Source: an uncultured virus (IMG/VR IMGVR_UViG_3300013110_000368) (Duplodnaviria; Heunggongvirae; Uroviricota; Caudoviricetes; Kyanoviridae). Taken from it: DNA of 64,000 nt. This document shows, one piece after another, positions 1 through 64,000 of the stretch (within the stretch, counting starts at the first letter, position 1; every line of letters begins with the position of its first letter). The notes beneath the pieces were generated by a model, which saw only the letters and a list, made by a program, of their open reading frames with translations, had not been told where the DNA came from and ran no database searches. The position numbers and the translations under genes are program-made. The DNA lies in the IMG/VR virus record IMGVR_UViG_3300013110_000368; one strand, given 5' to 3'.

Positions 1-537
1 AACCACTTCATTAGAAAAATTCTCTAATATACCTTCGTGCGTTTCATCCAATTTTGGCATTTCGTCGAAATAATAAAACCCAAACAATCCATCCTTATCA
101 CTATCACCCTTCATAATCTTGCCGTCAATCACTGAATATCTACAATCAATATCTGCAATCGCAAAGGTAGTGCCATCTAAAGATTCATAAACATCTTTAA
201 AATTAGATTCATAAATGAAATCTGCCCAACTAACACAAACCTGTTCACCAACTAAACCAGCACTACGCAAAAGGTGTGCCGTACCTCTTGGATGATCCTG
301 TATGTGAAAACTCAACCAATCAGGATTTTTATAATAATCCTCCAACCACCCCTTTAATAACATTCCACGTCTGCAATCATTAACTGCTACCACAATATTA
401 TTACTATATTTATTGTAAGTTTCAAGTAAATGACCAATTATGGGAAAACCCTTATAAGGATATAGTGGTTTGGGCAATAAATCAAAATGATTGTTCATTC
501 TCGTACCAAAACCAGCAGCTGCTATAAAAAACTTCAT
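1..537 (-). CDS. Sugar-phosphate nucleotidyltransferase (NTP_transferase family), runs off the window edge
   Basis: Not in the ORF track. Manual translation from ATG at 537 (ATGA overlap with the upstream stop) gives MKFFIAAAGFGTRMNNHFDLLPKPLYPYKGFPIIGHLL...PRGTAH...VSWADF, with the AAGxGTR...PKPL signature. Confidence 0.85.
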   Translation of the reverse strand, partial: MKFFIAAAGFGTRMNNHFDLLPKPLYPYKGFPIIGHLLETYNKYSNNIVVAVNDCRRGMLLKGWLEDYYKNPDWLSFHIQDHPRGTAHLLRSAGLVGEQVCVSWADFIYESNFKDVYESLDGTTFAIADIDCRYSVIDGKIMKGDSDKDGLFGFYYFDEMPKLDETHEGILENFSNEVV

Positions 538-872
538 TTCACTCCACCTTTCATCACCCTCTGTATATCATTCTCTGGTATTTGCACCCAATAAATCTCA
601 TAACAAACAACATTGCTCAATGCATCAAACTTATGTGGAACATTTGGTTCTACTTGTAAATAATCACCATCCGACAAAATCGTATTCTGAACTAAATCAT
701 TATCCCATGTAGTAATCTTCATTTTTCCAGACTCTACGAAAAATCCATTATACTTGTACTGGTGCTTATGCTCAGAACAATAACCACCCTCAACTATCTC
801 TATTCTATTTACCTCAAACATTTCCTTTGAGATTATATTTTTTACCCTACCCCATACCTTAGCTTCAATCAT
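534..872 (-). CDS. Cupin-domain protein (sugar isomerase-like)
   Basis: KVWG...CSEHKHQYKYNGFFVESG...VEPNVPHKF cupin motifs. Confidence 0.75.
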   Translation of the reverse strand: MIEAKVWGRVKNIISKEMFEVNRIEIVEGGYCSEHKHQYKYNGFFVESGKMKITTWDNDLVQNTILSDGDYLQVEPNVPHKFDALSNVVCYEIYWVQIPENDIQRVMKGGVK

Positions 873-1911
873 CCAACCTTCCTATAGTCACTTTAATGAT
901 TTCCAACAATTCTATGTTCGTCATACATGGCATAAATTTATCAAATGTATCACAAATATCATACCAACATGGTTGTAAATCATATGGACAACCCCCAACC
1001 AAATCAATAGAATCATACATTCCAGTTCTAAATTTTGGATTAACAGATCCAAACAATGTTACTAACTTCTTATCCAATGCCCCTGCTACATGCAACCAAC
1101 CAGTATCTGGTGTAACAATTACTTCTAATGCATTCACAACAGAGCAAATTTCTCGGATTGACATACCATTAGTAGATCTGTAATTATTTATATTGATCGT
1201 ATCATCAATTACAATAGGTTCTATTCCTCTGGCATCTAACCCCAAAATAAGATCAGTCATTTGTGGATAATCACGCCATTTTGCCGATGACCTATAGACT
1301 ATTCCAACCCTCAAATCCCCAACAAAACTATTTCCAATTTTTATCTCATCTTCGGTCAGATATATTTTAGGTTTGGTATTACTATTACCCAACCCTGTTG
1401 CCAACTTAAATAATTCAATCCTATCCTTATCCACATCTGGAACAGTCTGACCCTCATATTGGGATGCTGGACATGGATTTCCAAATTTTATGACAGGATA
1501 TTCAGTTTCGGTAAGTTCCCATACTTGCAAAATTCTATCTATGGCAGGGTGATGTTTAAACACATCTGAAATTGGTTTTCTGGCAATATAAGTCTTTCTG
1601 GCATTAGGATATTTTTCATGTACGTTTTGCACCGCACCTAATGTAGTTACTAAATCACCAAGACCAGCCTCATCTCTGTAAAATATTATTTCTTCGGTAT
1701 CTAATGTCAACCCCAAGTCACTAGATTCCAACTTCTCACGAAATATGGGTTGTCCATCTCTGACTGCAACTAAGTCATCAACATCAAAATCGTGATCTAC
1801 ATATACAACACGCAGACCACGATTTATTAAACTATCACTATCCCTAATAACCGTATTTTTGACTACACTATCTATTTCACCTGTCTTAACATCAAATATT
1901 ACACTTATCAT
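865..1911 (-). CDS. Glycosyltransferase family 9 (heptosyltransferase-like)
   Basis: GLGDLV and VTPDTGWLHVAGALDKKLVTLFGS motifs, plus a C-terminal Cys cluster (CPYDLQPCWYDIC...CM). Confidence 0.85.
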   Translation of the reverse strand: MISVIFDVKTGEIDSVVKNTVIRDSDSLINRGLRVVYVDHDFDVDDLVAVRDGQPIFREKLESSDLGLTLDTEEIIFYRDEAGLGDLVTTLGAVQNVHEKYPNARKTYIARKPISDVFKHHPAIDRILQVWELTETEYPVIKFGNPCPASQYEGQTVPDVDKDRIELFKLATGLGNSNTKPKIYLTEDEIKIGNSFVGDLRVGIVYRSSAKWRDYPQMTDLILGLDARGIEPIVIDDTININNYRSTNGMSIREICSVVNALEVIVTPDTGWLHVAGALDKKLVTLFGSVNPKFRTGMYDSIDLVGGCPYDLQPCWYDICDTFDKFMPCMTNIELLEIIKVTIGRLDD

Positions 1912-1914
1912 ACA

Positions 1915-4900
1915 TTATAATCTTCTCCCAAATAATGTTACTATAGCACTAATGTTTATACTTGTACCGTTTACAGATTTGAACCTAACTGTACAACCTG
2001 TATTCGTACCCGTTTCCAATGGTGTAACCTTACCATCTGCTCCACGTAACAACTCAACAGCACCTTCACCAGATGATATAACTGCACTAGTAGCCGCATT
2101 AACTGCATCCGTTATATAGACTATTGCCGTTTCTACCACAAAATCTGTAGTGATTTCAGTAATTGTAGTAGTATTGAATGAAGTTGCACTAACTGCGTTC
2201 TTAGATAATACCAACGATAATGTCTGTAATGGTAACAATGATGGGTCTTTATAGTTTGGAATCACTTTCAGATTTTTAATTCGTGATGGACGTGCCGTAT
2301 TACTACCTTTCAACACAATCTTGGTGGTAACGATAGAAAAGTCTGTCATACCATCTTTGCTGTACACATATTCGGTAAATTCTGCCGAATCCCCATCAGT
2401 AGTTGCCGTTTGTTGTGTTAGTTGAACCCAACTTTCTGTATCAAAATTGGCATTTCCAGCAGAGGTCAAAGTCTTAACATAGACATCAATACCACTACCT
2501 TTGGAAGTTTTGGCATCAAATACAACTGTAACCGAATTGGCACTTTCTTCCAATTCTAGTTTTCTTGAGATATAAGCAGAAGTTCCAGCAGAATCAACCG
2601 CATTAGCAATCACAATAGCATTCAGAGAGCTGACATCAATTGCTGGTGAAACTCTATCGTTATTACTATCTCCAGTGAATGATGCCTTCAAGAATTTCTG
2701 TATAAACTGTGATGAAACAGAATAATCCACATTAGAATTCAATCCAACGTTAGTTGCCCCAAACATATTATTACCAACTGCTTCCTGATATGAGATACTA
2801 GTACCACTCGGAATTATTTCTTCACCTGTGTAATTTATCAAATCTGCTCTACGTCTTGGACTATCGACCACAACTAAAGTTTCCCCCTGCGGATACCCAT
2901 CCTGATAAACTGTAAATGCAGTTGTATCATTTTTGATAACATAACTATCTGCTGTAACAGAATCAATAGTAAAAGTATCATCATTCATACCTGTAATACC
3001 ATTAATTTGAAATGTAGCATCCCCATTACCACCAGAAACAGTAATCACTTCATTATCAGCATAACCAGATCCAGCAAAGGCTATTGTTGCATTTGTAACT
3101 CCACCACTACCATTGACAGTTGTATTAACACGCAACCCTGTTCCACTACCAGCAGAAGATGTTGCCACACCAACAGAAGTACTATCAGCACTATACCCAC
3201 TGCCATTGACATAATTATCAAAACCAGATGGAACACCTATCCCAACACCATGCAAACGTTTCACTGTATTAACAGCACCAGCAGTACTAGAAACAGTTCT
3301 TGAAGTTCCACTAGACACACCTGTAATCTGATTCGCAGAAGCAAATGTACCAGAGATGGAAGCAACTTTCAAGATAAACTTGGAAGAATCCCATGATATT
3401 ACTTTACCCCATGCACTTCCATAATTGAACGAACCAGAACCATAAAATACAACTTCACCCACTGTATAATTTCCACTACCACTATTCATCAAAACATCTT
3501 GTTCATTACTACCCTTAACTCCACTAAAACTCAATGTAGTACCAACAACATATCCATGTCCTGGCTGTGTAACCGTAATTCGATTTTCTGATGATGTTGT
3601 AGTATAAAACGGATTATCAATCAATGCTTTAGCAGTATTTTTAGTTTGTAAAATAATATTATTTGTTCCACCACTCAAATCAAATTTTGCCCGATTAAGT
3701 GTAAACTTCAGAATCTTATTATTGACTTTATCCGTACCCAAATACATACTATCAACACCAAGTGCATTTGAACCCTTTTGTGTTTCAACATCCAATGCTT
3801 TAACTGTGTACTCAGTTGCTGGTGTGATAATCGTAATGGCATATTTTCCTTTTTTGAGATAAACTGGATTGCTAAATGTAAATTTAGTTTCTGTACCATC
3901 AACATCAATACCTGTTGCTAACGCAGACTTTGTAGAATATGGTAATACATTATTACTGACTTTTCCATCTTCAATAGTTCTCAACTGAACAATAACTGGT
4001 CTAGTAAAATCAGCATCTTCTGCCGAAAAATACAAATCCAAACTAGTTACAAAACATTCGGAAAAAACCTCTATGCCCTGTGATACTGTTTCAATAGTTT
4101 GTGCATCCCACGAACTATCAAAAGGTCTTGTGGCCAAACCATCAGTGTCTACATGACCAACTGCATGATAATAACCTTCAGCATAGGATTGATTTGCTTC
4201 AATTATAATCTGCTTGCTACCTGTTTGAAATTTAGTTGAACCAACATCTTCATCGACATTAGGAATAACATATGAATTAGTCCATTTTCCATTAACATCT
4301 GTTTTCGGTGTAGTGAATGAACTGGTTATGTCGATTCCATCGAATTTAACTGTAGAAATACTGGTCAGTGGTTTCATACCTTCAACTATAATCGTTATAG
4401 TCTGTGATCTAATGTATGGTACATAATGTGTGCCTAACTCACTATCACCGATTTTCTTGCTCAATAAACTAGCACTATTAGGTAGGGCTGGTGATTTAGG
4501 TAACTCGTTGTATGACATACCGAAACTTGGATCTTGAAAATCACTATTCTTAGCACCTGACCAATGAGTTTCCCACTCATTCCAAACTGTTCCTTGTGTT
4601 TTAGTAGAATCATCCAAATATTTTATAGAATCCCATGCTCCATTACGATTATATCTAACATTCTCCCTAGAATCAGTAGACTTCCATTTATCATATCCAA
4701 CCGATACCACACCCTGATAAGTAGAAACTTCAGATGTCCTCACTTTCTGATCTAAACTGGAATCCAAATTCTGAACTTCGGGTGTCTCGGTATAAGGAAA
4801 TGTCACTAAATTACTATTATGTACCAAATCAGTTTGTGCATTAGAAGAAAATACTTCCATTGCCAAACCATCTTCATGGAAATGTGGCCTCAATTCATTG

Positions 4901-7701
4901 TTGATAGGATCAACTGAAATCTTATGATCTGCATCTGTTGAATCACCAAACCCATGACCTACAAATGGATCAACAAATACATTCCTTCGCAATCTGCCAA
5001 CACCGATATTATAATTTTCTGCCGAATTCTCCAGTGCAGATAATGCACTAAAATAAGCAAAATCATCGTATTCAGAAACACCAAATTTCTGAACTACAAT
5101 ATCATCCGTTCCGTATGTGTAAGGCATAAACTTAACAATATACAATGGCACACCAGAATATGGTGCATTTGGTGGTGATGGATTACTACTTGCAACACCC
5201 TCAACCACTCTTAAAGTTCCTTCGGTATCCAAATAGACAATATCAATTCTACCCAAATAGAAATCAGAACCATCACCACTAACAACAGCCCTTTCTGGTG
5301 GATGTATAGCAGTTGCACCAGATCCAGAAAATGCTGAATTACTGACACCATTATCATTCTTATAACTTCTCAAATCTATACAATCACCCAATCGGTACTT
5401 TCTGCCTGTCGTATCACTGGTATAGGTTGGAATATCACCATTCTTGAATTCCTGTACACCATCATGCAAAGATGCCCAAACCCATGTACCATAAGAATCA
5501 GTTACACTGTAATTAGAATTTGCTGTAGTATTATTGTCTGTGGTTGTAGGGTAAGATGATGCCGAAATGTAATCCCCTGCTGATATTACAAAATACCAAT
5601 AAGCAACAGTTATTCTACCCGTAGGATAGGATTTTCCACTTTTTAGTTTCAATGCACCTAATGCATAAAAATTATCTCGTTGCCCCGTATCCATTGCATA
5701 CCGATCTGAAATATCAGTATGACTAGACAATGCAGCCGTTCCGAAATCTGGTGACATGTATACTTTCCATTGAGTTGGAAGAACATCTGCTTTAGTTAAT
5801 GCCAACGTAGAAACTTCTACCGATGTCTTGGTAGTAAAGACATCAGATTGATGTGACAATGATTTATTTGCTTGTGTTGATGTATTTTTAGAAACCGTAG
5901 CAAAAACAGCATAATTTTCTCCCGTTTGAAAGGATGCTCCTACAATACTTGCCGATGTTTTTGCTCCATTCAAAGTGGTTGTCATTTCACTATCAGCAAA
6001 TATTTTATTTTTCGTTCCATCATTCCCATAAACCAAAATCTTAGTAGTATCGGCATCAAATGTGCTATTTGCATTTGCGGCTACTGTTAATGTAGTACCC
6101 GATGCCGTTACGACTGAAGTTTGTCGTGTGGCACTAACAACAACTGTAGTATCAAATTCTGTTATCCCTTTACCGATTTGATATAGTAATGTATTCTTGC
6201 CCGTATCTTTCAGTGATGTCAAGGTATCATCAACACCATGTGTAGTCACAGTTGCTGTTGACTGTTCAGTTTTCAAATCACAAAGTTTATTAGTTGCTGA
6301 TGGTGTAGACGATGATGTCCATACATGTAACTCATTGACATTAACCAAATTCTTACCCGAATTCATGCTAATATCAAATAGATAGACCTTGAATTCATTA
6401 CCCAATCGTTCTATATTTCGGATTCGTGCTGTACCAATAAATGCCGATGAATCTTTCATATTTACCAAAGGGAATGGTACACCCGAACTTGCTGGTGAGA
6501 AATTCAATACTGCTCGTTGATTATCTGCTGATGCAAAATTTCCTACTATCCCACCATCAGTGACAACATAATTTCCAATGTCTGCGGCGGCAGAAACATC
6601 AGCAGTAGATTCTTCGATAGTCCTTGCCTTACTTAGTGCCAAAAACGTTTTTTGCTCTAATTTAGTCCTTACCCCATCTATGTTTGCGACACCTGTATTA
6701 ACTCCAAAGGAAACTTTGTCACTACTTCCACTGGCATCTGTACCTAACAATCCGTTAGCATCGGTCATGGTAGACTTATTTTCACGCAACTCATAGTCAA
6801 ATCCAGAAATGACTTTATACCCTTTACTGCGTTCAATACCCTCTGCTTTCTTGTGTAACTTTCCATTTACAACTTCTGCAATCTCGATGAATTTTGCACT
6901 GGTAGTAGCCGTTAAGGATTTCTTTGCTAATGTAAGTGAAATTTTAAATCGGTCTGCACCATCTGCCTGATAATTGGTAGATGAAACTGCATTATCAGTT
7001 AGGGTACTATCTTCGGTAGTGGTTATTATGCTTTCTGCAACATCAAATCCTATCTTATATGAAGGTGTAGTAGTATATTTGTCTAGGATTAATGTTTGAT
7101 CGGCAACTTCAACCGCATAACCGTTGATATAGTAAACCCCTGCTTTAACATGCACAGCAGAACCAGAACCAATGACAGTAGTTGGATCACCAGCAGATAC
7201 ATTTCTGCCCACTGTATTCCACGCACTAGATGCTAAATTCGTACCAGTAGTCTGTTTATATAAAGAATCTGCACTGGCAAAGGTAGTATTAGTAGATCCA
7301 CCTTTAAGATATGAAACCCAAATAGTTAATGTATCAGCATCTGTTATTTGCAAAACTTCTCTATCTGATGCCGCTATAATTTTAGCATAGACATCACCAG
7401 TGGTTCCATCCTTAGAACCAATAACAGTGCCTACAATATTAGTAGTTGTATCAGTTCCTGATAAATCATCCACCAATGCCACATATGAAAGATCGGTATC
7501 AAGTATTATCTCGCCTGGAACTAATGACTTTCCATTCCTGACATCTGTTGCTTGTTTTAATTGATTCTGTAATATAGTTTGCAGTTGAGTTAATTCTCTT
7601 GCCTGTACTGCAAAACTGGGTCTGAATAATACCCTATGATAGCCCTTAGATGAATCATAATCATCGTAATACGGACTTATGTTGAAATCTTTAGTTGCCA
7701 T
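1915..7701 (-). CDS. Large virion structural protein, VrlC/DUF4815-like (baseplate/fibre-associated)
   Basis: N-terminus FNISPYYDDYD...HRVLFRP...VQARELTQLQTILQNQ is typical of this family in marine T4-like phages; lies next to gp8. Confidence 0.8.
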   Translation of the reverse strand: MATKDFNISPYYDDYDSSKGYHRVLFRPSFAVQARELTQLQTILQNQLKQATDVRNGKSLVPGEIILDTDLSYVALVDDLSGTDTTTNIVGTVIGSKDGTTGDVYAKIIAASDREVLQITDADTLTIWVSYLKGGSTNTTFASADSLYKQTTGTNLASSAWNTVGRNVSAGDPTTVIGSGSAVHVKAGVYYINGYAVEVADQTLILDKYTTTPSYKIGFDVAESIITTTEDSTLTDNAVSSTNYQADGADRFKISLTLAKKSLTATTSAKFIEIAEVVNGKLHKKAEGIERSKGYKVISGFDYELRENKSTMTDANGLLGTDASGSSDKVSFGVNTGVANIDGVRTKLEQKTFLALSKARTIEESTADVSAAADIGNYVVTDGGIVGNFASADNQRAVLNFSPASSGVPFPLVNMKDSSAFIGTARIRNIERLGNEFKVYLFDISMNSGKNLVNVNELHVWTSSSTPSATNKLCDLKTEQSTATVTTHGVDDTLTSLKDTGKNTLLYQIGKGITEFDTTVVVSATRQTSVVTASGTTLTVAANANSTFDADTTKILVYGNDGTKNKIFADSEMTTTLNGAKTSASIVGASFQTGENYAVFATVSKNTSTQANKSLSHQSDVFTTKTSVEVSTLALTKADVLPTQWKVYMSPDFGTAALSSHTDISDRYAMDTGQRDNFYALGALKLKSGKSYPTGRITVAYWYFVISAGDYISASSYPTTTDNNTTANSNYSVTDSYGTWVWASLHDGVQEFKNGDIPTYTSDTTGRKYRLGDCIDLRSYKNDNGVSNSAFSGSGATAIHPPERAVVSGDGSDFYLGRIDIVYLDTEGTLRVVEGVASSNPSPPNAPYSGVPLYIVKFMPYTYGTDDIVVQKFGVSEYDDFAYFSALSALENSAENYNIGVGRLRRNVFVDPFVGHGFGDSTDADHKISVDPINNELRPHFHEDGLAMEVFSSNAQTDLVHNSNLVTFPYTETPEVQNLDSSLDQKVRTSEVSTYQGVVSVGYDKWKSTDSRENVRYNRNGAWDSIKYLDDSTKTQGTVWNEWETHWSGAKNSDFQDPSFGMSYNELPKSPALPNSASLLSKKIGDSELGTHYVPYIRSQTITIIVEGMKPLTSISTVKFDGIDITSSFTTPKTDVNGKWTNSYVIPNVDEDVGSTKFQTGSKQIIIEANQSYAEGYYHAVGHVDTDGLATRPFDSSWDAQTIETVSQGIEVFSECFVTSLDLYFSAEDADFTRPVIVQLRTIEDGKVSNNVLPYSTKSALATGIDVDGTETKFTFSNPVYLKKGKYAITIITPATEYTVKALDVETQKGSNALGVDSMYLGTDKVNNKILKFTLNRAKFDLSGGTNNIILQTKNTAKALIDNPFYTTTSSENRITVTQPGHGYVVGTTLSFSGVKGSNEQDVLMNSGSGNYTVGEVVFYGSGSFNYGSAWGKVISWDSSKFILKVASISGTFASANQITGVSSGTSRTVSSTAGAVNTVKRLHGVGIGVPSGFDNYVNGSGYSADSTSVGVATSSAGSGTGLRVNTTVNGSGGVTNATIAFAGSGYADNEVITVSGGNGDATFQINGITGMNDDTFTIDSVTADSYVIKNDTTAFTVYQDGYPQGETLVVVDSPRRRADLINYTGEEIIPSGTSISYQEAVGNNMFGATNVGLNSNVDYSVSSQFIQKFLKASFTGDSNNDRVSPAIDVSSLNAIVIANAVDSAGTSAYISRKLELEESANSVTVVFDAKTSKGSGIDVYVKTLTSAGNANFDTESWVQLTQQTATTDGDSAEFTEYVYSKDGMTDFSIVTTKIVLKGSNTARPSRIKNLKVIPNYKDPSLLPLQTLSLVLSKNAVSATSFNTTTITEITTDFVVETAIVYITDAVNAATSAVISSGEGAVELLRGADGKVTPLETGTNTGCTVRFKSVNGTSINISAIVTLFGRRL

Positions 7702-7714
7702 TTCTATCCACCTT

Positions 7715-8899
7715 CTAAAATTGAATGACTAGTCTTATTAAATCTGTATTAGAGTCATTTGTTCTTGCTACAGTTGCTCTCTGATCCACATACAGAATCT
7801 GCCCAGAGTATTTTAGTAACCCTGCTTGTAAGTATGAAGTATCACTTGCTCTAGTACCCGATGCTATACTTGTACCCGATGTTGTTATATCATCCTGTGA
7901 ACTACCTGTAATTATTGGATCTAAAATTAATGCTACTGTAGCATATTGCGTGACTGTTGCCCTAGCAATATCAGAATTAGTTATCTGACACGTTACCATT
8001 AAATCCTTTGCCCCAACTTCTCTTTCTACATCAAACCCATGCCCACTAATTGGTGAAATCATTGCCGTTAAACTGGCATCAGCAGAACCATTAACATTAA
8101 CAGCAGTTACATTTCGATAACCAGCACCAGCATTAGTAATATTCACATATTGTTTTGAATTTGCAGTTGCGATTTCACCAGCAAAAACAGTTGTGTTAGT
8201 TCCTGACAATGTAACCGCATGTCCATTTGTATACCCCGTAAGATTAGAACTATGGATGATAGAATTCACTGCCCCATCTACCGCAGCTGCTTGTACATTC
8301 CACTGTTTCAGAAGTTCAGCATTTGATGGTTTGAGTTGCAATGATTCAACTGGCATCCACTTAAAATTGGTATCATTAACATTAAAAACACTATTTTTCG
8401 CAAAAGAATATAAATATTTCCAATGATACCCATCCGATTGTATAAAAACACCCGTATTGCTATCATCATTTCCCGATGGTGAAGAATCAGAGGATGCTGG
8501 TACATCAGATACAGTTGCACCAGAACCATTGAACAAACATTTCCAGACCCTAATATAGGTAGTTCCTTCAGTATAACCCAAAAATTCAGTTGGTGAACCA
8601 AATAAATCTAATGTATGGTTATATGGTGTAAACCCAATTCCAGAATCCAATTCCTTCAATGAAGAACCAGACCCATGTTTGACTACCATAGAAACATCAG
8701 CACTCGTAATCCTCTTTATTCCCGCCACTTTATCCCAAAACGAAATATCACTAGAAAGACTTTCCGTTGGAGTTGATTCCGATTGACTATTCGTAGTATT
8801 TCCAATCACAGCATAAATTCGATGTGAATTGCTGGAAAACAACTCTTTAAACTGTTTTGCTGTTCTATAACTATGATTTCTCGTTAAAAGTGTTCCCAT
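7715..8899 (-). CDS. gp8: Baseplate wedge subunit gp8-like
   Basis: VWKCLFN, DGYHWKYLYS, ISPISGHGFD and SGQILYVDQR motifs; synteny gp25-gp6-gp7-gp8. Confidence 0.85.
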   Translation of the reverse strand: MGTLLTRNHSYRTAKQFKELFSSNSHRIYAVIGNTTNSQSESTPTESLSSDISFWDKVAGIKRITSADVSMVVKHGSGSSLKELDSGIGFTPYNHTLDLFGSPTEFLGYTEGTTYIRVWKCLFNGSGATVSDVPASSDSSPSGNDDSNTGVFIQSDGYHWKYLYSFAKNSVFNVNDTNFKWMPVESLQLKPSNAELLKQWNVQAAAVDGAVNSIIHSSNLTGYTNGHAVTLSGTNTTVFAGEIATANSKQYVNITNAGAGYRNVTAVNVNGSADASLTAMISPISGHGFDVEREVGAKDLMVTCQITNSDIARATVTQYATVALILDPIITGSSQDDITTSGTSIASGTRASDTSYLQAGLLKYSGQILYVDQRATVARTNDSNTDLIRLVIQF

Positions 8900-8909
8900 T
8901 TTTTTATTC

Positions 8910-10673
8910 CTATGATATTAGTGTATTACAAACAGCAGATGTCACCGTTTGATTAACCTGTGTTGGATTATCTATGGTAAATTCTGTAAATATTTTCATC
9001 CCTGCTGGATGTGCAAATTTATTTAGTTGTCCTCTCCACTTATTAGGATCTTCTGAAGCCCTAACTTTATATGACCACCATTGATAATAATCCAAATCTT
9101 GAACATACGATTCCGAATCACTGACATTTGATTTCAACGAATATCCAGAACCACCATGATCTACTAATGCACCATATATGACTGTACCTGTTGCCCGATG
9201 TAATGGTGAACTTGGATCGTGACTTCTAAATGTAACAGTTGATGCACTATCTGCAAGACCTTTAGTAATTACTTTAACTTCCTCGATACCACCAGCAGTT
9301 GCACTATATGACAATAATTTATCAGTAGAAACATTTGTATTAGAATCTACATATGCTCTAGGTAACGATGTGTAATTCACACCACCCGAATTAACATCAA
9401 TTTTATTGGAAGCCATAACAGTAGCAGAAGCAGACACATCACAAATTGTAATCATCCTGTCTGCCCTCAATCTATTTGTACTACTAGTAATTTCTTCACC
9501 CAAATATTCCCCCTCGACACTTTCATCCGTTGTAAATGTACCAGAGATGGTATCAATCCAATACCTATTCCCCTCAATATATCTCAATTTTGCTGTCGCA
9601 CCACTGTTAGAACCAGTTAGTGTATCATTTACAGCAAATGTTCCCTCTACTCCATAAACTTCCAAATAATCATTAACAAAACTAACTTGCTCACCCACTA
9701 AACCAGATAGATGAGTTTGAATGGAAGTCGGTATATAAAATTCACTCACAACACCAGTTGCCAATTTTGTAATAACCATTGTAGTTTCTTGAACGTTTGC
9801 CAATGTAACTGTATCATCCAAATAATAACCCGATCCTTTATTAGTAACTGCTATCCCCTGTGCCGATGGTGTTATCTTGGCCTGCAATTGATCTGATGTG
9901 CCAGATTTATTAACAACATACCCTTCATTAGTTTGCACCACTATCACTTCATCGGACTGAAACGCACCAGTTATACCAGTTTCCAAATCAAGATATAAAT
10001 CAGTAACGAATTCTGTACCAATATTCCGAACCAACGCACTCTCAACCACTGCCTTTGCACCAGATGCCATTCCAACGATATAATACCCCTTGAATGATTC
10101 ATGGTCATCAGTTGTTGTAGAACCAGAAGTTTTTACTCTAATAGATTTTTGTTGTTTCCAATCACTGTCACTTACCGTAAACACTTGCTCTTTTGGATAT
10201 ATAGTAACTGGAATTTTCTGATAAAGAATTCTGAAAAATATACTAAATACCGATTCCGTTCCCCTTGCCCGATAGATTTCCTTAACTCGTTTGATTAATT
10301 TTCTATCATCTGCATATGTATTGCTAGGCAAATCTGGATTATATTCTGACTTGATATATTGTAGTAACTTATATATGGTATTATCAACATCCCTAAAGGA
10401 TTCTAACCGCACCAGGCGATCATAAACATTCCCATTCTCCGAATGTAGATCGGATATGGCCATGTCACTAACTTGCTGAATGGACTGAAATTTGAAATCA
10501 TCAATAGTAGCATCATATGACGTTTCCAACCATTCATAATACAACTGCATAAATCGACCAAACACAGAAATTGACCCATCTGCAACCTTGTCATAGTGCA
10601 GATCTAGGTATAAAGGCAGTTGTGAATGTATAAACGGTGATATTTTCCGTTGTATTTTATCCTTATGTAACAT
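8910..10673 (-). CDS. gp7: Baseplate wedge initiator gp7-like
   Basis: FMQLYYEWLE, IYRARGTE..F..FFRILY and QD.DYYQWWSY...HPAGMKIF motifs; synteny. Confidence 0.8.
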   Translation of the reverse strand: MLHKDKIQRKISPFIHSQLPLYLDLHYDKVADGSISVFGRFMQLYYEWLETSYDATIDDFKFQSIQQVSDMAISDLHSENGNVYDRLVRLESFRDVDNTIYKLLQYIKSEYNPDLPSNTYADDRKLIKRVKEIYRARGTESVFSIFFRILYQKIPVTIYPKEQVFTVSDSDWKQQKSIRVKTSGSTTTDDHESFKGYYIVGMASGAKAVVESALVRNIGTEFVTDLYLDLETGITGAFQSDEVIVVQTNEGYVVNKSGTSDQLQAKITPSAQGIAVTNKGSGYYLDDTVTLANVQETTMVITKLATGVVSEFYIPTSIQTHLSGLVGEQVSFVNDYLEVYGVEGTFAVNDTLTGSNSGATAKLRYIEGNRYWIDTISGTFTTDESVEGEYLGEEITSSTNRLRADRMITICDVSASATVMASNKIDVNSGGVNYTSLPRAYVDSNTNVSTDKLLSYSATAGGIEEVKVITKGLADSASTVTFRSHDPSSPLHRATGTVIYGALVDHGGSGYSLKSNVSDSESYVQDLDYYQWWSYKVRASEDPNKWRGQLNKFAHPAGMKIFTEFTIDNPTQVNQTVTSAVCNTLIS

Positions 10674-12501
10674 CTTCCACCATCGTTACCGTTATATCGG
10701 CATCTTGAATAGTAATTACTTGTCTTGCTACTGGTTTGACATCTGCTTCATCGACATCTGCCGTGATATAAACATAGTCTGTACCGCCCGCAATGACATC
10801 AACCGCAACACCAGAAATAGTTATTTTTCCTGTTGTATAATCAACTGTACCTATATCGGCAAATATGATCGTTCCACCAGATGTCAAATTGATTACACCA
10901 TTGCTATCATCAGTGAAAATCACATTCCCACCATAGGATATATTATTGCAAACTGTAAATTCGTCGGATGTAACTGATCCCTTGACTATAGCACTTCCAT
11001 ATTTTAATGTGTCCTTACCAACCCAACCTTGAAGTTTGCCTAATGTGGGTTTAATTCGTTTTTTCAATTTGATTTTAGTAACATTACTCCGTATTGGATC
11101 ATCAGTATCATCAATCAAACCTACAAGTTGAGAATGTCGAAATATCGTACCAAATTTATTCAAAGTGCTGTTGTTGTAGTCTTTTATAGTTGTAGTAACA
11201 TTCTCTTTCATAGTTTCTGCTGGAATCAGTGATGTAGTTGAATTGTAATTGACTATAGTATCAACAATCACAAAAGTATAATCTGGATCACACACAACTG
11301 GTGTGATTGCCAATACCTTATACTTATTCAAAATAGTTTTAACATCTTCCTTTGATACATCAGTCAAAGTCAAACCTGTAACTGGTCTAATTGCAATATA
11401 GACCTTTCCATAATCAGGTGGATCGTTATCCTCTCCACCCCAAACAGAAACTGAACTGGCATTTGTATACTTATTAATTACTATTGACTTATAATCTTCA
11501 AGTGTAACTGCTCGATCTTGAGTTTTGAATGCTTTTGGTGCATTATACTTAATGGAATCAATAGTTTCAGCAACTGTACCACCCGTTGCGGCTGATGTTG
11601 CTTCTATAGTAGGTGTGACTGTACCCGTTGTACCAGCATCTGGTCTACTGTAAGATAATGCTGTTGCAATTGTAAATGGATTTGCCGTATCATTCCCTGC
11701 ACCATTTGCCACTGCACCTTCACTGGTCAAATACTCGACTGTAATTACATTACCCTGTGTTAATTTTGCCCCAAGAACACCATCACCAAAATAGATCTCG
11801 TATTTTCCATCTTCAACTTCCTGTAAAAAATAATTCTTGGATGTGCTGGTTAGGTTGGTTACATTTTCGTATAACGTCCAGAGATCATATGTTCCATCAC
11901 TGGCTGCATCTTTAATCTTGACGATCAAAGTCGATGTATCTAAATTATCAACAGGTATAATGTATTTTTCCTCAAACCCTGTTTGGTTGACCACAAAATC
12001 TATCGTACCCTGCTTACCCTGTTTCAACTTAACACCAGTTGCCGTATAAGTTCGATTTGCACCCGTATCTGTTGTAGTGGCCGTATAAGACTTTAGAGTG
12101 TAGAATATATATGATACATCATCCAGTTTTATAGTAAACTTGGTATATTGAGGTATGGTTATAGTTGCTGGACTGTCTATTGAAGTTTCAGCAGTAACAC
12201 ATTTTAATGTTACAGTTGCTTCTGCCCCCGTTGTGGACTGCGTAACATATCCCAAATGTTTTGCTATGGATACTGCCGATGAACGTTGCGAAACACTATC
12301 CAAAAACATTTCATTAGCAACCATATTCAAATAATAAGACATGTAGTGTGTGTTATAAGCAAGCACATCGGTCAAGACGGATAAACCAGCACCTTCAAAA
12401 TCATAGTCTGAAAATTCAGACTGTTTCTTCATGAAATCAACTATGTTGGTTTTGATCTTGTCAAAATCTAATTCAGTGATTCGTAATTTACTATTTTGCA
12501 T
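10663..12501 (-). CDS. gp6: Baseplate wedge subunit gp6
   Basis: ELDFDKIK...DYDFEGAGLSVLTDVLAYNTHY, QDRAVTLEDY and WGGEDNDPPDYGKVYI. Confidence 0.95.
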   Translation of the reverse strand: MQNSKLRITELDFDKIKTNIVDFMKKQSEFSDYDFEGAGLSVLTDVLAYNTHYMSYYLNMVANEMFLDSVSQRSSAVSIAKHLGYVTQSTTGAEATVTLKCVTAETSIDSPATITIPQYTKFTIKLDDVSYIFYTLKSYTATTTDTGANRTYTATGVKLKQGKQGTIDFVVNQTGFEEKYIIPVDNLDTSTLIVKIKDAASDGTYDLWTLYENVTNLTSTSKNYFLQEVEDGKYEIYFGDGVLGAKLTQGNVITVEYLTSEGAVANGAGNDTANPFTIATALSYSRPDAGTTGTVTPTIEATSAATGGTVAETIDSIKYNAPKAFKTQDRAVTLEDYKSIVINKYTNASSVSVWGGEDNDPPDYGKVYIAIRPVTGLTLTDVSKEDVKTILNKYKVLAITPVVCDPDYTFVIVDTIVNYNSTTSLIPAETMKENVTTTIKDYNNSTLNKFGTIFRHSQLVGLIDDTDDPIRSNVTKIKLKKRIKPTLGKLQGWVGKDTLKYGSAIVKGSVTSDEFTVCNNISYGGNVIFTDDSNGVINLTSGGTIIFADIGTVDYTTGKITISGVAVDVIAGGTDYVYITADVDEADVKPVARQVITIQDADITVTMVEDVT

Positions 12502-12502
12502 A

Positions 12503-12925
12503 TTATCTCAACCGTTCTAAAAAGAATTCTACTGCTGTTGGTTCTGGTAAATTGACAAAGGATACAATTAATGTAATTAAGTATCCATTGTTATCTGGAT
12601 CTGGATCAACCAATACTTGATTAACCAATGCTCTTGGTTCATAAGTATTTATAACATCTTCAATGCTGGTTTGTAATGCAATGGTAGTCTCTGGTACAAT
12701 GTTATCAAATAGCAAATTGTAGACATACGATCCAACCAATGGATTAAACAACTTTTCACCAATCCGAGTTAAGACTAAATTCTTTATACTCTGTTTTATT
12801 GCATTCTGGCCCTTTTTGGATACAACATCATTAGTAATCGGATTTCTTTTGAAATTCAAATCCAGATCTACAAATTGCCTGTTCTGAAATTTAGTGGTAT
12901 TCTTTTCTGTAACTGAATAGTTCAT
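12503..12925 (-). CDS. gp25: Baseplate wedge subunit gp25
   Basis: DLDLNF..NPITND...AIKQSIKNLVLTRIGEKLFNP..GS...YEPR. Confidence 0.95.
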   Translation of the reverse strand: MNYSVTEKNTTKFQNRQFVDLDLNFKRNPITNDVVSKKGQNAIKQSIKNLVLTRIGEKLFNPLVGSYVYNLLFDNIVPETTIALQTSIEDVINTYEPRALVNQVLVDPDPDNNGYLITLIVSFVNLPEPTAVEFFLERLR

Positions 12926-12928
12926 ATC

Positions 12929-13351
12929 CTATGCTCCAATTTTAACTGATCCTACCCCTGTCATGATTTTCGATGAACAAATGACAGGTGATCCCACCCT
13001 CGCAGTCTCAACACCATTTGTTTTAACCGTTTTACTACCACTCTTAGTATGGGGCATTAAACCACCATTATATGCCCCTGCATTAATAAATAACTCTGGT
13101 GAATATGGTGGTGATGCTTGAATGTGTGGTACTCTAACATCAAATTGCCTATGTACCCCCAAATTCTTATGTTTACATCCTATCTTAACATTTCCTGACG
13201 CAGAAAACATGTTTTTTGCATCTCCAGTTGTATACCCCAAAGGTGCAGATGGAAGCACTGCTGGGCCTGGAAGAAAAGCACCATGTGGGCTATCAATATT
13301 TCCCCAAACTGCTATTGGTCTTGTATCTGGTTTTTCAACTTTTTCTGTCAT
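12929..13351 (-). CDS. PAAR-like spike tip protein (gp5.4-like)
   Basis: GSKTVKTNGVETARVGSPVICSSKIMTGVGSVKIG C-terminus; located between gp5 and gp25. Confidence 0.7.
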   Translation of the reverse strand: MTEKVEKPDTRPIAVWGNIDSPHGAFLPGPAVLPSAPLGYTTGDAKNMFSASGNVKIGCKHKNLGVHRQFDVRVPHIQASPPYSPELFINAGAYNGGLMPHTKSGSKTVKTNGVETARVGSPVICSSKIMTGVGSVKIGA

Positions 13352-14598
13352 CCTAGTAACTCTATTTCCCTTATAACACCTGTATTGGTTCTCAACTGAA
13401 ACCCCAACCTAGCATCTATTTTAGTTTCACCGTATTTCATAAATCCCGATACTAATGGTATATTTGCCGAATCCCCACTAGTTTTTCTGAATGGCATATA
13501 CCAAGTTGCGGCTGGTACAAATTTCTCAGTATCACCAAAATAGTAAACATAAGAATCACCCGTAACCGCATCAAATTCTGTCTGTATTGGTAATTCTTCT
13601 ACTGGAATTAACTTATCCCGTACACCATCAAAATTCTGCCTAACATTCAAAGTGTAATCATTGGTATCTGTATATTCAGTAGAATCTGGTGTTCTCAATC
13701 CCAATGTGAAATTAAAGTCTTTCTCAAATTTGGATGATACCTCTACTGGCATAACTTGCTTCACATCATCAAATGAAACCGCAATTTGCCCATTAGTAGA
13801 TACGAAAGATCCTCTCCAATCTTCTTTGATCGTAGGATTCATATCATCATCAAAAGTCACCCTTCCATTATAGTAATCAAATTGACTAGGAACCTCTACT
13901 TCATAATCACCAAAAGTTAAAGTTTCCATTTCGGCCGAAAACTCATTTACAACAAATTTTGTTCGAGATTCTTCACCAACATTATAAGTCTCAATTTTTG
14001 CAATAGTTGAAAAACTATTTGTTGCTTGGTCGATAACCAAATCACCAACTTTGAAAACAGAACCACTATCCAAACTTTTGGTATACTTTATATTCATGAA
14101 TTCAAGTTGCCTTTGCATGTGCAACTTTTCAACTTCTTCCAATGTCGTATGGTCAAAGTTATCTTCACTGGCATATCCTTCAATTTTGTATGTATCTCCA
14201 TCCTTTACCAGAGATATGCCTTTGGGCAAACTTCCACTTACCAACTCAATAATTTCATCAGAACGACCACGAATATTATATTCAAGAGTCTTGCTAAATT
14301 TTAACTTATTTAATGCTCTATCATCAGCATAAAACGGAGCAACCATCGCACCATTGCTACGATACCCCATCTCACGCATCACATTATCATTATTCATATT
14401 AGCAGTAATAAGTGCTGTCAGTATTTCTGCTAATGAAGATTCCACACCCGTACTTAATTGTAAGAATCTTAATGGCACTTGTAAAACAGTACCATCTTCC
14501 ATGTACAGATCTATGTATAATATATTTGCCAATACTGAAAGATCCAGTATTTGCGACGAACCATCCTTGAGTGTAAACTCTAACGTATTAGTGGCCAT
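13348..14598 (-). CDS. Putative virion structural protein (Ig-like SGSLPxG motif)
   Basis: 416-aa ORF inside the baseplate operon; LVSGSLPKGISL motif. Confidence 0.5.
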   Translation of the reverse strand: MATNTLEFTLKDGSSQILDLSVLANILYIDLYMEDGTVLQVPLRFLQLSTGVESSLAEILTALITANMNNDNVMREMGYRSNGAMVAPFYADDRALNKLKFSKTLEYNIRGRSDEIIELVSGSLPKGISLVKDGDTYKIEGYASEDNFDHTTLEEVEKLHMQRQLEFMNIKYTKSLDSGSVFKVGDLVIDQATNSFSTIAKIETYNVGEESRTKFVVNEFSAEMETLTFGDYEVEVPSQFDYYNGRVTFDDDMNPTIKEDWRGSFVSTNGQIAVSFDDVKQVMPVEVSSKFEKDFNFTLGLRTPDSTEYTDTNDYTLNVRQNFDGVRDKLIPVEELPIQTEFDAVTGDSYVYYFGDTEKFVPAATWYMPFRKTSGDSANIPLVSGFMKYGETKIDARLGFQLRTNTGVIREIELLG

Positions 14599-14915
14599 TC
14601 AATTTCACTCTGTTCTATGTATTCCTCATCACCAACCACAATCTCACCTTTACTATCTACAACTGGATTCAACCAAATGGAAAATTGTTCTTTCAACTCA
14701 GGATCAATACCCTTGCCACTATTTAGTACCATATGTTCCTCGCAATCAACTTGAAATTTACCCCTAACTTTGAGGTTGAGATCCATATTGATAACAATTT
14801 CATTCTTTTCTGCATCATATTCTATAATTTTCTTTTCTGCAAGAACACTTAACGCATTCAAAACATCTTTATCCAACTTCATTAACTGGTGCATACGCAA
14901 GTTACCTCTCCACAT
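14580..14915 (-). CDS. Hypothetical protein in the baseplate operon
   Basis: ORF packed between gp5 and the next gene. Confidence 0.5.
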   Translation of the reverse strand: MWRGNLRMHQLMKLDKDVLNALSVLAEKKIIEYDAEKNEIVINMDLNLKVRGKFQVDCEEHMVLNSGKGIDPELKEQFSIWLNPVVDSKGEIVVGDEEYIEQSEIEWPLIR

Positions 14916-16441
14916 GTCTCACAGCAATTTGTCATTTTTGGTGTCTCCGTTGAAACAGGTATAACATTATCAACTGGTTCTGGTTCTGGTTCATCATCTT
15001 TGAAATAACTTAACACCTTGCCACTTTCCACTAAAGTTATGGCATCATCCAACGATGTAACAGTATGTGTCACACCATCATCATCAACCACCTCTAAACT
15101 TCCACCTTCAGATTCCAATGCATCTTTCAATTCAACATCAACATTCACCTTTTCCTTTTTTAATACAGTTTCAATTTCAGTTTTCATACCAGCATATTCA
15201 GGCCCAACCGTAGAACCAGTTCTTTCCAAAAATTCCTTAAAATCTTCTTTCAGACCTAATTTCTCTGGAAGTTCGATATTAGTTGTCTGTGATGTATTTT
15301 TACCTACCAAATTGAATATCTTAGTTAGTAATTTTAACATATCCAATGCATTAAAATTTGCTTTCAACTCATCAAGCATATCCGTACCACATTCAGCAGG
15401 GCCAAGAAACATAGTTTTCTTTGCATTAAATCCACCTAAGATGGTTGCCCTTAAAAGTGCCAATGAATTGACAGGTGGATTTTCCCGAACAACAACAGAA
15501 TCACTTTTAGAACTTGGTACATCAACCATCAATGCATCTGGTGATATTCCAGCTGGAGCCACAAACGGTGAACCAATTGCCCCATGCAAAATTGCACCAC
15601 CCAATTTAGGATCTGTACTCAAAAATGGTGCTGATACAAATGCACCAACAGGTGATTCTACTAACACACCCAAATCACCCTTGATTCTCACTTGCTGTCC
15701 TTCTAATCTTATAATCCTACCTTTAATATTAACATCATTATCAGCAGTGATATTAACCGAACCCTTAGTGTAAATGTTATTATTCTTTACTACAATAGAA
15801 TAATTATCACCCATGACCTTTGCGACTCTATCACCCGTAGAACCCATAACATCAACTGTACCAGATTTATGTGCAACTGCGATCCTTTCTTTTCCTTCTG
15901 TATCATCTATCTCATGTACATGCCCTGATTGACTTTCTTCCACTCTATTATAGGGATATTCAGCACCATATTCCAACTCTTTGAGTTCCCATGATTCATT
16001 TAATGACCCTGCAACCGCAATCTTACCCATTGATTCATAATTATCTACATAGGTATCTGTTTTATCACCTCTTGCTAACCTATTGACATTTACTTCACCC
16101 GTTGATATTTTAGATTTACCCCAACTAGGTTCTGGTGTAATCGTTGGATCATCTGCCGTTTTATAACCAGCATCAATAACATGTGTCATTATCGGTTGCT
16201 GTGCATTTTCACCATCGGCAAAGAACCCCATCACCCACGTACCCTCTACGGGGCCAATAGGTGAATCACTCGGTCTAGTATTAATAGGCATTGCTGGATA
16301 GGCAAAGGGAAGATCTTCTGTCGGAATTTCCGATTTGTCATCTGTATGGTATCCAAGTATACGTACCTTACACCTGCCCAACTTCAACGGATCTTTCCGA
16401 TCTTCAACCTTCCCCTTCCACCAGACGAAAGTAGGATTCAT
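14882..16441 (-). CDS. gp5: Baseplate hub/spike protein gp5 (OB-fold plus beta-helix, no lysozyme domain evident)
   Basis: WWKGKVEDRKDPLKLGRCKVRILGYH...LPFA, GTWVMGFFADGENAQQP and YPYNRVEESQSGHVHEIDDT. Confidence 0.92.
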   Translation of the reverse strand: MNPTFVWWKGKVEDRKDPLKLGRCKVRILGYHTDDKSEIPTEDLPFAYPAMPINTRPSDSPIGPVEGTWVMGFFADGENAQQPIMTHVIDAGYKTADDPTITPEPSWGKSKISTGEVNVNRLARGDKTDTYVDNYESMGKIAVAGSLNESWELKELEYGAEYPYNRVEESQSGHVHEIDDTEGKERIAVAHKSGTVDVMGSTGDRVAKVMGDNYSIVVKNNNIYTKGSVNITADNDVNIKGRIIRLEGQQVRIKGDLGVLVESPVGAFVSAPFLSTDPKLGGAILHGAIGSPFVAPAGISPDALMVDVPSSKSDSVVVRENPPVNSLALLRATILGGFNAKKTMFLGPAECGTDMLDELKANFNALDMLKLLTKIFNLVGKNTSQTTNIELPEKLGLKEDFKEFLERTGSTVGPEYAGMKTEIETVLKKEKVNVDVELKDALESEGGSLEVVDDDGVTHTVTSLDDAITLVESGKVLSYFKDDEPEPEPVDNVIPVSTETPKMTNCCETCGEVTCVCTS

Positions 16442-16596
16442 TTACTATTTTTCCTACCCCTTTTTCTATTGGCTATATAACCAGTTGTAGATAACTTCTT
16501 GCGACGATCATACCTTTTATAATCGGCATGGTCTTTCAAGTGTGGATATTTCTTATCAAATTCCTTTGCCGTTAGTGTTTTTTTAGTTTTGTCCAC
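16438..16596 (-). CDS. Small basic hypothetical protein (HLKDHADYK motif)
   Basis: GTG at 16596 preceded by GGGGAG; shares a motif with the ORF at 57722..57892. Confidence 0.55.
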   Translation of the reverse strand: MDKTKKTLTAKEFDKKYPHLKDHADYKRYDRRKKLSTTGYIANRKRGRKNSK

Positions 16597-17635
16597 GTTG
16601 CCAATCTCCCCTTGTTGTTTCCATATCACCAACATCATCTTTGTCTTTTGGGTAATCAATACCTACCACTTTTGGTGGATTGCTCCACAACCCCTTGGTG
16701 GCATCACTTCTTGGTACATTATCCTTAATCCAATCCAATACCTGTTGATTAACTTCACCCTGATCGTTCCAACCTTTACCTTCTGGTTTTAAGGTAAGAT
16801 AAGTAAAGTCTTTTATTGTACTGGTCTTAGTTCCATCTGGTCTTTCCCAAAATATAGTATTTTCTCGATTTGCCAAAATAACATGAACTCCACCACCAAG
16901 ACTAGGAACACCCTTGCTCTTGATTAGACCATACATGGTATTCGCAGCTCCTTCATGAGTTTGCAAAAGTATATCATCAGGAACAACCCTTTCACGTTCT
17001 GCATTTGCCTTAACTGCTACATGGTAGTTGGCCAGTACCCACACCAAATGAATGTTCCTTGCTTCGTATCCGACACCCGTAAGTTTAGGTATAACTTCTG
17101 TAATATCTTCGGTTTCTTTAAGTGTGATGTCAAATAGAATATTAGGCAAATGTCTCTTGTTGAGATCTTGTAATAGCAATTTCAAACTCTTATCCTTAAC
17201 CCCAATCTTCTTGACTGCCATATGAAGTGCAAAAACATGCTCTGGATTTTTCAAATCCAAATCACCCAACAACCTACCCTTTTTATCCATATATTTTGGA
17301 TTTATATTGCCTTCCCAATCAGTTGAATCTTTTTGAATCCTAGAAATGGCCATAAATGCCTTTTTCCATTCATCAACATCTCTGATCTTAAATTTTTCAC
17401 CTTCCATGAAATTCTTAGTGGCAAATCCCTTACCAGAACCAGCACCACCAGCAAGAAAAACTGCTTGCCCGTACTTCTTACCCTGATTGAACTGAATCAA
17501 CTTTTCGTCAATCTGTTCCTGATTCCCATTCATATGGGCAATCACTAAATCCATTGTTGTTTTGAAATGCTGTGATCTATCCAACAGCACATCTGCTGAT
17601 GTTTCCACCAACTTTGAAAATTCTTTCGATAGCAT
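16583..17635 (-). CDS. P-loop kinase, zeta-toxin-like
   Basis: AVFLAGGAGSGKG Walker A, DVDEWK, ILFDIT and NAERERVVP motifs. Confidence 0.7.
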   Translation of the reverse strand: MLSKEFSKLVETSADVLLDRSQHFKTTMDLVIAHMNGNQEQIDEKLIQFNQGKKYGQAVFLAGGAGSGKGFATKNFMEGEKFKIRDVDEWKKAFMAISRIQKDSTDWEGNINPKYMDKKGRLLGDLDLKNPEHVFALHMAVKKIGVKDKSLKLLLQDLNKRHLPNILFDITLKETEDITEVIPKLTGVGYEARNIHLVWVLANYHVAVKANAERERVVPDDILLQTHEGAANTMYGLIKSKGVPSLGGGVHVILANRENTIFWERPDGTKTSTIKDFTYLTLKPEGKGWNDQGEVNQQVLDWIKDNVPRSDATKGLWSNPPKVVGIDYPKDKDDVGDMETTRGDWQRGQN

Positions 17636-17644
17636 TTTAATCTC

Positions 17645-18952
17645 CTATTCTGTCGGTAATGAACTAAAATATGAATCTTTGACAACTTCCATCACCATCA
17701 GATGGCTGGCATTGTCTATTTTATGTCGTAACGCTGTAACCAAATATCTTCCATTATATAATTTATCCATTGGAACCGTACCATCTATAACTGGTTCAAC
17801 TGATGGTAATTCTAAATCCAATACATCCCCAACCTTTCTGGTGGTGTCACCTGATATGGTAATATTTAGTTTGATGTTATTTAATTGTTGCATCTGTGAA
17901 ATTCTATTCTGCAATGTCTTTTCGTAATAAGTATTGGTATCATTGAACCGACTAACCAGAGTTTGTTTGCTTAATGGGCTGGAAGTTAATTCATCAGCAG
18001 TTTCATGTACCATCATACTTGAGCCCTGCCCACTCATATTTTGAGTATCTGATAATCTCCAATTATTTGTTTTCTTATTATCTTCCAAGTGTGTCATCTT
18101 GGAATACTCTTTGCCATAATCATAATCCAACGTTTCTGTTTTTCGATTTATCATATCATGAATGACCAATCTATTGGCATACATTCCATTGGGTATATTA
18201 GCCACCATATCAAATGAATTGACAATCTCTATTCGATTCACAATCCTATACTGTTCTTCGTCTGGATTACCATCACTAACATTTGCTGGTTTCCGTGTGT
18301 ACACACCAACACTTTCTTCTTCGGCAAGTGATTCTAACGACCTAAAATGAAAACCATCTCTGGTTTCATAAAACATATAATTAGCCCCATCTCGGTGTTC
18401 TGCCATAGATCTCTTTGCTAACCAATTCATAGCATCAAAAGGTTTCCAATTGGGTATCACTATATCATAAACATTTTGAGTTTCTTCGATGTCAAGGTTC
18501 TTATCTGATTCCAAGTCTGTTCTAAATATCTTTTCGGCAATAGTTGATGTAGTACTTTTTGGAAATGATCGACTGACTGCACCCTTTAAGTTCATAAAAA
18601 ATTCATCAGATAGCAAATGTATATTGTACCTTCTCATGCCTATATTCGGGCTATTGACACCTGTAACTTTATAAATTCTGAATTTCTTTATTTGCACCCT
18701 CTCTATATTAGGTGTTCCCATAGTTATATGCACTTCTTCATGCCCAACAATTGGAAAATTGGAAATCAAATTCCCAGTATCACCAATACTCATATTCCCT
18801 GTTAAAGTATTAGTAAATATATCCTCAAACAAATTAAAAGAATCCACCATGTTGCTAATATCCATAGTTCGATCTACACTTACCGACTTCAACATTATCT
18901 CACTAAGTGTTATCCTACCACCAACAATGGTATCTGGCCTATTACTAAGCAT
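17645..18952 (-). CDS. Baseplate hub protein (gp27-like)
   Basis: FNLFEDIF...G.MSI.D...PIVGHE, IPNWKPFDAMNWLA, FYETRDGFHFRSLE and GRYLVTALRH; lies between gp53 and gp5. Confidence 0.75.
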   Translation of the reverse strand: MLSNRPDTIVGGRITLSEIMLKSVSVDRTMDISNMVDSFNLFEDIFTNTLTGNMSIGDTGNLISNFPIVGHEEVHITMGTPNIERVQIKKFRIYKVTGVNSPNIGMRRYNIHLLSDEFFMNLKGAVSRSFPKSTTSTIAEKIFRTDLESDKNLDIEETQNVYDIVIPNWKPFDAMNWLAKRSMAEHRDGANYMFYETRDGFHFRSLESLAEEESVGVYTRKPANVSDGNPDEEQYRIVNRIEIVNSFDMVANIPNGMYANRLVIHDMINRKTETLDYDYGKEYSKMTHLEDNKKTNNWRLSDTQNMSGQGSSMMVHETADELTSSPLSKQTLVSRFNDTNTYYEKTLQNRISQMQQLNNIKLNITISGDTTRKVGDVLDLELPSVEPVIDGTVPMDKLYNGRYLVTALRHKIDNASHLMVMEVVKDSYFSSLPTE

Positions 18953-19718
18953 TCATCAATTCCTCAAAGTTCTGTTCAAACTGCTGTAAATATATTCCAT
19001 CCAACACCATAACTTCTCGTTTCTTTTCGTTCTCGTTATTTTCAAAGGTTTCGTTGGTTATTTCCGATGCACCTGTATGGGATCTTCCAACAATAATACC
19101 ATCTGCACTTTCATAATGATGTACTCCAGCACGTTCAGTAGTAACTCCACCTGTGGCAATCTTTCCAACTGCACCACTATCATCACCCTTTACAAATGCA
19201 CCAGTATCAAACGCATTGTCAGTCAACTTATAAGTCAATTGAATTAGGGTAGCATCAAAATCCACCACAGTTCCTGTTCCATTTAACAACGTACCATCTG
19301 CCAGATATTCTTTTATAACTTCACCCTTGACAAAAAACCTCTTTGCTGATGGATCAACATCTCCATATGTAGTATCAGAATGATGTGTCGATTCCAATAG
19401 TAAATTACTATCTGGATATTTCAAATCTATAAATTCATTCAATGTCCTTTCTTCTACCACCCAATCATGATATGGATCAATAATGGTATTCATGTGCAAC
19501 ATAATCCAATGTGAGAGTATATCACCATAAGCAGAATATGCCGAAAATTCTGGTCGTTCACTGGCAGAAAGAATACTCTTATAGTAAGTTGGTAATAATT
19601 TCTTAAAATCACCACGAATACCAATCCGTTTCAAAAGATTAGTAATTTCTCTGGTCTTACTATCCTTACCAATATCATAGTCCACCTTCGGAAATGTACC
19701 AAAATAGTCTATTGCCAT
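18945..19718 (-). CDS. gp53: Baseplate wedge subunit gp53
   Basis: YFGTFPKVDY, ERPE...YGD..HWIML..N.IIDPYHDW, VHHYE and NEKKREV. Confidence 0.9.
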   Translation of the reverse strand: MAIDYFGTFPKVDYDIGKDSKTREITNLLKRIGIRGDFKKLLPTYYKSILSASERPEFSAYSAYGDILSHWIMLHMNTIIDPYHDWVVEERTLNEFIDLKYPDSNLLLESTHHSDTTYGDVDPSAKRFFVKGEVIKEYLADGTLLNGTGTVVDFDATLIQLTYKLTDNAFDTGAFVKGDDSGAVGKIATGGVTTERAGVHHYESADGIIVGRSHTGASEITNETFENNENEKKREVMVLDGIYLQQFEQNFEELMNA

Positions 19719-19729
19719 GATTTCTCCTA

Positions 19730-20773
19730 TTAATTCTCCCAGACAGGTTGTGTTTCATTTTCAATACTTTGCTTTGTAACATATTCCATCTCTCTAAATG
19801 AAAGAGTTATTTCAATATCAACTGGTGCTAGGTTACTGTGATATGAAGGTGTATTTGATGCAAAATGATTAACATCTACTTTCTCCAACACACATCTTTT
19901 TACTGTAGGAAGCCATTCCGATTCATAAACTTGCCCATCACGATTGGGATCTGCTTGGAAAAATCTAATTCTCCAAGTTGATGGATACCTATACATCAAG
20001 GCATGATCTGTTGCAAGGCCAGGTGAAGAATGCCACCTAAACGTTTTAATTATTTTATTAATGGTAATAGTATCCTTTTTCTCAAATGCAATCAACTTAT
20101 GCTTAAATGAAAAAGTCCTGTACTCTACCCCTTGGAAAAACTGAGACTCAAAGGGTCTGAGAGCATGTCCATGTTGCCTATCCCAACTCTTTCTTAGATT
20201 TTCGGGAGTTATCAAACCCTTAGTAAGTAATTCTGCTACTTCACCTACTACCTTTGTTGAAATGTTTTTCGTGGCTTCGGAAGCTATACCAGATAAAGCT
20301 TTATCCACACCTATCTCACTTGCTTTAGCAACAATATCCTCACCTGTATCCCATTTTGCTGAAACAGAATCAGTTAAATCACTTGGCATATGTAAATTTA
20401 CTTGGAGTGGATTTGGAACCACCGACCCCAACGACATAGAAGATGACCCATATGCACCACCACGACCATGTGTATCATTCATCCCTGCCTGTGGTTTTCC
20501 ATGAGCATAAGGCATGTAATTAACGAATCCTAATGGATCTCCTGTAATAGAATTAGGATAACTATGAGCTCCAGATAGATTTGTAACATTTGTATTCTTA
20601 CCATCTGGATTTCTAGGATAACCAGATCGAGTTGGGGTTGACGTATCAACTTGATTTGTCACTCGGTTTTTCAAATCAGTCGCAACGGCATCCGTATAAT
20701 TCTTCGCAGAATCATACACTCCTACGACTGTATCCACAGCCCCTTGGTAAAATGCCTTTTCATTTGCACTCAT
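19730..20773 (-). CDS. gp48: Baseplate tail-tube cap gp48-like
   Basis: LHMPS, FQGVEYRTFSFKHKL, IIKTFRWH..P, YP..W.I.F and CVLEKVDVN...ITLSFREME. Confidence 0.85.
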   Translation of the reverse strand: MSANEKAFYQGAVDTVVGVYDSAKNYTDAVATDLKNRVTNQVDTSTPTRSGYPRNPDGKNTNVTNLSGAHSYPNSITGDPLGFVNYMPYAHGKPQAGMNDTHGRGGAYGSSSMSLGSVVPNPLQVNLHMPSDLTDSVSAKWDTGEDIVAKASEIGVDKALSGIASEATKNISTKVVGEVAELLTKGLITPENLRKSWDRQHGHALRPFESQFFQGVEYRTFSFKHKLIAFEKKDTITINKIIKTFRWHSSPGLATDHALMYRYPSTWRIRFFQADPNRDGQVYESEWLPTVKRCVLEKVDVNHFASNTPSYHSNLAPVDIEITLSFREMEYVTKQSIENETQPVWEN

Positions 20774-20793
20774 AACATTATCCTCCTTTATTC

Positions 20794-20801
20794 TATTTAT
20801 A
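20794..20801 (-). promoter_or_regulatory. T4-type late promoter TATAAATA (drives the gp48/baseplate operon)
   Basis: tatttata on the plus strand just upstream of gp48; gp55 and gp33 are present in the window. Confidence 0.75.
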
Positions 20802-20814
20802 AGTATCGTGAACT

Positions 20815-20822
20815 TATAAATA
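20815..20822 (+). promoter_or_regulatory. T4-type late promoter TATAAATA (drives gp4)
   Basis: Exact TATAAATA immediately upstream of the gp4 ATG at 20828. Confidence 0.75.
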
Positions 20823-20827
20823 TGATT

Positions 20828-21268
20828 ATGGCATACAGTGGAAAATACCCCGTTATCAACAGAGATAAGTACATCGGAAATCCCAACAAGGTAATATATC
20901 GTTCCTCTTGGGAAAAGGATTTCATGCAGTACTGTGATCGGAATAAGAATGTGCTAAATTGGTGCAGTGAAAATCCCATCATCAAGTACTTTTGCCCCAC
21001 TGACAAAAAATGGCACAGATATTTTCCAGACTTCTATATTAGAGTTAAACAATCGGATGGGAACATAAAAGAATTCATTATTGAAGTAAAACCAATACGT
21101 CAAACCAGACCACCGAAACAAGGCAAAAGCAGACGTAGATATTTATACGAGCAATTTGCATGGACAAAGAATAAAGCAAAATGGGAAGCCGCAACACGAT
21201 ATTGTGAAAAACGAAAATGGGAATTTAAGATACTAACCGAGAAGGAACTCAAAATAGGATATAAATAG
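20828..21268 (+). CDS. gp4: Head completion nuclease gp4 (TnsA-like)
   Basis: MAYSGKY..N..KY.G...YRSSWE, W.SE, HRYFPDF, IEVKP and NKAKWEAA; start trimmed to 20828. Confidence 0.92.
   Translation: MAYSGKYPVINRDKYIGNPNKVIYRSSWEKDFMQYCDRNKNVLNWCSENPIIKYFCPTDKKWHRYFPDFYIRVKQSDGNIKEFIIEVKPIRQTRPPKQGKSRRRYLYEQFAWTKNKAKWEAATRYCEKRKWEFKILTEKELKIGYK
21260..21267 (+). promoter_or_regulatory. T4-type late promoter TATAAATA upstream of gp2
   Basis: Exact motif 5 nt before the gp2 ATG. Confidence 0.7.
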
Positions 21269-21272
21269 TCAT

Positions 21273-21830
21273 ATGGCAACTATATTCGACAATCTAAAAA
21301 AAGCGGGGCAAAATGCAATCACATGGTTAAGGCAGAATGCCGCCAAACTGAGTTCAGTTACACCAGCAGAATTAATGCGTGATGCCGACAACAAGACCAA
21401 TAACATACAAATGGGAAAAATGTATATGTTTCATTACGATCCCAAGCACAAAACTAGATTGCCCTACTATGATACATTCCCATTAGTCATACCCATAGAA
21501 AAATACTCCAACGGGTTTCTCGGTCTAAATTTGCACTACCTTGCACCCAAACTAAGAATGGATCTCTTAGCAGGTCTGACGACAATTACTAATAACGAAA
21601 GTATGAATGAAAATACTAGAATGATGGTAACATATAATTTACTGGAGTCAACCAAAAGACATCGGTACTTCAAACCAACAGTAAAACGATATTTGGCAAC
21701 TCACATCCAAAGTAGTTTTCTCAACATCAAAGCAAGTGAATGGGAAACAGCAATTTTTTTGCCAGTTGAACAATTTGTCAAAAAAAATAAAAAGGCAGTG
21801 TGGAAACTCTCAGAGGAATTACTATCATGA
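21273..21830 (+). CDS. gp2: DNA end protector protein gp2
   Basis: GKMYMFHYDPKHK..LPYYDTFPL, GFLGLNLHYL and W..AIFLPVEQF. Confidence 0.93.
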   Translation: MATIFDNLKKAGQNAITWLRQNAAKLSSVTPAELMRDADNKTNNIQMGKMYMFHYDPKHKTRLPYYDTFPLVIPIEKYSNGFLGLNLHYLAPKLRMDLLAGLTTITNNESMNENTRMMVTYNLLESTKRHRYFKPTVKRYLATHIQSSFLNIKASEWETAIFLPVEQFVKKNKKAVWKLSEELLS

Positions 21831-22804
21831 ACAACATCAATCAAACAATTAATGGATTGTCAAATTATATTGCAAGTCAAGGTGGCATACCACATCTAAA
21901 CCGATTTGCAGTGGAAATACCCTATCCCGAATCAATGAAGGTAAGATATGGTGATGATGAAAGATATAAAAACGTACTGAAGTTTCTACACTTCAGTGCC
22001 AGATCTGTAGGTCTGCCATCTAAATCAATTAGTACCAATGCAGTACTAGCTGCAGGCCCAGAACAAAAATACCCATATACAGACGTTTATGACGATCTAA
22101 CAGTTACTTTCATGCCAACTAAAGGGAAAGGGGAATTTGGATTACCCGAAAGAAAATTCTTTGAAGATTGGATTTCTACTGTGGTAGATCAAAATAATAT
22201 GCTAGTTGGATTTTCTGAAGGAGAAGGTGCTTATAGTGTTCCATTGAAACTGTCTGTATTATCAGACCAAAGAGGGAGTCCATCAAGGTTGGTACAATAC
22301 AATTTTTCTAGGGCTTATCCTATCGCCATTAGTGAAATTCAATTTGCAGCTGCAGCTCACGAACTCATGATATTTAAGGTGACATTCTCATACGACAAAA
22401 TTAACAGAGAAGACATAACAAACATGCCAGATAATAAAGACAATCCAGCATCTGTATTACCAGATCAAACATTGTTGGGAAAACCAGAAACACCAGAACG
22501 TCCAGATAGGATTTGGGCATCCGACCAATTCTACGCACAACCACCAAAACCCAAAACTCCAGAACGTCCGAATAGAGTAAAAAAACCAGAACCACCAAAA
22601 CCCAAAACTCCAGAACGCAAAGATAGAGTAGAAAAATGGGAAGCAAAAAAAGATGATTGGACAAAATCACCAATAGAAAATAAAAGAGTAGTAGGTGGAC
22701 ACGCAAACACTCCTACACCCAAAAAACTAACTAAAGCAGTACTCGGTAGAGTAGCAAATCGTGCCAGAGCAGAACTCGGAATAAGACCAATGCTTGATGA
22801 ATAA
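21827..22804 (+). CDS. Tail tube initiator / tube-like protein (gp54/gp19-like) with a Pro/Lys-rich C-terminal extension
   Basis: NRFAV.I, LPSKSI, ERKFFEDW, AYPIAISEI and FKVTFSY; lies between gp2 and gp26. Confidence 0.75.
   Translation: MNNINQTINGLSNYIASQGGIPHLNRFAVEIPYPESMKVRYGDDERYKNVLKFLHFSARSVGLPSKSISTNAVLAAGPEQKYPYTDVYDDLTVTFMPTKGKGEFGLPERKFFEDWISTVVDQNNMLVGFSEGEGAYSVPLKLSVLSDQRGSPSRLVQYNFSRAYPIAISEIQFAAAAHELMIFKVTFSYDKINREDITNMPDNKDNPASVLPDQTLLGKPETPERPDRIWASDQFYAQPPKPKTPERPNRVKKPEPPKPKTPERKDRVEKWEAKKDDWTKSPIENKRVVGGHANTPTPKKLTKAVLGRVANRARAELGIRPMLDE
22539..22617 (+). repeat. Intragenic 28-bp direct repeat (PPKPKTPER twice, 51-nt period)
   Basis: aaccaccaaaacccaaaactccagaacg at 22539 and 22590. 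Confidence 0.8.
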
Positions 22805-22823
22805 AAATAGGAGATAATAAATT

Positions 22824-23528
22824 ATGCCTTTACCCGTAATAAATGCACCAACATATGAATTGACCATACCATCAACTGGACAAACCGTTCAGTATAGGCC
22901 ATTTCTAGTCAAAGAAGAAAAAATCCTACTAATGGCAAATGAAGGTGGAGAAGCATCTGAAATAGTTCGTGCCATGAAACAGATCATCGGTAACTGTATT
23001 CAGGATGGATACAATACCGACAACATGCCATTGTTTGACGTGGAATACATATTCCTAAAACTCAGATCTAAATCAGTAAACGAATTCTCTGAAGTTGGAT
23101 TTAGATGCCCCGAATGTGATGAGGTAAATAGAATTCAAATCGACCTATCTAGTGTTGAAATTTCAACCAATGACACCCACAGCAACAAAATAGAACTTAC
23201 AAATGATATTGGCCTGATAATGAAATATCCACAACTGGATTCCATAAATATGAATGACCTACAAAGTACCGATGTGGATACCATATTCAATGTAGTTAGT
23301 TCTTGTGTAGATTCCATCTATCAAGGTGAAGAAATACACGATAGTGGTGATTACACTAAACAGGAAATTTCCGAATTCATAAATAACTTAACACAAGAAC
23401 AGTTTCTAAAAATACAACAGTTCTTCGATACAATGCCTAAACTATCGCATACAGTACCATATAACTGTAGTAAATGTGAATACGACGATCCTTTATTATT
23501 GGAAGGGTTGCAGAATTTTTTCGCATAG
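22824..23528 (+). CDS. gp26: Baseplate hub assembly chaperone gp26
   Basis: MPLP...PTYELTIPSTG..V.YRPFLVKEEKILL, FDVEYIFLKLRSKSV and C-terminal EGLQNFF. Confidence 0.92.
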   Translation: MPLPVINAPTYELTIPSTGQTVQYRPFLVKEEKILLMANEGGEASEIVRAMKQIIGNCIQDGYNTDNMPLFDVEYIFLKLRSKSVNEFSEVGFRCPECDEVNRIQIDLSSVEISTNDTHSNKIELTNDIGLIMKYPQLDSINMNDLQSTDVDTIFNVVSSCVDSIYQGEEIHDSGDYTKQEISEFINNLTQEQFLKIQQFFDTMPKLSHTVPYNCSKCEYDDPLLLEGLQNFFA

Positions 23529-23554
23529 GGTTAGGACATGAAACGTTAGAAAGT

Positions 23555-23713
23555 ATGTACCTAACCAATTTCGCAATGATGCAACACCACAACTACAATT
23601 TAAATGATTTAGAAAACATGATACCATTTGAGAGGGAACTATACGTCACCCTTCTTTCAAATTATATCAAAGAGGAAAACGAAAAAATAAAGGCACAACA
23701 ATCAAAGTTTTAA
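23555..23713 (+). CDS. gp51: Baseplate hub assembly catalyst gp51 (possibly made as a gp26-gp51 frameshift fusion)
   Basis: Not in the ORF track. Manual translation: MYLTNFAMMQHHNYNLNDLENMIPFERELYVTLLSNYIKEENEKIKAQQSKF. Confidence 0.88.
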   Translation: MYLTNFAMMQHHNYNLNDLENMIPFERELYVTLLSNYIKEENEKIKAQQSKF

Positions 23714-23928
23714 TTAGATTATTACAATACGGATGGTTAGTTAAACGTAAAGGATGGTGGTATAAATTTCCATTCTTGCCCATCCCACCAAAAGCATGGT
23801 TACTATGGAGACTTGAAACCGCATGGGGAATTGACTCTATGAATCCTAAATGGGAAGATTTCCCAACTATCCCTGTTATGATACATGATGTCTATAATTT
23901 TGGTCATTGGTTGACCCAATTCAAATAA
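23713..23928 (+). CDS. Trp-rich hypothetical protein lacking a canonical 5' start codon
   Basis: Open frame IRLLQYGWLVKRKGWWYKFPFLPIPPKAWLLWRLETAWG...HWLTQFK* exactly fills the gap; ATT overlaps the gp51 stop. Confidence 0.5.
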   Translation: MRLLQYGWLVKRKGWWYKFPFLPIPPKAWLLWRLETAWGIDSMNPKWEDFPTIPVMIHDVYNFGHWLTQFK

Positions 23929-23934
23929 AACGAT

Positions 23935-24540
23935 ATGGATAGCATGGAACAAGAACTTATTAATAGGATACCAGAACTCACTGACCTCATTCTACCGTGG
24001 CTAGGAATTATGCTATCGGTAGTTATCTTCATGTGGTTTAAAGATTATGCACTGCAAATATCTAAAGGATTGAAATTCAAACTAGACCCACACTTCCAAG
24101 AGGGAGATCAGGTCTGGTTAGAAGATGAACCAGCAGTGATTGTCAAGATTGGTCTATCCTCAACCGTATTCGGTATAGTAAATGGTCGTGGATATATTTG
24201 GAGATTTGTACCCAACGAGTCTATCTTTGATATGAAATTAGAAAAAATCGTTAGTGATAAGATACACTATGATTCAGAAGCAGAGCAAGGTAGAAAAATC
24301 AAACGATTGTTATCCATAGACGAAGAACAAGATTACAAAATTGCCCAAAACAAAAGGCACGATGTAGAACAGGATGTGGAATTGGAACAGAATTTAGTAC
24401 GAGATCTACAACATGATAAAATATTGGAAGAACACAGCAAAGCAATCGCACAAATATCATCTTTGGTGCAATCACACGGTTCAGAAGAACTGAAAGATGC
24501 AGCTGAAGATCTCATGAAAGATCTAACCAATAAGGCATAG
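23935..24540 (+). CDS. Membrane protein with an MscS-like beta domain
   Basis: TM helix followed by GLKF...FQEGDQVWLEDEPAVIVKIGLSSTVF...RFVPN. Confidence 0.6.
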   Translation: MDSMEQELINRIPELTDLILPWLGIMLSVVIFMWFKDYALQISKGLKFKLDPHFQEGDQVWLEDEPAVIVKIGLSSTVFGIVNGRGYIWRFVPNESIFDMKLEKIVSDKIHYDSEAEQGRKIKRLLSIDEEQDYKIAQNKRHDVEQDVELEQNLVRDLQHDKILEEHSKAIAQISSLVQSHGSEELKDAAEDLMKDLTNKA

Positions 24541-24544
24541 TAAA

Positions 24545-26953
24545 ATGGCAGACTTACAAGACGAAATACGAAAATTAGAAGAAGAACGACTAAAAAGAAT
24601 CACAGAGGAAAGGAAATTAGCAGCTGAAATTTCTGATCTGACTAAAGAAACCAAAGAAAATCAAATTAAAGCTGAAAAAAATCTTCAAAATGCCAATGAA
24701 GAACATGCCAAACAACAACAAAAAATAGCAGATCTGAGAAAAAAACTGGACGGAGAAGAAGCAGAAAAAAACGAGAAAATGAAAGAAGGTCTGAATCAGG
24801 CAATAAAAACCCAAGAAGACCTTCTTAATAAACTAGACGAAGAACAAAAATCCAGAAAAAAAACATTAGATGTAAGTACAGAAGCCCTCAATATAAACAC
24901 TGATTTAGCAAAAAAGGCAATAGCAAATCAAAAAGAACATGCTCTTGCTGAAAAACAAAAAACAGACGAAGCAAACAAAAAGAAACTAGAAGCACAAAAA
25001 AGTGATGCCAAAAAGCAAAAGGAAATTGCTGATAAAGAAAAACTACTATTCAAACTAAAAGAAACACAAATAAATGGTCTTCAAAATACATTATTGGGCA
25101 TAAACAAATCAATAACTGAATTTGGTGATACCATAAAGGGAAGGTTTGCACAAACAACAATAGGAAAAGGTCTAAGTTTAGCGGGAAAAGGTCTAAGTTT
25201 ATTCAAAAAAGTAAAAGATCCCGAAATTGAAAAACAAGAAAAAGAACTGGCAAAACTAAAAGGTGAAAAACCAGAAGAAGAAAAAGAAAAAGAACTGGCA
25301 AAACTAAAAGGTGAAAAACCAGAAGAAGAAAAAGAAAAAGAAAAAGCAAAAGTATCTGCGTTACTGAAACCGTTTGGTATTGGGGGAATAATAGAAAAAC
25401 AAGAAAAAAAGGACGAATTGCTAAATCCAAAAAAAGAAGAAAGTGAAGATAAATCAGATACCCCACAAAATGTTAATATAGTTTCTCAGCCCAAACCAGA
25501 AAAGGATTCCTTCGCAGAAGAAAAGGCAAAAGAAGCTTCACATGTTCAAGCAGAACAAACAGAAACGCAAGAACGAATTGCCGACTCTTTAGAAAAAAGT
25601 CAAACACTAAAAGTTGAAGGAAAAGAAGGTGGAATATTTGGAAAAATTATAGGTGGAATATTCAACCCACTAAAAACACTTGGAGATATGGTAAGTGGAA
25701 TATTCGATATAATTGACGCATTTATTAAAGGTATTGGCCAAATTCTAAAATCAGCACTTGGGGTAGTTAAAGATTTAGTTAAGGGTATTGGTGATATTCT
25801 ACTCACACTCGTTGATATTATAGGTAAAGGATTCGTAAAGATAATGACCTTTGCTGGTCGAGGTATCGCCGCACTATTCAAAGCACTAGGATCAATTCCC
25901 CCACAAGCACTTCTGATAGGAGCAGCTGCAATAGGTGTACTAACACTGGCATTTATGGGATTGGGTAAGGGTCTACAAATGATGACCCCTGCAATCAAAG
26001 AATTGGCAACCATACCATTTGACAATTTCCTATCACTTGCTGGTGGATTACTGGTTCTCTCACCAGCACTAATTGCATTTGGTGTTGGGGCTGCAATTGC
26101 CACGCCAGGATTTCTCGGTCTAGCACTCGGTGTTGGTGCATTGGGATTGGCAATGAAATTACTTGCCCCTGCTATTGAAACCATAGTACCACCCATAACC
26201 GACTTATTAGGTGGTTTTGGTGATTTCCTCTCGACCCTACAAGGTATTGTTAGCAAATTCTTTACCTCCATCGGTGATTTCATTGCTACAGTTGGAACGG
26301 CAATCAGTGACTTTATTAGTAACTTTGCCCAATCATTAGTCATAATGAACGATGCTGATTTCGTACATATAGCAGCTGGATTTGTTGCTTTGGGGGTTGC
26401 TCTTGCTGGTTTTGGTGTTGCAGCTGCAATTGCCATACCATCACTACTCGCACTAGGCAGTGCTTCCAGTGGCCTTGCTGATTTGATTAATGTACCACCA
26501 GACAGGTTTGATGCACTTAGAGAAAGTTTCAAACTATTAGGCAAGGCAGTCAAAGGATTTGCCAAAGATGCAAAAGGATTGGGTAGTACTGTTGTAGCAA
26601 TGGGGGCATTGAGTATGATGCCATTTGCCAGAAAGTTACTAGATGTACAACTGGCAAAAACTGAAACTAGAAATGTAGTTGACAACTTTAAAGGTGGGGT
26701 CGCAGAAGCAATTCAACCAGTAGACATCGTATCGTTCTCTGGAGCAAGAACAGAAAGAGGTATAGAAATGCTAAGACAAGCAGCTGAAACTAATGAAATA
26801 CGTGATGAAACCATAATGCAAGCAACATCATCACCGCAAATAGTTTCAACACCAATCACGACTGCCAATTCTGTCACTAATAATGCACTAATCGTACAAG
26901 ACTCACCAACTGATTCTGGTTTTCGAGCATCAGTAGGAACTTATGGGCCATAA
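24545..26953 (+). CDS. Tape-measure-like protein (gp29-like)
   Basis: Long coiled-coil N-terminus and Ala/Gly/Leu-rich hydrophobic repeats; follows gp26/gp51. Confidence 0.75.
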   Translation: MADLQDEIRKLEEERLKRITEERKLAAEISDLTKETKENQIKAEKNLQNANEEHAKQQQKIADLRKKLDGEEAEKNEKMKEGLNQAIKTQEDLLNKLDEEQKSRKKTLDVSTEALNINTDLAKKAIANQKEHALAEKQKTDEANKKKLEAQKSDAKKQKEIADKEKLLFKLKETQINGLQNTLLGINKSITEFGDTIKGRFAQTTIGKGLSLAGKGLSLFKKVKDPEIEKQEKELAKLKGEKPEEEKEKELAKLKGEKPEEEKEKEKAKVSALLKPFGIGGIIEKQEKKDELLNPKKEESEDKSDTPQNVNIVSQPKPEKDSFAEEKAKEASHVQAEQTETQERIADSLEKSQTLKVEGKEGGIFGKIIGGIFNPLKTLGDMVSGIFDIIDAFIKGIGQILKSALGVVKDLVKGIGDILLTLVDIIGKGFVKIMTFAGRGIAALFKALGSIPPQALLIGAAAIGVLTLAFMGLGKGLQMMTPAIKELATIPFDNFLSLAGGLLVLSPALIAFGVGAAIATPGFLGLALGVGALGLAMKLLAPAIETIVPPITDLLGGFGDFLSTLQGIVSKFFTSIGDFIATVGTAISDFISNFAQSLVIMNDADFVHIAAGFVALGVALAGFGVAAAIAIPSLLALGSASSGLADLINVPPDRFDALRESFKLLGKAVKGFAKDAKGLGSTVVAMGALSMMPFARKLLDVQLAKTETRNVVDNFKGGVAEAIQPVDIVSFSGARTERGIEMLRQAAETNEIRDETIMQATSSPQIVSTPITTANSVTNNALIVQDSPTDSGFRASVGTYGP
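25238..25342 (+). repeat. 48-bp tandem duplication (EKELAKLKGEKPEEEK twice)
   Basis: Identical units start at 25238 and 25286. Confidence 0.85.
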
Positions 26954-26982
26954 AAAAATGCCCAACATTTCTGTTGGGCATT
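26952..26982 (-). terminator. Rho-independent terminator at a convergent junction
   Basis: Perfect 11-bp stem aatgcccaaca/tgttgggcatt, 4-nt loop, U-tract on the minus strand. Confidence 0.8.
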
Positions 26983-27007
26983 ATCATTACTAATTGCTTA
27001 TGAGCAA

Positions 27008-27523
27008 TTATTGTACACGTCTACCTCTACGAAACCGCATCATAGAACCATCACGTTTGTTATCTGTCATGCTTACCAACAAGTTGTACTTTTCAGTACC
27101 GATGGTCTGCTTGACCTGTTCTGTAAATTCCTCTACGATGGCATCGTATTCACCTTTAGTGTTTTTCTTTTCCGATGGTGAAATGTTATTCGGATTATCA
27201 GCATACCCTTTGAAAATCGCACCAGATTTGCTAATTACCCTTGCATAGACATCACGCAAACGCAAGAATTCTTCATCGGACAGATCCAACGAAAAGGATG
27301 CAATAAACCAACTAGTAACTGTTTGTTGTACAAAATTTCGTTGTCGATAGTTGAATCGGATTTCAGAACTGACCTCTTTTCGGATTCTTGAAAATTCTCG
27401 ATCCTTCCGATCCACATGTTCTTCTTCTGCATTCCCAATACTACCAGCAATCAAGGCAGTCGAAATAACTGCCATTCCCACTACGACTTTAGTAAATAGA
27501 TTCTTCAACTCTACTTGTTTCAA
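27008..27523 (-). CDS. Hypothetical exported protein (signal-peptide-like N-terminus)
   Basis: KNLFTKVVVGMAVISTALIAGSIGNA-EE. Confidence 0.55.
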   Translation of the reverse strand: MKQVELKNLFTKVVVGMAVISTALIAGSIGNAEEEHVDRKDREFSRIRKEVSSEIRFNYRQRNFVQQTVTSWFIASFSLDLSDEEFLRLRDVYARVISKSGAIFKGYADNPNNISPSEKKNTKGEYDAIVEEFTEQVKQTIGTEKYNLLVSMTDNKRDGSMMRFRRGRRVQ

Positions 27524-27544
27524 AATGTTTCTCCTATTCTTCTT

Positions 27545-28420
27545 CTATTGATCGTTTGCTAAATTAGCAAAATATGATAAGGTTTCATCACCATCAGCAC
27601 TAACCGTTTCGGCAGTCACTGGTGCTGGTGCTTCCCTTGTTGCAAAATCACTTGTATCGAACTTAGTTGCTGGATCTTCAGTCAATCCCAAAGTTCTATC
27701 CAATTTGGTTTTTAATTCATCATAGGTCTTAAAGTTCTCACGGTCTAGTAACTCTTGCAGACTGTACTCGCTAGTCCAGACCTTTTCCAATTCAGTATCA
27801 TCCTCAGACAATGGTGCAATGACATCAAATTCAGATTTATCATAGTTGACAAAACCATCAACCATACGAATCTTAATTTTGAAATTTGCTCCACCCCACA
27901 AATCAAATGGGTTGACAGGAGTTTCATCTGCAAATTCTGGATTCATCAGATCGTTAATCTTATCAAAAATCTTCTTACCATACTTAAACAAACGAACCTT
28001 ACCGTTGTTCTGCGGATTTGCTGGATCTTCAATAACATAGATATTACTAAAATAGTTCAACCTACGTTTCTGTTTACGTGCTTGCTCTTTCCCTGCTTCT
28101 GTTCCATTATTCCACAAGGATGTGTTATATTCACTAACAGGATCTTTCTCATTAAAGGTGGTCAATGAATTTTCAATGTACCATCCACCCTGACCTTGAA
28201 AACCATGTGAGAAAATGCGTACCCACGGCGTCGATTCACCTTCAACTGGTGGAAGGAATCGAATGACCGCATATCCGTTTCCAGATTTATCACGTTCACA
28301 TTTCCAAATTCGATCATCTTCATATGAGTTACTATTGTTAGTTTGGGTTTTTTCTAATTCGGTGGAAAGACTGTCTAAAAAAGACTGTCGGTTGCTTTTC
28401 ATGGATGCAAAACCATTCAT
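27545..28420 (-). CDS. gp32: Single-stranded DNA-binding protein gp32
   Basis: DDRIWK..DKSGNGYAVIRFLP, HGFQGQGGWYIENSLTT, FKYGKKIFDKI and acidic tail LSYFANLA; start trimmed to downstream of the promoter. Confidence 0.96.
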   Translation of the reverse strand: MNGFASMKSNRQSFLDSLSTELEKTQTNNSNSYEDDRIWKCERDKSGNGYAVIRFLPPVEGESTPWVRIFSHGFQGQGGWYIENSLTTFNEKDPVSEYNTSLWNNGTEAGKEQARKQKRRLNYFSNIYVIEDPANPQNNGKVRLFKYGKKIFDKINDLMNPEFADETPVNPFDLWGGANFKIKIRMVDGFVNYDKSEFDVIAPLSEDDTELEKVWTSEYSLQELLDRENFKTYDELKTKLDRTLGLTEDPATKFDTSDFATREAPAPVTAETVSADGDETLSYFANLANDQ

Positions 28421-28490
28421 ACTCGTATTCTCCGTATTGTTTGTATATTGCTTATTCACATCACAATCAACTCTTGATTGTGTAATAGTA

Positions 28491-28519
28491 ATTATACCAT
28501 ATTTTTCCTCAAATGTCAA
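28491..28519 (-). promoter_or_regulatory. Sigma70-type promoter TTGACA-17-TATAAT upstream of gp32
   Basis: Same cassette (AGCTTGACA...ATGGTATAAT) as the early promoters. Confidence 0.8.
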
Positions 28520-29093
28520 GCTTATTTTTCAATATTTCACGAAAAACTTTAACATCGACATCAAGAAAACTAACATATTTCTGACACAGATTTCGTGTTT
28601 CTGGCCACATGATGTCATCTTCAATCTGACTATCAAACTGTGGAAAAAAATTCAAAATCTGGTTCACTATCACGAAAGTTTCCAACGATATATCCCCACG
28701 ATAATACATGGTTAATATTGTTGGATTCTGCCCATCTTCGACCATGAACAGTTGGTCTAAGTCGGACACATCTAGCAATTTAGATATATCCGACTTGAAT
28801 TGATAACGCAATCTCTGTGTTCGTTTTCTCCAATCCTGATAAACCTGATCTGATTCTTCTGTATGAAGACCACCATATTTATCACCACTGGAGAAATTTG
28901 CCACAAAGAATTGCATTATATTCTTTTCATTGTACTGACGACAAAGATGATCGAACCTGTACTTATCCCTTCGTTTGTAAAAGGAATCACTACTTGCCCG
29001 TACCTTGCCATTGTACTTGAAATAATCATAACTCTTGCTAAAAAAATGCAACCTAATTGCCATGTACACTTTATAGCAATCCAAAGGATTCAT
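28509..29093 (-). CDS. gp59: Helicase loader gp59
   Basis: YKVYMAIRLHF...YDYFKYNGK, FYKRRDKY.F, FFVANF and ISLETFVI. Confidence 0.92.
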   Translation of the reverse strand: MNPLDCYKVYMAIRLHFFSKSYDYFKYNGKVRASSDSFYKRRDKYRFDHLCRQYNEKNIMQFFVANFSSGDKYGGLHTEESDQVYQDWRKRTQRLRYQFKSDISKLLDVSDLDQLFMVEDGQNPTILTMYYRGDISLETFVIVNQILNFFPQFDSQIEDDIMWPETRNLCQKYVSFLDVDVKVFREILKNKLDI

Positions 29094-29347
29094 ATAGGCA
29101 ATGCACCTGTTCTTGGTAGCAGATTCAATTCCATTGCCTCTAACTCTAATTTATCCTTCAGTGACTTGTTTAGTAACTTCGGCACTATGTCAACCGCAAT
29201 ATCATTTTCATCAATAAATGCAAATACTGCATCAACATAACTGCTCAGTTCCCAATCACGTTTAATAGTCTCAACCCCCAAAGAAAAACTTTTACTGGTA
29301 TGCTCAGTTACAACCTCTAAGAATTCTTCTTCCGTTAGTGCCAACAT
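29090..29347 (-). CDS. gp33: Late transcription co-activator gp33
   Basis: SYVDAV...KLLNKSLKDKLELEAMELNLL....LPI; adjacent to gp59. Confidence 0.88.
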   Translation of the reverse strand: MLALTEEEFLEVVTEHTSKSFSLGVETIKRDWELSSYVDAVFAFIDENDIAVDIVPKLLNKSLKDKLELEAMELNLLPRTGALPI

Positions 29348-29352
29348 TTATC

Positions 29353-30249
29353 TTACCCCTGTAAAAGTTGCATCACAGTCTGTGATAATTGCTGTGCCTG
29401 TGCCATCATAGCAATTGCTGTTTGCTGTCGAATCTGAAAATCAGCAAGAGATGCCATCTCAGCTGCTTCATCAAAATCCAATATAGTGGCAAGACTTTCT
29501 TCATTCATTGTAATCATATTACCCAAATGACTGATAGTAAAGTTAAACCGTTCTATTTTGGAATTGACATCAGATGCTTCTGCTTGAACAGTTGCAATGG
29601 CTGCATCTATACGTGCCAGTGCATCATCGGCATCATTTGCACTGTCGATGGATGTGGCAGAAACCGATACTGTATCACCTTCAGAATAAGTACCACCCTG
29701 ACCATTATCTTGACCAATACGGCTATCTCCTGATTCCAATGTAACCGTATGTGCAGTCAATTTCAATCCATCAAGGGTGAGATCTGATAATTCAATATTG
29801 ATGGTTTCGGTTTCCCCCGTACCTTCGATAATAACATCTCTATCACCAAAAGTACCATCCAATAATTCAACCCCATCGTAAGACGTATTCTTTGCCACAT
29901 AATCTAATTCCTTTACTAATGCATTAAACTCATCAATCAACCCTGCTCTAGTATCAGCAGTCAAATCCTCATTTGAAGATTGAACTGCAATTTCTCGCAA
30001 TCGAGTTAGAACGTCATTGACAGAACTAACACCACTCTCTGCTGTTTCTAGCAAATCTTGACTTTGTTTGACAGTACTATTTGCCAATCGCAACATACTC
30101 AAGGTGGTGTTCATTCTCCCAACCCTTGCTTTATCACCAGAATTTAGATCTGGTCGTCCTTCTGCAATTCTACGCATTGAATTTTCAACTTCTCTAGTTG
30201 CCAGTGCATACTGCGTGTGTGCTTTTGCGGTTATTCCACTAAGATTCAT
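29353..30249 (-). CDS. fliC: Flagellin-like protein (phage-encoded)
   Basis: LLETAESGVSSVNDVLTRLREIAVQSSN...EFNALVKELD..AKNTSYDGVELLDG and C-terminal ALARIDAAI...I.D.D.AAEM..L...QI.QQ.AIAMMAQA.Q....V.QLLQ; SD AAGGGG before ATG 30249. Confidence 0.92.
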   Translation of the reverse strand: MNLSGITAKAHTQYALATREVENSMRRIAEGRPDLNSGDKARVGRMNTTLSMLRLANSTVKQSQDLLETAESGVSSVNDVLTRLREIAVQSSNEDLTADTRAGLIDEFNALVKELDYVAKNTSYDGVELLDGTFGDRDVIIEGTGETETINIELSDLTLDGLKLTAHTVTLESGDSRIGQDNGQGGTYSEGDTVSVSATSIDSANDADDALARIDAAIATVQAEASDVNSKIERFNFTISHLGNMITMNEESLATILDFDEAAEMASLADFQIRQQTAIAMMAQAQQLSQTVMQLLQG

Positions 30250-30272
30250 ACGAATTCCCCTTTTTTCCATTA

Positions 30273-30488
30273 CTATGCTATTACGTCTAAGTTAGAACCC
30301 CATTTTCTTGGAGCCATAACATCATTGTTTCGGTTGTCATTTGCACTAACCATGTGCTTTTCTCGTTCATGAGTTGCCAATTGGGTTTGGACGTTCACTC
30401 TGGCAAGTTCCTTTGCCGCCTGCACTTCTTGGAATACCTTATAATATTCCATTGATGACATCTTGCGAACTCCATACGTGTTTATCAT
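30273..30488 (-). CDS. Small hypothetical protein with a YjfB-like C-terminus (GSNLDVIA)
   Basis: ORF track; C-terminal G-x-N-x-D-x-x-A pattern. Confidence 0.5.
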   Translation of the reverse strand: MINTYGVRKMSSMEYYKVFQEVQAAKELARVNVQTQLATHEREKHMVSANDNRNNDVMAPRKWGSNLDVIA

Positions 30489-30497
30489 TACTGCCCC

Positions 30498-30671
30498 CTA
30501 CTTTAGTGCATCAAACAAAATTGCAGAAAACGTTGTTGGTGGAACACGTTGATGCCTACGTTTGTTCAAATCGTTTTCTAGTTTTATGGATTTCTCTATT
30601 TTCTCTACTCGTTGTACCTTTGATCTATCGGGAAACAACAACCGTTTCCAATTGACATTTGGTATCCACAT
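30498..30671 (-). CDS. Small hypothetical protein (57 aa)
   Basis: Manual translation: MWIPNVNWKRLLFPDRSKVQRVEKIEK...PPTTFSAILFDALK*; ATG overlaps the upstream TAA. Confidence 0.55.
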   Translation of the reverse strand: MWIPNVNWKRLLFPDRSKVQRVEKIEKSIKLENDLNKRRHQRVPPTTFSAILFDALK

Positions 30672-31327
30672 TATACAAACCTCTCTCCAAAATCTTGTTT
30701 ATAATCTAAAACGGGGCCGATCTCCGTATCTCTCCAATCACTATTAATAAATGCCGACCTTGCCCATTCACCCATACGTGAAAGTTTCTGTGCCTTGTGT
30801 TCAGTAATTACTACTTCCTCAAAGACAAACGGACGACCTTTCATCTTGGTCATAAATTCACCTGACTTCCCAAATATTGGATTGCCAACTGGAATGACGT
30901 TTTTAAAGCCAGGAAATTCAGCATCGTTCGTACCGATCAGTTTGCCATTCTTAGCACCCTTCTCTACGTACAAAACAGAATCTTGATACCAATCAATCCC
31001 TGCTTGTGTAACATCCTTTTGCAAGTTACCCGTATCATCTTGGTCAACCACAAAGAAAGTTACTTCCCCAACCTCTTTGGCATCATCTGTACCATAGTCC
31101 TCAATATACTTACCCTGCACCACTGTAATATTATATTTCTTGCTCAGTTGTGCTTTCAACTGAGAATTACGTTTCAAATTTTGTTTACGTGTAACCGTAA
31201 CTTTCTCTCCGTTTTCATCCTTGATAAACCCTCTGAACGCAGTTATCATTGCAGTATCATGTTCCATCATATGCTGACGCATTCTGGATAAACTACTTTC
31301 ATTGACAACTTGCCTATAGTCTTTCAT
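30671..31327 (-). CDS. Conserved phage hypothetical protein, probable internal head protein
   Basis: MKDYRQVVNE-SSLSR...ITAFRG...N..RN..L...G.Y.E...QDSVL. Confidence 0.65.
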   Translation of the reverse strand: MKDYRQVVNESSLSRMRQHMMEHDTAMITAFRGFIKDENGEKVTVTRKQNLKRNSQLKAQLSKKYNITVVQGKYIEDYGTDDAKEVGEVTFFVVDQDDTGNLQKDVTQAGIDWYQDSVLYVEKGAKNGKLIGTNDAEFPGFKNVIPVGNPIFGKSGEFMTKMKGRPFVFEEVVITEHKAQKLSRMGEWARSAFINSDWRDTEIGPVLDYKQDFGERFV

Positions 31328-31337
31328 CTATAACCCC

Positions 31338-31499
31338 TTATATTGGTGTGTTTAACCAATTTACTATCTTACCCCAAAAGGTAAGTTTTTTGATTTTTTT
31401 CTTTGCTGATTTCTTCTTGTATCGTACACCTGTATGAACTCCAAACTCTGCATTATCCAATTTTCTTTTTAATCCACGTTTGAATTTTGTTGATTTCAT
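31338..31499 (-). CDS. Small basic hypothetical protein
   Basis: MKSTKFKRGLKRK...FWGKIVNWLNTPI. Confidence 0.4.
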   Translation of the reverse strand: MKSTKFKRGLKRKLDNAEFGVHTGVRYKKKSAKKKIKKLTFWGKIVNWLNTPI

Positions 31500-31767
31500 T
31501 TTTATTGTAATCCTTATAGATAGACCAAACAACCATACACAAAAAAGTCATTATAAACCCTAATGTGTAGTTGAGAATCAACCATATTGCATTGACTTCT
31601 CTAATTAAAACGTATCCTAAACCACACCAATACCCTAAAGCATTGATAATTAACATCACCAAACTCACATCTTTTGAACTCTTACGTCTAACCATCTTTA
31701 CTATCTGTGGTATATATGCACCACTAAAAGAAATGGTCAATATTGCCCCGAAAATGCTATCTATCAT
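31453..31767 (-). CDS. PQ-loop / SemiSWEET-like membrane protein
   Basis: AYIPQIVKMVRRKSSKDVS motif and three TM helices. Confidence 0.8.
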   Translation of the reverse strand: MIDSIFGAILTISFSGAYIPQIVKMVRRKSSKDVSLVMLIINALGYWCGLGYVLIREVNAIWLILNYTLGFIMTFLCMVVWSIYKDYNKNEINKIQTWIKKKIG

Positions 31768-31969
31768 GCTTATTGAAATCCCTTATCATAACAAAAAACC
31801 AAAATAATCCATTACAAATCCAAACAGTTACCACAAGATTAACAAAAAACATTTCCATAAATTCCCATTTCTTTTATTTTAAGTCGTGCCACACGATTGT
31901 ATCAAGTCGGTAGTGTGGCATACCTTTATCATATCGCTTGGGTTGCTATAACTCTTGGGATATGACAGA

Positions 31970-32141
31970 AAATGGGCAGTTTCTGTTGACAAGTACTGCC
32001 CAAACTCCGGCCTACCTATTAGGCAGCCATGGGTAATTGATTGTAGTTTCCAATTACTATTTTGCAACTTCTGAGTTGTTGCCACTCCATGCAATCTACT
32101 CTCCACCATCGTCGTACCTGTCGATTTCCAATTGCGCCCCC
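31970..32141 (-). ncRNA. ssrA: tmRNA coding piece of a permuted two-piece tmRNA; tag (A)GNYNQLPMAA at 32051-32019
   Basis: 5' GGGGGCGCAATTGGAAATCGAC; tag frame GGA AAC TAC AAT CAA TTA CCC ATG GCT GCC TAA TAG; terminal hairpin GGGCAGT...ACTGCCC. Confidence 0.88.
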
Positions 32142-32145
32142 GTAA

Positions 32146-32217
32146 TGGAGTAGATCGGATTTGAACCGATGACCCCTTGCTTGCAAAGCAAGTATTCTCC
32201 CACTGAACTACTACCCC
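32146..32217 (-). tRNA. tRNA-Ala(UGC), CCA not encoded
   Basis: Cloverleaf: acceptor GGGGTAG/CTACTCC-A with G3:U70, anticodon arm CTTGC-TTTGCAA-GCAAG, T-arm ATCGG-TTCAAAT-CCGAT. Confidence 0.93.
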
Positions 32218-32224
32218 AAATGAA

Positions 32225-32290
32225 TGGTGGAGGCGAGGGGAATCGAACCCCTGTCCAGTATACCGACAATTTCGTATCAACAATTGCAAG
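32225..32290 (-). ncRNA. ssrA: tmRNA acceptor piece (T-arm and CCA) of the permuted tmRNA
   Basis: ...GGAC AGGGG TTCGATT CCCCT CGCCTCC ACCA; CGCCTCC pairs with GGGGGCG at 32141 (G3:U70), ATTGTCG with CGACGAT, and TGCAAT with ATTGCA. Confidence 0.88.
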
Positions 32291-32296
32291 TCCTTG

Positions 32297-32623
32297 TTAT
32301 GGTTTGTAAAAAGTTTTCAAATCTGTTTTTATTTTACCACCAATATTATCTTGATACTCATCTTCTAGGTTCACCATTCTCGATTCTACATCGGAACAAT
32401 GTTCTTTGATCCTCTTATTGACCACATCCTGTTCAACTAACAGTTGACCTTTACTATCATTATCCACTTTGATGTCTATCTGTTCTGCACCCAAAAGGTC
32501 AATCAAATCCCGATATGTTTTCGATACATAATCAGGTAGTTGCTCTTGATCTAAACCTTTGACTTCAATACTATATTCCCTTTTGGGATTCATCGACATA
32601 ACTTTAATTGAAACGTCTGGCAT
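32297..32623 (-). CDS. Hypothetical protein
   Basis: ORF track, operon packing. Confidence 0.55.
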   Translation of the reverse strand: MPDVSIKVMSMNPKREYSIEVKGLDQEQLPDYVSKTYRDLIDLLGAEQIDIKVDNDSKGQLLVEQDVVNKRIKEHCSDVESRMVNLEDEYQDNIGGKIKTDLKTFYKP

Positions 32624-32624
32624 A

Positions 32625-32882
32625 CTAAACTCCGTTTACTAAATCCTTTATTACATCAGCCACTACATCGGGTTCTATGTAATGATACTCACATAGAAAA
32701 TGTCCGAATACATGTGGTATGTCTGCATCTTCTGTGAGTCTGACTACACTAGATGAAGTATATTCAAATTCATCCGTACTTTGTTCTATATCAGGATAGA
32801 TCAGTTCAAACCTATCACACAACCTATAGAATTCACCTATTTTATTACTCAACTTACCCTCACATGGATAATTGGATTCCAT
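32625..32882 (-). CDS. Hypothetical protein
   Basis: ORF track, operon packing. Confidence 0.55.
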   Translation of the reverse strand: MESNYPCEGKLSNKIGEFYRLCDRFELIYPDIEQSTDEFEYTSSSVVRLTEDADIPHVFGHFLCEYHYIEPDVVADVIKDLVNGV

Positions 32883-33454
32883 TACAAATTCTCCAAATTG
32901 CTTTCGAGGTGTGCTTGTGTTTCACTACCAGAAAATCCAACTCTAACCGATGGTGAACTCTCTTTAGTAAATTGTGGAAACCATTCTTCTAATTGCTCCA
33001 ATCGTTTCATTTTCATATCATACTCATAATCTGATATTTCCACATTATCAGGATCGGTATAATAGAGTTTTTCATGGTATTCCAATTCCTTTCGCAATTC
33101 AGCAACCTCTTTCTTTGCCTTTGCTAACGTTGGAACATCATATGCATCAACACTTTCTGTGTATACAGGTGCAACAAAATTCGGATCAAAAACTCTAGGT
33201 GGTGTTTCTGAAATCCTTTCCACCAACTGATCGAAATAATCTTCACCTTTGATTTGGATGACTGTACTTGCCGCTAATAAATTCTTAGTAATCTGATCCC
33301 GACCACCAAAATCGTATGCTTGCTGAACCATTGATTCAGCATAACTTAGTTGACTTGGATCGGGTACGTAATTCTCGACAACCATGATCTGGACATCCTT
33401 GCCTGTAACCACACTCTTTTCTGTTCTGTAAGAAACTTTCGTTTTGTTATTCAT
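32882..33454 (-). CDS. Protein with a stand-alone NAD-dependent DNA ligase domain Ia
   Basis: LRKELEYHEKLYY...ISDYEYD...L..LE..FPQF...SSPSVRVG, then a stop; no KxDG adenylation domain. Confidence 0.75.
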   Translation of the reverse strand: MNNKTKVSYRTEKSVVTGKDVQIMVVENYVPDPSQLSYAESMVQQAYDFGGRDQITKNLLAASTVIQIKGEDYFDQLVERISETPPRVFDPNFVAPVYTESVDAYDVPTLAKAKKEVAELRKELEYHEKLYYTDPDNVEISDYEYDMKMKRLEQLEEWFPQFTKESSPSVRVGFSGSETQAHLESNLENL

Positions 33455-33460
33455 ACCTAT

Positions 33461-33489
33461 ATTATACCATTTTTTTCTGCATTTGTCAA
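33461..33489 (-). promoter_or_regulatory. Early sigma70 promoter cassette (TTGACA-17-TATAAT)
   Basis: TTTTAGCTTGACA...ATGGTATAAT on the minus strand. Confidence 0.85.
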
Positions 33490-33507
33490 GCTAAAAATGC
33501 ATTTATA

Positions 33508-33954
33508 TTAATTTTTTTCTTCAAGGCCAATATGTCTTTGTCTTAACAACGACTGCTTTGATCCTTCCCAATGTGGTTTGATATTTTCGGCCATAAACAA
33601 TTCCCCATTGAGGAATTCCTCTGGCATCATTACTTCAAATGTGTGGTGTGGTTTGTGATAAGGTTTATCTTTATTTTCGGCAGTTGGGTGAACTTCAACA
33701 ATCCAAGATGTGTATTCATCTTGACCCGTATAGTTAAAATTTCTCATATATGTATACCATGAATTTTTTGAACCAAAATTTGTGGCATTTCGAGTGAGAT
33801 GCCGATACTCAAATAAAGGATCATAGTTATGTGCAATCTGCATCAATTCTTTTTTTAGAATTGGGTTGTCACGTTCCCAACGTTCCCTATACGTAAGACC
33901 ATCATAATTGTTATAAGTGTAATTCCAAAAATCCTTTTCATTACTATCTGGCAT
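33508..33954 (-). CDS. Hypothetical protein
   Basis: ORF track. Confidence 0.55.
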   Translation of the reverse strand: MPDSNEKDFWNYTYNNYDGLTYRERWERDNPILKKELMQIAHNYDPLFEYRHLTRNATNFGSKNSWYTYMRNFNYTGQDEYTSWIVEVHPTAENKDKPYHKPHHTFEVMMPEEFLNGELFMAENIKPHWEGSKQSLLRQRHIGLEEKN

Positions 33955-34960
33955 TATTATATCTCACTTGTTGTAAAAATAAATCCTTGAAATGCTTCTG
34001 TGCCGATTCATCCATACCACTGGTATCAGTATTATTTACTACAATGGTTTTATACCTTCTATTGTACCCTGCTTCCATATAAAAATCATGAGTTCCATTA
34101 TAATATGCTATGTCATCCTCATCCATGAATGCCAACACATCATCGTCTGGATCATCTGGATCACCACCAGCATCTATAATCCATTGCCTAAAATCAAATT
34201 TCACAACATGAACTTCTACAATTTCGGTATCCACTAAATCAATTTCGTTCCAATCACTGTCATACGAACCACTTAACAACTCGATTACTTCACTGATGTG
34301 TGGTTTCCATACCATAGTTTCAACCAATTCCATGTATCTCCTGATTGCATACCCCTGTATTTGCCTACGACTAGCAGTTCTCTCCAATAATCCAGCATCC
34401 CTAAGTTCATCATCTTCTATCTTTTCTTTACGTCTATCAGGCAATTTCATGTTTAGATAATCCCAAAACTGGGCTCGAAAGTTGAACTTTTTCCGAATTT
34501 CGATCATGATCTTTGATCTAACCGCATGTAACTTACCTAGTAAAGTTTTCTCTATGCTAGAATCTTTAGATACTTCGGCAATCTGGTCGATGTCGATCCA
34601 TCTCCGACCTTGATTATCTACCCTTGTGTGTAAATCATAATTAGATTCAAATACTGGATACCCTTCCAGCACCACTGCAATACCACCACCAGCAGATACA
34701 CCCATCTTGACAACTGATGCAAACCGAGTTTTATTCATAGTGGCAATTTGCTTACGTGTACCAAGCAAAGGTAGTAAATCTTCAAACCCCTCAAAATCGG
34801 TAACATGAATAGACCGAACCCGTTTCTTTTCTGATGTCAAACGTGCAAACATCATTTTGCTGATAGGCAATGACACCCTGCCATCCAGATTACTGAAGAC
34901 CAAATCCTTGACTGATTTGAGTCCATATATTTCGTTTAGGTGTTGTTTAAATGTTCGCAT
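33944..34960 (-). CDS. QGRRW-family paralog 1 (putative internal head protein)
   Basis: MRTFKQHLNE; IHVTD...QIATM...GGG...DNQGRRWI...WNE. Confidence 0.7.
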   Translation of the reverse strand: MRTFKQHLNEIYGLKSVKDLVFSNLDGRVSLPISKMMFARLTSEKKRVRSIHVTDFEGFEDLLPLLGTRKQIATMNKTRFASVVKMGVSAGGGIAVVLEGYPVFESNYDLHTRVDNQGRRWIDIDQIAEVSKDSSIEKTLLGKLHAVRSKIMIEIRKKFNFRAQFWDYLNMKLPDRRKEKIEDDELRDAGLLERTASRRQIQGYAIRRYMELVETMVWKPHISEVIELLSGSYDSDWNEIDLVDTEIVEVHVVKFDFRQWIIDAGGDPDDPDDDVLAFMDEDDIAYYNGTHDFYMEAGYNRRYKTIVVNNTDTSGMDESAQKHFKDLFLQQVRYNNAR

Positions 34961-35325
34961 AGTTGGTATCCTCTTTCAGATTCATCCCATCCTATGGGAT
35001 CTAGTTGATATTGTGAATCCTTTTGTCTAATTCTTTTTGCCCTCTTTTTATTACGATCTTCTTCGTCCATCTCTGCATGAATTTCATCCTGTTCAGTTGT
35101 CAAATCATTAACAACAGCAGTAACTCTACCGATTTTCATCAGAACGACAAATGCTGATGCAGCTGATGCTCCACCGACACCCATAAGTAAATCTGCTCCC
35201 ACACCTTCAAATTCAGATAGAATAGGCAAAATACAAGACAAAAGACTTCCAGCACCAGCATAATTGTGCCAATCTGCCTTATGAGTTTCCTCTATCCTTG
35301 ATGTCATGTGTCCAGCATCAGACAT
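34936..35325 (-). CDS. Hypothetical membrane protein
   Basis: Two Gly/Ala-rich hydrophobic segments. Confidence 0.55.
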   Translation of the reverse strand: MSDAGHMTSRIEETHKADWHNYAGAGSLLSCILPILSEFEGVGADLLMGVGGASAASAFVVLMKIGRVTAVVNDLTTEQDEIHAEMDEEDRNKKRAKRIRQKDSQYQLDPIGWDESERGYQLCEHLNNT

Positions 35326-35575
35326 TGTTCAGTTCACCTATTTCTGCGATAAAGAACTTTACTATGAGGTACAATATAATTCCAACACCCGTACCACCAC
35401 CAATAAATTCGGCAACACTGTCACCGAAAAAATCTATTGCATCCAGACCGACACTACCCAAAACACCAGTTACACCTATACCAGATATTGCCTGTATCTG
35501 TGCTTTATCCTTTTGGTGCTTTGGATCTGCTTTAACTTTCCTAACAATTTCTTGATGCTCTTTATCAACACTCAC
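35318..35575 (-). CDS. Hypothetical membrane protein
   Basis: Gly-rich hydrophobic segments. Confidence 0.55.
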   Translation of the reverse strand: MSVDKEHQEIVRKVKADPKHQKDKAQIQAISGIGVTGVLGSVGLDAIDFFGDSVAEFIGGGTGVGIILYLIVKFFIAEIGELNNV

Positions 35576-35578
35576 ACC

Positions 35579-35968
35579 CTATCCTCTGGTTAGTCTAAGA
35601 ATCCTCTCTATCTGAGATTCTATGATCTCCTTCCGTTTAGGCCAATATATGTAAGGTTCATCCGACGACTTTGCCAGATTTTGCAGTAAAGGTATAATCA
35701 TCTTTTCTAATCTTTCAAACTTACCTTGATTCTCGGATTCCAGTTCGATGGATTTTTCTTGTAAACGATCTTCGTATTTCTGATTGGCAATTGCCAATAC
35801 CTGTTCCAACTTTGTATCTAACCCGTTTAGTTGCTGTTGAAGGTTATCTGAACCTTCAACAACTTTGTTTATGGCTTCTGATTGTTGCTTACCCTTATCG
35901 ACCTCATCGGCACTGACTGCCGTGAACCCCCAATCAAAACCTTCGTCGAGATCTAAATCAAATTCCAT
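35579..35968 (-). CDS. Conserved T4-like phage hypothetical protein
   Basis: FDWGFTAV...IIPLLQNL...YIYWPKR. Confidence 0.65.
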   Translation of the reverse strand: MEFDLDLDEGFDWGFTAVSADEVDKGKQQSEAINKVVEGSDNLQQQLNGLDTKLEQVLAIANQKYEDRLQEKSIELESENQGKFERLEKMIIPLLQNLAKSSDEPYIYWPKRKEIIESQIERILRLTRG

Positions 35969-36641
35969 CTGCGTACTCCCTGTTATAGTAATCTATAGAT
36001 TCTATTAAACCCTTTGTCCATGTATCCCTATGCTCAACAAAAATCTGTGGATTATCGTTATCTACCATAATCAGTACTACCAACTGGACAATTGGCATAC
36101 CCGTTCGTTCTTCCCACATAATAGAGTATGCTGATGCTTGTTTGAAATAATCATGTATCCATTCCCGTTTTTTCGTCTTACCCGATGTCTTGAAATCTAT
36201 AACCGATAACTTATCATCAAATTCGGCCACGCAATCAACCCGACCAGCAACCCCTAAATGGTCTGAATACAATGCCACCTCTTGTGCATAAATGTTATCC
36301 AACCTATCGTCTAAGGTTGGTTGTATCATACTAAACATATCCAAACCCAAAGGGTTATCATCGTATTGCCCATTCAGATTATTGTTCAAATAATCCTCAA
36401 CTATATTATGAACCCTTGTACCACGTCTTGCTGATTGTGTAGAAATCTTATTTGCTTCGTCACTGCCAACTCGTTTTCTCCACTGCGCCAAACCCTTCAG
36501 TTTATCTGGATTCTTGCCCAATACCGTTGTTACCGATGGGTAAAACTTCCCATCTTCAACGATGTAATGCCTAGAACCATTGATGGTCTTAGTTTCTAAC
36601 TCACTAAGACCATCAATAGTAACATGCCTAAAGATTTTCAT
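35958..36641 (-). CDS. PD-(D/E)xK exonuclease
   Basis: YPSVTTVL, WRKRVG..EA, RGTRVH, AGRVDCVAE...IDFKTS and YFKQASAY. Confidence 0.9.
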   Translation of the reverse strand: MKIFRHVTIDGLSELETKTINGSRHYIVEDGKFYPSVTTVLGKNPDKLKGLAQWRKRVGSDEANKISTQSARRGTRVHNIVEDYLNNNLNGQYDDNPLGLDMFSMIQPTLDDRLDNIYAQEVALYSDHLGVAGRVDCVAEFDDKLSVIDFKTSGKTKKREWIHDYFKQASAYSIMWEERTGMPIVQLVVLIMVDNDNPQIFVEHRDTWTKGLIESIDYYNREYADGI

Positions 36642-37294
36642 TAATGTAGGTTAAAACAGCGACGAATCCACCCACGAATAAATTTTGCTTGATTGTTTCG
36701 TTTGCCGTAAAACGACCCCTTGAAAACTAGGTTCCAATAGAACCCCGATCTCTCGACTTGCACTTCCCAAAGTTTCAGATCACTGCAAGCACCAATTGTA
36801 TTAGGGCCAATACCACCATCAACTTCCAGATTTCCACCTTTGGAATTTACACAAGTCTGTAAAATCTTGACTGCATTTCGTTGACCATGATTGACACACA
36901 TGTCAAAGTATACTTCACGAACTTCTGCTGGTAGTTTTTCTGCCTGTGATGGAATCCAAAATTCCTCTTTGTATAGTTCGATTGCCTGTTCCCTAGTAAA
37001 TCCTTTTACATCCTCACTAGTAAACTCATCTTCAAGAAAATCTTCCCATACTGCCTGTGTCACGCCCCAATTAGTTGCACCGCCCTTATCGTCAGGATCA
37101 TCTACGAACCCACCTTCATGTGCCAGTACAACCTCTATAATTTCTTCAAATGTTGTTCTAACTGCATTATCTGCCATAACTTCTATCTCCTTTTCTGGAA
37201 CATCTAAATTATCGGGAATCTTCTTCTCGGATTTCAATGCTGATTCCAGTTCCTTTACTACTCGTTTTACCACCTTCGACATCTTATCATCCAT
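36641..37294 (-). CDS. Endolysin, glycoside hydrolase family 108 with a peptidoglycan-binding domain
   Basis: HEGGFVDDPDDKGGATNWGVT, FDMCVNHG, VDGGIGPNT and FIRGWIRR; the start could be as far upstream as 37351. Confidence 0.92.
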   Translation of the reverse strand: MDDKMSKVVKRVVKELESALKSEKKIPDNLDVPEKEIEVMADNAVRTTFEEIIEVVLAHEGGFVDDPDDKGGATNWGVTQAVWEDFLEDEFTSEDVKGFTREQAIELYKEEFWIPSQAEKLPAEVREVYFDMCVNHGQRNAVKILQTCVNSKGGNLEVDGGIGPNTIGACSDLKLWEVQVERSGFYWNLVFKGSFYGKRNNQAKFIRGWIRRCFNLH

Positions 37295-37541
37295 ACCGAC
37301 CCCCATCACCACCAGCACTTTTATTAATTTGTACCAAACGTTCTTGAACATCTCTTGGTGGTTTCTTTACACCCAACTGTATTGGATCACCTAAATTCAC
37401 CTTACCAATAACAAGACTAATATCACCAGATGCTCCACACTCTGGACATGGATTATATCTTGGAACATTTCTGGCATCAACAGTCTGGAATTCATCCCAA
37501 GTATGGTCACACTCTTTGCATTTATAATCATAAAACGGCAT
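37287..37541 (-). CDS. FmdB-family zinc-ribbon protein
   Basis: MPFYDYKCKECDH...PCPECG. Confidence 0.85.
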   Translation of the reverse strand: MPFYDYKCKECDHTWDEFQTVDARNVPRYNPCPECGASGDISLVIGKVNLGDPIQLGVKKPPRDVQERLVQINKSAGGDGGRYG

Positions 37542-37543
37542 TC

Positions 37544-37735
37544 CTAGTCCTCATCATCGAGTCCAAACGACTCCAAAACCTTTTCTAGTAATTTATCAAT
37601 AACCCTATCCATGAATTCATCAGATTCCTCTAATAACTTCTCCATAACCTTATCAATAATTTCATCCCCTTCCTCGATTATCTGCTCGATAACCTTGTCG
37701 GCGATCTTTTTAACCAATCCTCTTGTATTCAACAT
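37544..37735 (-). CDS. Small acidic hypothetical protein
   Basis: ORF track; amphipathic repeats. Confidence 0.5.
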   Translation of the reverse strand: MLNTRGLVKKIADKVIEQIIEEGDEIIDKVMEKLLEESDEFMDRVIDKLLEKVLESFGLDDED

Positions 37736-37738
37736 AGT

Positions 37739-38677
37739 TTATTCCCCCTCTGTATTTATGACATCCTCGAAACTGACTGTGCCATTTCCGATCTGCGAAA
37801 TCACCTTGCCAGCACCCCTGTTTGCCAATTTTGCCGCTGCATCTATGTTATACCCTTCTGCCACTGCATAGGCCAATACTGCTGTCACTGTATCCCCTGC
37901 ACCCGTCACATCAAAAACGTTCTGGGCATCTACTTCTATTTTACTATAACCAGCATTCTTCTGGTGTAATGTCATACCATCTGCACCTTCGGTCACTAGG
38001 ATATTCTCACTATCTATAATTCTACGCATTTCCCCAATCAATATACTGGTATCCTCACCATCTATTTCATTTAGTTCCAATGATGCCTTGCTATTCACAG
38101 TACACAATGCTTGCCAACACTCACGTTTGTTGGGTTTGAAACACCAGACATCCTTGTACTGCCAGAAGTTTTTAAACTTAGGATCGGCAATTATCTTAGT
38201 ACTGAACCGACTAACCACATGGTTGATAATCTCTCTGTTGATAACCCCATAATCATAATCAGAAAAGATTACTACATCGGTTTCGTTAGGTATGTTAGGC
38301 AAGAAACTCTCAAATACATTATCACCTTGCTGATAATCTACTCGCAATAATTGCTTTTGCCCTGCTAAGAAACGTGTTTTGGTAGTGGTTTTCCGACCCT
38401 CTACAATTTTGACTAACGATGTGTCAATCGAGTTTTGCTTGAGCAATTTCAACAACCTTGCTCCGCATTCATCATTACCGACTGCTCCCATCAGTCTAAC
38501 CTTGCTATCACTGCCTAACTTAATTAGGTTGTGGGCCACATTGGCTGCACCACCTAATGTATAGTAACTTTCATCTACGTCCAATATCTGTACTGGTGCT
38601 TCTGGTGAAATACGACTAACTGAACCAACGTGATATTGATCCAACATCAAATCACCGATTACGAAAAAATTCTTCAT
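37739..38677 (-). CDS. rfaE: D-glycero-manno-heptose-7-phosphate kinase (HldE/RfaE domain I, PfkB family)
   Basis: VIGDLMLDQY..G.VSRISPEAPV, GGAANVA, TTTKTR, SDY..G, KPN and DVTGAGDTV. Confidence 0.92.
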   Translation of the reverse strand: MKNFFVIGDLMLDQYHVGSVSRISPEAPVQILDVDESYYTLGGAANVAHNLIKLGSDSKVRLMGAVGNDECGARLLKLLKQNSIDTSLVKIVEGRKTTTKTRFLAGQKQLLRVDYQQGDNVFESFLPNIPNETDVVIFSDYDYGVINREIINHVVSRFSTKIIADPKFKNFWQYKDVWCFKPNKRECWQALCTVNSKASLELNEIDGEDTSILIGEMRRIIDSENILVTEGADGMTLHQKNAGYSKIEVDAQNVFDVTGAGDTVTAVLAYAVAEGYNIDAAAKLANRGAGKVISQIGNGTVSFEDVINTEGE

Positions 38678-38868
38678 GATGTCTCCTTACCTTCTCTGCC
38701 TAATCATTACCCATGTACATGCTTCTGCACGACTACCCATAACTGTTGCCACCTTTTTACTACCAAACTTCTCTCTAACAACCCAAAACTTTTTATGTCT
38801 CCCAAGTGATTCTTTCCTTACAGTATACGAGGGAGGTTTATCTAGTGACTCCATATCTGTTATCTCCT

Positions 38869-39102
38869 TTATTTAAAACAATGTGGGCAAAAATCTATTT
38901 TGCCCTTTAAAAAATGTGCAAGGGTATTTTCCACTTCTTCTTTAGAAATGTCATACCCCTTGCGATTGGTACTGTCATACACATTCTGAACATACCACTG
39001 AAATGGCATGTTCTGAAATAATTCACCATAGTAAGTCAGTAAACACTTATGTATAACATCTTGATGACTAACGTATTTTGAATGGTGTCTATGATCTGCC
39101 AA
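38869..39102 (-). CDS. Hypothetical protein
   Basis: ORF track. Confidence 0.45.
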   Translation of the reverse strand: MADHRHHSKYVSHQDVIHKCLLTYYGELFQNMPFQWYVQNVYDSTNRKGYDISKEEVENTLAHFLKGKIDFCPHCFK

Positions 39103-39106
39103 ATTA

Positions 39107-39754
39107 CTATTTATCCTTTCTAAGTTCTTTCCATGATACTGGAAATTCTTCAGCTGATAATTTATCTATCTGATCGGTCACTATTCTAGTTTCCAATTGT
39201 GCATCAGGTTTACACCTGAGATTACATACTCTGGCAAATGCCATCAACGTACCAGACCAATACCATTCGGTCATCATACTTTGTGGTAATACCATTCTTG
39301 CCTGTTCTGGGCAAATATTCAAGACGTTGACCCAATGTAGATACTTGCTTTTGGCATCATTACAAATATTCTGATAGGCAACATTGGGATCATCCACTAT
39401 CGAATCTGCTTCCCACACCTCATTACTACTACCCTGTTTCTTATCATCTGCCTTCAATCTCCATTCTTCTGGTTGATAAAATTCTGGTTCAGTGTCCACA
39501 TACCTACGTGAAACCTCATTCCAGACTAATCCGACTTGGTGTTTGACCAACTGACGAGCAACAAAAACAGGTGCAGATATATGATACTGCATAGAACAAT
39601 GACCAAAGGGAGTCCAATGGTTATGATTAGCAAGGTATCGAATGAGTTTTTCATCTTGCTTAGTAAACTTCTTTTTCTTTTTTCCAAAACTAACCCTCGC
39701 TGCGTTTACTACTGTTAGATCTGTACCCATTTTATCTACTAGTGTCACGTTCAT
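39107..39754 (-). CDS. thyX: FAD-dependent thymidylate synthase
   Basis: VVNAARVSF, HWTPF, APVFVARQLVKHQVG..WNEVSRRY and EQARMVLP. Confidence 0.96.
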   Translation of the reverse strand: MNVTLVDKMGTDLTVVNAARVSFGKKKKKFTKQDEKLIRYLANHNHWTPFGHCSMQYHISAPVFVARQLVKHQVGLVWNEVSRRYVDTEPEFYQPEEWRLKADDKKQGSSNEVWEADSIVDDPNVAYQNICNDAKSKYLHWVNVLNICPEQARMVLPQSMMTEWYWSGTLMAFARVCNLRCKPDAQLETRIVTDQIDKLSAEEFPVSWKELRKDK

Positions 39755-39755
39755 A

Positions 39756-40511
39756 TTAATACGTTCCCTCATCTTCTTTACTGAGATCCCATTTATCACA
39801 ATACACTCTTACATTTCCAGCAATAACTATTCTACGATTCTTGTTTGTATCAGTTCTATAAACATTAGCTGAATGTAGCATATCTGCTGGAAAGGCAATC
39901 ATCAATCCATTTTCTGGTTGCGGTGAAAATATATCAGAATGTTGCCAAAAATTTCCAAATTCCTGATACATGTTAATAATATGACTATAAAATAAATTAT
40001 TCCCATTATCTATTGTAGAATCTGCAATATCAACGTAATAAATCAACCCCCAGCTGTGGCTAGGATGATGGTGCGTTCCATGATACCCACCATCACCAGT
40101 GATGTGCAACCAAGATTCACGTAGGTCTACCTTAATATCATCTACAGTTATACCTTTCTTGGCAAATATTTCCACATAAGAATCACTGTAATGCCCTTCA
40201 CCACCAAAATAACTGTAAAATACAGTCCTAAATGCATCCGACATCCATTCCTTTAAAATCAGTAATGTTGGACAATCACCACGTTGTTCTGCCTCATCAA
40301 AAAAACTAAAAGAGCTTTCATAGATACCACTTTTGAACATCTTACCTGGCCGATGGTTTGAATTTCTATCAGTCAAAAGTTTTCCATCCAGTTCGGCATC
40401 CTTGCCCCAATGCATTGATTCCTTAACTAACAATTGTTGTATGTCATCGTGCATTTCATTTTTCATAATCATTATAGGCATTGCCCATTTATTATAATAA
40501 GTATATTTCAT
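39756..40511 (-). CDS. 2OG-Fe(II) oxygenase-like protein
   Basis: SWLHI...YHGTHHHP...IYYV, P.PENG..I.FP..LHS and RIVIAGN. Confidence 0.8.
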   Translation of the reverse strand: MKYTYYNKWAMPIMIMKNEMHDDIQQLLVKESMHWGKDAELDGKLLTDRNSNHRPGKMFKSGIYESSFSFFDEAEQRGDCPTLLILKEWMSDAFRTVFYSYFGGEGHYSDSYVEIFAKKGITVDDIKVDLRESWLHITGDGGYHGTHHHPSHSWGLIYYVDIADSTIDNGNNLFYSHIINMYQEFGNFWQHSDIFSPQPENGLMIAFPADMLHSANVYRTDTNKNRRIVIAGNVRVYCDKWDLSKEDEGTY

Positions 40512-40512
40512 A

Positions 40513-40947
40513 TCAATCCGTATCCCTCATTGAATTTTTATTACTATTGCCATTGCCATTTTTGTTACTAAGAGTAAAATTACGAACATCAAAGAAACTG
40601 GAAACGGCCCCACCTACGATACCTATAAAGACCAATATTATTCTCTCGAAAAATGCCATTTCCCGTTCAATAGTTGTTTGCCCTGTAGTCCAACCTATAC
40701 CAACCAACACACCCATCATTACAATAAGACTAAGCACACCATAAAAGATGTGCCTTAGTATGGTGTGCTGTGCTGATAACTTTTCGTGTATTGCTAACTG
40801 TTCTGAGGTTTCATGTAAGTCCTGTTGTGATACCCCCAATCTGTTTTCAGATTGTGCTACATTTTCAGTTAGTTCTTCGATTTCTTTTTTTAGTAATAAT
40901 ATCAACTCATGGTCTGATTCTACCTGTTTCTCCAAATCATTTGTCAT
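40513..40947 (-). CDS. Coiled-coil membrane protein with two TM helices
   Basis: N-terminal coiled coil and two hydrophobic helices. Confidence 0.55.
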   Translation of the reverse strand: MTNDLEKQVESDHELILLLKKEIEELTENVAQSENRLGVSQQDLHETSEQLAIHEKLSAQHTILRHIFYGVLSLIVMMGVLVGIGWTTGQTTIEREMAFFERIILVFIGIVGGAVSSFFDVRNFTLSNKNGNGNSNKNSMRDTD

Positions 40948-41596
40948 TTAGTTTTCAATTTCACCCCTTGCCCACAAATCTGTGAGTCGTTCTCTTTCTT
41001 TAGATGTATCTATTTCACTAGTCAAAGTTTCAATTTCTTCACCCAATTCTGCAATTCGTTTTTCCAACATCTCGATATAGTCACCAACTACCGACATAGG
41101 TGCTTTTCTTGGATCTGGTCTTTCCATTTCATTTTTCCTTTCTGATATTAGGTTCAAAATCATCACAGGTGTATGTATGCCTGTCTAAGATAGTAAATAA
41201 TTTCCCTTCTGCATTGCGTTCCTTTTTGGTGCAATTTGCATTGTACTGTTTTAGATGTCCTTCGACATTAGAAGTAGTACTAGGAACCATATACCTACAA
41301 TTATCACAAACCTTTTGAACTATCATTTTTCACCCCAATCATCTCTAGTTTTCAAATATAAGATAATAAACCCGACTGTCATCAACACCCATATACCTAT
41401 TACTATAGTCATCAACATGATTTTTTACCCTTTCTCCATTCGGCATAATCCCAATTATCCCAATAGGTTTTCGGCCCTTCCTGTTCCGACTTCAATATTT
41501 CCTGACCAATAAACATTGCCAGACAATAACTCGATTGTATATTTAGGTTTGCTTGCCTTAGAACTTCGTCACCACAAGCAAAATTTTTCTTTTCAT

Positions 41597-42043
41597 TCAT
41601 TTCATAAACCTCGAAAACTTTCCATTGGATTTAATTTTAGTTAGATTTCGTTTTGCCTGATCCTTTTCTTCGTACTCAACCACCCATTCGACATCAGGCA
41701 AATTTAAATATGTCATCTTCAATTTACTAACAATATAATATTGCTTTTTTTCTTTTGCTATTCTACGTAAAAATGCACGTTCAAATACCTTGGTGAAGTA
41801 GGCATGTGGATTAGTTTTAGTTACATCGAACCTATGCACATAATGTACACAATCCACTATGCCATCCAAAATCATTTCTTCTCGGAAAGTATACCCTTGA
41901 AAATTCTTTCTGTTCGATAACCCGATACCGATGTTCATAAAACATTCACCCATGTATTCTGTTACCGTAGTAGAATCCAAACGACTTGCTAGTTCCTCAT
42001 GAAATTTCTTGTTATCAATAGGTTCATACCGATGCAATTTCAT
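41597..42043 (-). CDS. gp55: Late transcription sigma factor gp55
   Basis: IDNKKF, EYMGECF..I..GLS...NF.GYTFREEMILDG and NPHAYFT...AFLRRIAKEKKQ. Confidence 0.93.
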   Translation of the reverse strand: MKLHRYEPIDNKKFHEELASRLDSTTVTEYMGECFMNIGIGLSNRKNFQGYTFREEMILDGIVDCVHYVHRFDVTKTNPHAYFTKVFERAFLRRIAKEKKQYYIVSKLKMTYLNLPDVEWVVEYEEKDQAKRNLTKIKSNGKFSRFMK

Positions 42044-42044
42044 A

Positions 42045-42407
42045 TTACTTCCCCACCCTGTATAAATGTAATAATTCTATATTTCTGAATCCTTCTGGTA
42101 AACAATATTCGATCTTGGTGTATGGATCGTGATAGTGCGATTTTTCGCATAATTTATGTGCATTATCAGGAATCCAAACCACACCATTCGGTGTTTGATC
42201 TGAACTGTCAACACGAACTTCGTGCGATTCCCATCTCAACATGGCCGTTTCCCTTCCACCATTTTCGGTGGTCATACCCCAAGACCATCCATCTTCGTAC
42301 CCTTCACTGCAACCTGTCGTCAACGATGCAAACCATAATACCAATGCCACAATCAACCATACCATGATGGCAAACTTTATTCTGCCCTTCAAATCTTCAC
42401 ATAACAT
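42045..42407 (-). CDS. Putative lipoprotein
   Basis: Hydrophobic leader ending in the lipobox-like LTTG-C. Confidence 0.45.
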   Translation of the reverse strand: MLCEDLKGRIKFAIMVWLIVALVLWFASLTTGCSEGYEDGWSWGMTTENGGRETAMLRWESHEVRVDSSDQTPNGVVWIPDNAHKLCEKSHYHDPYTKIEYCLPEGFRNIELLHLYRVGK

Positions 42408-43181
42408 AATGTTTACTACTATACCTCTACCATATCCTCTTGCTCCAAATCAGATAATTCTTCTGGACGTTCATTGATATGCCCTTCACCCCGAAAGGTT
42501 TTAGGTTTGACTTCGATACCATTGAACACAAACCGTTCTAGGTTTAGTGCTTGAAAGAACATCTCAAAAATGCTATCTCTGCTCAATTCTTGATCTCGAA
42601 CATCGAAATCTACTTTCAACAAAAACTCTGCTCGATATAATTTCATTTTAACCCCTTATAAAATAGTAAATAATGAGTGGGTAGAAGTGGTGCAGTGCTG
42701 TTAGGCTTTGCCCCCCACACCGAACCCTCATGCCTTAGTCCTAGACACGACACAACGATATAACAACCATTTAAGACTTCCATCTCCACTGAAATCACTG
42801 ACACCTTATGGGGCAAATTGCGACCAACGTTCTTCTCGTTTAGATCGAAATCCAAACCAGCACAATTCACTTTACACCCCAATCTTAGAGCAACCATAAA
42901 ATTTATCATATGATCCAACTTCCACGACTCACCTAAAGTTTGTTCGGATAAGAGATCAACCAAATCCGATCTTAGGTGTGAAATCCCCCCTCATTTTATA
43001 TTACTATTACTATTGACGGTCAATATAGTACTTCTCTGGACTTACCTCGAAATACCCTGTCAATACAGGCCATACTACCAACCCCAATCCGATCAACGAC
43101 CATACAATCCCAAACCATAAATCACCATGTTTCTCGATGAATCCTGTACTACCCAACAACATGAAAAACCCTATGACTAAT

Positions 43182-43466
43182 CTAATCATATGACACATCT
43201 ACATCAACAGAAAAATCATTCATGCCATTCTCTAATGTTACTTTCAAAGGCAGTTCATACAGACTATCTGTCAAACTTTTAATGTACATGGCAATCTGGT
43301 CTAACCCTGCACCCTGTATAAATGATCCAACCAGTGCTGGATTTGCCAAGGCAAACCCTTCACCGAATTGATTGTCAATTGCTTCGACTGCTTGTCGTAA
43401 CCATTCTTCGGCAGTATACCCTGCTTGACGCATCAAAGTTTCTGCCGATGGATTTCCTAAATTCAT
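43182..43466 (-). CDS. Hypothetical protein
   Basis: ORF track; ETLMRQA...AIDNQFGEGFALANPALV. Confidence 0.55.
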   Translation of the reverse strand: MNLGNPSAETLMRQAGYTAEEWLRQAVEAIDNQFGEGFALANPALVGSFIQGAGLDQIAMYIKSLTDSLYELPLKVTLENGMNDFSVDVDVSYD

Positions 43467-43467
43467 A

Positions 43468-44025
43468 TTATTCTTCTTCCTCTAGTGCGTCCTGTTCTGC
43501 CCAAAATTTTTCCATTTTGGCATCTTCGGCTGCCCATTCAGCCCGAACTTCGTCTGATACTTTCCATAATGATGTTACTTCACTATACTTGACACCTTCC
43601 TCTGGTTCAAAGAATGTCCAGCCAGAACCCATCACAATATTTTCGGCATAGACTTCACGTAAAACTCGATCCTGTAACTGGTCTAACAGAACAGTACTTT
43701 CATAACTTTTCTTGGTGCGGTTGACACGCAAGTCCTTGTGTAACAGATCACAGATCATTTGTTCTCTTGGTACTTTTGCTATCCTACGCAAGATGCTAAA
43801 ATTCATCTCGATGTAATCGTCGTGTAATAACATTTCTTTCAAGGTCATTTGATCGACTTTGATTGAACGTCTGATCTCAGAACGTTCCCCTGTACCTTGG
43901 TAAGTGAAGTTCTTGGCCGTGTACATATTACTATTCCTTTCTACTTCTGCCATCTCAACCCGTTTCAAGAAACCACCAGACCATTCTGGCATACCATTAT
44001 AATATCCACTAAATCCGTTTTTCAT
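43468..44025 (-). CDS. Hypothetical protein
   Basis: ORF track. Confidence 0.55.
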   Translation of the reverse strand: MKNGFSGYYNGMPEWSGGFLKRVEMAEVERNSNMYTAKNFTYQGTGERSEIRRSIKVDQMTLKEMLLHDDYIEMNFSILRRIAKVPREQMICDLLHKDLRVNRTKKSYESTVLLDQLQDRVLREVYAENIVMGSGWTFFEPEEGVKYSEVTSLWKVSDEVRAEWAAEDAKMEKFWAEQDALEEEE

Positions 44026-45385
44026 CGTAGATCTCTCTAGCCTTTTCCATACCCCTCAGAAATCCGTGAAGATCTCCTATAAAGTATGCCATAGTACCTG
44101 TCAATCCAACCATAATCGTTACTATTACCATCTGTTCAACTTCCATCATATTAGTCACTCCTTTGGACTATCATAGGAATTTCAGCAAACCTACTACCTT
44201 TACCTACATCATTTAATTCAGTTGTGTAAATTATATGACCAGTATCATAATCAAGACCCTTTTCAAGTTTTATTTGAGTGATGTTATCTTTACACAGTTC
44301 ATCCCCAAAATTGTCAATATATTCATTCATGTTAGGAATATTATCAAAAACCCTAACTTCTGAGACTGTACCGCCATACATAACAACTACTGCAAAAAGA
44401 TGTTTCATATATAATCTATCCTTGAATGCTTTGCTAATTTTCTCTCAAGTTTGACGTGTTTCTTCTCTAATTCCCAATCAGTACTATCCCAATTAACAAA
44501 CCACTGTTTTCGGACGTGGTATTCTGGATGTGCATGATAATTGTACTCACCACCAACATGCTTTCGATGCCAATCTTTAGTACGTGCGTGTTTTCTTCGA
44601 GATCTAACCTTTGCTTTATCTTCCATTATTTTCCTTTTCTGCTTTCATCAAATCAATTGCTTCCCAAACAAAAACTGCCAATGCTCCACCCATCAGTATA
44701 AACATGACACCGAATAATGCGATAACTACTGTACCCCAATTCTCTAACACTTTTACCCCTTTTCTTGCTGTCTACGATCAATTTCGTTAATAACGTCATT
44801 CCAGAGAGAAATGATGCGTTTTTCCTCTTTTTCACATGCTTTTTCGATCAAATGGACGTTTATTTGCCAAAATTGGATCTCATGGAGCAAATTATGTGAA
44901 TATTCTTGGATATTTTCGATATTAGTCATCGTTTTCTGCCCAATCTATCAGTTTTTGATGTAAATTATCACTGTATTGTGGTGCGAATATTGAGATCAAC
45001 CCCAAGATACTAATGGATAATACACCCACAATTATGCCGAACACAGCGGCAATGCCAACAAAAAAATTTCTCATATAGTTTTACTATTTATCCTTTTTAC
45101 CCTTTTGACCAAAATTTTCTGCGAAAAAATTTCTCAGAATATTTTCCGAGAAACGTTTTCAACTATGACTGTTAGATCGTCTAATAATAGTTGTTCTAAA
45201 CGGTTTTTACGTTGGATACGTGCAAGTCGATCATCACGGAGATTCTTGCGATTGTCTACACGTCCTCTTGCTATAAAACGTTTGCGTAATGTTTTGCGTT
45301 GCTTGGTTTTTCTAATTGTTCTGTATGCTAATCCCATTTCTTTTTGCGTCCTCGTTGACTTTCGTCATCTAACAAACTAGTACCC

Positions 45386-45411
45386 AAGGCATAAGAGATT
45401 CCTTATGCCTT
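45386..45411. other. 10-bp perfect hairpin downstream of the AAA ATPase gene
   Basis: aaggcataag-agattc-cttatgcctt. Confidence 0.6.
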
Positions 45412-45440
45412 AGACTGTGTTTTTGCCCCGACTGCCAACC

Positions 45441-46628
45441 TTAGAAAGGTTGGACATCGAGATTTTCGGATTTGACTGCTGGAATTTGTTCACCAACACT
45501 GCTATCGCATTTCTCGTAGAGATCTTTGAATGCCAGTTTGGTATCTTCATCGAATCGACTTATGCACAACTCGACTGCTTTCAAACGATCTTTGAAAATT
45601 GCGAATGCATTGGCAATATGGACTAATCGACGTGTTGCGATAATTTCATCAACACCACCATCGTAGAAAGTCTTACGGGTAATATCTGCCCAATTGACCA
45701 GATGTGTTGCAAAATCATCTTCACCCTTAACACCGAGTGACTTGAAAACGTTTTTGATGATGCGAGTTTCGGTAGTAACAGGTGGATATGCCTGTTCTAG
45801 TGTAATGGCAAACCGATCAATAAATGCTTCGTTGAGTACGTTAGTACCAACAAATGCACCAGACTCAGAACCTTTGCCTTTTGTGTTTGCAGTGGCAATA
45901 ATTGTGAACCCATCAGCAGGGTGAACCCACTCATTGATTTTCTTAAGGAAAACACCCTTACCTTCTAAGATCGGTTGCAAGCAAAGAATTTTGCTCGATG
46001 CCAGATCGACTTCATCTAATAGCAGTACTGCACCACGTTCTAGTGCTTCGACAACTGGCCCTTTGTGGAACACAGTCTCGCCATTTTCCAATCGAAAACC
46101 ACCAAGCAGATCATCTTCATCAGTCTCAATAGTAATGTTGACACGGACTAGTTCACGTTTGGTTTCAGCACATGCTTGCTCAACACCAAAGGTCTTGCCA
46201 TTGCCTGACAGACCAGTGACAAAAATCGGATAGAACAAATTGGACTTCAGAATTTGCACGATGTCCTTGTGATGTCCAAATTTGACGTAGGTCTTATCGA
46301 CATCTGGAATGTACCCTAACAGAGAATCGGCATTTGGCAAAGTGTTGCTCTTAGCGATTTCTTCAACTTTTTTCTTAGGTGTTTTAGATGCAACCGACTT
46401 TGCAACTTCTTTTAAATCGGCAGTAGATACGATGTCATCTTCAACTGGTACAGGTGCTGGCACACTGTACGTGTTGTGCTTGCTAGTCTTGAGTGATCTC
46501 ACTAGACTAGATGGCCATTGCAGACCTTCAGTTTCTTTGACGTGCCGTAGATCTGCACGATTTAAAGTTTTGGCAGAGGGGAAATGCTTGTGAATTGCAT
46601 TGATGAATTGGGTTGTGTTGTCAGTCAT
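45441..46628 (-). CDS. cobS: MoxR/CobS-like AAA+ ATPase
   Basis: TGLSGNGKT, RVNITIETDEDDLLGG, LLLDEVD, ATANTKGKG and LNEAFIDRF. Confidence 0.9.
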   Translation of the reverse strand: MTDNTTQFINAIHKHFPSAKTLNRADLRHVKETEGLQWPSSLVRSLKTSKHNTYSVPAPVPVEDDIVSTADLKEVAKSVASKTPKKKVEEIAKSNTLPNADSLLGYIPDVDKTYVKFGHHKDIVQILKSNLFYPIFVTGLSGNGKTFGVEQACAETKRELVRVNITIETDEDDLLGGFRLENGETVFHKGPVVEALERGAVLLLDEVDLASSKILCLQPILEGKGVFLKKINEWVHPADGFTIIATANTKGKGSESGAFVGTNVLNEAFIDRFAITLEQAYPPVTTETRIIKNVFKSLGVKGEDDFATHLVNWADITRKTFYDGGVDEIIATRRLVHIANAFAIFKDRLKAVELCISRFDEDTKLAFKDLYEKCDSSVGEQIPAVKSENLDVQPF

Positions 46629-46695
46629 TATCTAAATCCTTAATTTAAAGGTGAAACTCAAATCGGTCAAGAACCCTTCTCAACCTTACATACTA

Positions 46696-46725
46696 ATTAT
46701 ACCATATTGAGGGGGTCGATGTCAA
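46696..46725 (-). promoter_or_regulatory. Early sigma70 promoter cassette with a downstream stem-loop
   Basis: TTGACA-18-TATAAT, followed by GGTTGAGA...TCTTGACC. Confidence 0.85.
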
Positions 46726-46803
46726 GCTAAAAGTGCATCTTTTTGAAAGTTTTTTTGAAGATTTTTGTAAGAGCATCACTTTCCTCAATTGTTCAACACT
46801 ACT

Positions 46804-46833
46804 ATTATACCATATTGGGGTAGGCAATGTCAA
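46804..46833 (-). promoter_or_regulatory. Early sigma70 promoter cassette
   Basis: TTGACA-18-TATAAT. Confidence 0.85.
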
Positions 46834-46968
46834 GCTAAAAATCACTTTTTTAAGCAGTTGCCTGAATTTTTTTCAGAAGAACTGTAATAGTACTGGAAAT
46901 CAAAACGAAAACCACTAACAAACTCAACATAATCAATATAACTCCTATCTCAATTGTTCAACACTACT

Positions 46969-46998
46969 ATTATACCATATTTTGCCCCCTGTTGTCAA
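46969..46998 (-). promoter_or_regulatory. Early sigma70 promoter cassette
   Basis: TTGACA-18-TATAAT. Confidence 0.85.
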
Positions 46999-47354
46999 GC
47001 TAAATCGCACATTTTCGCACGAATTCAGAGAAAAAAATTTCTGCGGCCGCAACCTTAGATGTAATAGACTGACTAGCAAAACACATTAAATTTACGTTTA
47101 GTAACATGTCACCCAAAAGTGACACTCTGCACCATATGGGGCAAAACTCTCACCACTCTTGTTCCGATAACTCTATTGTACTACCAGTAGAATTCTCTTG
47201 TAGCCACTTCCCAAACAACACCGCACTCAATCCCCAAAAGTCTTTTTTACCTAACAACTGATACACATCCCACGTATTCACACTAGCACCCCGTTTGACC
47301 TTTGCATCACAATATTCAAACACCTTATCCTTGAGATATTCTTCGTATGACATC

Positions 47355-47753
47355 TTAACCAGCAACTCCCATCGGTTCTATCTGTAACAATTTCTCTTGT
47401 TTTTCACTAGTATCAGGCAACTCACAATACTCACACAACCTTCCTGACTCCATCAAATACTCCTTATCAACAAATACCTTCGACCAATCTATTTCTTCAT
47501 TCCTTTCCTCACCAAAATCAAACACAGTTCCAGCTGGCAACCAACAACATATATTACAGTTATTGCAATAATCAGCAATTTCTTCTGATGATTTCATTTG
47601 TGACAATTCTTCATATGTTACCCATCCAGATTCAGCATTGTATTGACACTCTTTGACTCTTGGGGCAAACACATTAGAACTAGGATCTAATCGTTTCTCA
47701 AATGGATAGACCACACAGAATTCTGGTCTATCTTCGTATATTTTACATGGCAT
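47355..47753 (-). CDS. YkgJ/FliB-type cysteine-cluster protein (circularly permuted)
   Basis: CKIYEDRPEFCVVYPF at the N-terminus, with CNNCNICC later. Confidence 0.7.
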   Translation of the reverse strand: MPCKIYEDRPEFCVVYPFEKRLDPSSNVFAPRVKECQYNAESGWVTYEELSQMKSSEEIADYCNNCNICCWLPAGTVFDFGEERNEEIDWSKVFVDKEYLMESGRLCEYCELPDTSEKQEKLLQIEPMGVAG

Positions 47754-47754
47754 T

Positions 47755-48390
47755 TTAAAGTTTCCTTATAACCGTTTCTATCTGATACTCTGGAATTGGA
47801 TGATTGGGCATCGACACCCCATATATTCCCTCTGGTAGAGTTTCCATTATATCATCTGAACATAATTTCAAGTATTCGATTTTGTACTTCTTATCAATTA
47901 GACATGATTTTAGAAAAAGATCAAAATTGATCGTATATGGCAAATCTTCTTTCTTGGTAAGAAAAAACATCTTATGATCTGGATTCCATATTGCTGGCAG
48001 TTCAGTTTTTAGTTCGTAGAGATCCCTATCAGGCACAGCAATAATTAAAAATCCATTACGTTTTAGAATTCTCCACCAATTTCGTATTGCCAGATAGGGA
48101 GCAATACAATGCTCTAAAATGTGACTAGAGTAGACAACATCATAGGATTCATCTTCGACTTGTTTCATAAAAGATGCATCATATTCTCTCGTTCCATCTA
48201 TTCCCCATCCTTCTTCATTGTCATACCTAAATGCATCTTCAGTAATCGGGCTCAATCCACAACCAATATCAATAACTGACCTACCCCTCAAATACCTCTC
48301 GAAAAAATCCTTACCTCGTCTTTGTGATGCATTTTGTGTCTCACCCCAATGTTCCGTTTCTATCCATTCTCCATCACTATTATATGGCAT
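47755..48390 (-). CDS. Class I SAM-dependent methyltransferase
   Basis: IDIGCG, YDVVYSSHILEH and W.RILK.NG.LIIAVPD. Confidence 0.88.
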   Translation of the reverse strand: MPYNSDGEWIETEHWGETQNASQRRGKDFFERYLRGRSVIDIGCGLSPITEDAFRYDNEEGWGIDGTREYDASFMKQVEDESYDVVYSSHILEHCIAPYLAIRNWWRILKRNGFLIIAVPDRDLYELKTELPAIWNPDHKMFFLTKKEDLPYTINFDLFLKSCLIDKKYKIEYLKLCSDDIMETLPEGIYGVSMPNHPIPEYQIETVIRKL

Positions 48391-48393
48391 ACA

Positions 48394-48861
48394 TTATCCT
48401 CCCATTGCTCCATTATAGAACCATTTCAAATCAAAAAGATCGAAAACTTTCTCCTTAGCACTCTCTGGTTTTTCCCATAAGTCTTTATCAAGGATTTTCC
48501 CGAATCCTTCGTTTCGATTGACATTGATAGCATATGCTGTAGGTAGGGGATTCTCTCTTGAACCCCCATCAAATGCATCTATAGGTTTGATGTCATTGAC
48601 CACTATTCTCTCTTGTGATCCAATGCCAAAAATTATTTGATCGTAATTGATACCAAACTCCTTTAACATCTTCTCAGTCACTTGTCGATGTTCTTCCAAC
48701 CTTGCCGTTGTGAGTATAATATAATCACCTCTCGTTTCAATCCCTTCAAGAAATTCCAGCACATAGGGAAGAAGTTCCTCTTTTGTGCCTTCATCAATTT
48801 CTTTGTTTTCAAGATGCTTGACCAATGTTCCGTCGATGTCAATGAACCAAGTTTTATTCAT
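48394..48861 (-). CDS. HAD-superfamily phosphatase
   Basis: WFIDIDGT, ILTTAR, GINYDQIIFG and RIVVND.KP. Confidence 0.8.
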   Translation of the reverse strand: MNKTWFIDIDGTLVKHLENKEIDEGTKEELLPYVLEFLEGIETRGDYIILTTARLEEHRQVTEKMLKEFGINYDQIIFGIGSQERIVVNDIKPIDAFDGGSRENPLPTAYAINVNRNEGFGKILDKDLWEKPESAKEKVFDLFDLKWFYNGAMGG

Positions 48862-49322
48862 TTAGGTTTCACCATCCGTTCCACTGGAATTAAGTCAGGA
48901 AATGCCTTATTAGATAATTTGGCCGTTAGACCCTTATAGTTCAGTTTCTTTTTGACCATAGTCAGTAGAATTTCTGCTTCTGTAATGTGTAGACCTTCTA
49001 ATAGTTGTATGAAAAGTTGCTCTCGACGTGTCTTGCTTAGATCTTTGCCTTGTGCAGTTGGATTTCCGTTGAAAGTAGCAAAACGTCCGATCTTCTTGGC
49101 CTCTTGAGTTAAACGCATATCAGCCAGATCATATGCTGGTGCATCATTGGGTTCAAACGGCGGTTTCGAGTCTGGCACTTGCCATTCTATACCTGAGTCA
49201 AATGCACCTCTCAGTACGATCTTTAAACCGTCACTCTCGTTTTCCTTTAGGATTTGTGCTTTCTTAGACACTGATGTCACTTCGTCAACTTCGGTAAATA
49301 TTTCGTGTAATGATTTTTGCAT
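48858..49322 (-). CDS. Conserved T4-like phage hypothetical protein
   Basis: EIF..V...K..IL, RREQLFIQLLEGLH..EA..L and AFPDLI. Confidence 0.7.
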   Translation of the reverse strand: MQKSLHEIFTEVDEVTSVSKKAQILKENESDGLKIVLRGAFDSGIEWQVPDSKPPFEPNDAPAYDLADMRLTQEAKKIGRFATFNGNPTAQGKDLSKTRREQLFIQLLEGLHITEAEILLTMVKKKLNYKGLTAKLSNKAFPDLIPVERMVKPK

Positions 49323-49326
49323 GATC

Positions 49327-50175
49327 TTAGAATTCTCCTATGTGTTCCATCAAATTTTTCAATCTGTTATCCATAAAGTAGGAAAGCAGTTTCGATCTGT
49401 CTGTTGGTTTGGTTTGTGTATACTGTTCCATAATCTCACATTTAAGTGATGATGGTACTTTGGTTAGATCGACCAATAGTTGGTTTCGTGCATAGTTTCG
49501 TAACATATTGGTAGTACAGAAAATCTCTGGATCTAGGTCGATCCATGATTCAACTTTCTTTTTGGAAAGGGGGGTTTGCCTAGAATCGGTGACAAAGGTG
49601 TCGTCTGCACTCAAAAAATTGGGTACTCCGTCACCTTTGTCTCCACGCATGATATGCTCTCTTAGAAACTGTTCTGGATTCTCGCATTTGAGATAACGTT
49701 TCTGTATAGGTGAATATTGCTCCACCCCTGCATATCGTTGCAATTGCATGAAATCCTTGTCACCCGATAAGACTAAAATGGCACTGGCATGATGTAGATG
49801 TTCGCAAAGTGTACCGATCACATCATCCGCTTCGGCAGTACAAACTTCTAGGACTTTATAGGGAAAGTGCAGTTTCAGTTCTGCCTTAATTTGATTTAAG
49901 CATTCAAAAATAGCATTCCAATCGTGTGTCGATGTCTCACGCAATTTCTTTCTATGTGCCTTATAATGGGGAAATTTGATCTTTCTCCAGTAGTTGCGAT
50001 TGTCGCAACATATCACCATCTCTCCACCGAAACGTTTTTTGAATTTGTTTCGATAGAGTCTGATGGAATTCAGCACCATATGTCTGATTAGATCTTCATT
50101 GATACCTTGTTTTTGTAGTGCTGGTTGGGCCATAAGTGACGAAATCAGCACTTGGTTGTAGTCCACTAAAATCAT
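49327..50175 (-). CDS. rnh: T4-type RNase H (5'-3' exonuclease)
   Basis: MILVDYNQ, IRHMVLNSIR, YWRK..FP.YKA.RK, EADDVI, LSGDKDF.QL and GDKGDGVPN. Confidence 0.95.
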   Translation of the reverse strand: MILVDYNQVLISSLMAQPALQKQGINEDLIRHMVLNSIRLYRNKFKKRFGGEMVICCDNRNYWRKIKFPHYKAHRKKLRETSTHDWNAIFECLNQIKAELKLHFPYKVLEVCTAEADDVIGTLCEHLHHASAILVLSGDKDFMQLQRYAGVEQYSPIQKRYLKCENPEQFLREHIMRGDKGDGVPNFLSADDTFVTDSRQTPLSKKKVESWIDLDPEIFCTTNMLRNYARNQLLVDLTKVPSSLKCEIMEQYTQTKPTDRSKLLSYFMDNRLKNLMEHIGEF

Positions 50176-50195
50176 AATAATTGTACATCCTTTTG

Positions 50196-50552
50196 TTATT
50201 CATCATCGGTAGTGGGCATAATGAAATCAGGAGAAAAACTGACATTAAGCATATCCTTGATTTTCTCTTGTTGTACCATTGAATCCTCTACCTGTTTTAA
50301 AGGATTGTTAGAACCAAGACCAACTTGCAATTCATGTCCGACACCGAGTTGTCCATAGAGAATTGCCCTTAGAAGTTCCACTACAATACGGAAATCTCTG
50401 GCAAAATCCTCATTGTGTATATCAAATTCCCAATCGGCAATCAATTCAATCATCAGTGGACACATCTCGGCCAGAAGTCTTTCGGCAACAACTTCTGGTT
50501 GCCTGAGATCGTCTGGTGTAGATGGGTGTTGTACAATTTTCTTCGTTGTCAT
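50196..50552 (-). CDS. Hypothetical protein
   Basis: ORF track. Confidence 0.55.
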   Translation of the reverse strand: MTTKKIVQHPSTPDDLRQPEVVAERLLAEMCPLMIELIADWEFDIHNEDFARDFRIVVELLRAILYGQLGVGHELQVGLGSNNPLKQVEDSMVQQEKIKDMLNVSFSPDFIMPTTDDE

Positions 50553-51295
50553 ATAGTCTGCAAATTCTTATCGAATGCATCCTGTGTAGAAACCTTTGTC
50601 TTTTTCTGTCTTGGTTTCTTACGTTCCTTCATGTATTTATCACAGTCGGAAATGATGCTATCCACGAATTTCTTGAATCGTTTCTGTTGTGGTCTGGTCA
50701 AGAAACTATAGGATTCACGATGTTCCTTGTACTGTAGACCAGTGGTCAGGACACATTGCAATTCCTTCTGTAAGACTTTGAACCATTTCTTGATCTCTGT
50801 ACACACATTTTGCTTGAAATCCTTACCCTTAACGTAATTGTAAGCAGAGAAATCAGATTTGACGTTGTTGTCTAATAACAGGTCAATCTCATGTTCCATT
50901 TCACCAATGGCATTAGAAGCAAGTTCCTGCGTGGTCAACTTACGAAATTTTGGTTCATCATCATCCGTAGATACGGCCGTTTTCTTAGGAGTTTTAGGTT
51001 TTTGGTGATTTCTAATAAACCTTTTTATCTCTTTATCGAATCTAACTCTGGTCTGTTCTGGTAGTTCATACCCCTCACAAACCAATAGTGCCATTGTCGC
51101 CACTGCACCATCAGTCGTGTATTCATTAACCCCTTTCATGTTTTTGGTTTCATCGGTGGACGCAAACACGTCAAGATAATCCTTGACGTGTCGTTTGTCT
51201 TTCTTCTCACTACCATAAATGGCATTGTGGTTGAATGCCCGAATTAAATCTAATTCGGACATTGGATTGTTGAACTTAGGGAATTTGATTTTCAA
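50549..51295 (-). CDS. Conserved T4-like phage hypothetical protein
   Basis: ORF track; ESYSFL...RKKPR C-terminus. Confidence 0.6.
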   Translation of the reverse strand: MKIKFPKFNNPMSELDLIRAFNHNAIYGSEKKDKRHVKDYLDVFASTDETKNMKGVNEYTTDGAVATMALLVCEGYELPEQTRVRFDKEIKRFIRNHQKPKTPKKTAVSTDDDEPKFRKLTTQELASNAIGEMEHEIDLLLDNNVKSDFSAYNYVKGKDFKQNVCTEIKKWFKVLQKELQCVLTTGLQYKEHRESYSFLTRPQQKRFKKFVDSIISDCDKYMKERKKPRQKKTKVSTQDAFDKNLQTI

Positions 51296-51310
51296 AGGTA
51301 TCTCCTATGG

Positions 51311-53257
51311 TTATACAGTGAAAAAGTCGTCTAATGACTCAGTTAGTTTCCTATGCTTCTTCAAATCCTCAACACTGTGAAAAACATCACCAATTTTAAC
51401 TTGATTCCCAACTTCGGTCAAGATGTCATGATCTTTATATTCAATGACAACATATCGTCCTGATGTCTTGAAAGTCTTTTTATCAATGGAATGGTTGCCG
51501 ATAGGATCTTTTCCACCCTGACGATTATACAATTCCTGTCGATACTTCGGACAATCACGTCGATCAGTTCTAACAACTTGGTCACTCAATAGATCTTTTA
51601 TGTTTGCACCTAGAAATTTTTCACCAATAATTGCACAAAGTCTATCAACTTTCTGCTGACTATTCAATTGACCACCCAAGTGCGCCAATCCATCCATATC
51701 AGTTACATATTTCCCATGCTTACCATATTTCAGTTGTGATTTAGTCTGCAACATGCACAAAATATCACCGACCTCTGGTGGCATCATCACCCCATTTTCA
51801 TCATACCGATGGGATTGCTTGTATCCAGACTTAATTCGTGCTTTATCCACAAACAGGTATCTGGTTTCTTTATGTTCATCATCGTACCAGAGTGAAAATC
51901 GACGAACAAATTCAAAATCATCCCCAACTACATAATCCTGTTCATTTTCTTCAAATGTTGTATACTCAGGATGATTTGAATTCGTCAACATGGTGTGGGC
52001 AATAACACAACAGAAGTGTTTTGCAATACTCCATTTTTGTTGATCTCCATTAGTACCATTGTGAACAGATACCTTACCAATTGCTCCCAACAAAGCACCA
52101 AGTTCCTTCTGTTGTGCCTTCCCCAAAGTCGCGTCCAACGTTGGCAATATAGGTTTTACATACTTCCAATTTTGGGAATTCATTCTAGTTCTAAATTGGT
52201 GTGGATCACCATTTCCATCATTTGCCTTTATCGTACCCAACAATAGTGGAGTACCATACTTATACAACACCACTGCATACAAATATGCACCAAGACCATT
52301 AGAAGATCTTGCCCAGAATGAACCATCATCCTTATTATCATAGAAAGAATCTGCAAAGGAGGAAAATTTGTGTACACTAGGATCAGTTTCTGTCTTTGTG
52401 TAATCAAAATCCTCGACAATATTTGCCAATGGGTTCTTTGCCAAATTCATATCCCGACAATGCACAGGAACTGGATCACCACAATTTAATGCGTTGAATA
52501 GTTCATTCATTTGGTCAAGACTCAATCCATTCCATTCCAGAGCAACGATCTTTCGAGCCAAAATTGCATCCTTAACTCGATCAGGCAACACTGACATGGA
52601 CATCTTGTTAAGTGGAAATTGGAACGTTTTTCCACTTTCATCGACATAAGAAATTTTCACATCATCCTTATCAAAAATCAAAGAATTTGTTGATGTGTAG
52701 GTTAAATCTTCTGTCAACACATCCGACCTACTTTGACCATCAAGAATCAACCGTTCATGTCCATTCTTGATACGACCTTCAAGAATATTAATTCGTTTCT
52801 GGAAAAAATCGGTCATTTCCAACGATTCATCTACATCACGCAAACCCTTTAGAAGTTCCAACAATGGTTCAATTCGTGAAGTGTGAATAACTACACTCTT
52901 ATTGAAACCACAATCAAAAAATGACGTTAAGAACCCTGCACGATCTTCACCAAGTATTGGGTGCTTATGCCGTTGCGAAATTAAAGGGGATGATGTGGAT
53001 TGGGTTAAATAACCATCTTCGGGGTCTAATGCTTCCGATAAAGTTAATTCCTTAACCTCACACATATCATAAAGAGCATCAGGGATTACCGAATCCAACC
53101 ACGCCTCAACATCACTGGCATACTTTTTGTGCGGTGAAATGTACGCACTAACATTTTTCTTCAATTCTTTCTCCAACTTTTTCTTCATACCATCACCTTT
53201 TTTCCTGTTCTTATCCTTATCTGCTACAACAATCTCAAACCCATCTGGCATATTCAT
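51311..53257 (-). CDS. ParB-like/DUF262 (DGQxR) domain protein
   Basis: LILDGQSR and ELFNALNCG motifs. Confidence 0.55.
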   Translation of the reverse strand: MNMPDGFEIVVADKDKNRKKGDGMKKKLEKELKKNVSAYISPHKKYASDVEAWLDSVIPDALYDMCEVKELTLSEALDPEDGYLTQSTSSPLISQRHKHPILGEDRAGFLTSFFDCGFNKSVVIHTSRIEPLLELLKGLRDVDESLEMTDFFQKRINILEGRIKNGHERLILDGQSRSDVLTEDLTYTSTNSLIFDKDDVKISYVDESGKTFQFPLNKMSMSVLPDRVKDAILARKIVALEWNGLSLDQMNELFNALNCGDPVPVHCRDMNLAKNPLANIVEDFDYTKTETDPSVHKFSSFADSFYDNKDDGSFWARSSNGLGAYLYAVVLYKYGTPLLLGTIKANDGNGDPHQFRTRMNSQNWKYVKPILPTLDATLGKAQQKELGALLGAIGKVSVHNGTNGDQQKWSIAKHFCCVIAHTMLTNSNHPEYTTFEENEQDYVVGDDFEFVRRFSLWYDDEHKETRYLFVDKARIKSGYKQSHRYDENGVMMPPEVGDILCMLQTKSQLKYGKHGKYVTDMDGLAHLGGQLNSQQKVDRLCAIIGEKFLGANIKDLLSDQVVRTDRRDCPKYRQELYNRQGGKDPIGNHSIDKKTFKTSGRYVVIEYKDHDILTEVGNQVKIGDVFHSVEDLKKHRKLTESLDDFFTV

Positions 53258-53259
53258 AC

Positions 53260-53598
53260 TTATTCCGAATCTCCAAATTTAATATTTCCGACATTATCGG
53301 TATCATCCAACACTGGACGTTCTAATCGTTCAATTTCTTCGGCAACAATCTTATCCATTTTTGCTCTGAGTTTCTTGTCACCACCAATACCCCAAGTTTT
53401 TCCATACTGGTAGGGGTCTAATTTTTCCAGTACTTCATTCAACTGTTCTGGATAGTCGATTTTGGCATATGCCACTTTCTCTAGTGCCTTTGTGATTCGT
53501 TTCCGTTCAAAGTGAATCCGATTGGCAATCGACTTCTTGACTCTCTGGTTGCGTTTCCGTTTTGCTCTCTTGTTCTGAATCTTCCGACTTAACGGCAT
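53260..53598 (-). CDS. Basic hypothetical protein
   Basis: ORF track. Confidence 0.5.
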   Translation of the reverse strand: MPLSRKIQNKRAKRKRNQRVKKSIANRIHFERKRITKALEKVAYAKIDYPEQLNEVLEKLDPYQYGKTWGIGGDKKLRAKMDKIVAEEIERLERPVLDDTDNVGNIKFGDSE

Positions 53599-53726
53599 TC
53601 TTTATATCCTTATTCTTAAATTTTTCTAAAACCCATTCTTTATACAAATCACGGGCCACATACTGATTATCACATGGAGTATTGTGTAAAATACCCCAAA
53701 CGGTTGGTCTGGATTGATTATTATGA

Positions 53727-54458
53727 CTATCCAGATACTGGTTGACTGTCTGCTTTAGGTTGTCCATAGTTCTCTATTATTGTGACTCGATTGATTCTCG
53801 TTGTCTTATTGTCATGTTCGTATACGGATCTCTTATGCTCTACCACAGTGGCATTGACCAAGACACAATCACCTATCTCAATCGAAACAGCAAACTCATG
53901 TCGTGAAAAGAAATGCACCAAATTCAGTTCTCTGGTGATGCATTTGTAGAGGTATCCACCAGTGCTTGGTGTTCTACGTTCAATCACCTTCAGAAAGAAC
54001 TTCTCACGTTTCTTCAACTCCCCCACATATTCAGATTCGGCATAGATTGCCTTGATTTCTTCTTTCTGTTTCTCTCGATCATACACACCAATGGCACTAA
54101 TGGCAATCGGTATCTCTCGATCTGTAACAGTGCTATTCTTAAATACACTTTTTAGGTTGGTGACATAATCAGACTCACTATTGCTACCGAATCCTTGCCA
54201 CTTCCAGTTCTCTACAAACTCAGAAATTTTATGTGCTAGATCTTTGTTTGCTGGTTTCTGAATTGCACTATTGGCAAAGGTTTGGTCATCTGCTAATAAA
54301 ATATCTGTAACTGTTTCAGAAGTAGCAACAGTAGAAATTTCCGTTGCATCTTTCTTCGATACGAAATTGCCCGTGTCCTGTACCACTTGCACACCAATTG
54401 CCAATACATGTTGAAGGTAGTGCGTACCTTTTAAACAAGTTCTCTTTGCCATTCTCAA
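53727..54458 (-). CDS. Hypothetical protein with an OB-fold-like C-terminus
   Basis: SEYVGELKKR...ATVVEH...TTRINRV. Confidence 0.55.
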   Translation of the reverse strand: MRMAKRTCLKGTHYLQHVLAIGVQVVQDTGNFVSKKDATEISTVATSETVTDILLADDQTFANSAIQKPANKDLAHKISEFVENWKWQGFGSNSESDYVTNLKSVFKNSTVTDREIPIAISAIGVYDREKQKEEIKAIYAESEYVGELKKREKFFLKVIERRTPSTGGYLYKCITRELNLVHFFSRHEFAVSIEIGDCVLVNATVVEHKRSVYEHDNKTTRINRVTIIENYGQPKADSQPVSG

Positions 54459-54464
54459 TCTCTC

Positions 54465-54716
54465 CTATACAGACGCAGTACCGAATTCAGACTCAATTGC
54501 ATCCAATTCAGAATCAGTTGGTTCAATATCATCTACATCTGCAATATGAAGTTCTTGTTCTTCACCTTCCAATTCGTGTGTAATCTCAACATCATCATCA
54601 ATGATGCTATCCAACACTTTTTCAACACCATTTTCATCGGCAAAGAATTTAGCAATTATATCATCGACATAATCATCATCAAAACCAAAACCATCATCAT
54701 CAAAACCAAAACTCAT
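54465..54716 (-). CDS. Highly acidic small early protein
   Basis: Asp/Glu-rich with FGFDDD twice; first gene after a promoter cassette. Confidence 0.55.
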   Translation of the reverse strand: MSFGFDDDGFGFDDDYVDDIIAKFFADENGVEKVLDSIIDDDVEITHELEGEEQELHIADVDDIEPTDSELDAIESEFGTASV

Positions 54717-54751
54717 ATCTTCTATCCTTTTCCCATTGTTTAATATACTAT

Positions 54752-54780
54752 ATTATACCATATTTTTCTGCGTTTGTCAA
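54752..54780 (-). promoter_or_regulatory. Early sigma70 promoter cassette
   Basis: TTGACA-17-TATAAT. Confidence 0.85.
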
Positions 54781-54823
54781 GCTAAAAATGCAGAAAGTGC
54801 GATTTTTTTTCTAACGGCCACAA

Positions 54824-56992
54824 CTAGGCAATCAGTTTGATAAAACGTGACAAAATAACTTTGTTCACAGTTTTGGACTTGGAATGCTTTTTGAAAGCAG
54901 TAGTCAATACTCGTTTGCTTGCATCATCAGCAACTTCTAAATCACTTTCGGTATCCAATGCCTTGCCACCTTTTATCAGGTAGAATTCATTGTACCCATC
55001 ATGATTTTCGACTACCAGAGAACCATCACGATTGAAATCTTTTGACAGTCGTTTGAGTTCTGCATGGTCATAACCCCAACGACCACCAAGGCAATTATCA
55101 ACAATGGCATTTTTTCCATTACCACCAGCAGTGACAAAAAACCCGATCACGTTGATACCAAGTCTGTCATGAAGTGAACGCAAGAGAATATTGGTCACGT
55201 CTGAACGTTTCTCGATATTGTAGTTGATTTTGGTCTTGGTATCAGTGATATAACTGCTTTCGGTCGAACCATAATAACCACCTGCTCTGAAACTTTTGAT
55301 TCCAGATGGTTGTGAACGGTCAACTACATAATCCAGACCATTGGAAGCACCATCAGTCAAGAAAATTGCATTGACAACTTCTAAGTTATTGCTTGCTTTG
55401 AATTTTGGAATGATGTCATGTGCCAACAGAATCGAATCGTTCAACGGAGTAGAACTCAATGTCAGATTATCTGGCAATGACCAGTACCCACCGTTGTCTG
55501 CTTGATAGGCAACTGTGTAATAATCTTTGCAAGCATTATTAAAGGCATTGGTCTTAATGCGACTAGACAGGAAATTCAACAGATGAACCTTGCTAACTGT
55601 GATGTCACCATCATCGTATTTACAAGCACCGACATAATCTCGATCATCATTGGAAAGATTGACATTGTCAGTGAATGCATAAACTTCAAAAGGAATATTG
55701 ACCTTTTTGCAGAACCAAACCAAATTCAAGACTTGTTTGGCAATTGACAATGTGCTACCAATGATCGAACTCGACCAATCGACAAAAAGCACCAAACCGT
55801 GATTTTTGCCATCTGGAACTATGGTCACTCGTTTGAACAGATCATCATTGAATTTGTAAGTGTGCAACTTATCAACATTAAGAACACCAGTTTTGGCAAC
55901 CGATGCTCTTGCGTGTTGCTGTGCATTTTTCTTTAATTCAAATTCCTTTGCTAGGTAGTTGACAGTTCGTTTGCTATCAGTCTTGAATTTATCATAGGAC
56001 TCAACCAATCTCTCATGTTGCAAATAATCTCGACAACCATCTAACCAATAACTTATCAGTGAACGTTCAATGATAAAAGGTTCAGCATTAACCGATGGAA
56101 TCGTACCATAAAATGGTTCAGACGCATTTTCATCAATTAAATGCTCAACAGCCGAATCATCAAATGCTTTTTGTGTTTCAGACTCACTTGGTTGGTTCGG
56201 ATGCCCTTTACCAAATGTGTCTGTTTCACCATCAGAATCATCGGAACCAGAATCATCATCCGATTCTACATCAGAGGAATCTGTTTCATCGGTTTCTGGA
56301 CTTTCTTCTTGACCAGAACCATCAGATGTGATGTCATCATCACCGTATTCACCATCTTCAGAGTCCTCTCCAAGACCTTGATCGGAAATGGCATCTTTAT
56401 CGACATCATCAGAATAGTTGTCATAAATCCGTTTTGCTAGATCGACCACTTCTTCCCAAGTTTCAGAACCAGCAACTTCATTAACAATGGATTTTTCTTC
56501 ATCGGTAAAAGGAACGTCAAATGCTCCATTGCCTTTGAAGAACAAATTGATTCGATCAATAAATGTGTAGTCACCAATTGAACGTTCTGACGTACCGAAA
56601 AAATCACGTTCTACCAATTCAGCATAACCTTTGTAGAAGTTTTTACGCAGACCACTGAATTTACGTTTGATTTTCTTTTCAATCCGTACATCTTCAATTA
56701 CATTAAGGAATGATTTGACAGCATGTACGTTATTGGGGTCGATAGATTCACATAGTGCTGGAAGGTCAATGCTAGGTGTGAAAAGTGCGTGACCAACTTC
56801 ATGACCAACTAACAGGTCATAAACGTCTGCACTAGCATTATCCCAATTAGGTAGACCCAATGTACGAGTCTTAACATTGAAATATGCAGTAGGAATATTT
56901 TCATGTCGAACTGAAATATTTTCGGTTGCCAACAACTTTGCCAAACCTGACTTTTGATTTTTGCTAACTGATGTATTCAAGTGAAACTCCAT
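54824..56992 (-). CDS. HExxH metallopeptidase-like plus VWA domain protein (CobT-like partner of the AAA ATPase)
   Basis: LAKLLATENI, GHEVGHAL, NVIEDVRIE, acidic linker, VDWSSS, STPLN and FLTDG. Confidence 0.85.
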   Translation of the reverse strand: MEFHLNTSVSKNQKSGLAKLLATENISVRHENIPTAYFNVKTRTLGLPNWDNASADVYDLLVGHEVGHALFTPSIDLPALCESIDPNNVHAVKSFLNVIEDVRIEKKIKRKFSGLRKNFYKGYAELVERDFFGTSERSIGDYTFIDRINLFFKGNGAFDVPFTDEEKSIVNEVAGSETWEEVVDLAKRIYDNYSDDVDKDAISDQGLGEDSEDGEYGDDDITSDGSGQEESPETDETDSSDVESDDDSGSDDSDGETDTFGKGHPNQPSESETQKAFDDSAVEHLIDENASEPFYGTIPSVNAEPFIIERSLISYWLDGCRDYLQHERLVESYDKFKTDSKRTVNYLAKEFELKKNAQQHARASVAKTGVLNVDKLHTYKFNDDLFKRVTIVPDGKNHGLVLFVDWSSSIIGSTLSIAKQVLNLVWFCKKVNIPFEVYAFTDNVNLSNDDRDYVGACKYDDGDITVSKVHLLNFLSSRIKTNAFNNACKDYYTVAYQADNGGYWSLPDNLTLSSTPLNDSILLAHDIIPKFKASNNLEVVNAIFLTDGASNGLDYVVDRSQPSGIKSFRAGGYYGSTESSYITDTKTKINYNIEKRSDVTNILLRSLHDRLGINVIGFFVTAGGNGKNAIVDNCLGGRWGYDHAELKRLSKDFNRDGSLVVENHDGYNEFYLIKGGKALDTESDLEVADDASKRVLTTAFKKHSKSKTVNKVILSRFIKLIA

Positions 56993-57044
56993 AATCTAAA
57001 ATGTTAATCAAACGGTCAAGAACCTCTCTCAACCTTACAACATA

Positions 57045-57074
57045 ATTATACCATATTTCGGTGGGCAATGTCAA
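57045..57074 (-). promoter_or_regulatory. Early sigma70 promoter cassette with a downstream stem-loop
   Basis: TTGACA-18-TATAAT, followed by GGTTGAGA...TCTTGACC. Confidence 0.85.
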
Positions 57075-57082
57075 GCTAAAAA

Positions 57083-57613
57083 TCATTTTTTTTCCAATTT
57101 TCTTTGCAAATAATAACCTTCGGCCTTGAGTCTCTGATAACGTGCCTTTCGGTATGCTATACTTTTGGCAGTTTTATTTCTTTCTCGTTCCTTTTCATTG
57201 TATGAATCGGCATTTTCTCGACGATAATCTCTTGCTTGTTGGTTACGTTTTTCTCTATCCTGTTCTTTATTTTCTGCATATTTCTTTCGTGCTAATGCAT
57301 TTCTTCTCTCTTTAACTTCTGGTCTACTGTTGTACTCCAATCGGTATGCTAGTTGTTTTTCAGATGGTTCATACTTATTTCTTCTCTCTTTCCTTTCTTC
57401 TTCTGAGAGTGTAGGATATACTCTAGGTCTGACACCTTCGGGTGCTAGACCATCAGCAACACGTTGCTTGTTATGGTCGTAATACTTCTTGCCATATGCT
57501 TTGCGTTTCGGATTATTCGCATGTGAATTCTTCTTCTGAAGTCGTTCCTTATTCTCTTGATACCACTTTGCTCGATACTCTTTTCTAGTCAAACCATCTT
57601 TGGTTAATGTCAT
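57083..57613 (-). CDS. Highly charged Arg/Lys/Tyr-rich hypothetical protein
   Basis: ORF track; repeated Y..N.E motifs. Confidence 0.55.
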   Translation of the reverse strand: MTLTKDGLTRKEYRAKWYQENKERLQKKNSHANNPKRKAYGKKYYDHNKQRVADGLAPEGVRPRVYPTLSEEERKERRNKYEPSEKQLAYRLEYNSRPEVKERRNALARKKYAENKEQDREKRNQQARDYRRENADSYNEKERERNKTAKSIAYRKARYQRLKAEGYYLQRKLEKK

Positions 57614-57623
57614 TGTCTTAAAT

Positions 57624-57722
57624 CTCCATAATCTAACTGTTCATCAATCGGTCAAGACCATTTCTCAACCTTCTACAATACTAATTATACCATATTGGGT
57701 ATGCCTATGTCAAGCTAAAAGT
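57624..57722 (-). repeat. 99-bp exact direct repeat, copy 1 (promoter, stem-loop and SD)
   Basis: Identical to 58524..58622; contains TTGACA-18-TATAAT at 57684-57713. Confidence 0.9.
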
Positions 57723-57892
57723 CACTTTTTTTTCAATATTCTACGAATATTTTTCACTATAGTCGTCAATCGAGTGATTCTATCATAGTTCTTATAATCA
57801 GCATGATCCTTCAGATGGCCGTATTCTGACAATTCGTTGAATCGTTTTCTTAGTGCATCTTTGTGATGTGCTTTCCACTCTTTGTTGTTCAT
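57722..57892 (-). CDS. Small basic hypothetical protein (HLKDHADYK motif)
   Basis: Manual translation: MNNKEWKAHHKDALRKRFNELSEYGHLKDHADYKNYDRITRLTTIVKNIRRILKKK*. Confidence 0.6.
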   Translation of the reverse strand: MNNKEWKAHHKDALRKRFNELSEYGHLKDHADYKNYDRITRLTTIVKNIRRILKKK

Positions 57893-58128
57893 CAATTGCT
57901 CTCCAATTTAAATCCGATAGTTTTCGGTGTGTACGTACCATACGTAACTAATTGTCTCAAAACCTTATCAGGTAGAACACTGAAAAGATCGAAATCGAGA
58001 TCCTTTGATAAGGATTTGAGTTCGTTTTTCTTCACCGACCAATAGACATTCGGTTGTATTTCTTTCTGAATGTTTGCCAATGCACGTTGCAACTTCTGTT
58101 CTTTCTTCTTCTGTGACTTCTTTGCCAT
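57892..58128 (-). CDS. Hypothetical protein
   Basis: ORF track. Confidence 0.5.
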   Translation of the reverse strand: MAKKSQKKKEQKLQRALANIQKEIQPNVYWSVKKNELKSLSKDLDFDLFSVLPDKVLRQLVTYGTYTPKTIGFKLESN

Positions 58129-58323
58129 TATATAATACCCTACTTAGTTTTTTCAATTATCAGACGTTTCAGACTTCCATCACGAACTGGTGTATATGCT
58201 AACATCAAACCAACCACTCCAAGAATCAAAGCAGCCATTGGTGATAACGTCGATAATTCCATACCACCGACTGAACCAAAAACCAAACCCATACCTGTCA
58301 AATACCTAATCATTGTATATCTC

Positions 58324-58518
58324 CTAATGATTTACGGCACGTAACCGAAATCTCAAATCGTCGTGAATGGTCAATGCTGTGAGATCGTCATCACAGAAAT
58401 CATCATAGGTTTCACCCCATGCATCTTCAGCAGTGTAAATGTTGTCATCTACACTAACGATCCAATAAACTTCCTCAGATACTGAGGATTTGACTAACTG
58501 ACCTTTTTTGTACTTCAT
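58324..58518 (-). CDS. Hypothetical early protein
   Basis: First ORF after a promoter cassette, with SD GGAG. Confidence 0.55.
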   Translation of the reverse strand: MKYKKGQLVKSSVSEEVYWIVSVDDNIYTAEDAWGETYDDFCDDDLTALTIHDDLRFRLRAVNH

Positions 58519-58523
58519 TGTAA

Positions 58524-58622
58524 CTCCATAATCTAACTGTTCATCAATCGGTCAAGACCATTTCTCAACCTTCTACAATACTAATTATACCATATTGGGT
58601 ATGCCTATGTCAAGCTAAAAGT
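58524..58622 (-). repeat. 99-bp exact direct repeat, copy 2 (promoter, stem-loop and SD)
   Basis: Identical to 57624..57722; contains TTGACA-18-TATAAT at 58584-58613. Confidence 0.9.
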
Positions 58623-58654
58623 GAAGTTTTTTCAACTTTTTTTCGTTTGGGCCG

Positions 58655-58692
58655 AAAAAAAGGCATCGAATGTCTCACCGACACCCGACACC
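58655..58692 (-). terminator. Rho-independent terminator
   Basis: GGTGTCGGGTGTC-GGTGA-GACATTCGATGCC followed by T7. Confidence 0.7.
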
Positions 58693-58907
58693 TATTTAGA
58701 CGCATGGGAACGAAAAAGGTTTAGGTTATTTTCAACTTTTTTTAGAATCTCTCCACGTTTTTGGTTTCTTGCCTTTCCCCTTTCTTCGATTGGGATCACG
58801 ATTGGTGTTTTTGAGTCGATTTCTCGATTTCTGCTTACGTCTGACTTCCGTTTCTAAATGTTCAAAATCTTCGTTGTATTTTGAAATGTCTACCTTCATT
58901 TTTGATC

Positions 58908-59363
58908 TTAATCCTTTGCGAACCATCGGTTCATAATGTTTGAATTGTAATATTTCCGTTCCCCATCGGGAAACGTCGATGTCAATACATCTTCCTTGAA
59001 TTGGTATTCAGTTTCCGTGTACCCCAATTCCGATTTCGTTTTGCAAAATTTTAATATCTCAAAATCAAACCCCTCTTTCCCTAATGTTTCGATTTCTTGG
59101 TTCAGTTCATCACATGAACCAGTGTACTCTTTCCAATCGGACTCTTTCTTGACATGCTTCCGATTGACTCGGCCCTTGACTTTCTTTCGTCTGGTGAACA
59201 CCAACTGCTTCTTCCCGATGTATGACCTACCTGTGTCCTTACGTGTAATCCGATATACGAACCCGAAATAATTGGTTGGTTGAATTTCCTCATTCATCCG
59301 TACCGTTCGGTGGTATACATATTTATCTTCAAGTGTCCAATGCCCTAATTCCATCACAACCAT
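58908..59363 (-). CDS. GIY-YIG endonuclease (endonuclease II/Seg-like)
   Basis: YFGFVYRIT...SYIGKK...ESDWKEYTGS...F.FEIL...YYN. Confidence 0.85.
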   Translation of the reverse strand: MVVMELGHWTLEDKYVYHRTVRMNEEIQPTNYFGFVYRITRKDTGRSYIGKKQLVFTRRKKVKGRVNRKHVKKESDWKEYTGSCDELNQEIETLGKEGFDFEILKFCKTKSELGYTETEYQFKEDVLTSTFPDGERKYYNSNIMNRWFAKD

Positions 59364-60397
59364 TTCTTGAAATATTTATTGAAATCTTCCTTACTCCAAT
59401 TATTTGCTTCAATTTCCTCACTGGACATATGTCGTCCGATTTCTGCTCCGATTTCCGATGGGGTGTACATTTCTCCATCATAATAGACGTTCTGAATCTC
59501 AAAGTTGTCCATTATATGCTCATTGTAATCATATGTCTTATCTTCCGTACCCAATATAAAGAAATCCAGAATATTGTCGGTAAAGTACTTCTCTGCCATG
59601 TCAAATAGTTCTCTGGTCATACGAAATAGGGCCATTTTTGCTTTCTTGACCAACTGATGATTAGATCCGTGTACTGTTTCAATCTTATCAACTATACCCT
59701 TCTCTTTGAGAGATTCATCGGGATCAAAACCTTTAACTATAAACCCCTGACCACCAACCCAAAACAGTTTTGCGTGATCCAGATTTTTACTGGCATGAGA
59801 CAAATAATCTGGATACGATGATCCTTGCTCTGGGGCAAATGCAAGATAGACATCAATCAATTCAGAACTATTGCTCTTTATAAACTTAGATGCATGGTCA
59901 ATGATAGTCCTTCTCCATATCACATCCCAATTATGTAAAAAGTTTCCATCACCCGTTCTACGCATGAATTCCCTAGCAAACTGGTGTAGGTCAATCCATC
60001 TCCGACCCTGACTATCTGGTGAACTGAATATATCAAAATCTCCTTGAAATAGAACATCACCCTTAACCTCAACCAATATTCCACCAGCAGTCTCCACTCC
60101 CTCTAGCATCAAAATTCCTGATCGAACATCTTTGATTTTAGTTGTGACTGATAGAGATTTGGCACTATTCTGCAAATCAAACAATGTGGATATACCATCA
60201 ATATCGGTAACGTGAAACCCTTCACTTTCCTTTGCTACATTCTGCATCCTATCAAGCATCGGTTTGGATAAGGGAAATGGCAATGTGAACTGCCTTGACA
60301 TCCAGTACTCGTATGGTTTTGCTCTAGTACCCAACCATGCCTTGATTTGTGGTGTTGCCCTTCTGCGTTCCAAGATGAACTGTTTGAATTTTAGCAT
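59354..60397 (-). CDS. QGRRW-family paralog 2 (putative internal head protein)
   Basis: MLKFKQFILE; PLSKPM; GFHVTD...SLSVTT...GG...DSQGRRWI...YNE. Confidence 0.7.
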   Translation of the reverse strand: MLKFKQFILERRRATPQIKAWLGTRAKPYEYWMSRQFTLPFPLSKPMLDRMQNVAKESEGFHVTDIDGISTLFDLQNSAKSLSVTTKIKDVRSGILMLEGVETAGGILVEVKGDVLFQGDFDIFSSPDSQGRRWIDLHQFAREFMRRTGDGNFLHNWDVIWRRTIIDHASKFIKSNSSELIDVYLAFAPEQGSSYPDYLSHASKNLDHAKLFWVGGQGFIVKGFDPDESLKEKGIVDKIETVHGSNHQLVKKAKMALFRMTRELFDMAEKYFTDNILDFFILGTEDKTYDYNEHIMDNFEIQNVYYDGEMYTPSEIGAEIGRHMSSEEIEANNWSKEDFNKYFKKWL

Positions 60398-60399
60398 AT

Positions 60400-61410
60400 C
60401 TATACCTTGTATTTCGTTGGGAAATTCTTACCCATCTTTGCATTGAGAACTATTCTACCGTTTAGGTTTTTGATCTGTTGCATTTCATCACGCAAGAATC
60501 CACCTTTATCACCCATTTTCACAATTGGGCCCTTATAACCAGACTTTTTTAGACTAGAAATCAAATCTTTTGCATCATAATCCAAGTGCGAAACTGATTT
60601 GCTATACACCTTTGATGGATGATAGATAACCTTTAGGATTTTGATTTCTGATAAAACCAATTCATCCCATTCCGTTTGATCTCCAGATCGTTTTCCCATC
60701 GTGAGCATTTTTTGTATCTGTTCTAGGTGTTTCTTGTTTTTGAGAATTTCCTCGATACCATCCATATACCACTTGATTGCCCCTGCCTTTTCCTTTCCTG
60801 TACCATAATCTGATATTTCTGTCCAACTCTGAATATTATCACTTCTCCAATATTCTTCTGGTGTATCATAATCTGGTACTGTGACCCCATAATGCTTCTG
60901 TAACTCAGGATTCTGATTCTGTGCTTGAATTATCTGTTCATGCCCCTTCTGACGCATTTGTTGAATGTCATTCACAAAATCCATCCAACCTTCAAACACC
61001 TCACTGTGCCAATGTCTCTGGTACAATTGACCTGTTCTCAACCACCTACGTCCTTGAGTATCTCTAACAGTGGCAAAATCCTCTCCCATTTCCATCACAA
61101 CTGTACCTTTTAGAACACAATAGACACCACCTTCGGTCAAAATTCCACCACCCTTGATAAAACTATCTTCCGCACCCCTCATATCGGTCATGGTAGAGAT
61201 TTGGTTCTTTTTACCTTGCATCCTAGCAAGTCCAACCACATCTTCCTGATCGGTGATATGCATCCCATAACCTTCACGTTTAGCATTGGTTATTCGTTCC
61301 CACATGGGTTGTGAAAATGGGATTGGATACTCGTACTGGTCATCAGTGAAAATCAACTCTTTGATTTCAGTGGCAGTACCTTCTGTGATGAATTGTCTAA
61401 AGGTTTTCAC
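60400..61410 (-). CDS. QGRRW-family paralog 3 (putative internal head protein)
   Basis: MKTFRQFITE; PFSQPM; GMHITD...QISTMT...GG...DTQGRRWL...WDE. Confidence 0.7.
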   Translation of the reverse strand: MKTFRQFITEGTATEIKELIFTDDQYEYPIPFSQPMWERITNAKREGYGMHITDQEDVVGLARMQGKKNQISTMTDMRGAEDSFIKGGGILTEGGVYCVLKGTVVMEMGEDFATVRDTQGRRWLRTGQLYQRHWHSEVFEGWMDFVNDIQQMRQKGHEQIIQAQNQNPELQKHYGVTVPDYDTPEEYWRSDNIQSWTEISDYGTGKEKAGAIKWYMDGIEEILKNKKHLEQIQKMLTMGKRSGDQTEWDELVLSEIKILKVIYHPSKVYSKSVSHLDYDAKDLISSLKKSGYKGPIVKMGDKGGFLRDEMQQIKNLNGRIVLNAKMGKNFPTKYKV

Positions 61411-61862
61411 TTTCTGAATCTCCGCATCACGATCTCAGATAGAGCAATACCAGACACAAATGGGATTTTTGCTTTTTTGATTTCTTCTAAATCCTCATCT
61501 GACATGCCTTTGATTAGTTTAGTCAATTTCTGCATGGTTGGTGATGTTGGGTCTACTCTGTCGATCTTACCGAATTCTTTCTTCAGATTTTTGATCTGTT
61601 CTGGTGTAAACCCTTCTCGTTGGTATCCCTGATGTTTTTTCTGAAGTCTGCGTTCCCGATTAGGATCGAAATCCCTGTCCAAATAGATGTCGGTTTTTCT
61701 ATCGTAGTACAACCCTGCTTTCGGATCATAATACAATATCATACCGATCTCATGGAAATAAAATGGGCCCTCCATATCAGGCATCGGTGGATATTCCTTC
61801 GGATCTATTAGATTTTTACCAAGTACCTTGTACCCGTCTACAAGTTCCCTATAAGTTTTCAT
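61407..61862 (-). CDS. Hypothetical protein (LYYDP..G.YYD motif), putative internal head protein
   Basis: MKTYRELVDG; MEGPF...LYYDPKAGLYYDRKTDIYL. Confidence 0.6.
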   Translation of the reverse strand: MKTYRELVDGYKVLGKNLIDPKEYPPMPDMEGPFYFHEIGMILYYDPKAGLYYDRKTDIYLDRDFDPNRERRLQKKHQGYQREGFTPEQIKNLKKEFGKIDRVDPTSPTMQKLTKLIKGMSDEDLEEIKKAKIPFVSGIALSEIVMRRFRK

Positions 61863-63526
61863 TAGATTCCCCTTTTTGACTGCAACCAGACTGATGGTTT
61901 GTAATCAGGATCTTCATATTCAATAAACCTATCAGTTGCCTTTCCTAAAATTTCTTCCATATTCTGTGTTGTGAACATTCCCAATGCAATAGCAATTCCA
62001 TAGGCAAACAATCTATGACTTCCACCATCCTTTGATCCCAAAAGATTATATTTGGTATTTTTCTCTGCTGTAAACATCCACTCAACGAATGCCTTTTTGG
62101 TTGCATTTGTAGGTCTGAAAATACTTGTCGAGACTCCCTTATCAATACCTATAAGTTGATACTGAAATGGATTGATGTATTCATCCATTTCATAATACCC
62201 ACTGTAATCTTTATAAAGTGGGTCTGCTGATGTTTCCTCAATTGCCTCGATGCCGAAAATTTGTTCCAGATTAACATTCTCTTTCCAAGTTGGTATCATC
62301 ACTTCTCCACCCAAACTTATCATTAATAGTTCTGGATGGTCTAAATCTGCATCAACATACTTTATTTTCTCTGCAAGATCTTCACCAGCTGGAATTCTTT
62401 CTGATGGAGGTACTGCACTATTAACTAATTGATCTACCGTACCATTTTGTACTGACTTAAAGTACTCTTGGGCCCGCAGTTCTATCACCAAATTTTCATA
62501 ATGCTTATCCTTTGGTCTTTCGGCAGTTTTTGAATACATTGCATCAACAGGTATACCAGCAGAATTTCCCATCAATTCTATTTCCACAGATCCCATCCAC
62601 TTTGTTGCACCAATCAAAACCACCTCGAATTCGTTCATCGAGATTTCATTCCACGAACCATATTCATCTTCATCAGTTTGCATCATCATTTTCTGAATTT
62701 CATCCAGAAATCCCTTCTTCATTATCTTCTCCGCACCATCATACCACTGACGAACTATCCACCCTTTGGTTTTCTTGTCTGGTACTAATTCTGGACGTTC
62801 AACTCCACCAAATTCAAATGGTTTGCCTACTTGCATTTTCAATTCAGCTGCTAATTCATGAGTCATTGGTATACCACGTTTGGTGTTAAGAAGTACCCAT
62901 TCCTCATCAATATATGAACCCTGATAATTTCCAAGTTTCAATTCCCCTGCTTTCTCTGATGCAAGGTTATCGTCCTTATAGATGTGGGCAAAATTTCTCA
63001 TGTATAGATCTTTGGGGAATTTCTTAACGGCACTGAGCATTATCTCACGTTTCAATTCATGAAATAGTTCGTGCAACTTTTCTACAACTTGGAAAAAGTG
63101 CCTTTGTGATGTTGATCGTTTTGCTTGTGTTAATAGATTAGAAATACGAATCCATCTCCGACCCTGATTGTCTTGCAATGACCAAAAATCACTACCCGAT
63201 TCAAGAACTGGATACCCGTGAACGATTGTCCAAACCCCACCAGTAGTGGCAATACCACCTTTAAGCAAGTCTTTCATCACACCTCTTGGTGTTGTCATGA
63301 CCGAAATTTGTCTGGCCGAATTTTGGATTCGTATTAAGTCGTCTATCCTATCGGCATTGGTGATGTGGATACCATATTTTTCAGTTGATTCTCCCTGTAA
63401 TCGAACCATCATCTTTTTGGATAGTGGGATATGTGAATGTTCGTTGAACACCAACCAATTAACTTCTTCTACCGCTTCAATCAATAGTGGTTGTTCTTCA
63501 GTGATGAATTTTTTAAATCTCAACAT
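61862..63526 (-). CDS. QGRRW-family paralog 4 (putative internal head protein, C-terminal extension)
   Basis: MLRFKKFITEE; PLSKKM; GIHITN...QISVMT...GG...DNQGRRWI...WNE. Confidence 0.7.
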   Translation of the reverse strand: MLRFKKFITEEQPLLIEAVEEVNWLVFNEHSHIPLSKKMMVRLQGESTEKYGIHITNADRIDDLIRIQNSARQISVMTTPRGVMKDLLKGGIATTGGVWTIVHGYPVLESGSDFWSLQDNQGRRWIRISNLLTQAKRSTSQRHFFQVVEKLHELFHELKREIMLSAVKKFPKDLYMRNFAHIYKDDNLASEKAGELKLGNYQGSYIDEEWVLLNTKRGIPMTHELAAELKMQVGKPFEFGGVERPELVPDKKTKGWIVRQWYDGAEKIMKKGFLDEIQKMMMQTDEDEYGSWNEISMNEFEVVLIGATKWMGSVEIELMGNSAGIPVDAMYSKTAERPKDKHYENLVIELRAQEYFKSVQNGTVDQLVNSAVPPSERIPAGEDLAEKIKYVDADLDHPELLMISLGGEVMIPTWKENVNLEQIFGIEAIEETSADPLYKDYSGYYEMDEYINPFQYQLIGIDKGVSTSIFRPTNATKKAFVEWMFTAEKNTKYNLLGSKDGGSHRLFAYGIAIALGMFTTQNMEEILGKATDRFIEYEDPDYKPSVWLQSKRGI

Positions 63527-63722
63527 CGTCCAATTCCTTTATGTATACTAGAATTCTATCTAATTTTGCTTCTATGCGAACAAGAGTTTCTGACAATGTG
63601 GTGTCACCCAATCCCAATTTATCCTGTACCACATCTGGTACAGGTATCGGTGATGCCTTGATTGCTGTCTTGGCAACATTCCGTAAGAGATTTTTAGGTC
63701 TGAGACTCATGCTAAAATTCAA
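63513..63722 (-). CDS. Hypothetical protein
   Basis: ORF track. Confidence 0.45.
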   Translation of the reverse strand: MNFSMSLRPKNLLRNVAKTAIKASPIPVPDVVQDKLGLGDTTLSETLVRIEAKLDRILVYIKELDDVEI

Positions 63723-63759
63723 ACTCCAATCCCTTATTGAATCTTAGCATGATTTCCCC

Positions 63760-63990
63760 CTATAAGTCCATGTGTGTAACTTGGTATTCCTCTGCACTTG
63801 CCGAAACTTCGACCTTATCTGCTTCCTTTTCTTCGATGAACAAATGTCGCAATGACTTGCGTTGTTTGTCCTTTCTGCGTTGTACTGCATCTGCATAGGT
63901 ATCGTTTTCGTCATACAAGAATTGCAATTCCTGATGTGAGAAAAACTCATACAAACGACTTGGATGCGTACCAAACCCCATCCACGTCAT
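63760..63990 (-). CDS. Hypothetical protein
   Basis: ORF track. Confidence 0.4.
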   Translation of the reverse strand: MTWMGFGTHPSRLYEFFSHQELQFLYDENDTYADAVQRRKDKQRKSLRHLFIEEKEADKVEVSASAEEYQVTHMDL

Positions 63991-64000
63991 AACGTCTATG

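Follow-up and report, generated by a model that had tools for sequence, protein, structure and literature searches.

Introduction

Flagellin genes borne by phages are already known from temperate enterobacterial prophages that improve the swimming of their hosts. In these FR-phi prophages, the phage flagellin FliC_P keeps the D0-D1 core, has enlarged outer domains, is likely driven by FliA, and comes with the RNA-guided repressor TldR (accessible parts of PMC13418256 and 10.1101/2023.11.30.569447). In the same parts, the authors state that superinfection exclusion had no support in their own system. Two further proteins can be compared: Campylobacter FlaC, a secreted, chromosomally encoded flagellin-like protein without a central domain (PMC8306008, in the part accessible), and FlgL (HAP3) of the hook-filament junction.

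In this study, we analysed 64,000 nucleotides of DNA from an uncultured virus (IMGVR_UViG_3300013110_000368), hereafter called the window, which carries a flagellin gene. As in FR-phi, the flagellin is encoded by a phage and would alter the host filament, although the alteration is a proposal here. In contrast to the temperate FR-phi prophages, the carriers are T4-like marine phages plus one HK97-type phage, and their flagellins form a deep phage-only clade in which the outer domain is minimal and the D0-D1 switch residues are altered; a small partner gene accompanies them, and no TldR was seen. A promoter of the sigma-28 type, as in FR-phi, precedes the flagellin in one branch of the family (clade B, 7/7), where transcription by host FliA is likely, but was not found in the window or directly before 16 cassettes of the other (clade A). 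The literature searched, which reached few of the subscription papers, did not describe flagellins carried by lytic or marine T4-like phages.

The flagellin gene and its setting

The flagellin gene belongs to the following group of features.

29353..30249, minus strand: phage flagellin of clade A, 298 aa (Pfam domains, profile models, AF2, Foldseek)
30273..30488, minus strand: 71-aa orphan partner gene, one predicted long helix with a C-terminal G-x-x-[LI]-D-[VI] motif
29090..29347, minus strand: gp33 late-transcription co-activator (PF16805, E 8e-18; phrog_254), 5 nt downstream of the flagellin gene
28509..29093, minus strand: gp59 helicase loader (PF08993, PF08994)
27545..28519, minus strand: gp32 single-strand DNA-binding protein (PF08804)
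26957..26982, minus strand: intrinsic-terminator-like hairpin, which would close the operon flagellin-gp33-gp59-gp32

In a Pfam scan, the 298-aa ORF matched Flagellin_N (PF00669; residues 7-133, E 8.5e-17, 61.9 bits against a cut-off of 26.6) and Flagellin_C (PF00700; residues 212-296, E 1.3e-13, 51.5 bits against a cut-off of 23). The layout comprises an ND0 helix, a shortened hinge, the D1 helices, a minimal outer domain (about residues 136-200), CD1, and CD0. The AF2 model (mean pLDDT 75.7, with low confidence at residues 123-152) predicted a D0-D1 helical fold with an intact N-terminal D0 helix (H2-29), and the best Foldseek matches were filament subunits (TM 0.70-0.72). These results agree with the preliminary description, which had taken the ORF of about 298 aa for a flagellin lying co-directionally among phage genes, 5 nt from gp33; indeed, gp33 starts at 29347, and gp59 and gp32 follow on the same strand. 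The motifs quoted there (LTRLREIAVQSSN, AAEMASL, QQTAIAMMAQA, and RRIAEGRPDLNSGDKAR) were all found in the translation.

FlgL was rejected as the identity of the ORF, since flagellin models far outscored the FlgL model TIGR02550 (E 2e-10; 40 bits, far under its cut-off of 127); the homology to FlgL is distant and extends over D1, and the phage protein has a flagellin-type CD0. An alternative in-frame ATG at 30270 would give 305 aa, but the ribosome-binding spacing in homologous loci, judged by eye, favours the start at 30249. The phage protein resembles bacterial FliC, Hag, and FlaB in having both domains above the cut-off, the same fold, and the same helix lengths, and D39, R101, E107, L111, E114, R234, D260, Q276, Q284, A285, and the terminal LL are invariants common to both. 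It differs from them in its identity of at most 36% to the sampled bacterial rows, its lost INTN start, its more acidic character, the replacement of the RINSAxDDAAG hinge (4 residues shorter in clade A), and the loss of the N240 and N255 equivalents. The likeness to FlaC, by description only, lies in flagellin-like termini, a small centre, and possible secretion.

Baseplate, tail-tube, and tape-measure genes are located near the flagellin operon; together with gp33, gp59, and gp32, they identify the window as part of a T4-like phage. The best isolate matches listed for gp32 were cyanophages and pelagiphages at 50-58% identity, and the window phage therefore has no close cultured relative. Its gene content points to a lytic cycle. 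No integrase was found among the scanned ORFs, and the carrier records are 18-73% complete. One carrier (G007) bears a provirus label, yet its GC was flat, and inspection by eye showed nothing resembling a host flank.

Several other genes of the window were recorded. Two genes upstream of the flagellin cassette lies a SAM lyase-like gene, likely anti-restriction (30671-31327, minus strand; PF23780, E 9e-11). A small PQ-loop transporter (31453-31767, minus strand), presumably SemiSWEET-like, was also found in the carriers, at 10 of 25 loci, with the non-T4 phage among them. Surface-sugar genes at 1-1911 and 37739-38677 (minus strand) encode an NTP transferase-like protein, a cupin, a GT9 heptosyltransferase, and a PfkB-family kinase, which we take to be RfaE-like; they may serve LPS remodelling, which would suit a theme of host-surface change. 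ORFs of 336-554 aa with 'KxFRQFIxE'-type starts and without a Pfam match (33944-34960, 59354-60397, 60400-61410, and 61862-63526, minus strand) possibly encode internal head or injected proteins. A permuted two-piece tmRNA gene occupies 32019-32288 (minus strand), with an intact tRNA-Ala(tgc) at 32145-32218 within its intervening segment; four related phage loci had permuted tmRNAs in which no tRNA was matched. Section 12 of PMC11915505, in its accessible text, describes a tRNA inside a permuted tmRNA as unique to one nominally archaeal MAG sequence, for which misbinning is suspected, and a phage of the window's kind may explain that sequence.

A phage-only family under selection

A protein search gave 200 matches, and the 120 matches listed had identities of 47-100% and lengths of 215-305 aa. 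Scans of IMG/VR yielded 36 viral contigs, 25 with clade A and 11 with the more distant clade B. Independent lineages number fewer than 36, because several contigs are near-duplicates and one protein is identical to that of the window. The clade-A gene was located directly before gp33 in 19 of 25 loci and at a distance of four to six genes in 5, while the remaining locus, in the non-T4 phage, has no gp33. Of the 8 clade-B loci (out of 11) that were looked at by eye, 7 have the gene immediately ahead of a gp33-like ORF, and in the eighth it is one gene away.

The dN/dS ratio was 0.04-0.26 in all 12 pairs of the family, which rules out pseudogene decay; for residues 1-45, the 11 pairs with differences gave 0.03-0.29. 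Run X4, which belongs to a study other than that of the possible source runs, yielded a contig that covers 28878-30492, shows 24 differences, and bridges the partner gene, the flagellin gene, and gp33. The GC of the flagellin gene was similar to that of its surroundings, and this flat composition, the X4 contig, and the 36 viral contigs together ruled out a chimera or host contamination. The earlier view of a genuine phage gene and not a stray host block is upheld by the 36 viral contigs and by the low identity to sampled bacterial flagellins. Contigs of RNA runs X18 and X19, of each of which a small share was used, did not cover the flagellin gene.

Among GenBank phages, two unannotated fragments at 30% identity were found, and none of the isolates belonged to the family. 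When GTDB was scanned with two patterns specific to the family, there were two matches, both of them short phage contigs binned into MAGs. These contigs (L031 and L032), assigned to a Chromatiales MAG and a Pacearchaeota MAG, can mislead inventories of flagellins and tmRNAs. As a separate observation, carrier G006 encodes a 420-aa ORF (L065, 15612-16871, plus strand) that, judged by motifs, is presumably an ammonium transporter.

Relationship to bacterial flagellins

When the phage profile was compared with 50%-identity representatives, a handful of family members were followed by a gap to bacterial flagellins. Core identity to the sampled bacterial rows (127 + 129) was at most 36%. The phage rows formed one side of a branch in both trees, with a support of 100 in the 153-row tree and 100/99 in the 54-row tree, and the phage stem was long (0.45-0.55 changes per site). 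The flagellin appears to have been captured by these phages anciently. This long stem, together with the change of about half of the conserved D1 positions, would also fit a coiled-coil protein that was repurposed without any flagellar role or as a decoy for a host sensor; we regard this as quite improbable, and it is at odds with two ties to the flagellar regulon described below, the clade-B sigma-28-type promoter and the FlgM domain in another carrier.

The 153-row quick tree, built with 140 of 145 bacterial representatives (those below 240 aa being dropped) and with the variable middle removed, placed the phage clade among 14 bacterial flagellins (SH-aLRT 99), one cluster of which has a Candidatus Poribacteria member. 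In the 54-row careful tree, the phage clade grouped with a long branch, P0159, and not with the Poribacteria-like clade. A tree constrained to the phage plus Poribacteria-like grouping was 5.75 log units higher, a difference that was not significant (p-AU 0.56). In the comparison with the phage rows, the Poribacteria-like rows and P0001 barely differed, with mean identities of 0.32 and 0.31 and diagnostic states of 10 and 9, respectively. Twenty additional clusters that were consulted, and a profile search, yielded no names of organisms. The donor or host may thus lean, weakly, to Poribacteria; pelagic Poribacteria are flagellated. The permuted tmRNAs of carrier phages, two of five of which passed an alphaproteobacterial model, seem to point weakly away from Poribacteria, which were absent from the one tmRNA supplement file searched. 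The accessible parts of PMC8546597 and PMC7081726 contain no statement on flagella of the phyla concerned.

The 71-aa partner gene

The partner gene was directly upstream of the flagellin gene in all 24 clade-A loci with upstream DNA, and all 23 contigs retrieved with the partner alignment were flagellin carriers. In clade B, none of the 8 loci looked at (out of 11) showed it. The C-terminal motif resembles, as we judge it, that of YjfB-type flagellar proteins; for 14 members, however, no match to YjfB, FlxA, or FlgM was obtained at E up to 10, and the partner matched no Pfam family. Its best 30 Atlas clusters were unnamed, and the three viewed were mostly viral. The model was a single helix of low confidence, and a prediction of the flagellin-partner complex scored 0.00 with this uncertain partner fold, a value that weighs neither way. 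Extra copies occur among the small early genes of carriers G004 and G006. The partner is likely a helper of the clade-A flagellin.

Promoters and timing

All seven exact T4 late motifs of the window were in the structural part at 1.2-21.3 kb, none of them near the flagellin gene, and in 21 of 22 loci the stretch of up to 1 kb upstream of the flagellin contained no T4 late promoter. The closest strong promoter on the upstream side of the window gene is the following.

33461..33489, minus strand: perfect sigma-70-type early promoter (12 of 12, extended -10), 3.2 kb from the flagellin start

The main intervening genes are co-directional with the flagellin gene, which this promoter would drive. 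The site belongs to a repeated early-promoter family; blocks of 48-122 nt with the sigma-70 consensus recur at 46661-47016 and 57010-58650. As for the terminator-like hairpin, the argument is one of position and not of count, as 3 such hairpins were found against 3.2 expected in shuffles.

These data bear on the suggestion of the preliminary description that the protein decorates the virion. A flagellin fold could in principle polymerise into a head or tail filament that catches host flagella, and the head filaments of the Caulobacter phage phiCbK, which grip flagella, were counted for this reading. However, virion decoration is disfavoured because the gene is in an early/replication operon without a nearby T4 late promoter; furthermore, a phage of the myovirus type and one of the HK97 type have the flagellin in common, and it lies amid accessory genes. 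Overall, a virion part is improbable.

In clade B, a site of the form TAAAGTTT-N11-(G/A)(C/A)CGATAT was found 28-33 nt before the ATG in all seven loci with enough upstream DNA, and we take it to match the FliA (sigma-28) consensus. The same pattern is found ahead of a canonical flagellin of the bacterial type in L144, and the two Poribacteria-like flagellins in L044 each have a similar site before them. The timing of clade B would thereby be tied to the period of host flagellin export. No sigma-28 site was found in the window, G005, G008, or G009, nor directly ahead of the partner gene in any of the 16 clade-A cassettes scored, where the best score was 8.3 as against 19.7-21.6 for the training sites.

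Sigma-28-type sites also precede small genes of two clade-A carriers, with 17 in G004 (0.4 expected) and 10 distinct ones in G006 (about 0 expected); the small early-type genes behind them (L052-L057 in G004; L066 and L023 in G006) were noted separately. An AAA ATPase gene of G006 has such a site, whereas the window gene that seems to correspond to it is preceded by a sigma-70 site. In a scan of the collection, 9 of 38 motif-bearing contigs were flagellin carriers, the pattern having been drawn from those carriers; Flagellin_C was found in none of five other large phages that bear the motif, so the motif is not specific to flagellin phages. No sigma-70-family factor was found in five incomplete carrier records. 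FliA-driven early transcription may be a wider phenomenon in phages.

A carrier of the HK97 type

The 105-kb carrier G004 has an HK97-type portal, capsid, and tail tube together with DnaE instead of T4 genes, but carries the flagellin-partner cassette at 47% identity. Of its 145 ORFs, 33 also occur in T4-like carriers, and several of them match at 60-92%. Because both the cassette and these ORFs are shared, the two kinds of carrier seem to draw on one host pool and a portable module.

One protein of G004 has a FlgM domain above the cut-off. This 119-aa protein (L056, 18363-18719, minus strand) combines an IF2 N-terminal-like helix-turn-helix, the FlgM domain, and an amphipathic tail, and only three homologues were found. 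Its relatives in T4-like marine phages have the IF2-like part and the tail without FlgM. FlgM was found in none of five T4-like carrier records or genomes searched, and flagellin in none of five records with the IF2-like gene.

Altered residues of the phage flagellin

As the reference for the phage rows, we took those columns in which 80% or more of 127 bacterial rows agree. Over residues 1-45, 46-135, 204-247, and 248-298, clade A kept 22, 50, 52, and 66% of the conserved positions and clade B 40, 53, 74, and 60%, respectively. The loss is greatest in residues 1-45, of whose 15 conserved positions bacteria keep 93%, and the canonical signature and hinge RINSAxDDAAG was not found in phage flagellins. 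Clade B retains a hinge of 18 residues, whereas a 4-residue deletion was present in 121 of 121 clade-A rows; read from these sequences, the change is stepwise from clade B to clade A. Hydrophobic core columns were retained at 69-100%, and the coiled coils therefore remain.

The preliminary description had called the N-terminus eroded. The part of this claim that stands is that about 6-8 leading residues and the D0-D1 hinge are altered; erosion in the sense of decay is too strong, because the whole family has these changes in fixed form, purifying selection acts on them, and the D0 helix is predicted to be intact. The N-terminus is remodelled rather than decaying.

With B. subtilis Hag numbering, mapped via a Bacillota-like row, 140 phage rows (121 of clade A and 19 of clade B) were examined at residues of known function. 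In the accessible text of PMC5643327, E115-N240 is the conserved 5-start inter-subunit bond whose loss gives straight filaments, A43, L46, and A47 form the 11-start pocket, A39V/N133H is a straight mutant, and two connecting loops act as the hinge of L/R switching. E115 was kept in 140/140 phage rows and its partner N240 in 0/140, so that the canonical pair was absent from all of them. The N240 column has N in 118/127 and 129/129 bacterial rows, E or Q in 121/121 clade-A rows, and R in 19/19 clade-B rows. In addition, N133 was D in all clade-A rows, G45-L46-A47 was deleted in 121/121 of them, and A39 was replaced in 138/140 phage rows.

These residues bear on a working replacement filament in the manner of FliC_P, thin and still swimming, for example in long or carrier-state infections. 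The full-length D0-D1 region, with a length similar to that of B. subtilis or Kurthia flagellin, the outer domain, which was the fastest-evolving part in most pairs, and the sigma-28-type promoter, as for fliC_P (10.1101/2023.11.30.569447, accessible part), would all suit such a filament. However, FliC_P conserves D0-D1 and varies D2-D3, whereas here D0-D1 itself is altered, including the switch residues. The immediate neighbours of the flagellin are the 71-aa orphan and gp33, with no tldR or guide RNA among them; no TldR-like repressor was found among the scanned ORFs of the window or G004, nor a TnpB-like Pfam domain among 80 window and 94 G004 ORFs of these incomplete genomes. The T4-like gene content also points to a lytic cycle. 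We therefore consider a replacement filament distinctly unlikely.

The FliW contact has been altered as well. According to the accessible part of PMC12327847, B. subtilis N255 is needed for FliW binding. The Asn is present in 116/127 and 124/129 bacterial rows, but replaced by M, I, or L in 121/121 clade-A rows and by Q or R in 19/19 clade-B rows, and thus in none of the 140 phage rows. The preliminary description had suggested titration of FliW-CsrA; the phage protein would then soak up FliW, free CsrA, and thereby shut off translation of host flagellin. Partner switching of this kind is established (PMC12327847, in part), and the nearest bacterial rows in one tree keep the Asn (124/129); nevertheless, because the Asn is replaced in all 140 phage sequences, FliW-CsrA titration is not supported and is highly improbable.

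Proposed role in the infected cell

The interpretation we prefer, tentatively and at somewhat short of even confidence, is that the infected cell makes and exports the phage flagellin, and that the protein becomes part of the host filament and makes it stiffer or shorter or masks it. This interpretation is preferred because the position and timing of the gene suit the infected cell, the helical core remains, and the hinge, switch, and FliW residues are systematically changed. Among the roles proposed in the preliminary description, this action on the host flagellum, by which the protein would poison or cap the filament, is the best reading, and the clade-B sigma-28-type promoter agrees with it.

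The following course can be envisaged. A lytic marine phage would make its captured flagellin while the export gate of the host accepts flagellin; the protein would be chaperoned, leave the cell via the flagellar type III system, and join the tip of the filament. Given a hinge that is 4 residues shorter, a changed 5-start Asn whose Glu partner is kept, and a minimal outer domain, the mixed filament would be stiff, straight, or short, or the host surface would be covered. Motility would then stop or change, and competing flagellotropic phages could no longer land on the flagellum. Since the FliW Asn is lost, the protein would also evade the FliW-CsrA counting of flagellin by the host.

Several points weigh against this proposal. 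The window, G005, G008, G009, and the 16 clade-A cassettes scored had no sigma-28 site, and the motif is not specific to flagellin phages. The remodelled N-terminal segment overlaps residues 26-47 of FliC, cited as the minimal export signal in the accessible part of PMC6337784; clade A may therefore not be exported. Moreover, of the conserved positions, clade A keeps 22% in residues 1-45 and about 50% in D1, and it is not certain that such a protein would assemble together with host subunits. An unexported protein could instead act as a cytoplasmic decoy that binds FliS or the FlhA gate via CD0, blocks export of host flagellin, and saves energy and amino acids for the phage. CD0 is the best-kept region of clade A (66% versus 22% at the N-terminus), where the export segment is the most altered, and FliS binds the C-terminal D0 in several bacteria (PMC12327847 and PMC8306008, accessible parts). 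A decoy, however, needs only the last 40 or so residues, and the whole of D1 and ND0 is nonetheless under purifying selection; CD0 is also more acidic than in bacteria, with a charge of -5 versus -0.4. We consider a decoy unlikely.

If filament poisoning is extended to the whole family, lytic marine phages of at least two unrelated lineages would share a portable module for hijacking the flagellum, consisting of a switch-defective flagellin and a small partner, to which some of the phages would add a FlgM-domain protein and early genes driven by sigma-28. The flagellin would be a dominant-negative subunit that immobilises the cell and cloaks it against flagellotropic phages, and the motile state of the host would be sensed via FliA to time the infection. 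In this full form, the proposal is doubtful.

Implications

Marine 'flagellin' genes in metagenomes and in some MAGs are viral, which calls for caution in annotation. The family points to flagellated uncultured hosts, and its flagellin is a natural dominant-negative candidate from which rules of filament switching and export signals might be drawn. If the proposed action on the filament is true, virulent phages have turned a subunit of an organelle into a tool against their host, which would be a possible new route to superinfection exclusion or motility shut-off.

Follow-up and report, generated by a model that had tools for sequence, protein, structure and literature searches.

Does a tRNA that lies between the two halves of a tmRNA take part in making that tmRNA, or is it cargo that happens to be expressed from there? 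The question is raised by a short locus on the minus strand of a 64,000-nucleotide stretch of DNA from an uncultured virus (IMG/VR record IMGVR_UViG_3300013110_000368), below called the window. An earlier note on this DNA, made from the letters alone, had read the locus as a permuted two-piece tmRNA in which a complete tRNA-Ala(UGC) makes up the intervening segment. It had further suggested that one nested precursor yields two AlaRS substrates and that processing of the tRNA may release the ends of the tmRNA, and it knew of no described example.

Architecture and identity of the two RNAs

ARAGORN called a permuted tmRNA at 31928-32318 with the tag GNYNQLPMAA and two stop codons, together with a tRNA-Ala(tgc) at 32145-32218 that is the sole tRNA in the window. 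In Rfam the tmRNA_permuted family (RF04321) matched 32019-32288 over the full model (positions 1-213) with 91.7 bits against a gathering score of 47 (E 2.3e-16), and the tRNA family (RF00005) matched 32146-32217 with 70.4 bits against 29 (E 2.4e-13). No other family reached its gathering score in the 64-kb window, and this includes the standard one-piece tmRNA model of Rfam. The parts follow each other in the permuted order of acceptor piece, intervening segment and coding piece (Table 1), and both the parts list and the coordinates of the earlier note were recovered base for base on the minus strand.

Table 1 Features of the permuted tmRNA locus and its flanking genes in the window.
Feature	Position	Strand	Sequence or remark	Basis
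tmRNA acceptor piece	32225..32288	-	ends ...GGTTCGATTCCCCTCGCCTCCACCA at 32225; nominal 5' end at the first helix	ARAGORN, Rfam, covariation of every helix
Acceptor piece, 5' arms	32288-32283; 32270-32264	-	TGCAAT; ATTGTCG	
Acceptor piece, T-arm	32252-32236	-	AGGGG/TTCGATT/CCCCT	
Acceptor 3' strand	32235-32229	-	CGCCTCC, then discriminator A	
Encoded CCA of acceptor piece	32227-32225	-	CCA	
Spacer, tmRNA CCA to tRNA	32218..32224	-	TTCATTT, 7 nt, U-rich	
tRNA-Ala(UGC)	32146..32217	-	72 nt; anticodon 32185-32183	Rfam, ARAGORN
Spacer, tRNA discriminator to tmRNA G1	32142..32145	-	TTAC, 4 nt	
tmRNA coding piece	31966..32141	-	3' end approximate	
Acceptor 5' strand (start of coding piece)	32141-32135	-	GGGGGCG	
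Coding piece, 3' arms	32114-32108; 32095-32090	-	CGACGAT; ATTGCA	
Tag frame	32051-32016	-	GGA...GCC TAA TAG; GNYNQLPMAA	
Terminal hairpin	32001-31974	-	GGGCAGT...ACTGCCC, then ATTTTCTG	
PQ-loop (SWEET-like) membrane protein gene	31453-31767	-	immediately downstream of tmRNA	
gp33 coactivator gene	29093-29347			

The two halves of the tmRNA can pair with each other across the tRNA, as had been proposed. The pairing comprises a 7-bp acceptor stem with a G3:U70 pair and two further helices, in which ATTGTCG faces CGACGAT and TGCAAT faces ATTGCA; the first tmRNA helix begins 8 nt after the stop codon of the upstream ORF (32299-32297). The tRNA carries the same G3:U70 identity pair, a discriminator A73 followed directly by TTAC, and no encoded CCA. 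The resume codon of the tmRNA is GGA (Gly) and not GCN, and the tag ends in AA and a stop. Between the tmRNA and the PQ-loop gene the minus strand also holds a hairpin, TGCCACAC...GTGTGGCA (31887-31920), which overlaps a promoter-like match at 31905-31876 and is preserved through compensatory changes in one of the relatives described below (L282, GGTGGC...GCCACC).

A one-piece gene was the competing reading named in the earlier note. No second acceptor 3' strand was found downstream on the minus strand, and since the only same-strand partner for GGGGGCG is the segment 32235-32229, the gene is not a one-piece gene. With respect to family, the beta_tmRNA model (RF01850), run on the IMG/VR record that is identical over the locus, spanned 31963-32334 with 60.2 bits and did not reach its gathering score of 84, and phage tmRNAs that share the T-arm score 98-136 bits with this model. 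The window tmRNA works like the betaproteobacterial type; it should not be filed as a member of RF01850.

Shuffled sequences fold as stably as the 222-nt core (z = -0.07), so the structural support comes from covariation and from the family models and not from folding energy. The centroid structure of the core still recovers the helices that span the tRNA.

Genomic context

The window derives from a T4-like myovirus, with genes for gp5 OB, gp6, the baseplate wedge, gp25, gp53 and a T4 baseplate protein, and further for gp32, gp59, the late coactivator gp33 and RNase H. Its GC content is about 37% and nearly all genes lie on the minus strand. The best matches of gp6 are found in Pelagibacter phage HTVC008M (38%) and in Mosig and the Methylophilales phage Melnitz (37%). 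In the long ORFs of the phage, GCA, which is the cognate codon of the nested tRNA, accounts for 496 of the 845 Ala codons (59%).

Among the 72 window ORFs scanned there was no Pfam match for SmpB, a CCA-adding enzyme or RNase Z, in keeping with reliance on the host for these proteins, and neither a sigma-70-type promoter nor an intrinsic terminator consensus was found beside the tmRNA gene. A glutamine riboswitch, reported for Melnitz, is absent from the window at the gathering score and gave no match at E <= 0.1 in the 8 loci searched.

Some of the other genes in the window deserve mention in their own right. A 305-aa ORF located between the tmRNA region and the gp33 gene (29356-30270, minus strand) matches the N- and C-terminal helical domains of bacterial flagellin (E 9e-17 and 1.4e-13), an unusual cargo for a T4-like phage. 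The minus-strand genome is interrupted by a block of plus-strand genes at 20822-26950, in which a protein with a TnsA-like endonuclease N-terminal domain (20822-21265, E 1.4e-21) adjoins the T4 baseplate protein gene, and a SegE-type GIY-YIG endonuclease is encoded at 58911-59363.

The nest is conserved in three diverged lineages

The pattern used to scan metagenome contigs joined the T-loop and CCA of the tmRNA to the beginning of a tRNA-Ala and to GGGGNNG. The same nesting was found in 7 of the 28 loci obtained (L287, L282, L295, L277, L299, L283 and L284), on contigs carrying five different accession prefixes, while the other 21 loci hold Ala-Ala tandems, interrupted tRNAs or standard tmRNAs with tRNAs behind them. 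In six of the nests (L287 left out) Rfam gave tmRNA_permuted 52-90 bits and the tRNA 65.1-70.1 bits.

Together with the window the nests form three diverged lineages. Lineage A holds the window, L287, L282 and L295. Lineage B (L277 and L299) has the acceptor stem GGGGCTG and the tags GNQNILPMAA and GNENTLPMAA, and lineage C (L283 and L284) has the acceptor stem GGGGATG and the tag GEHVEMAMAA; GNEYQLPMAA is a further tag found among the relatives. In front of the tRNA, lineages A and B have a spacer of 5-7 nt and lineage C one of 1-2 nt; the spacer between the tRNA and G1 reads TTAT or TTTTG in the relatives and is 12 nt long in lineage C. One member of lineage A departs from the others: in L295 (306-528, minus strand) the acceptor piece and the tRNA-Ala are present, but the coding piece breaks off after about 45 nt and gives way to unrelated sequence, and the Rfam match covers model positions 6-128 only. 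Either the tmRNA has decayed here or the contig is chimeric.

Some candidates from the searches were set aside. L298 turned out to be a standard tmRNA with a tRNA-Met behind it, in L198 a one-piece tmRNA of the standard kind comes after tRNA-Val and tRNA-Asn, and a "tRNA-His(atg)" that overlaps the acceptor piece in L062 was taken as a false call. Five other loci (L279, L280, L289, L292 and L293) show a normal tRNA 5' acceptor and D-arm followed by an insert of approximately 60-100 nt before the T-arm, and these may be interrupted or intron-bearing tRNAs.

For quantification of the covariation, the window and its seven relatives were aligned (alignment A1, 8 sequences, 52 pairs) and compared with 500 shuffles and with slid controls. 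Paired cells amounted to 95.4%, against a shuffle mean of 84.9% and with none of the 500 shuffles reaching the observed value, and the slid controls were 41-54% paired. Changes on both sides were seen at 20 pairs, again reached by 0 of 500 shuffles, although the independent compensatory events behind this number are few, since the eight sequences represent three lineages only. The tmRNA acceptor stem and T-arm are each 100% paired with 2 covarying pairs, and the outer tmRNA helices are 87-89% paired with 7 covarying pairs, so the proposed pairing across the tRNA is borne out by compensatory changes in the relatives. In the tRNA, pairing in the four stems amounts to 95-100%, and 9 pairs differ on both sides among the eight sequences. 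G3:U70 of the tRNA (alignment columns 84/152) and A73 are found in 8 of 8 sequences and the anticodon is invariant, as is G3:U70 of the tmRNA across the eight.

In lineages A and B the PQ-loop gene keeps its place downstream of the tmRNA, at 56-93% amino acid identity. Because the identity of this neighbour is only 56-60% in L282, L277 and L299, the nest must have been retained over a long divergence.

In the IMG/VR scans the tRNA-Ala nest was seen solely in the window's own record. An exact 25-mer scan of IMG/VR returned 23 loci, nested only in that record, and a generic scan for spacers of 70-100 nt returned at least 120 loci; the matches listed included 116 tmRNA calls and a single nest, L077, which is described below. 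No nest was present among the 54 loci from the pattern scan of genome contigs, a blastn search of cultured phages with the locus gave generic tRNA-Ala matches only, and relatives sought through the upstream ORF or through the 5' end of the coding piece led back to the window's own record.

Taken as a whole, the agreement between ARAGORN, Rfam and the relatives supports the reading of the locus as a permuted two-piece tmRNA, with an intervening segment that is an intact tRNA-Ala, evidently kept by selection.

Relatives that do without the nested tRNA

A scan with the tag end brought up a sister tmRNA (L305/L306) with the tag GEYNQLPMAA, the same helices and an RF04321 score of 79.8 bits, in which CCA and G1 are separated by 3 nt (TAT) and no tRNA is present. 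To place it, a tmRNA tree was built with the spacer removed and six other phage tmRNAs as outgroup. The clade of tmRNAs with G-tags is monophyletic (99/99), and L305/L306 join lineage A inside the tRNA-bearing clade with a support of 93/98, of which the bootstrap value of 93 lies below the threshold of 95. A tree that keeps all tRNA-bearers together was rejected (AU p = 0.0103), with the reservation that this group was defined only on inspection of the finished tree. The most economical history would be a single gain of the tRNA-Ala at the base of the clade followed by a clean loss in the L305 lineage. A contig from run X5, approximately 94% alike over 31877-32155, has a tmRNA T-arm that ends exactly 14 nt before G1, which hints at another close relative without the tRNA.

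The cultured phages closest in gp6 present a similar picture. HTVC008M, Mosig and Melnitz each carry a permuted tmRNA like that of the window (RF04321, 90.6-113.4 bits), and the Mosig tag begins with G as does the window's, but their spacers are stem-closed hairpins of 49, 44 and 142 nt, respectively, where the window has the tRNA-Ala. The Melnitz tmRNA is reported to lie upstream of the gp33 coactivator gene (PMC9004378), which is the same general neighbourhood as in the window. The 142-nt spacer of Melnitz (L310 1472-1924, MZ577097.1) has about three times the length of the HTVC008M and Mosig spacers and is closed by AAACACTT/AAGTGTTT.

Hairpin spacers closed in this manner are common. Viral scans yielded 123 distinct spacers, a biased sample in that the patterns fixed the spacer length or required the T-loop, and of the 122 spacers of at least 40 nt, 111 are closed by an unbroken stem of no less than 7 bp, compared with 62 of 610 shuffles. 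Among these 111 closing stems, 98 begin 0-1 nt past the CCA and 97 end 4-5 nt before G1. The acceptor stem of the window tRNA ends 5 nt before the tmRNA G1, and the tRNA therefore occupies the position of the closing stem of an ordinary spacer.

This geometry bears on the suggestion that processing of the nested tRNA releases the ends of the tmRNA. As an obligatory processing module the tRNA would stand where closing stems stand, and the RNase P cut at its 5' side would define the short trailer of the acceptor piece. We consider such a dependence improbable. L305/L306 have only TAT between CCA and G1, the cultured relatives use plain hairpin spacers of 44-142 nt, and in the Synechococcus phage S-SSM7 about 4 nt stand at the site of the tRNA-Asn of its relatives (see below). 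In addition, RNase P is reported to recognize G1 of two-piece tmRNAs through the tmRNA's own acceptor and T arms (PMC11915505). Since relatives do without a nested tRNA, the tRNA is dispensable for the tmRNA; it is a cargo that can be lost, and the nest does not amount to a novel route to a tmRNA.

Other tRNAs nested in phage tmRNAs

The tRNA-Ala is not the only tRNA found between the halves of a phage tmRNA. In four IMG/VR contigs (L077/L156, L172, L209 and L210) a tRNA-Asn(GUU) is nested in a cyano-type permuted tmRNA, 1 nt after the CCA and 5 nt before G1, and this tRNA terminates a tRNA array. The tmRNAs of this type score 118 and 109 bits with the cyano_tmRNA family (RF01851). A counterpart from the cultured Synechococcus phage S-SSM7 (109.4 bits) is 90% identical and carries about 4 nt at the position of the tRNA. 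Relative to it the tRNA-Asn nest is a clean indel, independent of the tRNA-Ala nest. As in the window, a whole tRNA is placed between CCA and G1 and a tRNA-less counterpart exists; the tRNA-Asn nests differ from the window in the cyano type of the tmRNA, in the identity of the tRNA and in its place as the last member of a tRNA array. In the S-SSM7 record the permuted tmRNA (L302 704-922; NC_015287.1 21009-21227, ARAGORN) is annotated as hypothetical protein SSSM7_025.

A third kind of tRNA is found in L188 (525-619, plus strand), where a tRNA of 93-95 nt with a long variable arm and the anticodon UAU (Rfam 57.7 bits) abuts the CCA of a permuted tmRNA with zero spacer; the tag of this tmRNA is EEGQNRVNANQIKPFARKTSLAVA. 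Among the 123 spacers ARAGORN at default settings found tRNAs in 5, against 0 of 1,230 shuffles, and at relaxed settings in 13, against 5 of 1,230, from which it appears that a few spacers look like decayed tRNAs.

An intact, high-scoring tRNA-Ala in the intervening sequence has also been described as "unique" for a permuted tmRNA designated GCA-2688965__sp002688965.2, from a nominally archaeal MAG for which the authors suspect misbinning (PMC11915505). A full-text literature search returned this report as the only statement of a tRNA nested in a permuted tmRNA, so that a described example does exist. Compared by description only, the published arrangement is the same as that in the window, and a misbinned MAG would fit a phage contig. 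In the parts of PMC11915505 that deal with it the nest takes up one sentence, which gives no phage origin, conservation, covariation, presence/absence pattern or mechanism. A second report describes two-piece tmRNAs as common in marine phages, and a nested tRNA goes unmentioned in the relevant parts of its text (PMC9004378). The tRNA-Ala nest is thus a rare arrangement that had already been noticed, to which the window adds a real and conserved member.

These nests speak against a second role that could be given to the tRNA, in which the nest would co-produce two AlaRS substrates at a fixed stoichiometry, for example to balance the competition for AlaRS during infection. It would agree with such a design that a tRNA-Ala specifically was kept in all three diverged lineages, that G3:U70 is invariant in both RNAs, and that the single published nest likewise holds a tRNA-Ala (PMC11915505). 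However, the three lineages share one origin and count as one event, other phage tmRNAs nest a tRNA-Asn or a tRNA(UAU), and the sister lineage without the tRNA is viable (L305/L306). A coupling that is specific for alanine is as improbable as the processing module discussed above.

Transcription, processing and the role of the tRNA

RNA-library contigs from two studies bridge both junctions of the nest (32120-32312, 32068-32265 and 32090-32277). They span all three parts, as expected for the single nested precursor that had been proposed; DNA carry-over is a possible source of such contigs as well, and co-transcription as one precursor is weakly indicated.

Phage T4 makes its tRNAs from multimeric precursors, in which dimers are cut by RNase P and the members without an encoded CCA need 3' trimming and CCA addition. 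The window resembles these precursors in its AlaRS- or RNase P-type substrates on what would be one phage transcript, in their spacing of a few nucleotides and in the predicted use of host RNase P, 3' processing and CCA addition. It differs in that one RNA is wrapped around the other, while the partners in a T4 precursor lie side by side.

We consider it probable that the locus encodes a functional permuted tmRNA of a marine T4-like phage and that its spacer carries a functional tRNA-Ala(UGC) as cargo, not as a required device. One precursor transcript would cover the whole unit, and the acceptor stem and the long helices of the tmRNA would close around a separately folded tRNA cloverleaf. Host RNase P would then cut at the 5' end of the tRNA and at the tmRNA G1 to give three RNAs, in line with reports that tRNA-processing enzymes cleave permuted tmRNA transcripts and that G1 of a two-piece tmRNA is recognized through its own arms (PMC11915505). 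The predicted 7-nt trailer of the acceptor piece would be trimmed by exonucleases back to the encoded CCA, and the predicted 4-nt UUAC trailer of the tRNA would be removed by RNase Z or exonucleases. Since no CCA is encoded for the tRNA, it would be added post-transcriptionally by the host nucleotidyltransferase, after which AlaRS would charge both the tRNA and the tmRNA through G3:U70. The spacer would offer a safe expression slot, because it is removed from the tmRNA in any case, an RNase P site adjoins it and its transcription is good. The benefit of the cargo is likely to be decoding, and the tRNA would have been retained for reading GCA, the dominant Ala codon of the phage.

It is very improbable that the tRNA is a neutral hitch-hiker or a decaying pseudogene that landed in the spacer by recombination and is left unused. 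Spacers are indeed highly exchangeable and some resemble decayed tRNAs, as seen with relaxed ARAGORN. Against this, the tRNA scores 65-70 bits in every lineage with all stems kept through compensatory changes, the anticodon, G3:U70 and A73 stayed invariant while the neighbouring protein diverged to 56-60% identity, and the tRNA matches the dominant Ala codon of the phage. An assembly artefact or a misread one-piece tmRNA, for which no supporting point was found, can practically be dismissed, as the same architecture is present in the window's IMG/VR record and in 7 metagenome contigs with five accession prefixes, a downstream acceptor 3' strand is absent and the standard tmRNA model has no match.

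The reading of the tRNA as a functional cargo may extend beyond tRNA-Ala. It is conceivable, though rather doubtful at present, that the spacer of phage tmRNAs is a general, repeatedly used slot in which whole tRNAs, among them Ala, Asn and the long-arm UAU tRNA, are gained, are expressed and processed without added cost, decay to the tRNA-like or plain stem-closed hairpins of most phage tmRNA spacers, and are lost cleanly. If this is true, many "ordinary" spacers would be tRNA fossils, and a nest could determine in which order, or how efficiently, the tmRNA matures in the infected cell.

Such genes will escape annotation pipelines that discard a tmRNA call when it overlaps with a tRNA, or that place ORFs over these RNAs, as happened in S-SSM7. 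The pairs of tmRNAs with and without a tRNA are a clean natural system for studying RNase P and 3' processing of a substrate that is wrapped around another substrate, and since such pairs exist the nest is worth a short experimental study. What had been a "unique" oddity of a doubtful archaeal bin becomes a trait conserved within one clade of marine T4-like phages, and as such the nest bears on the reasons why phages carry tmRNA and tRNAs.
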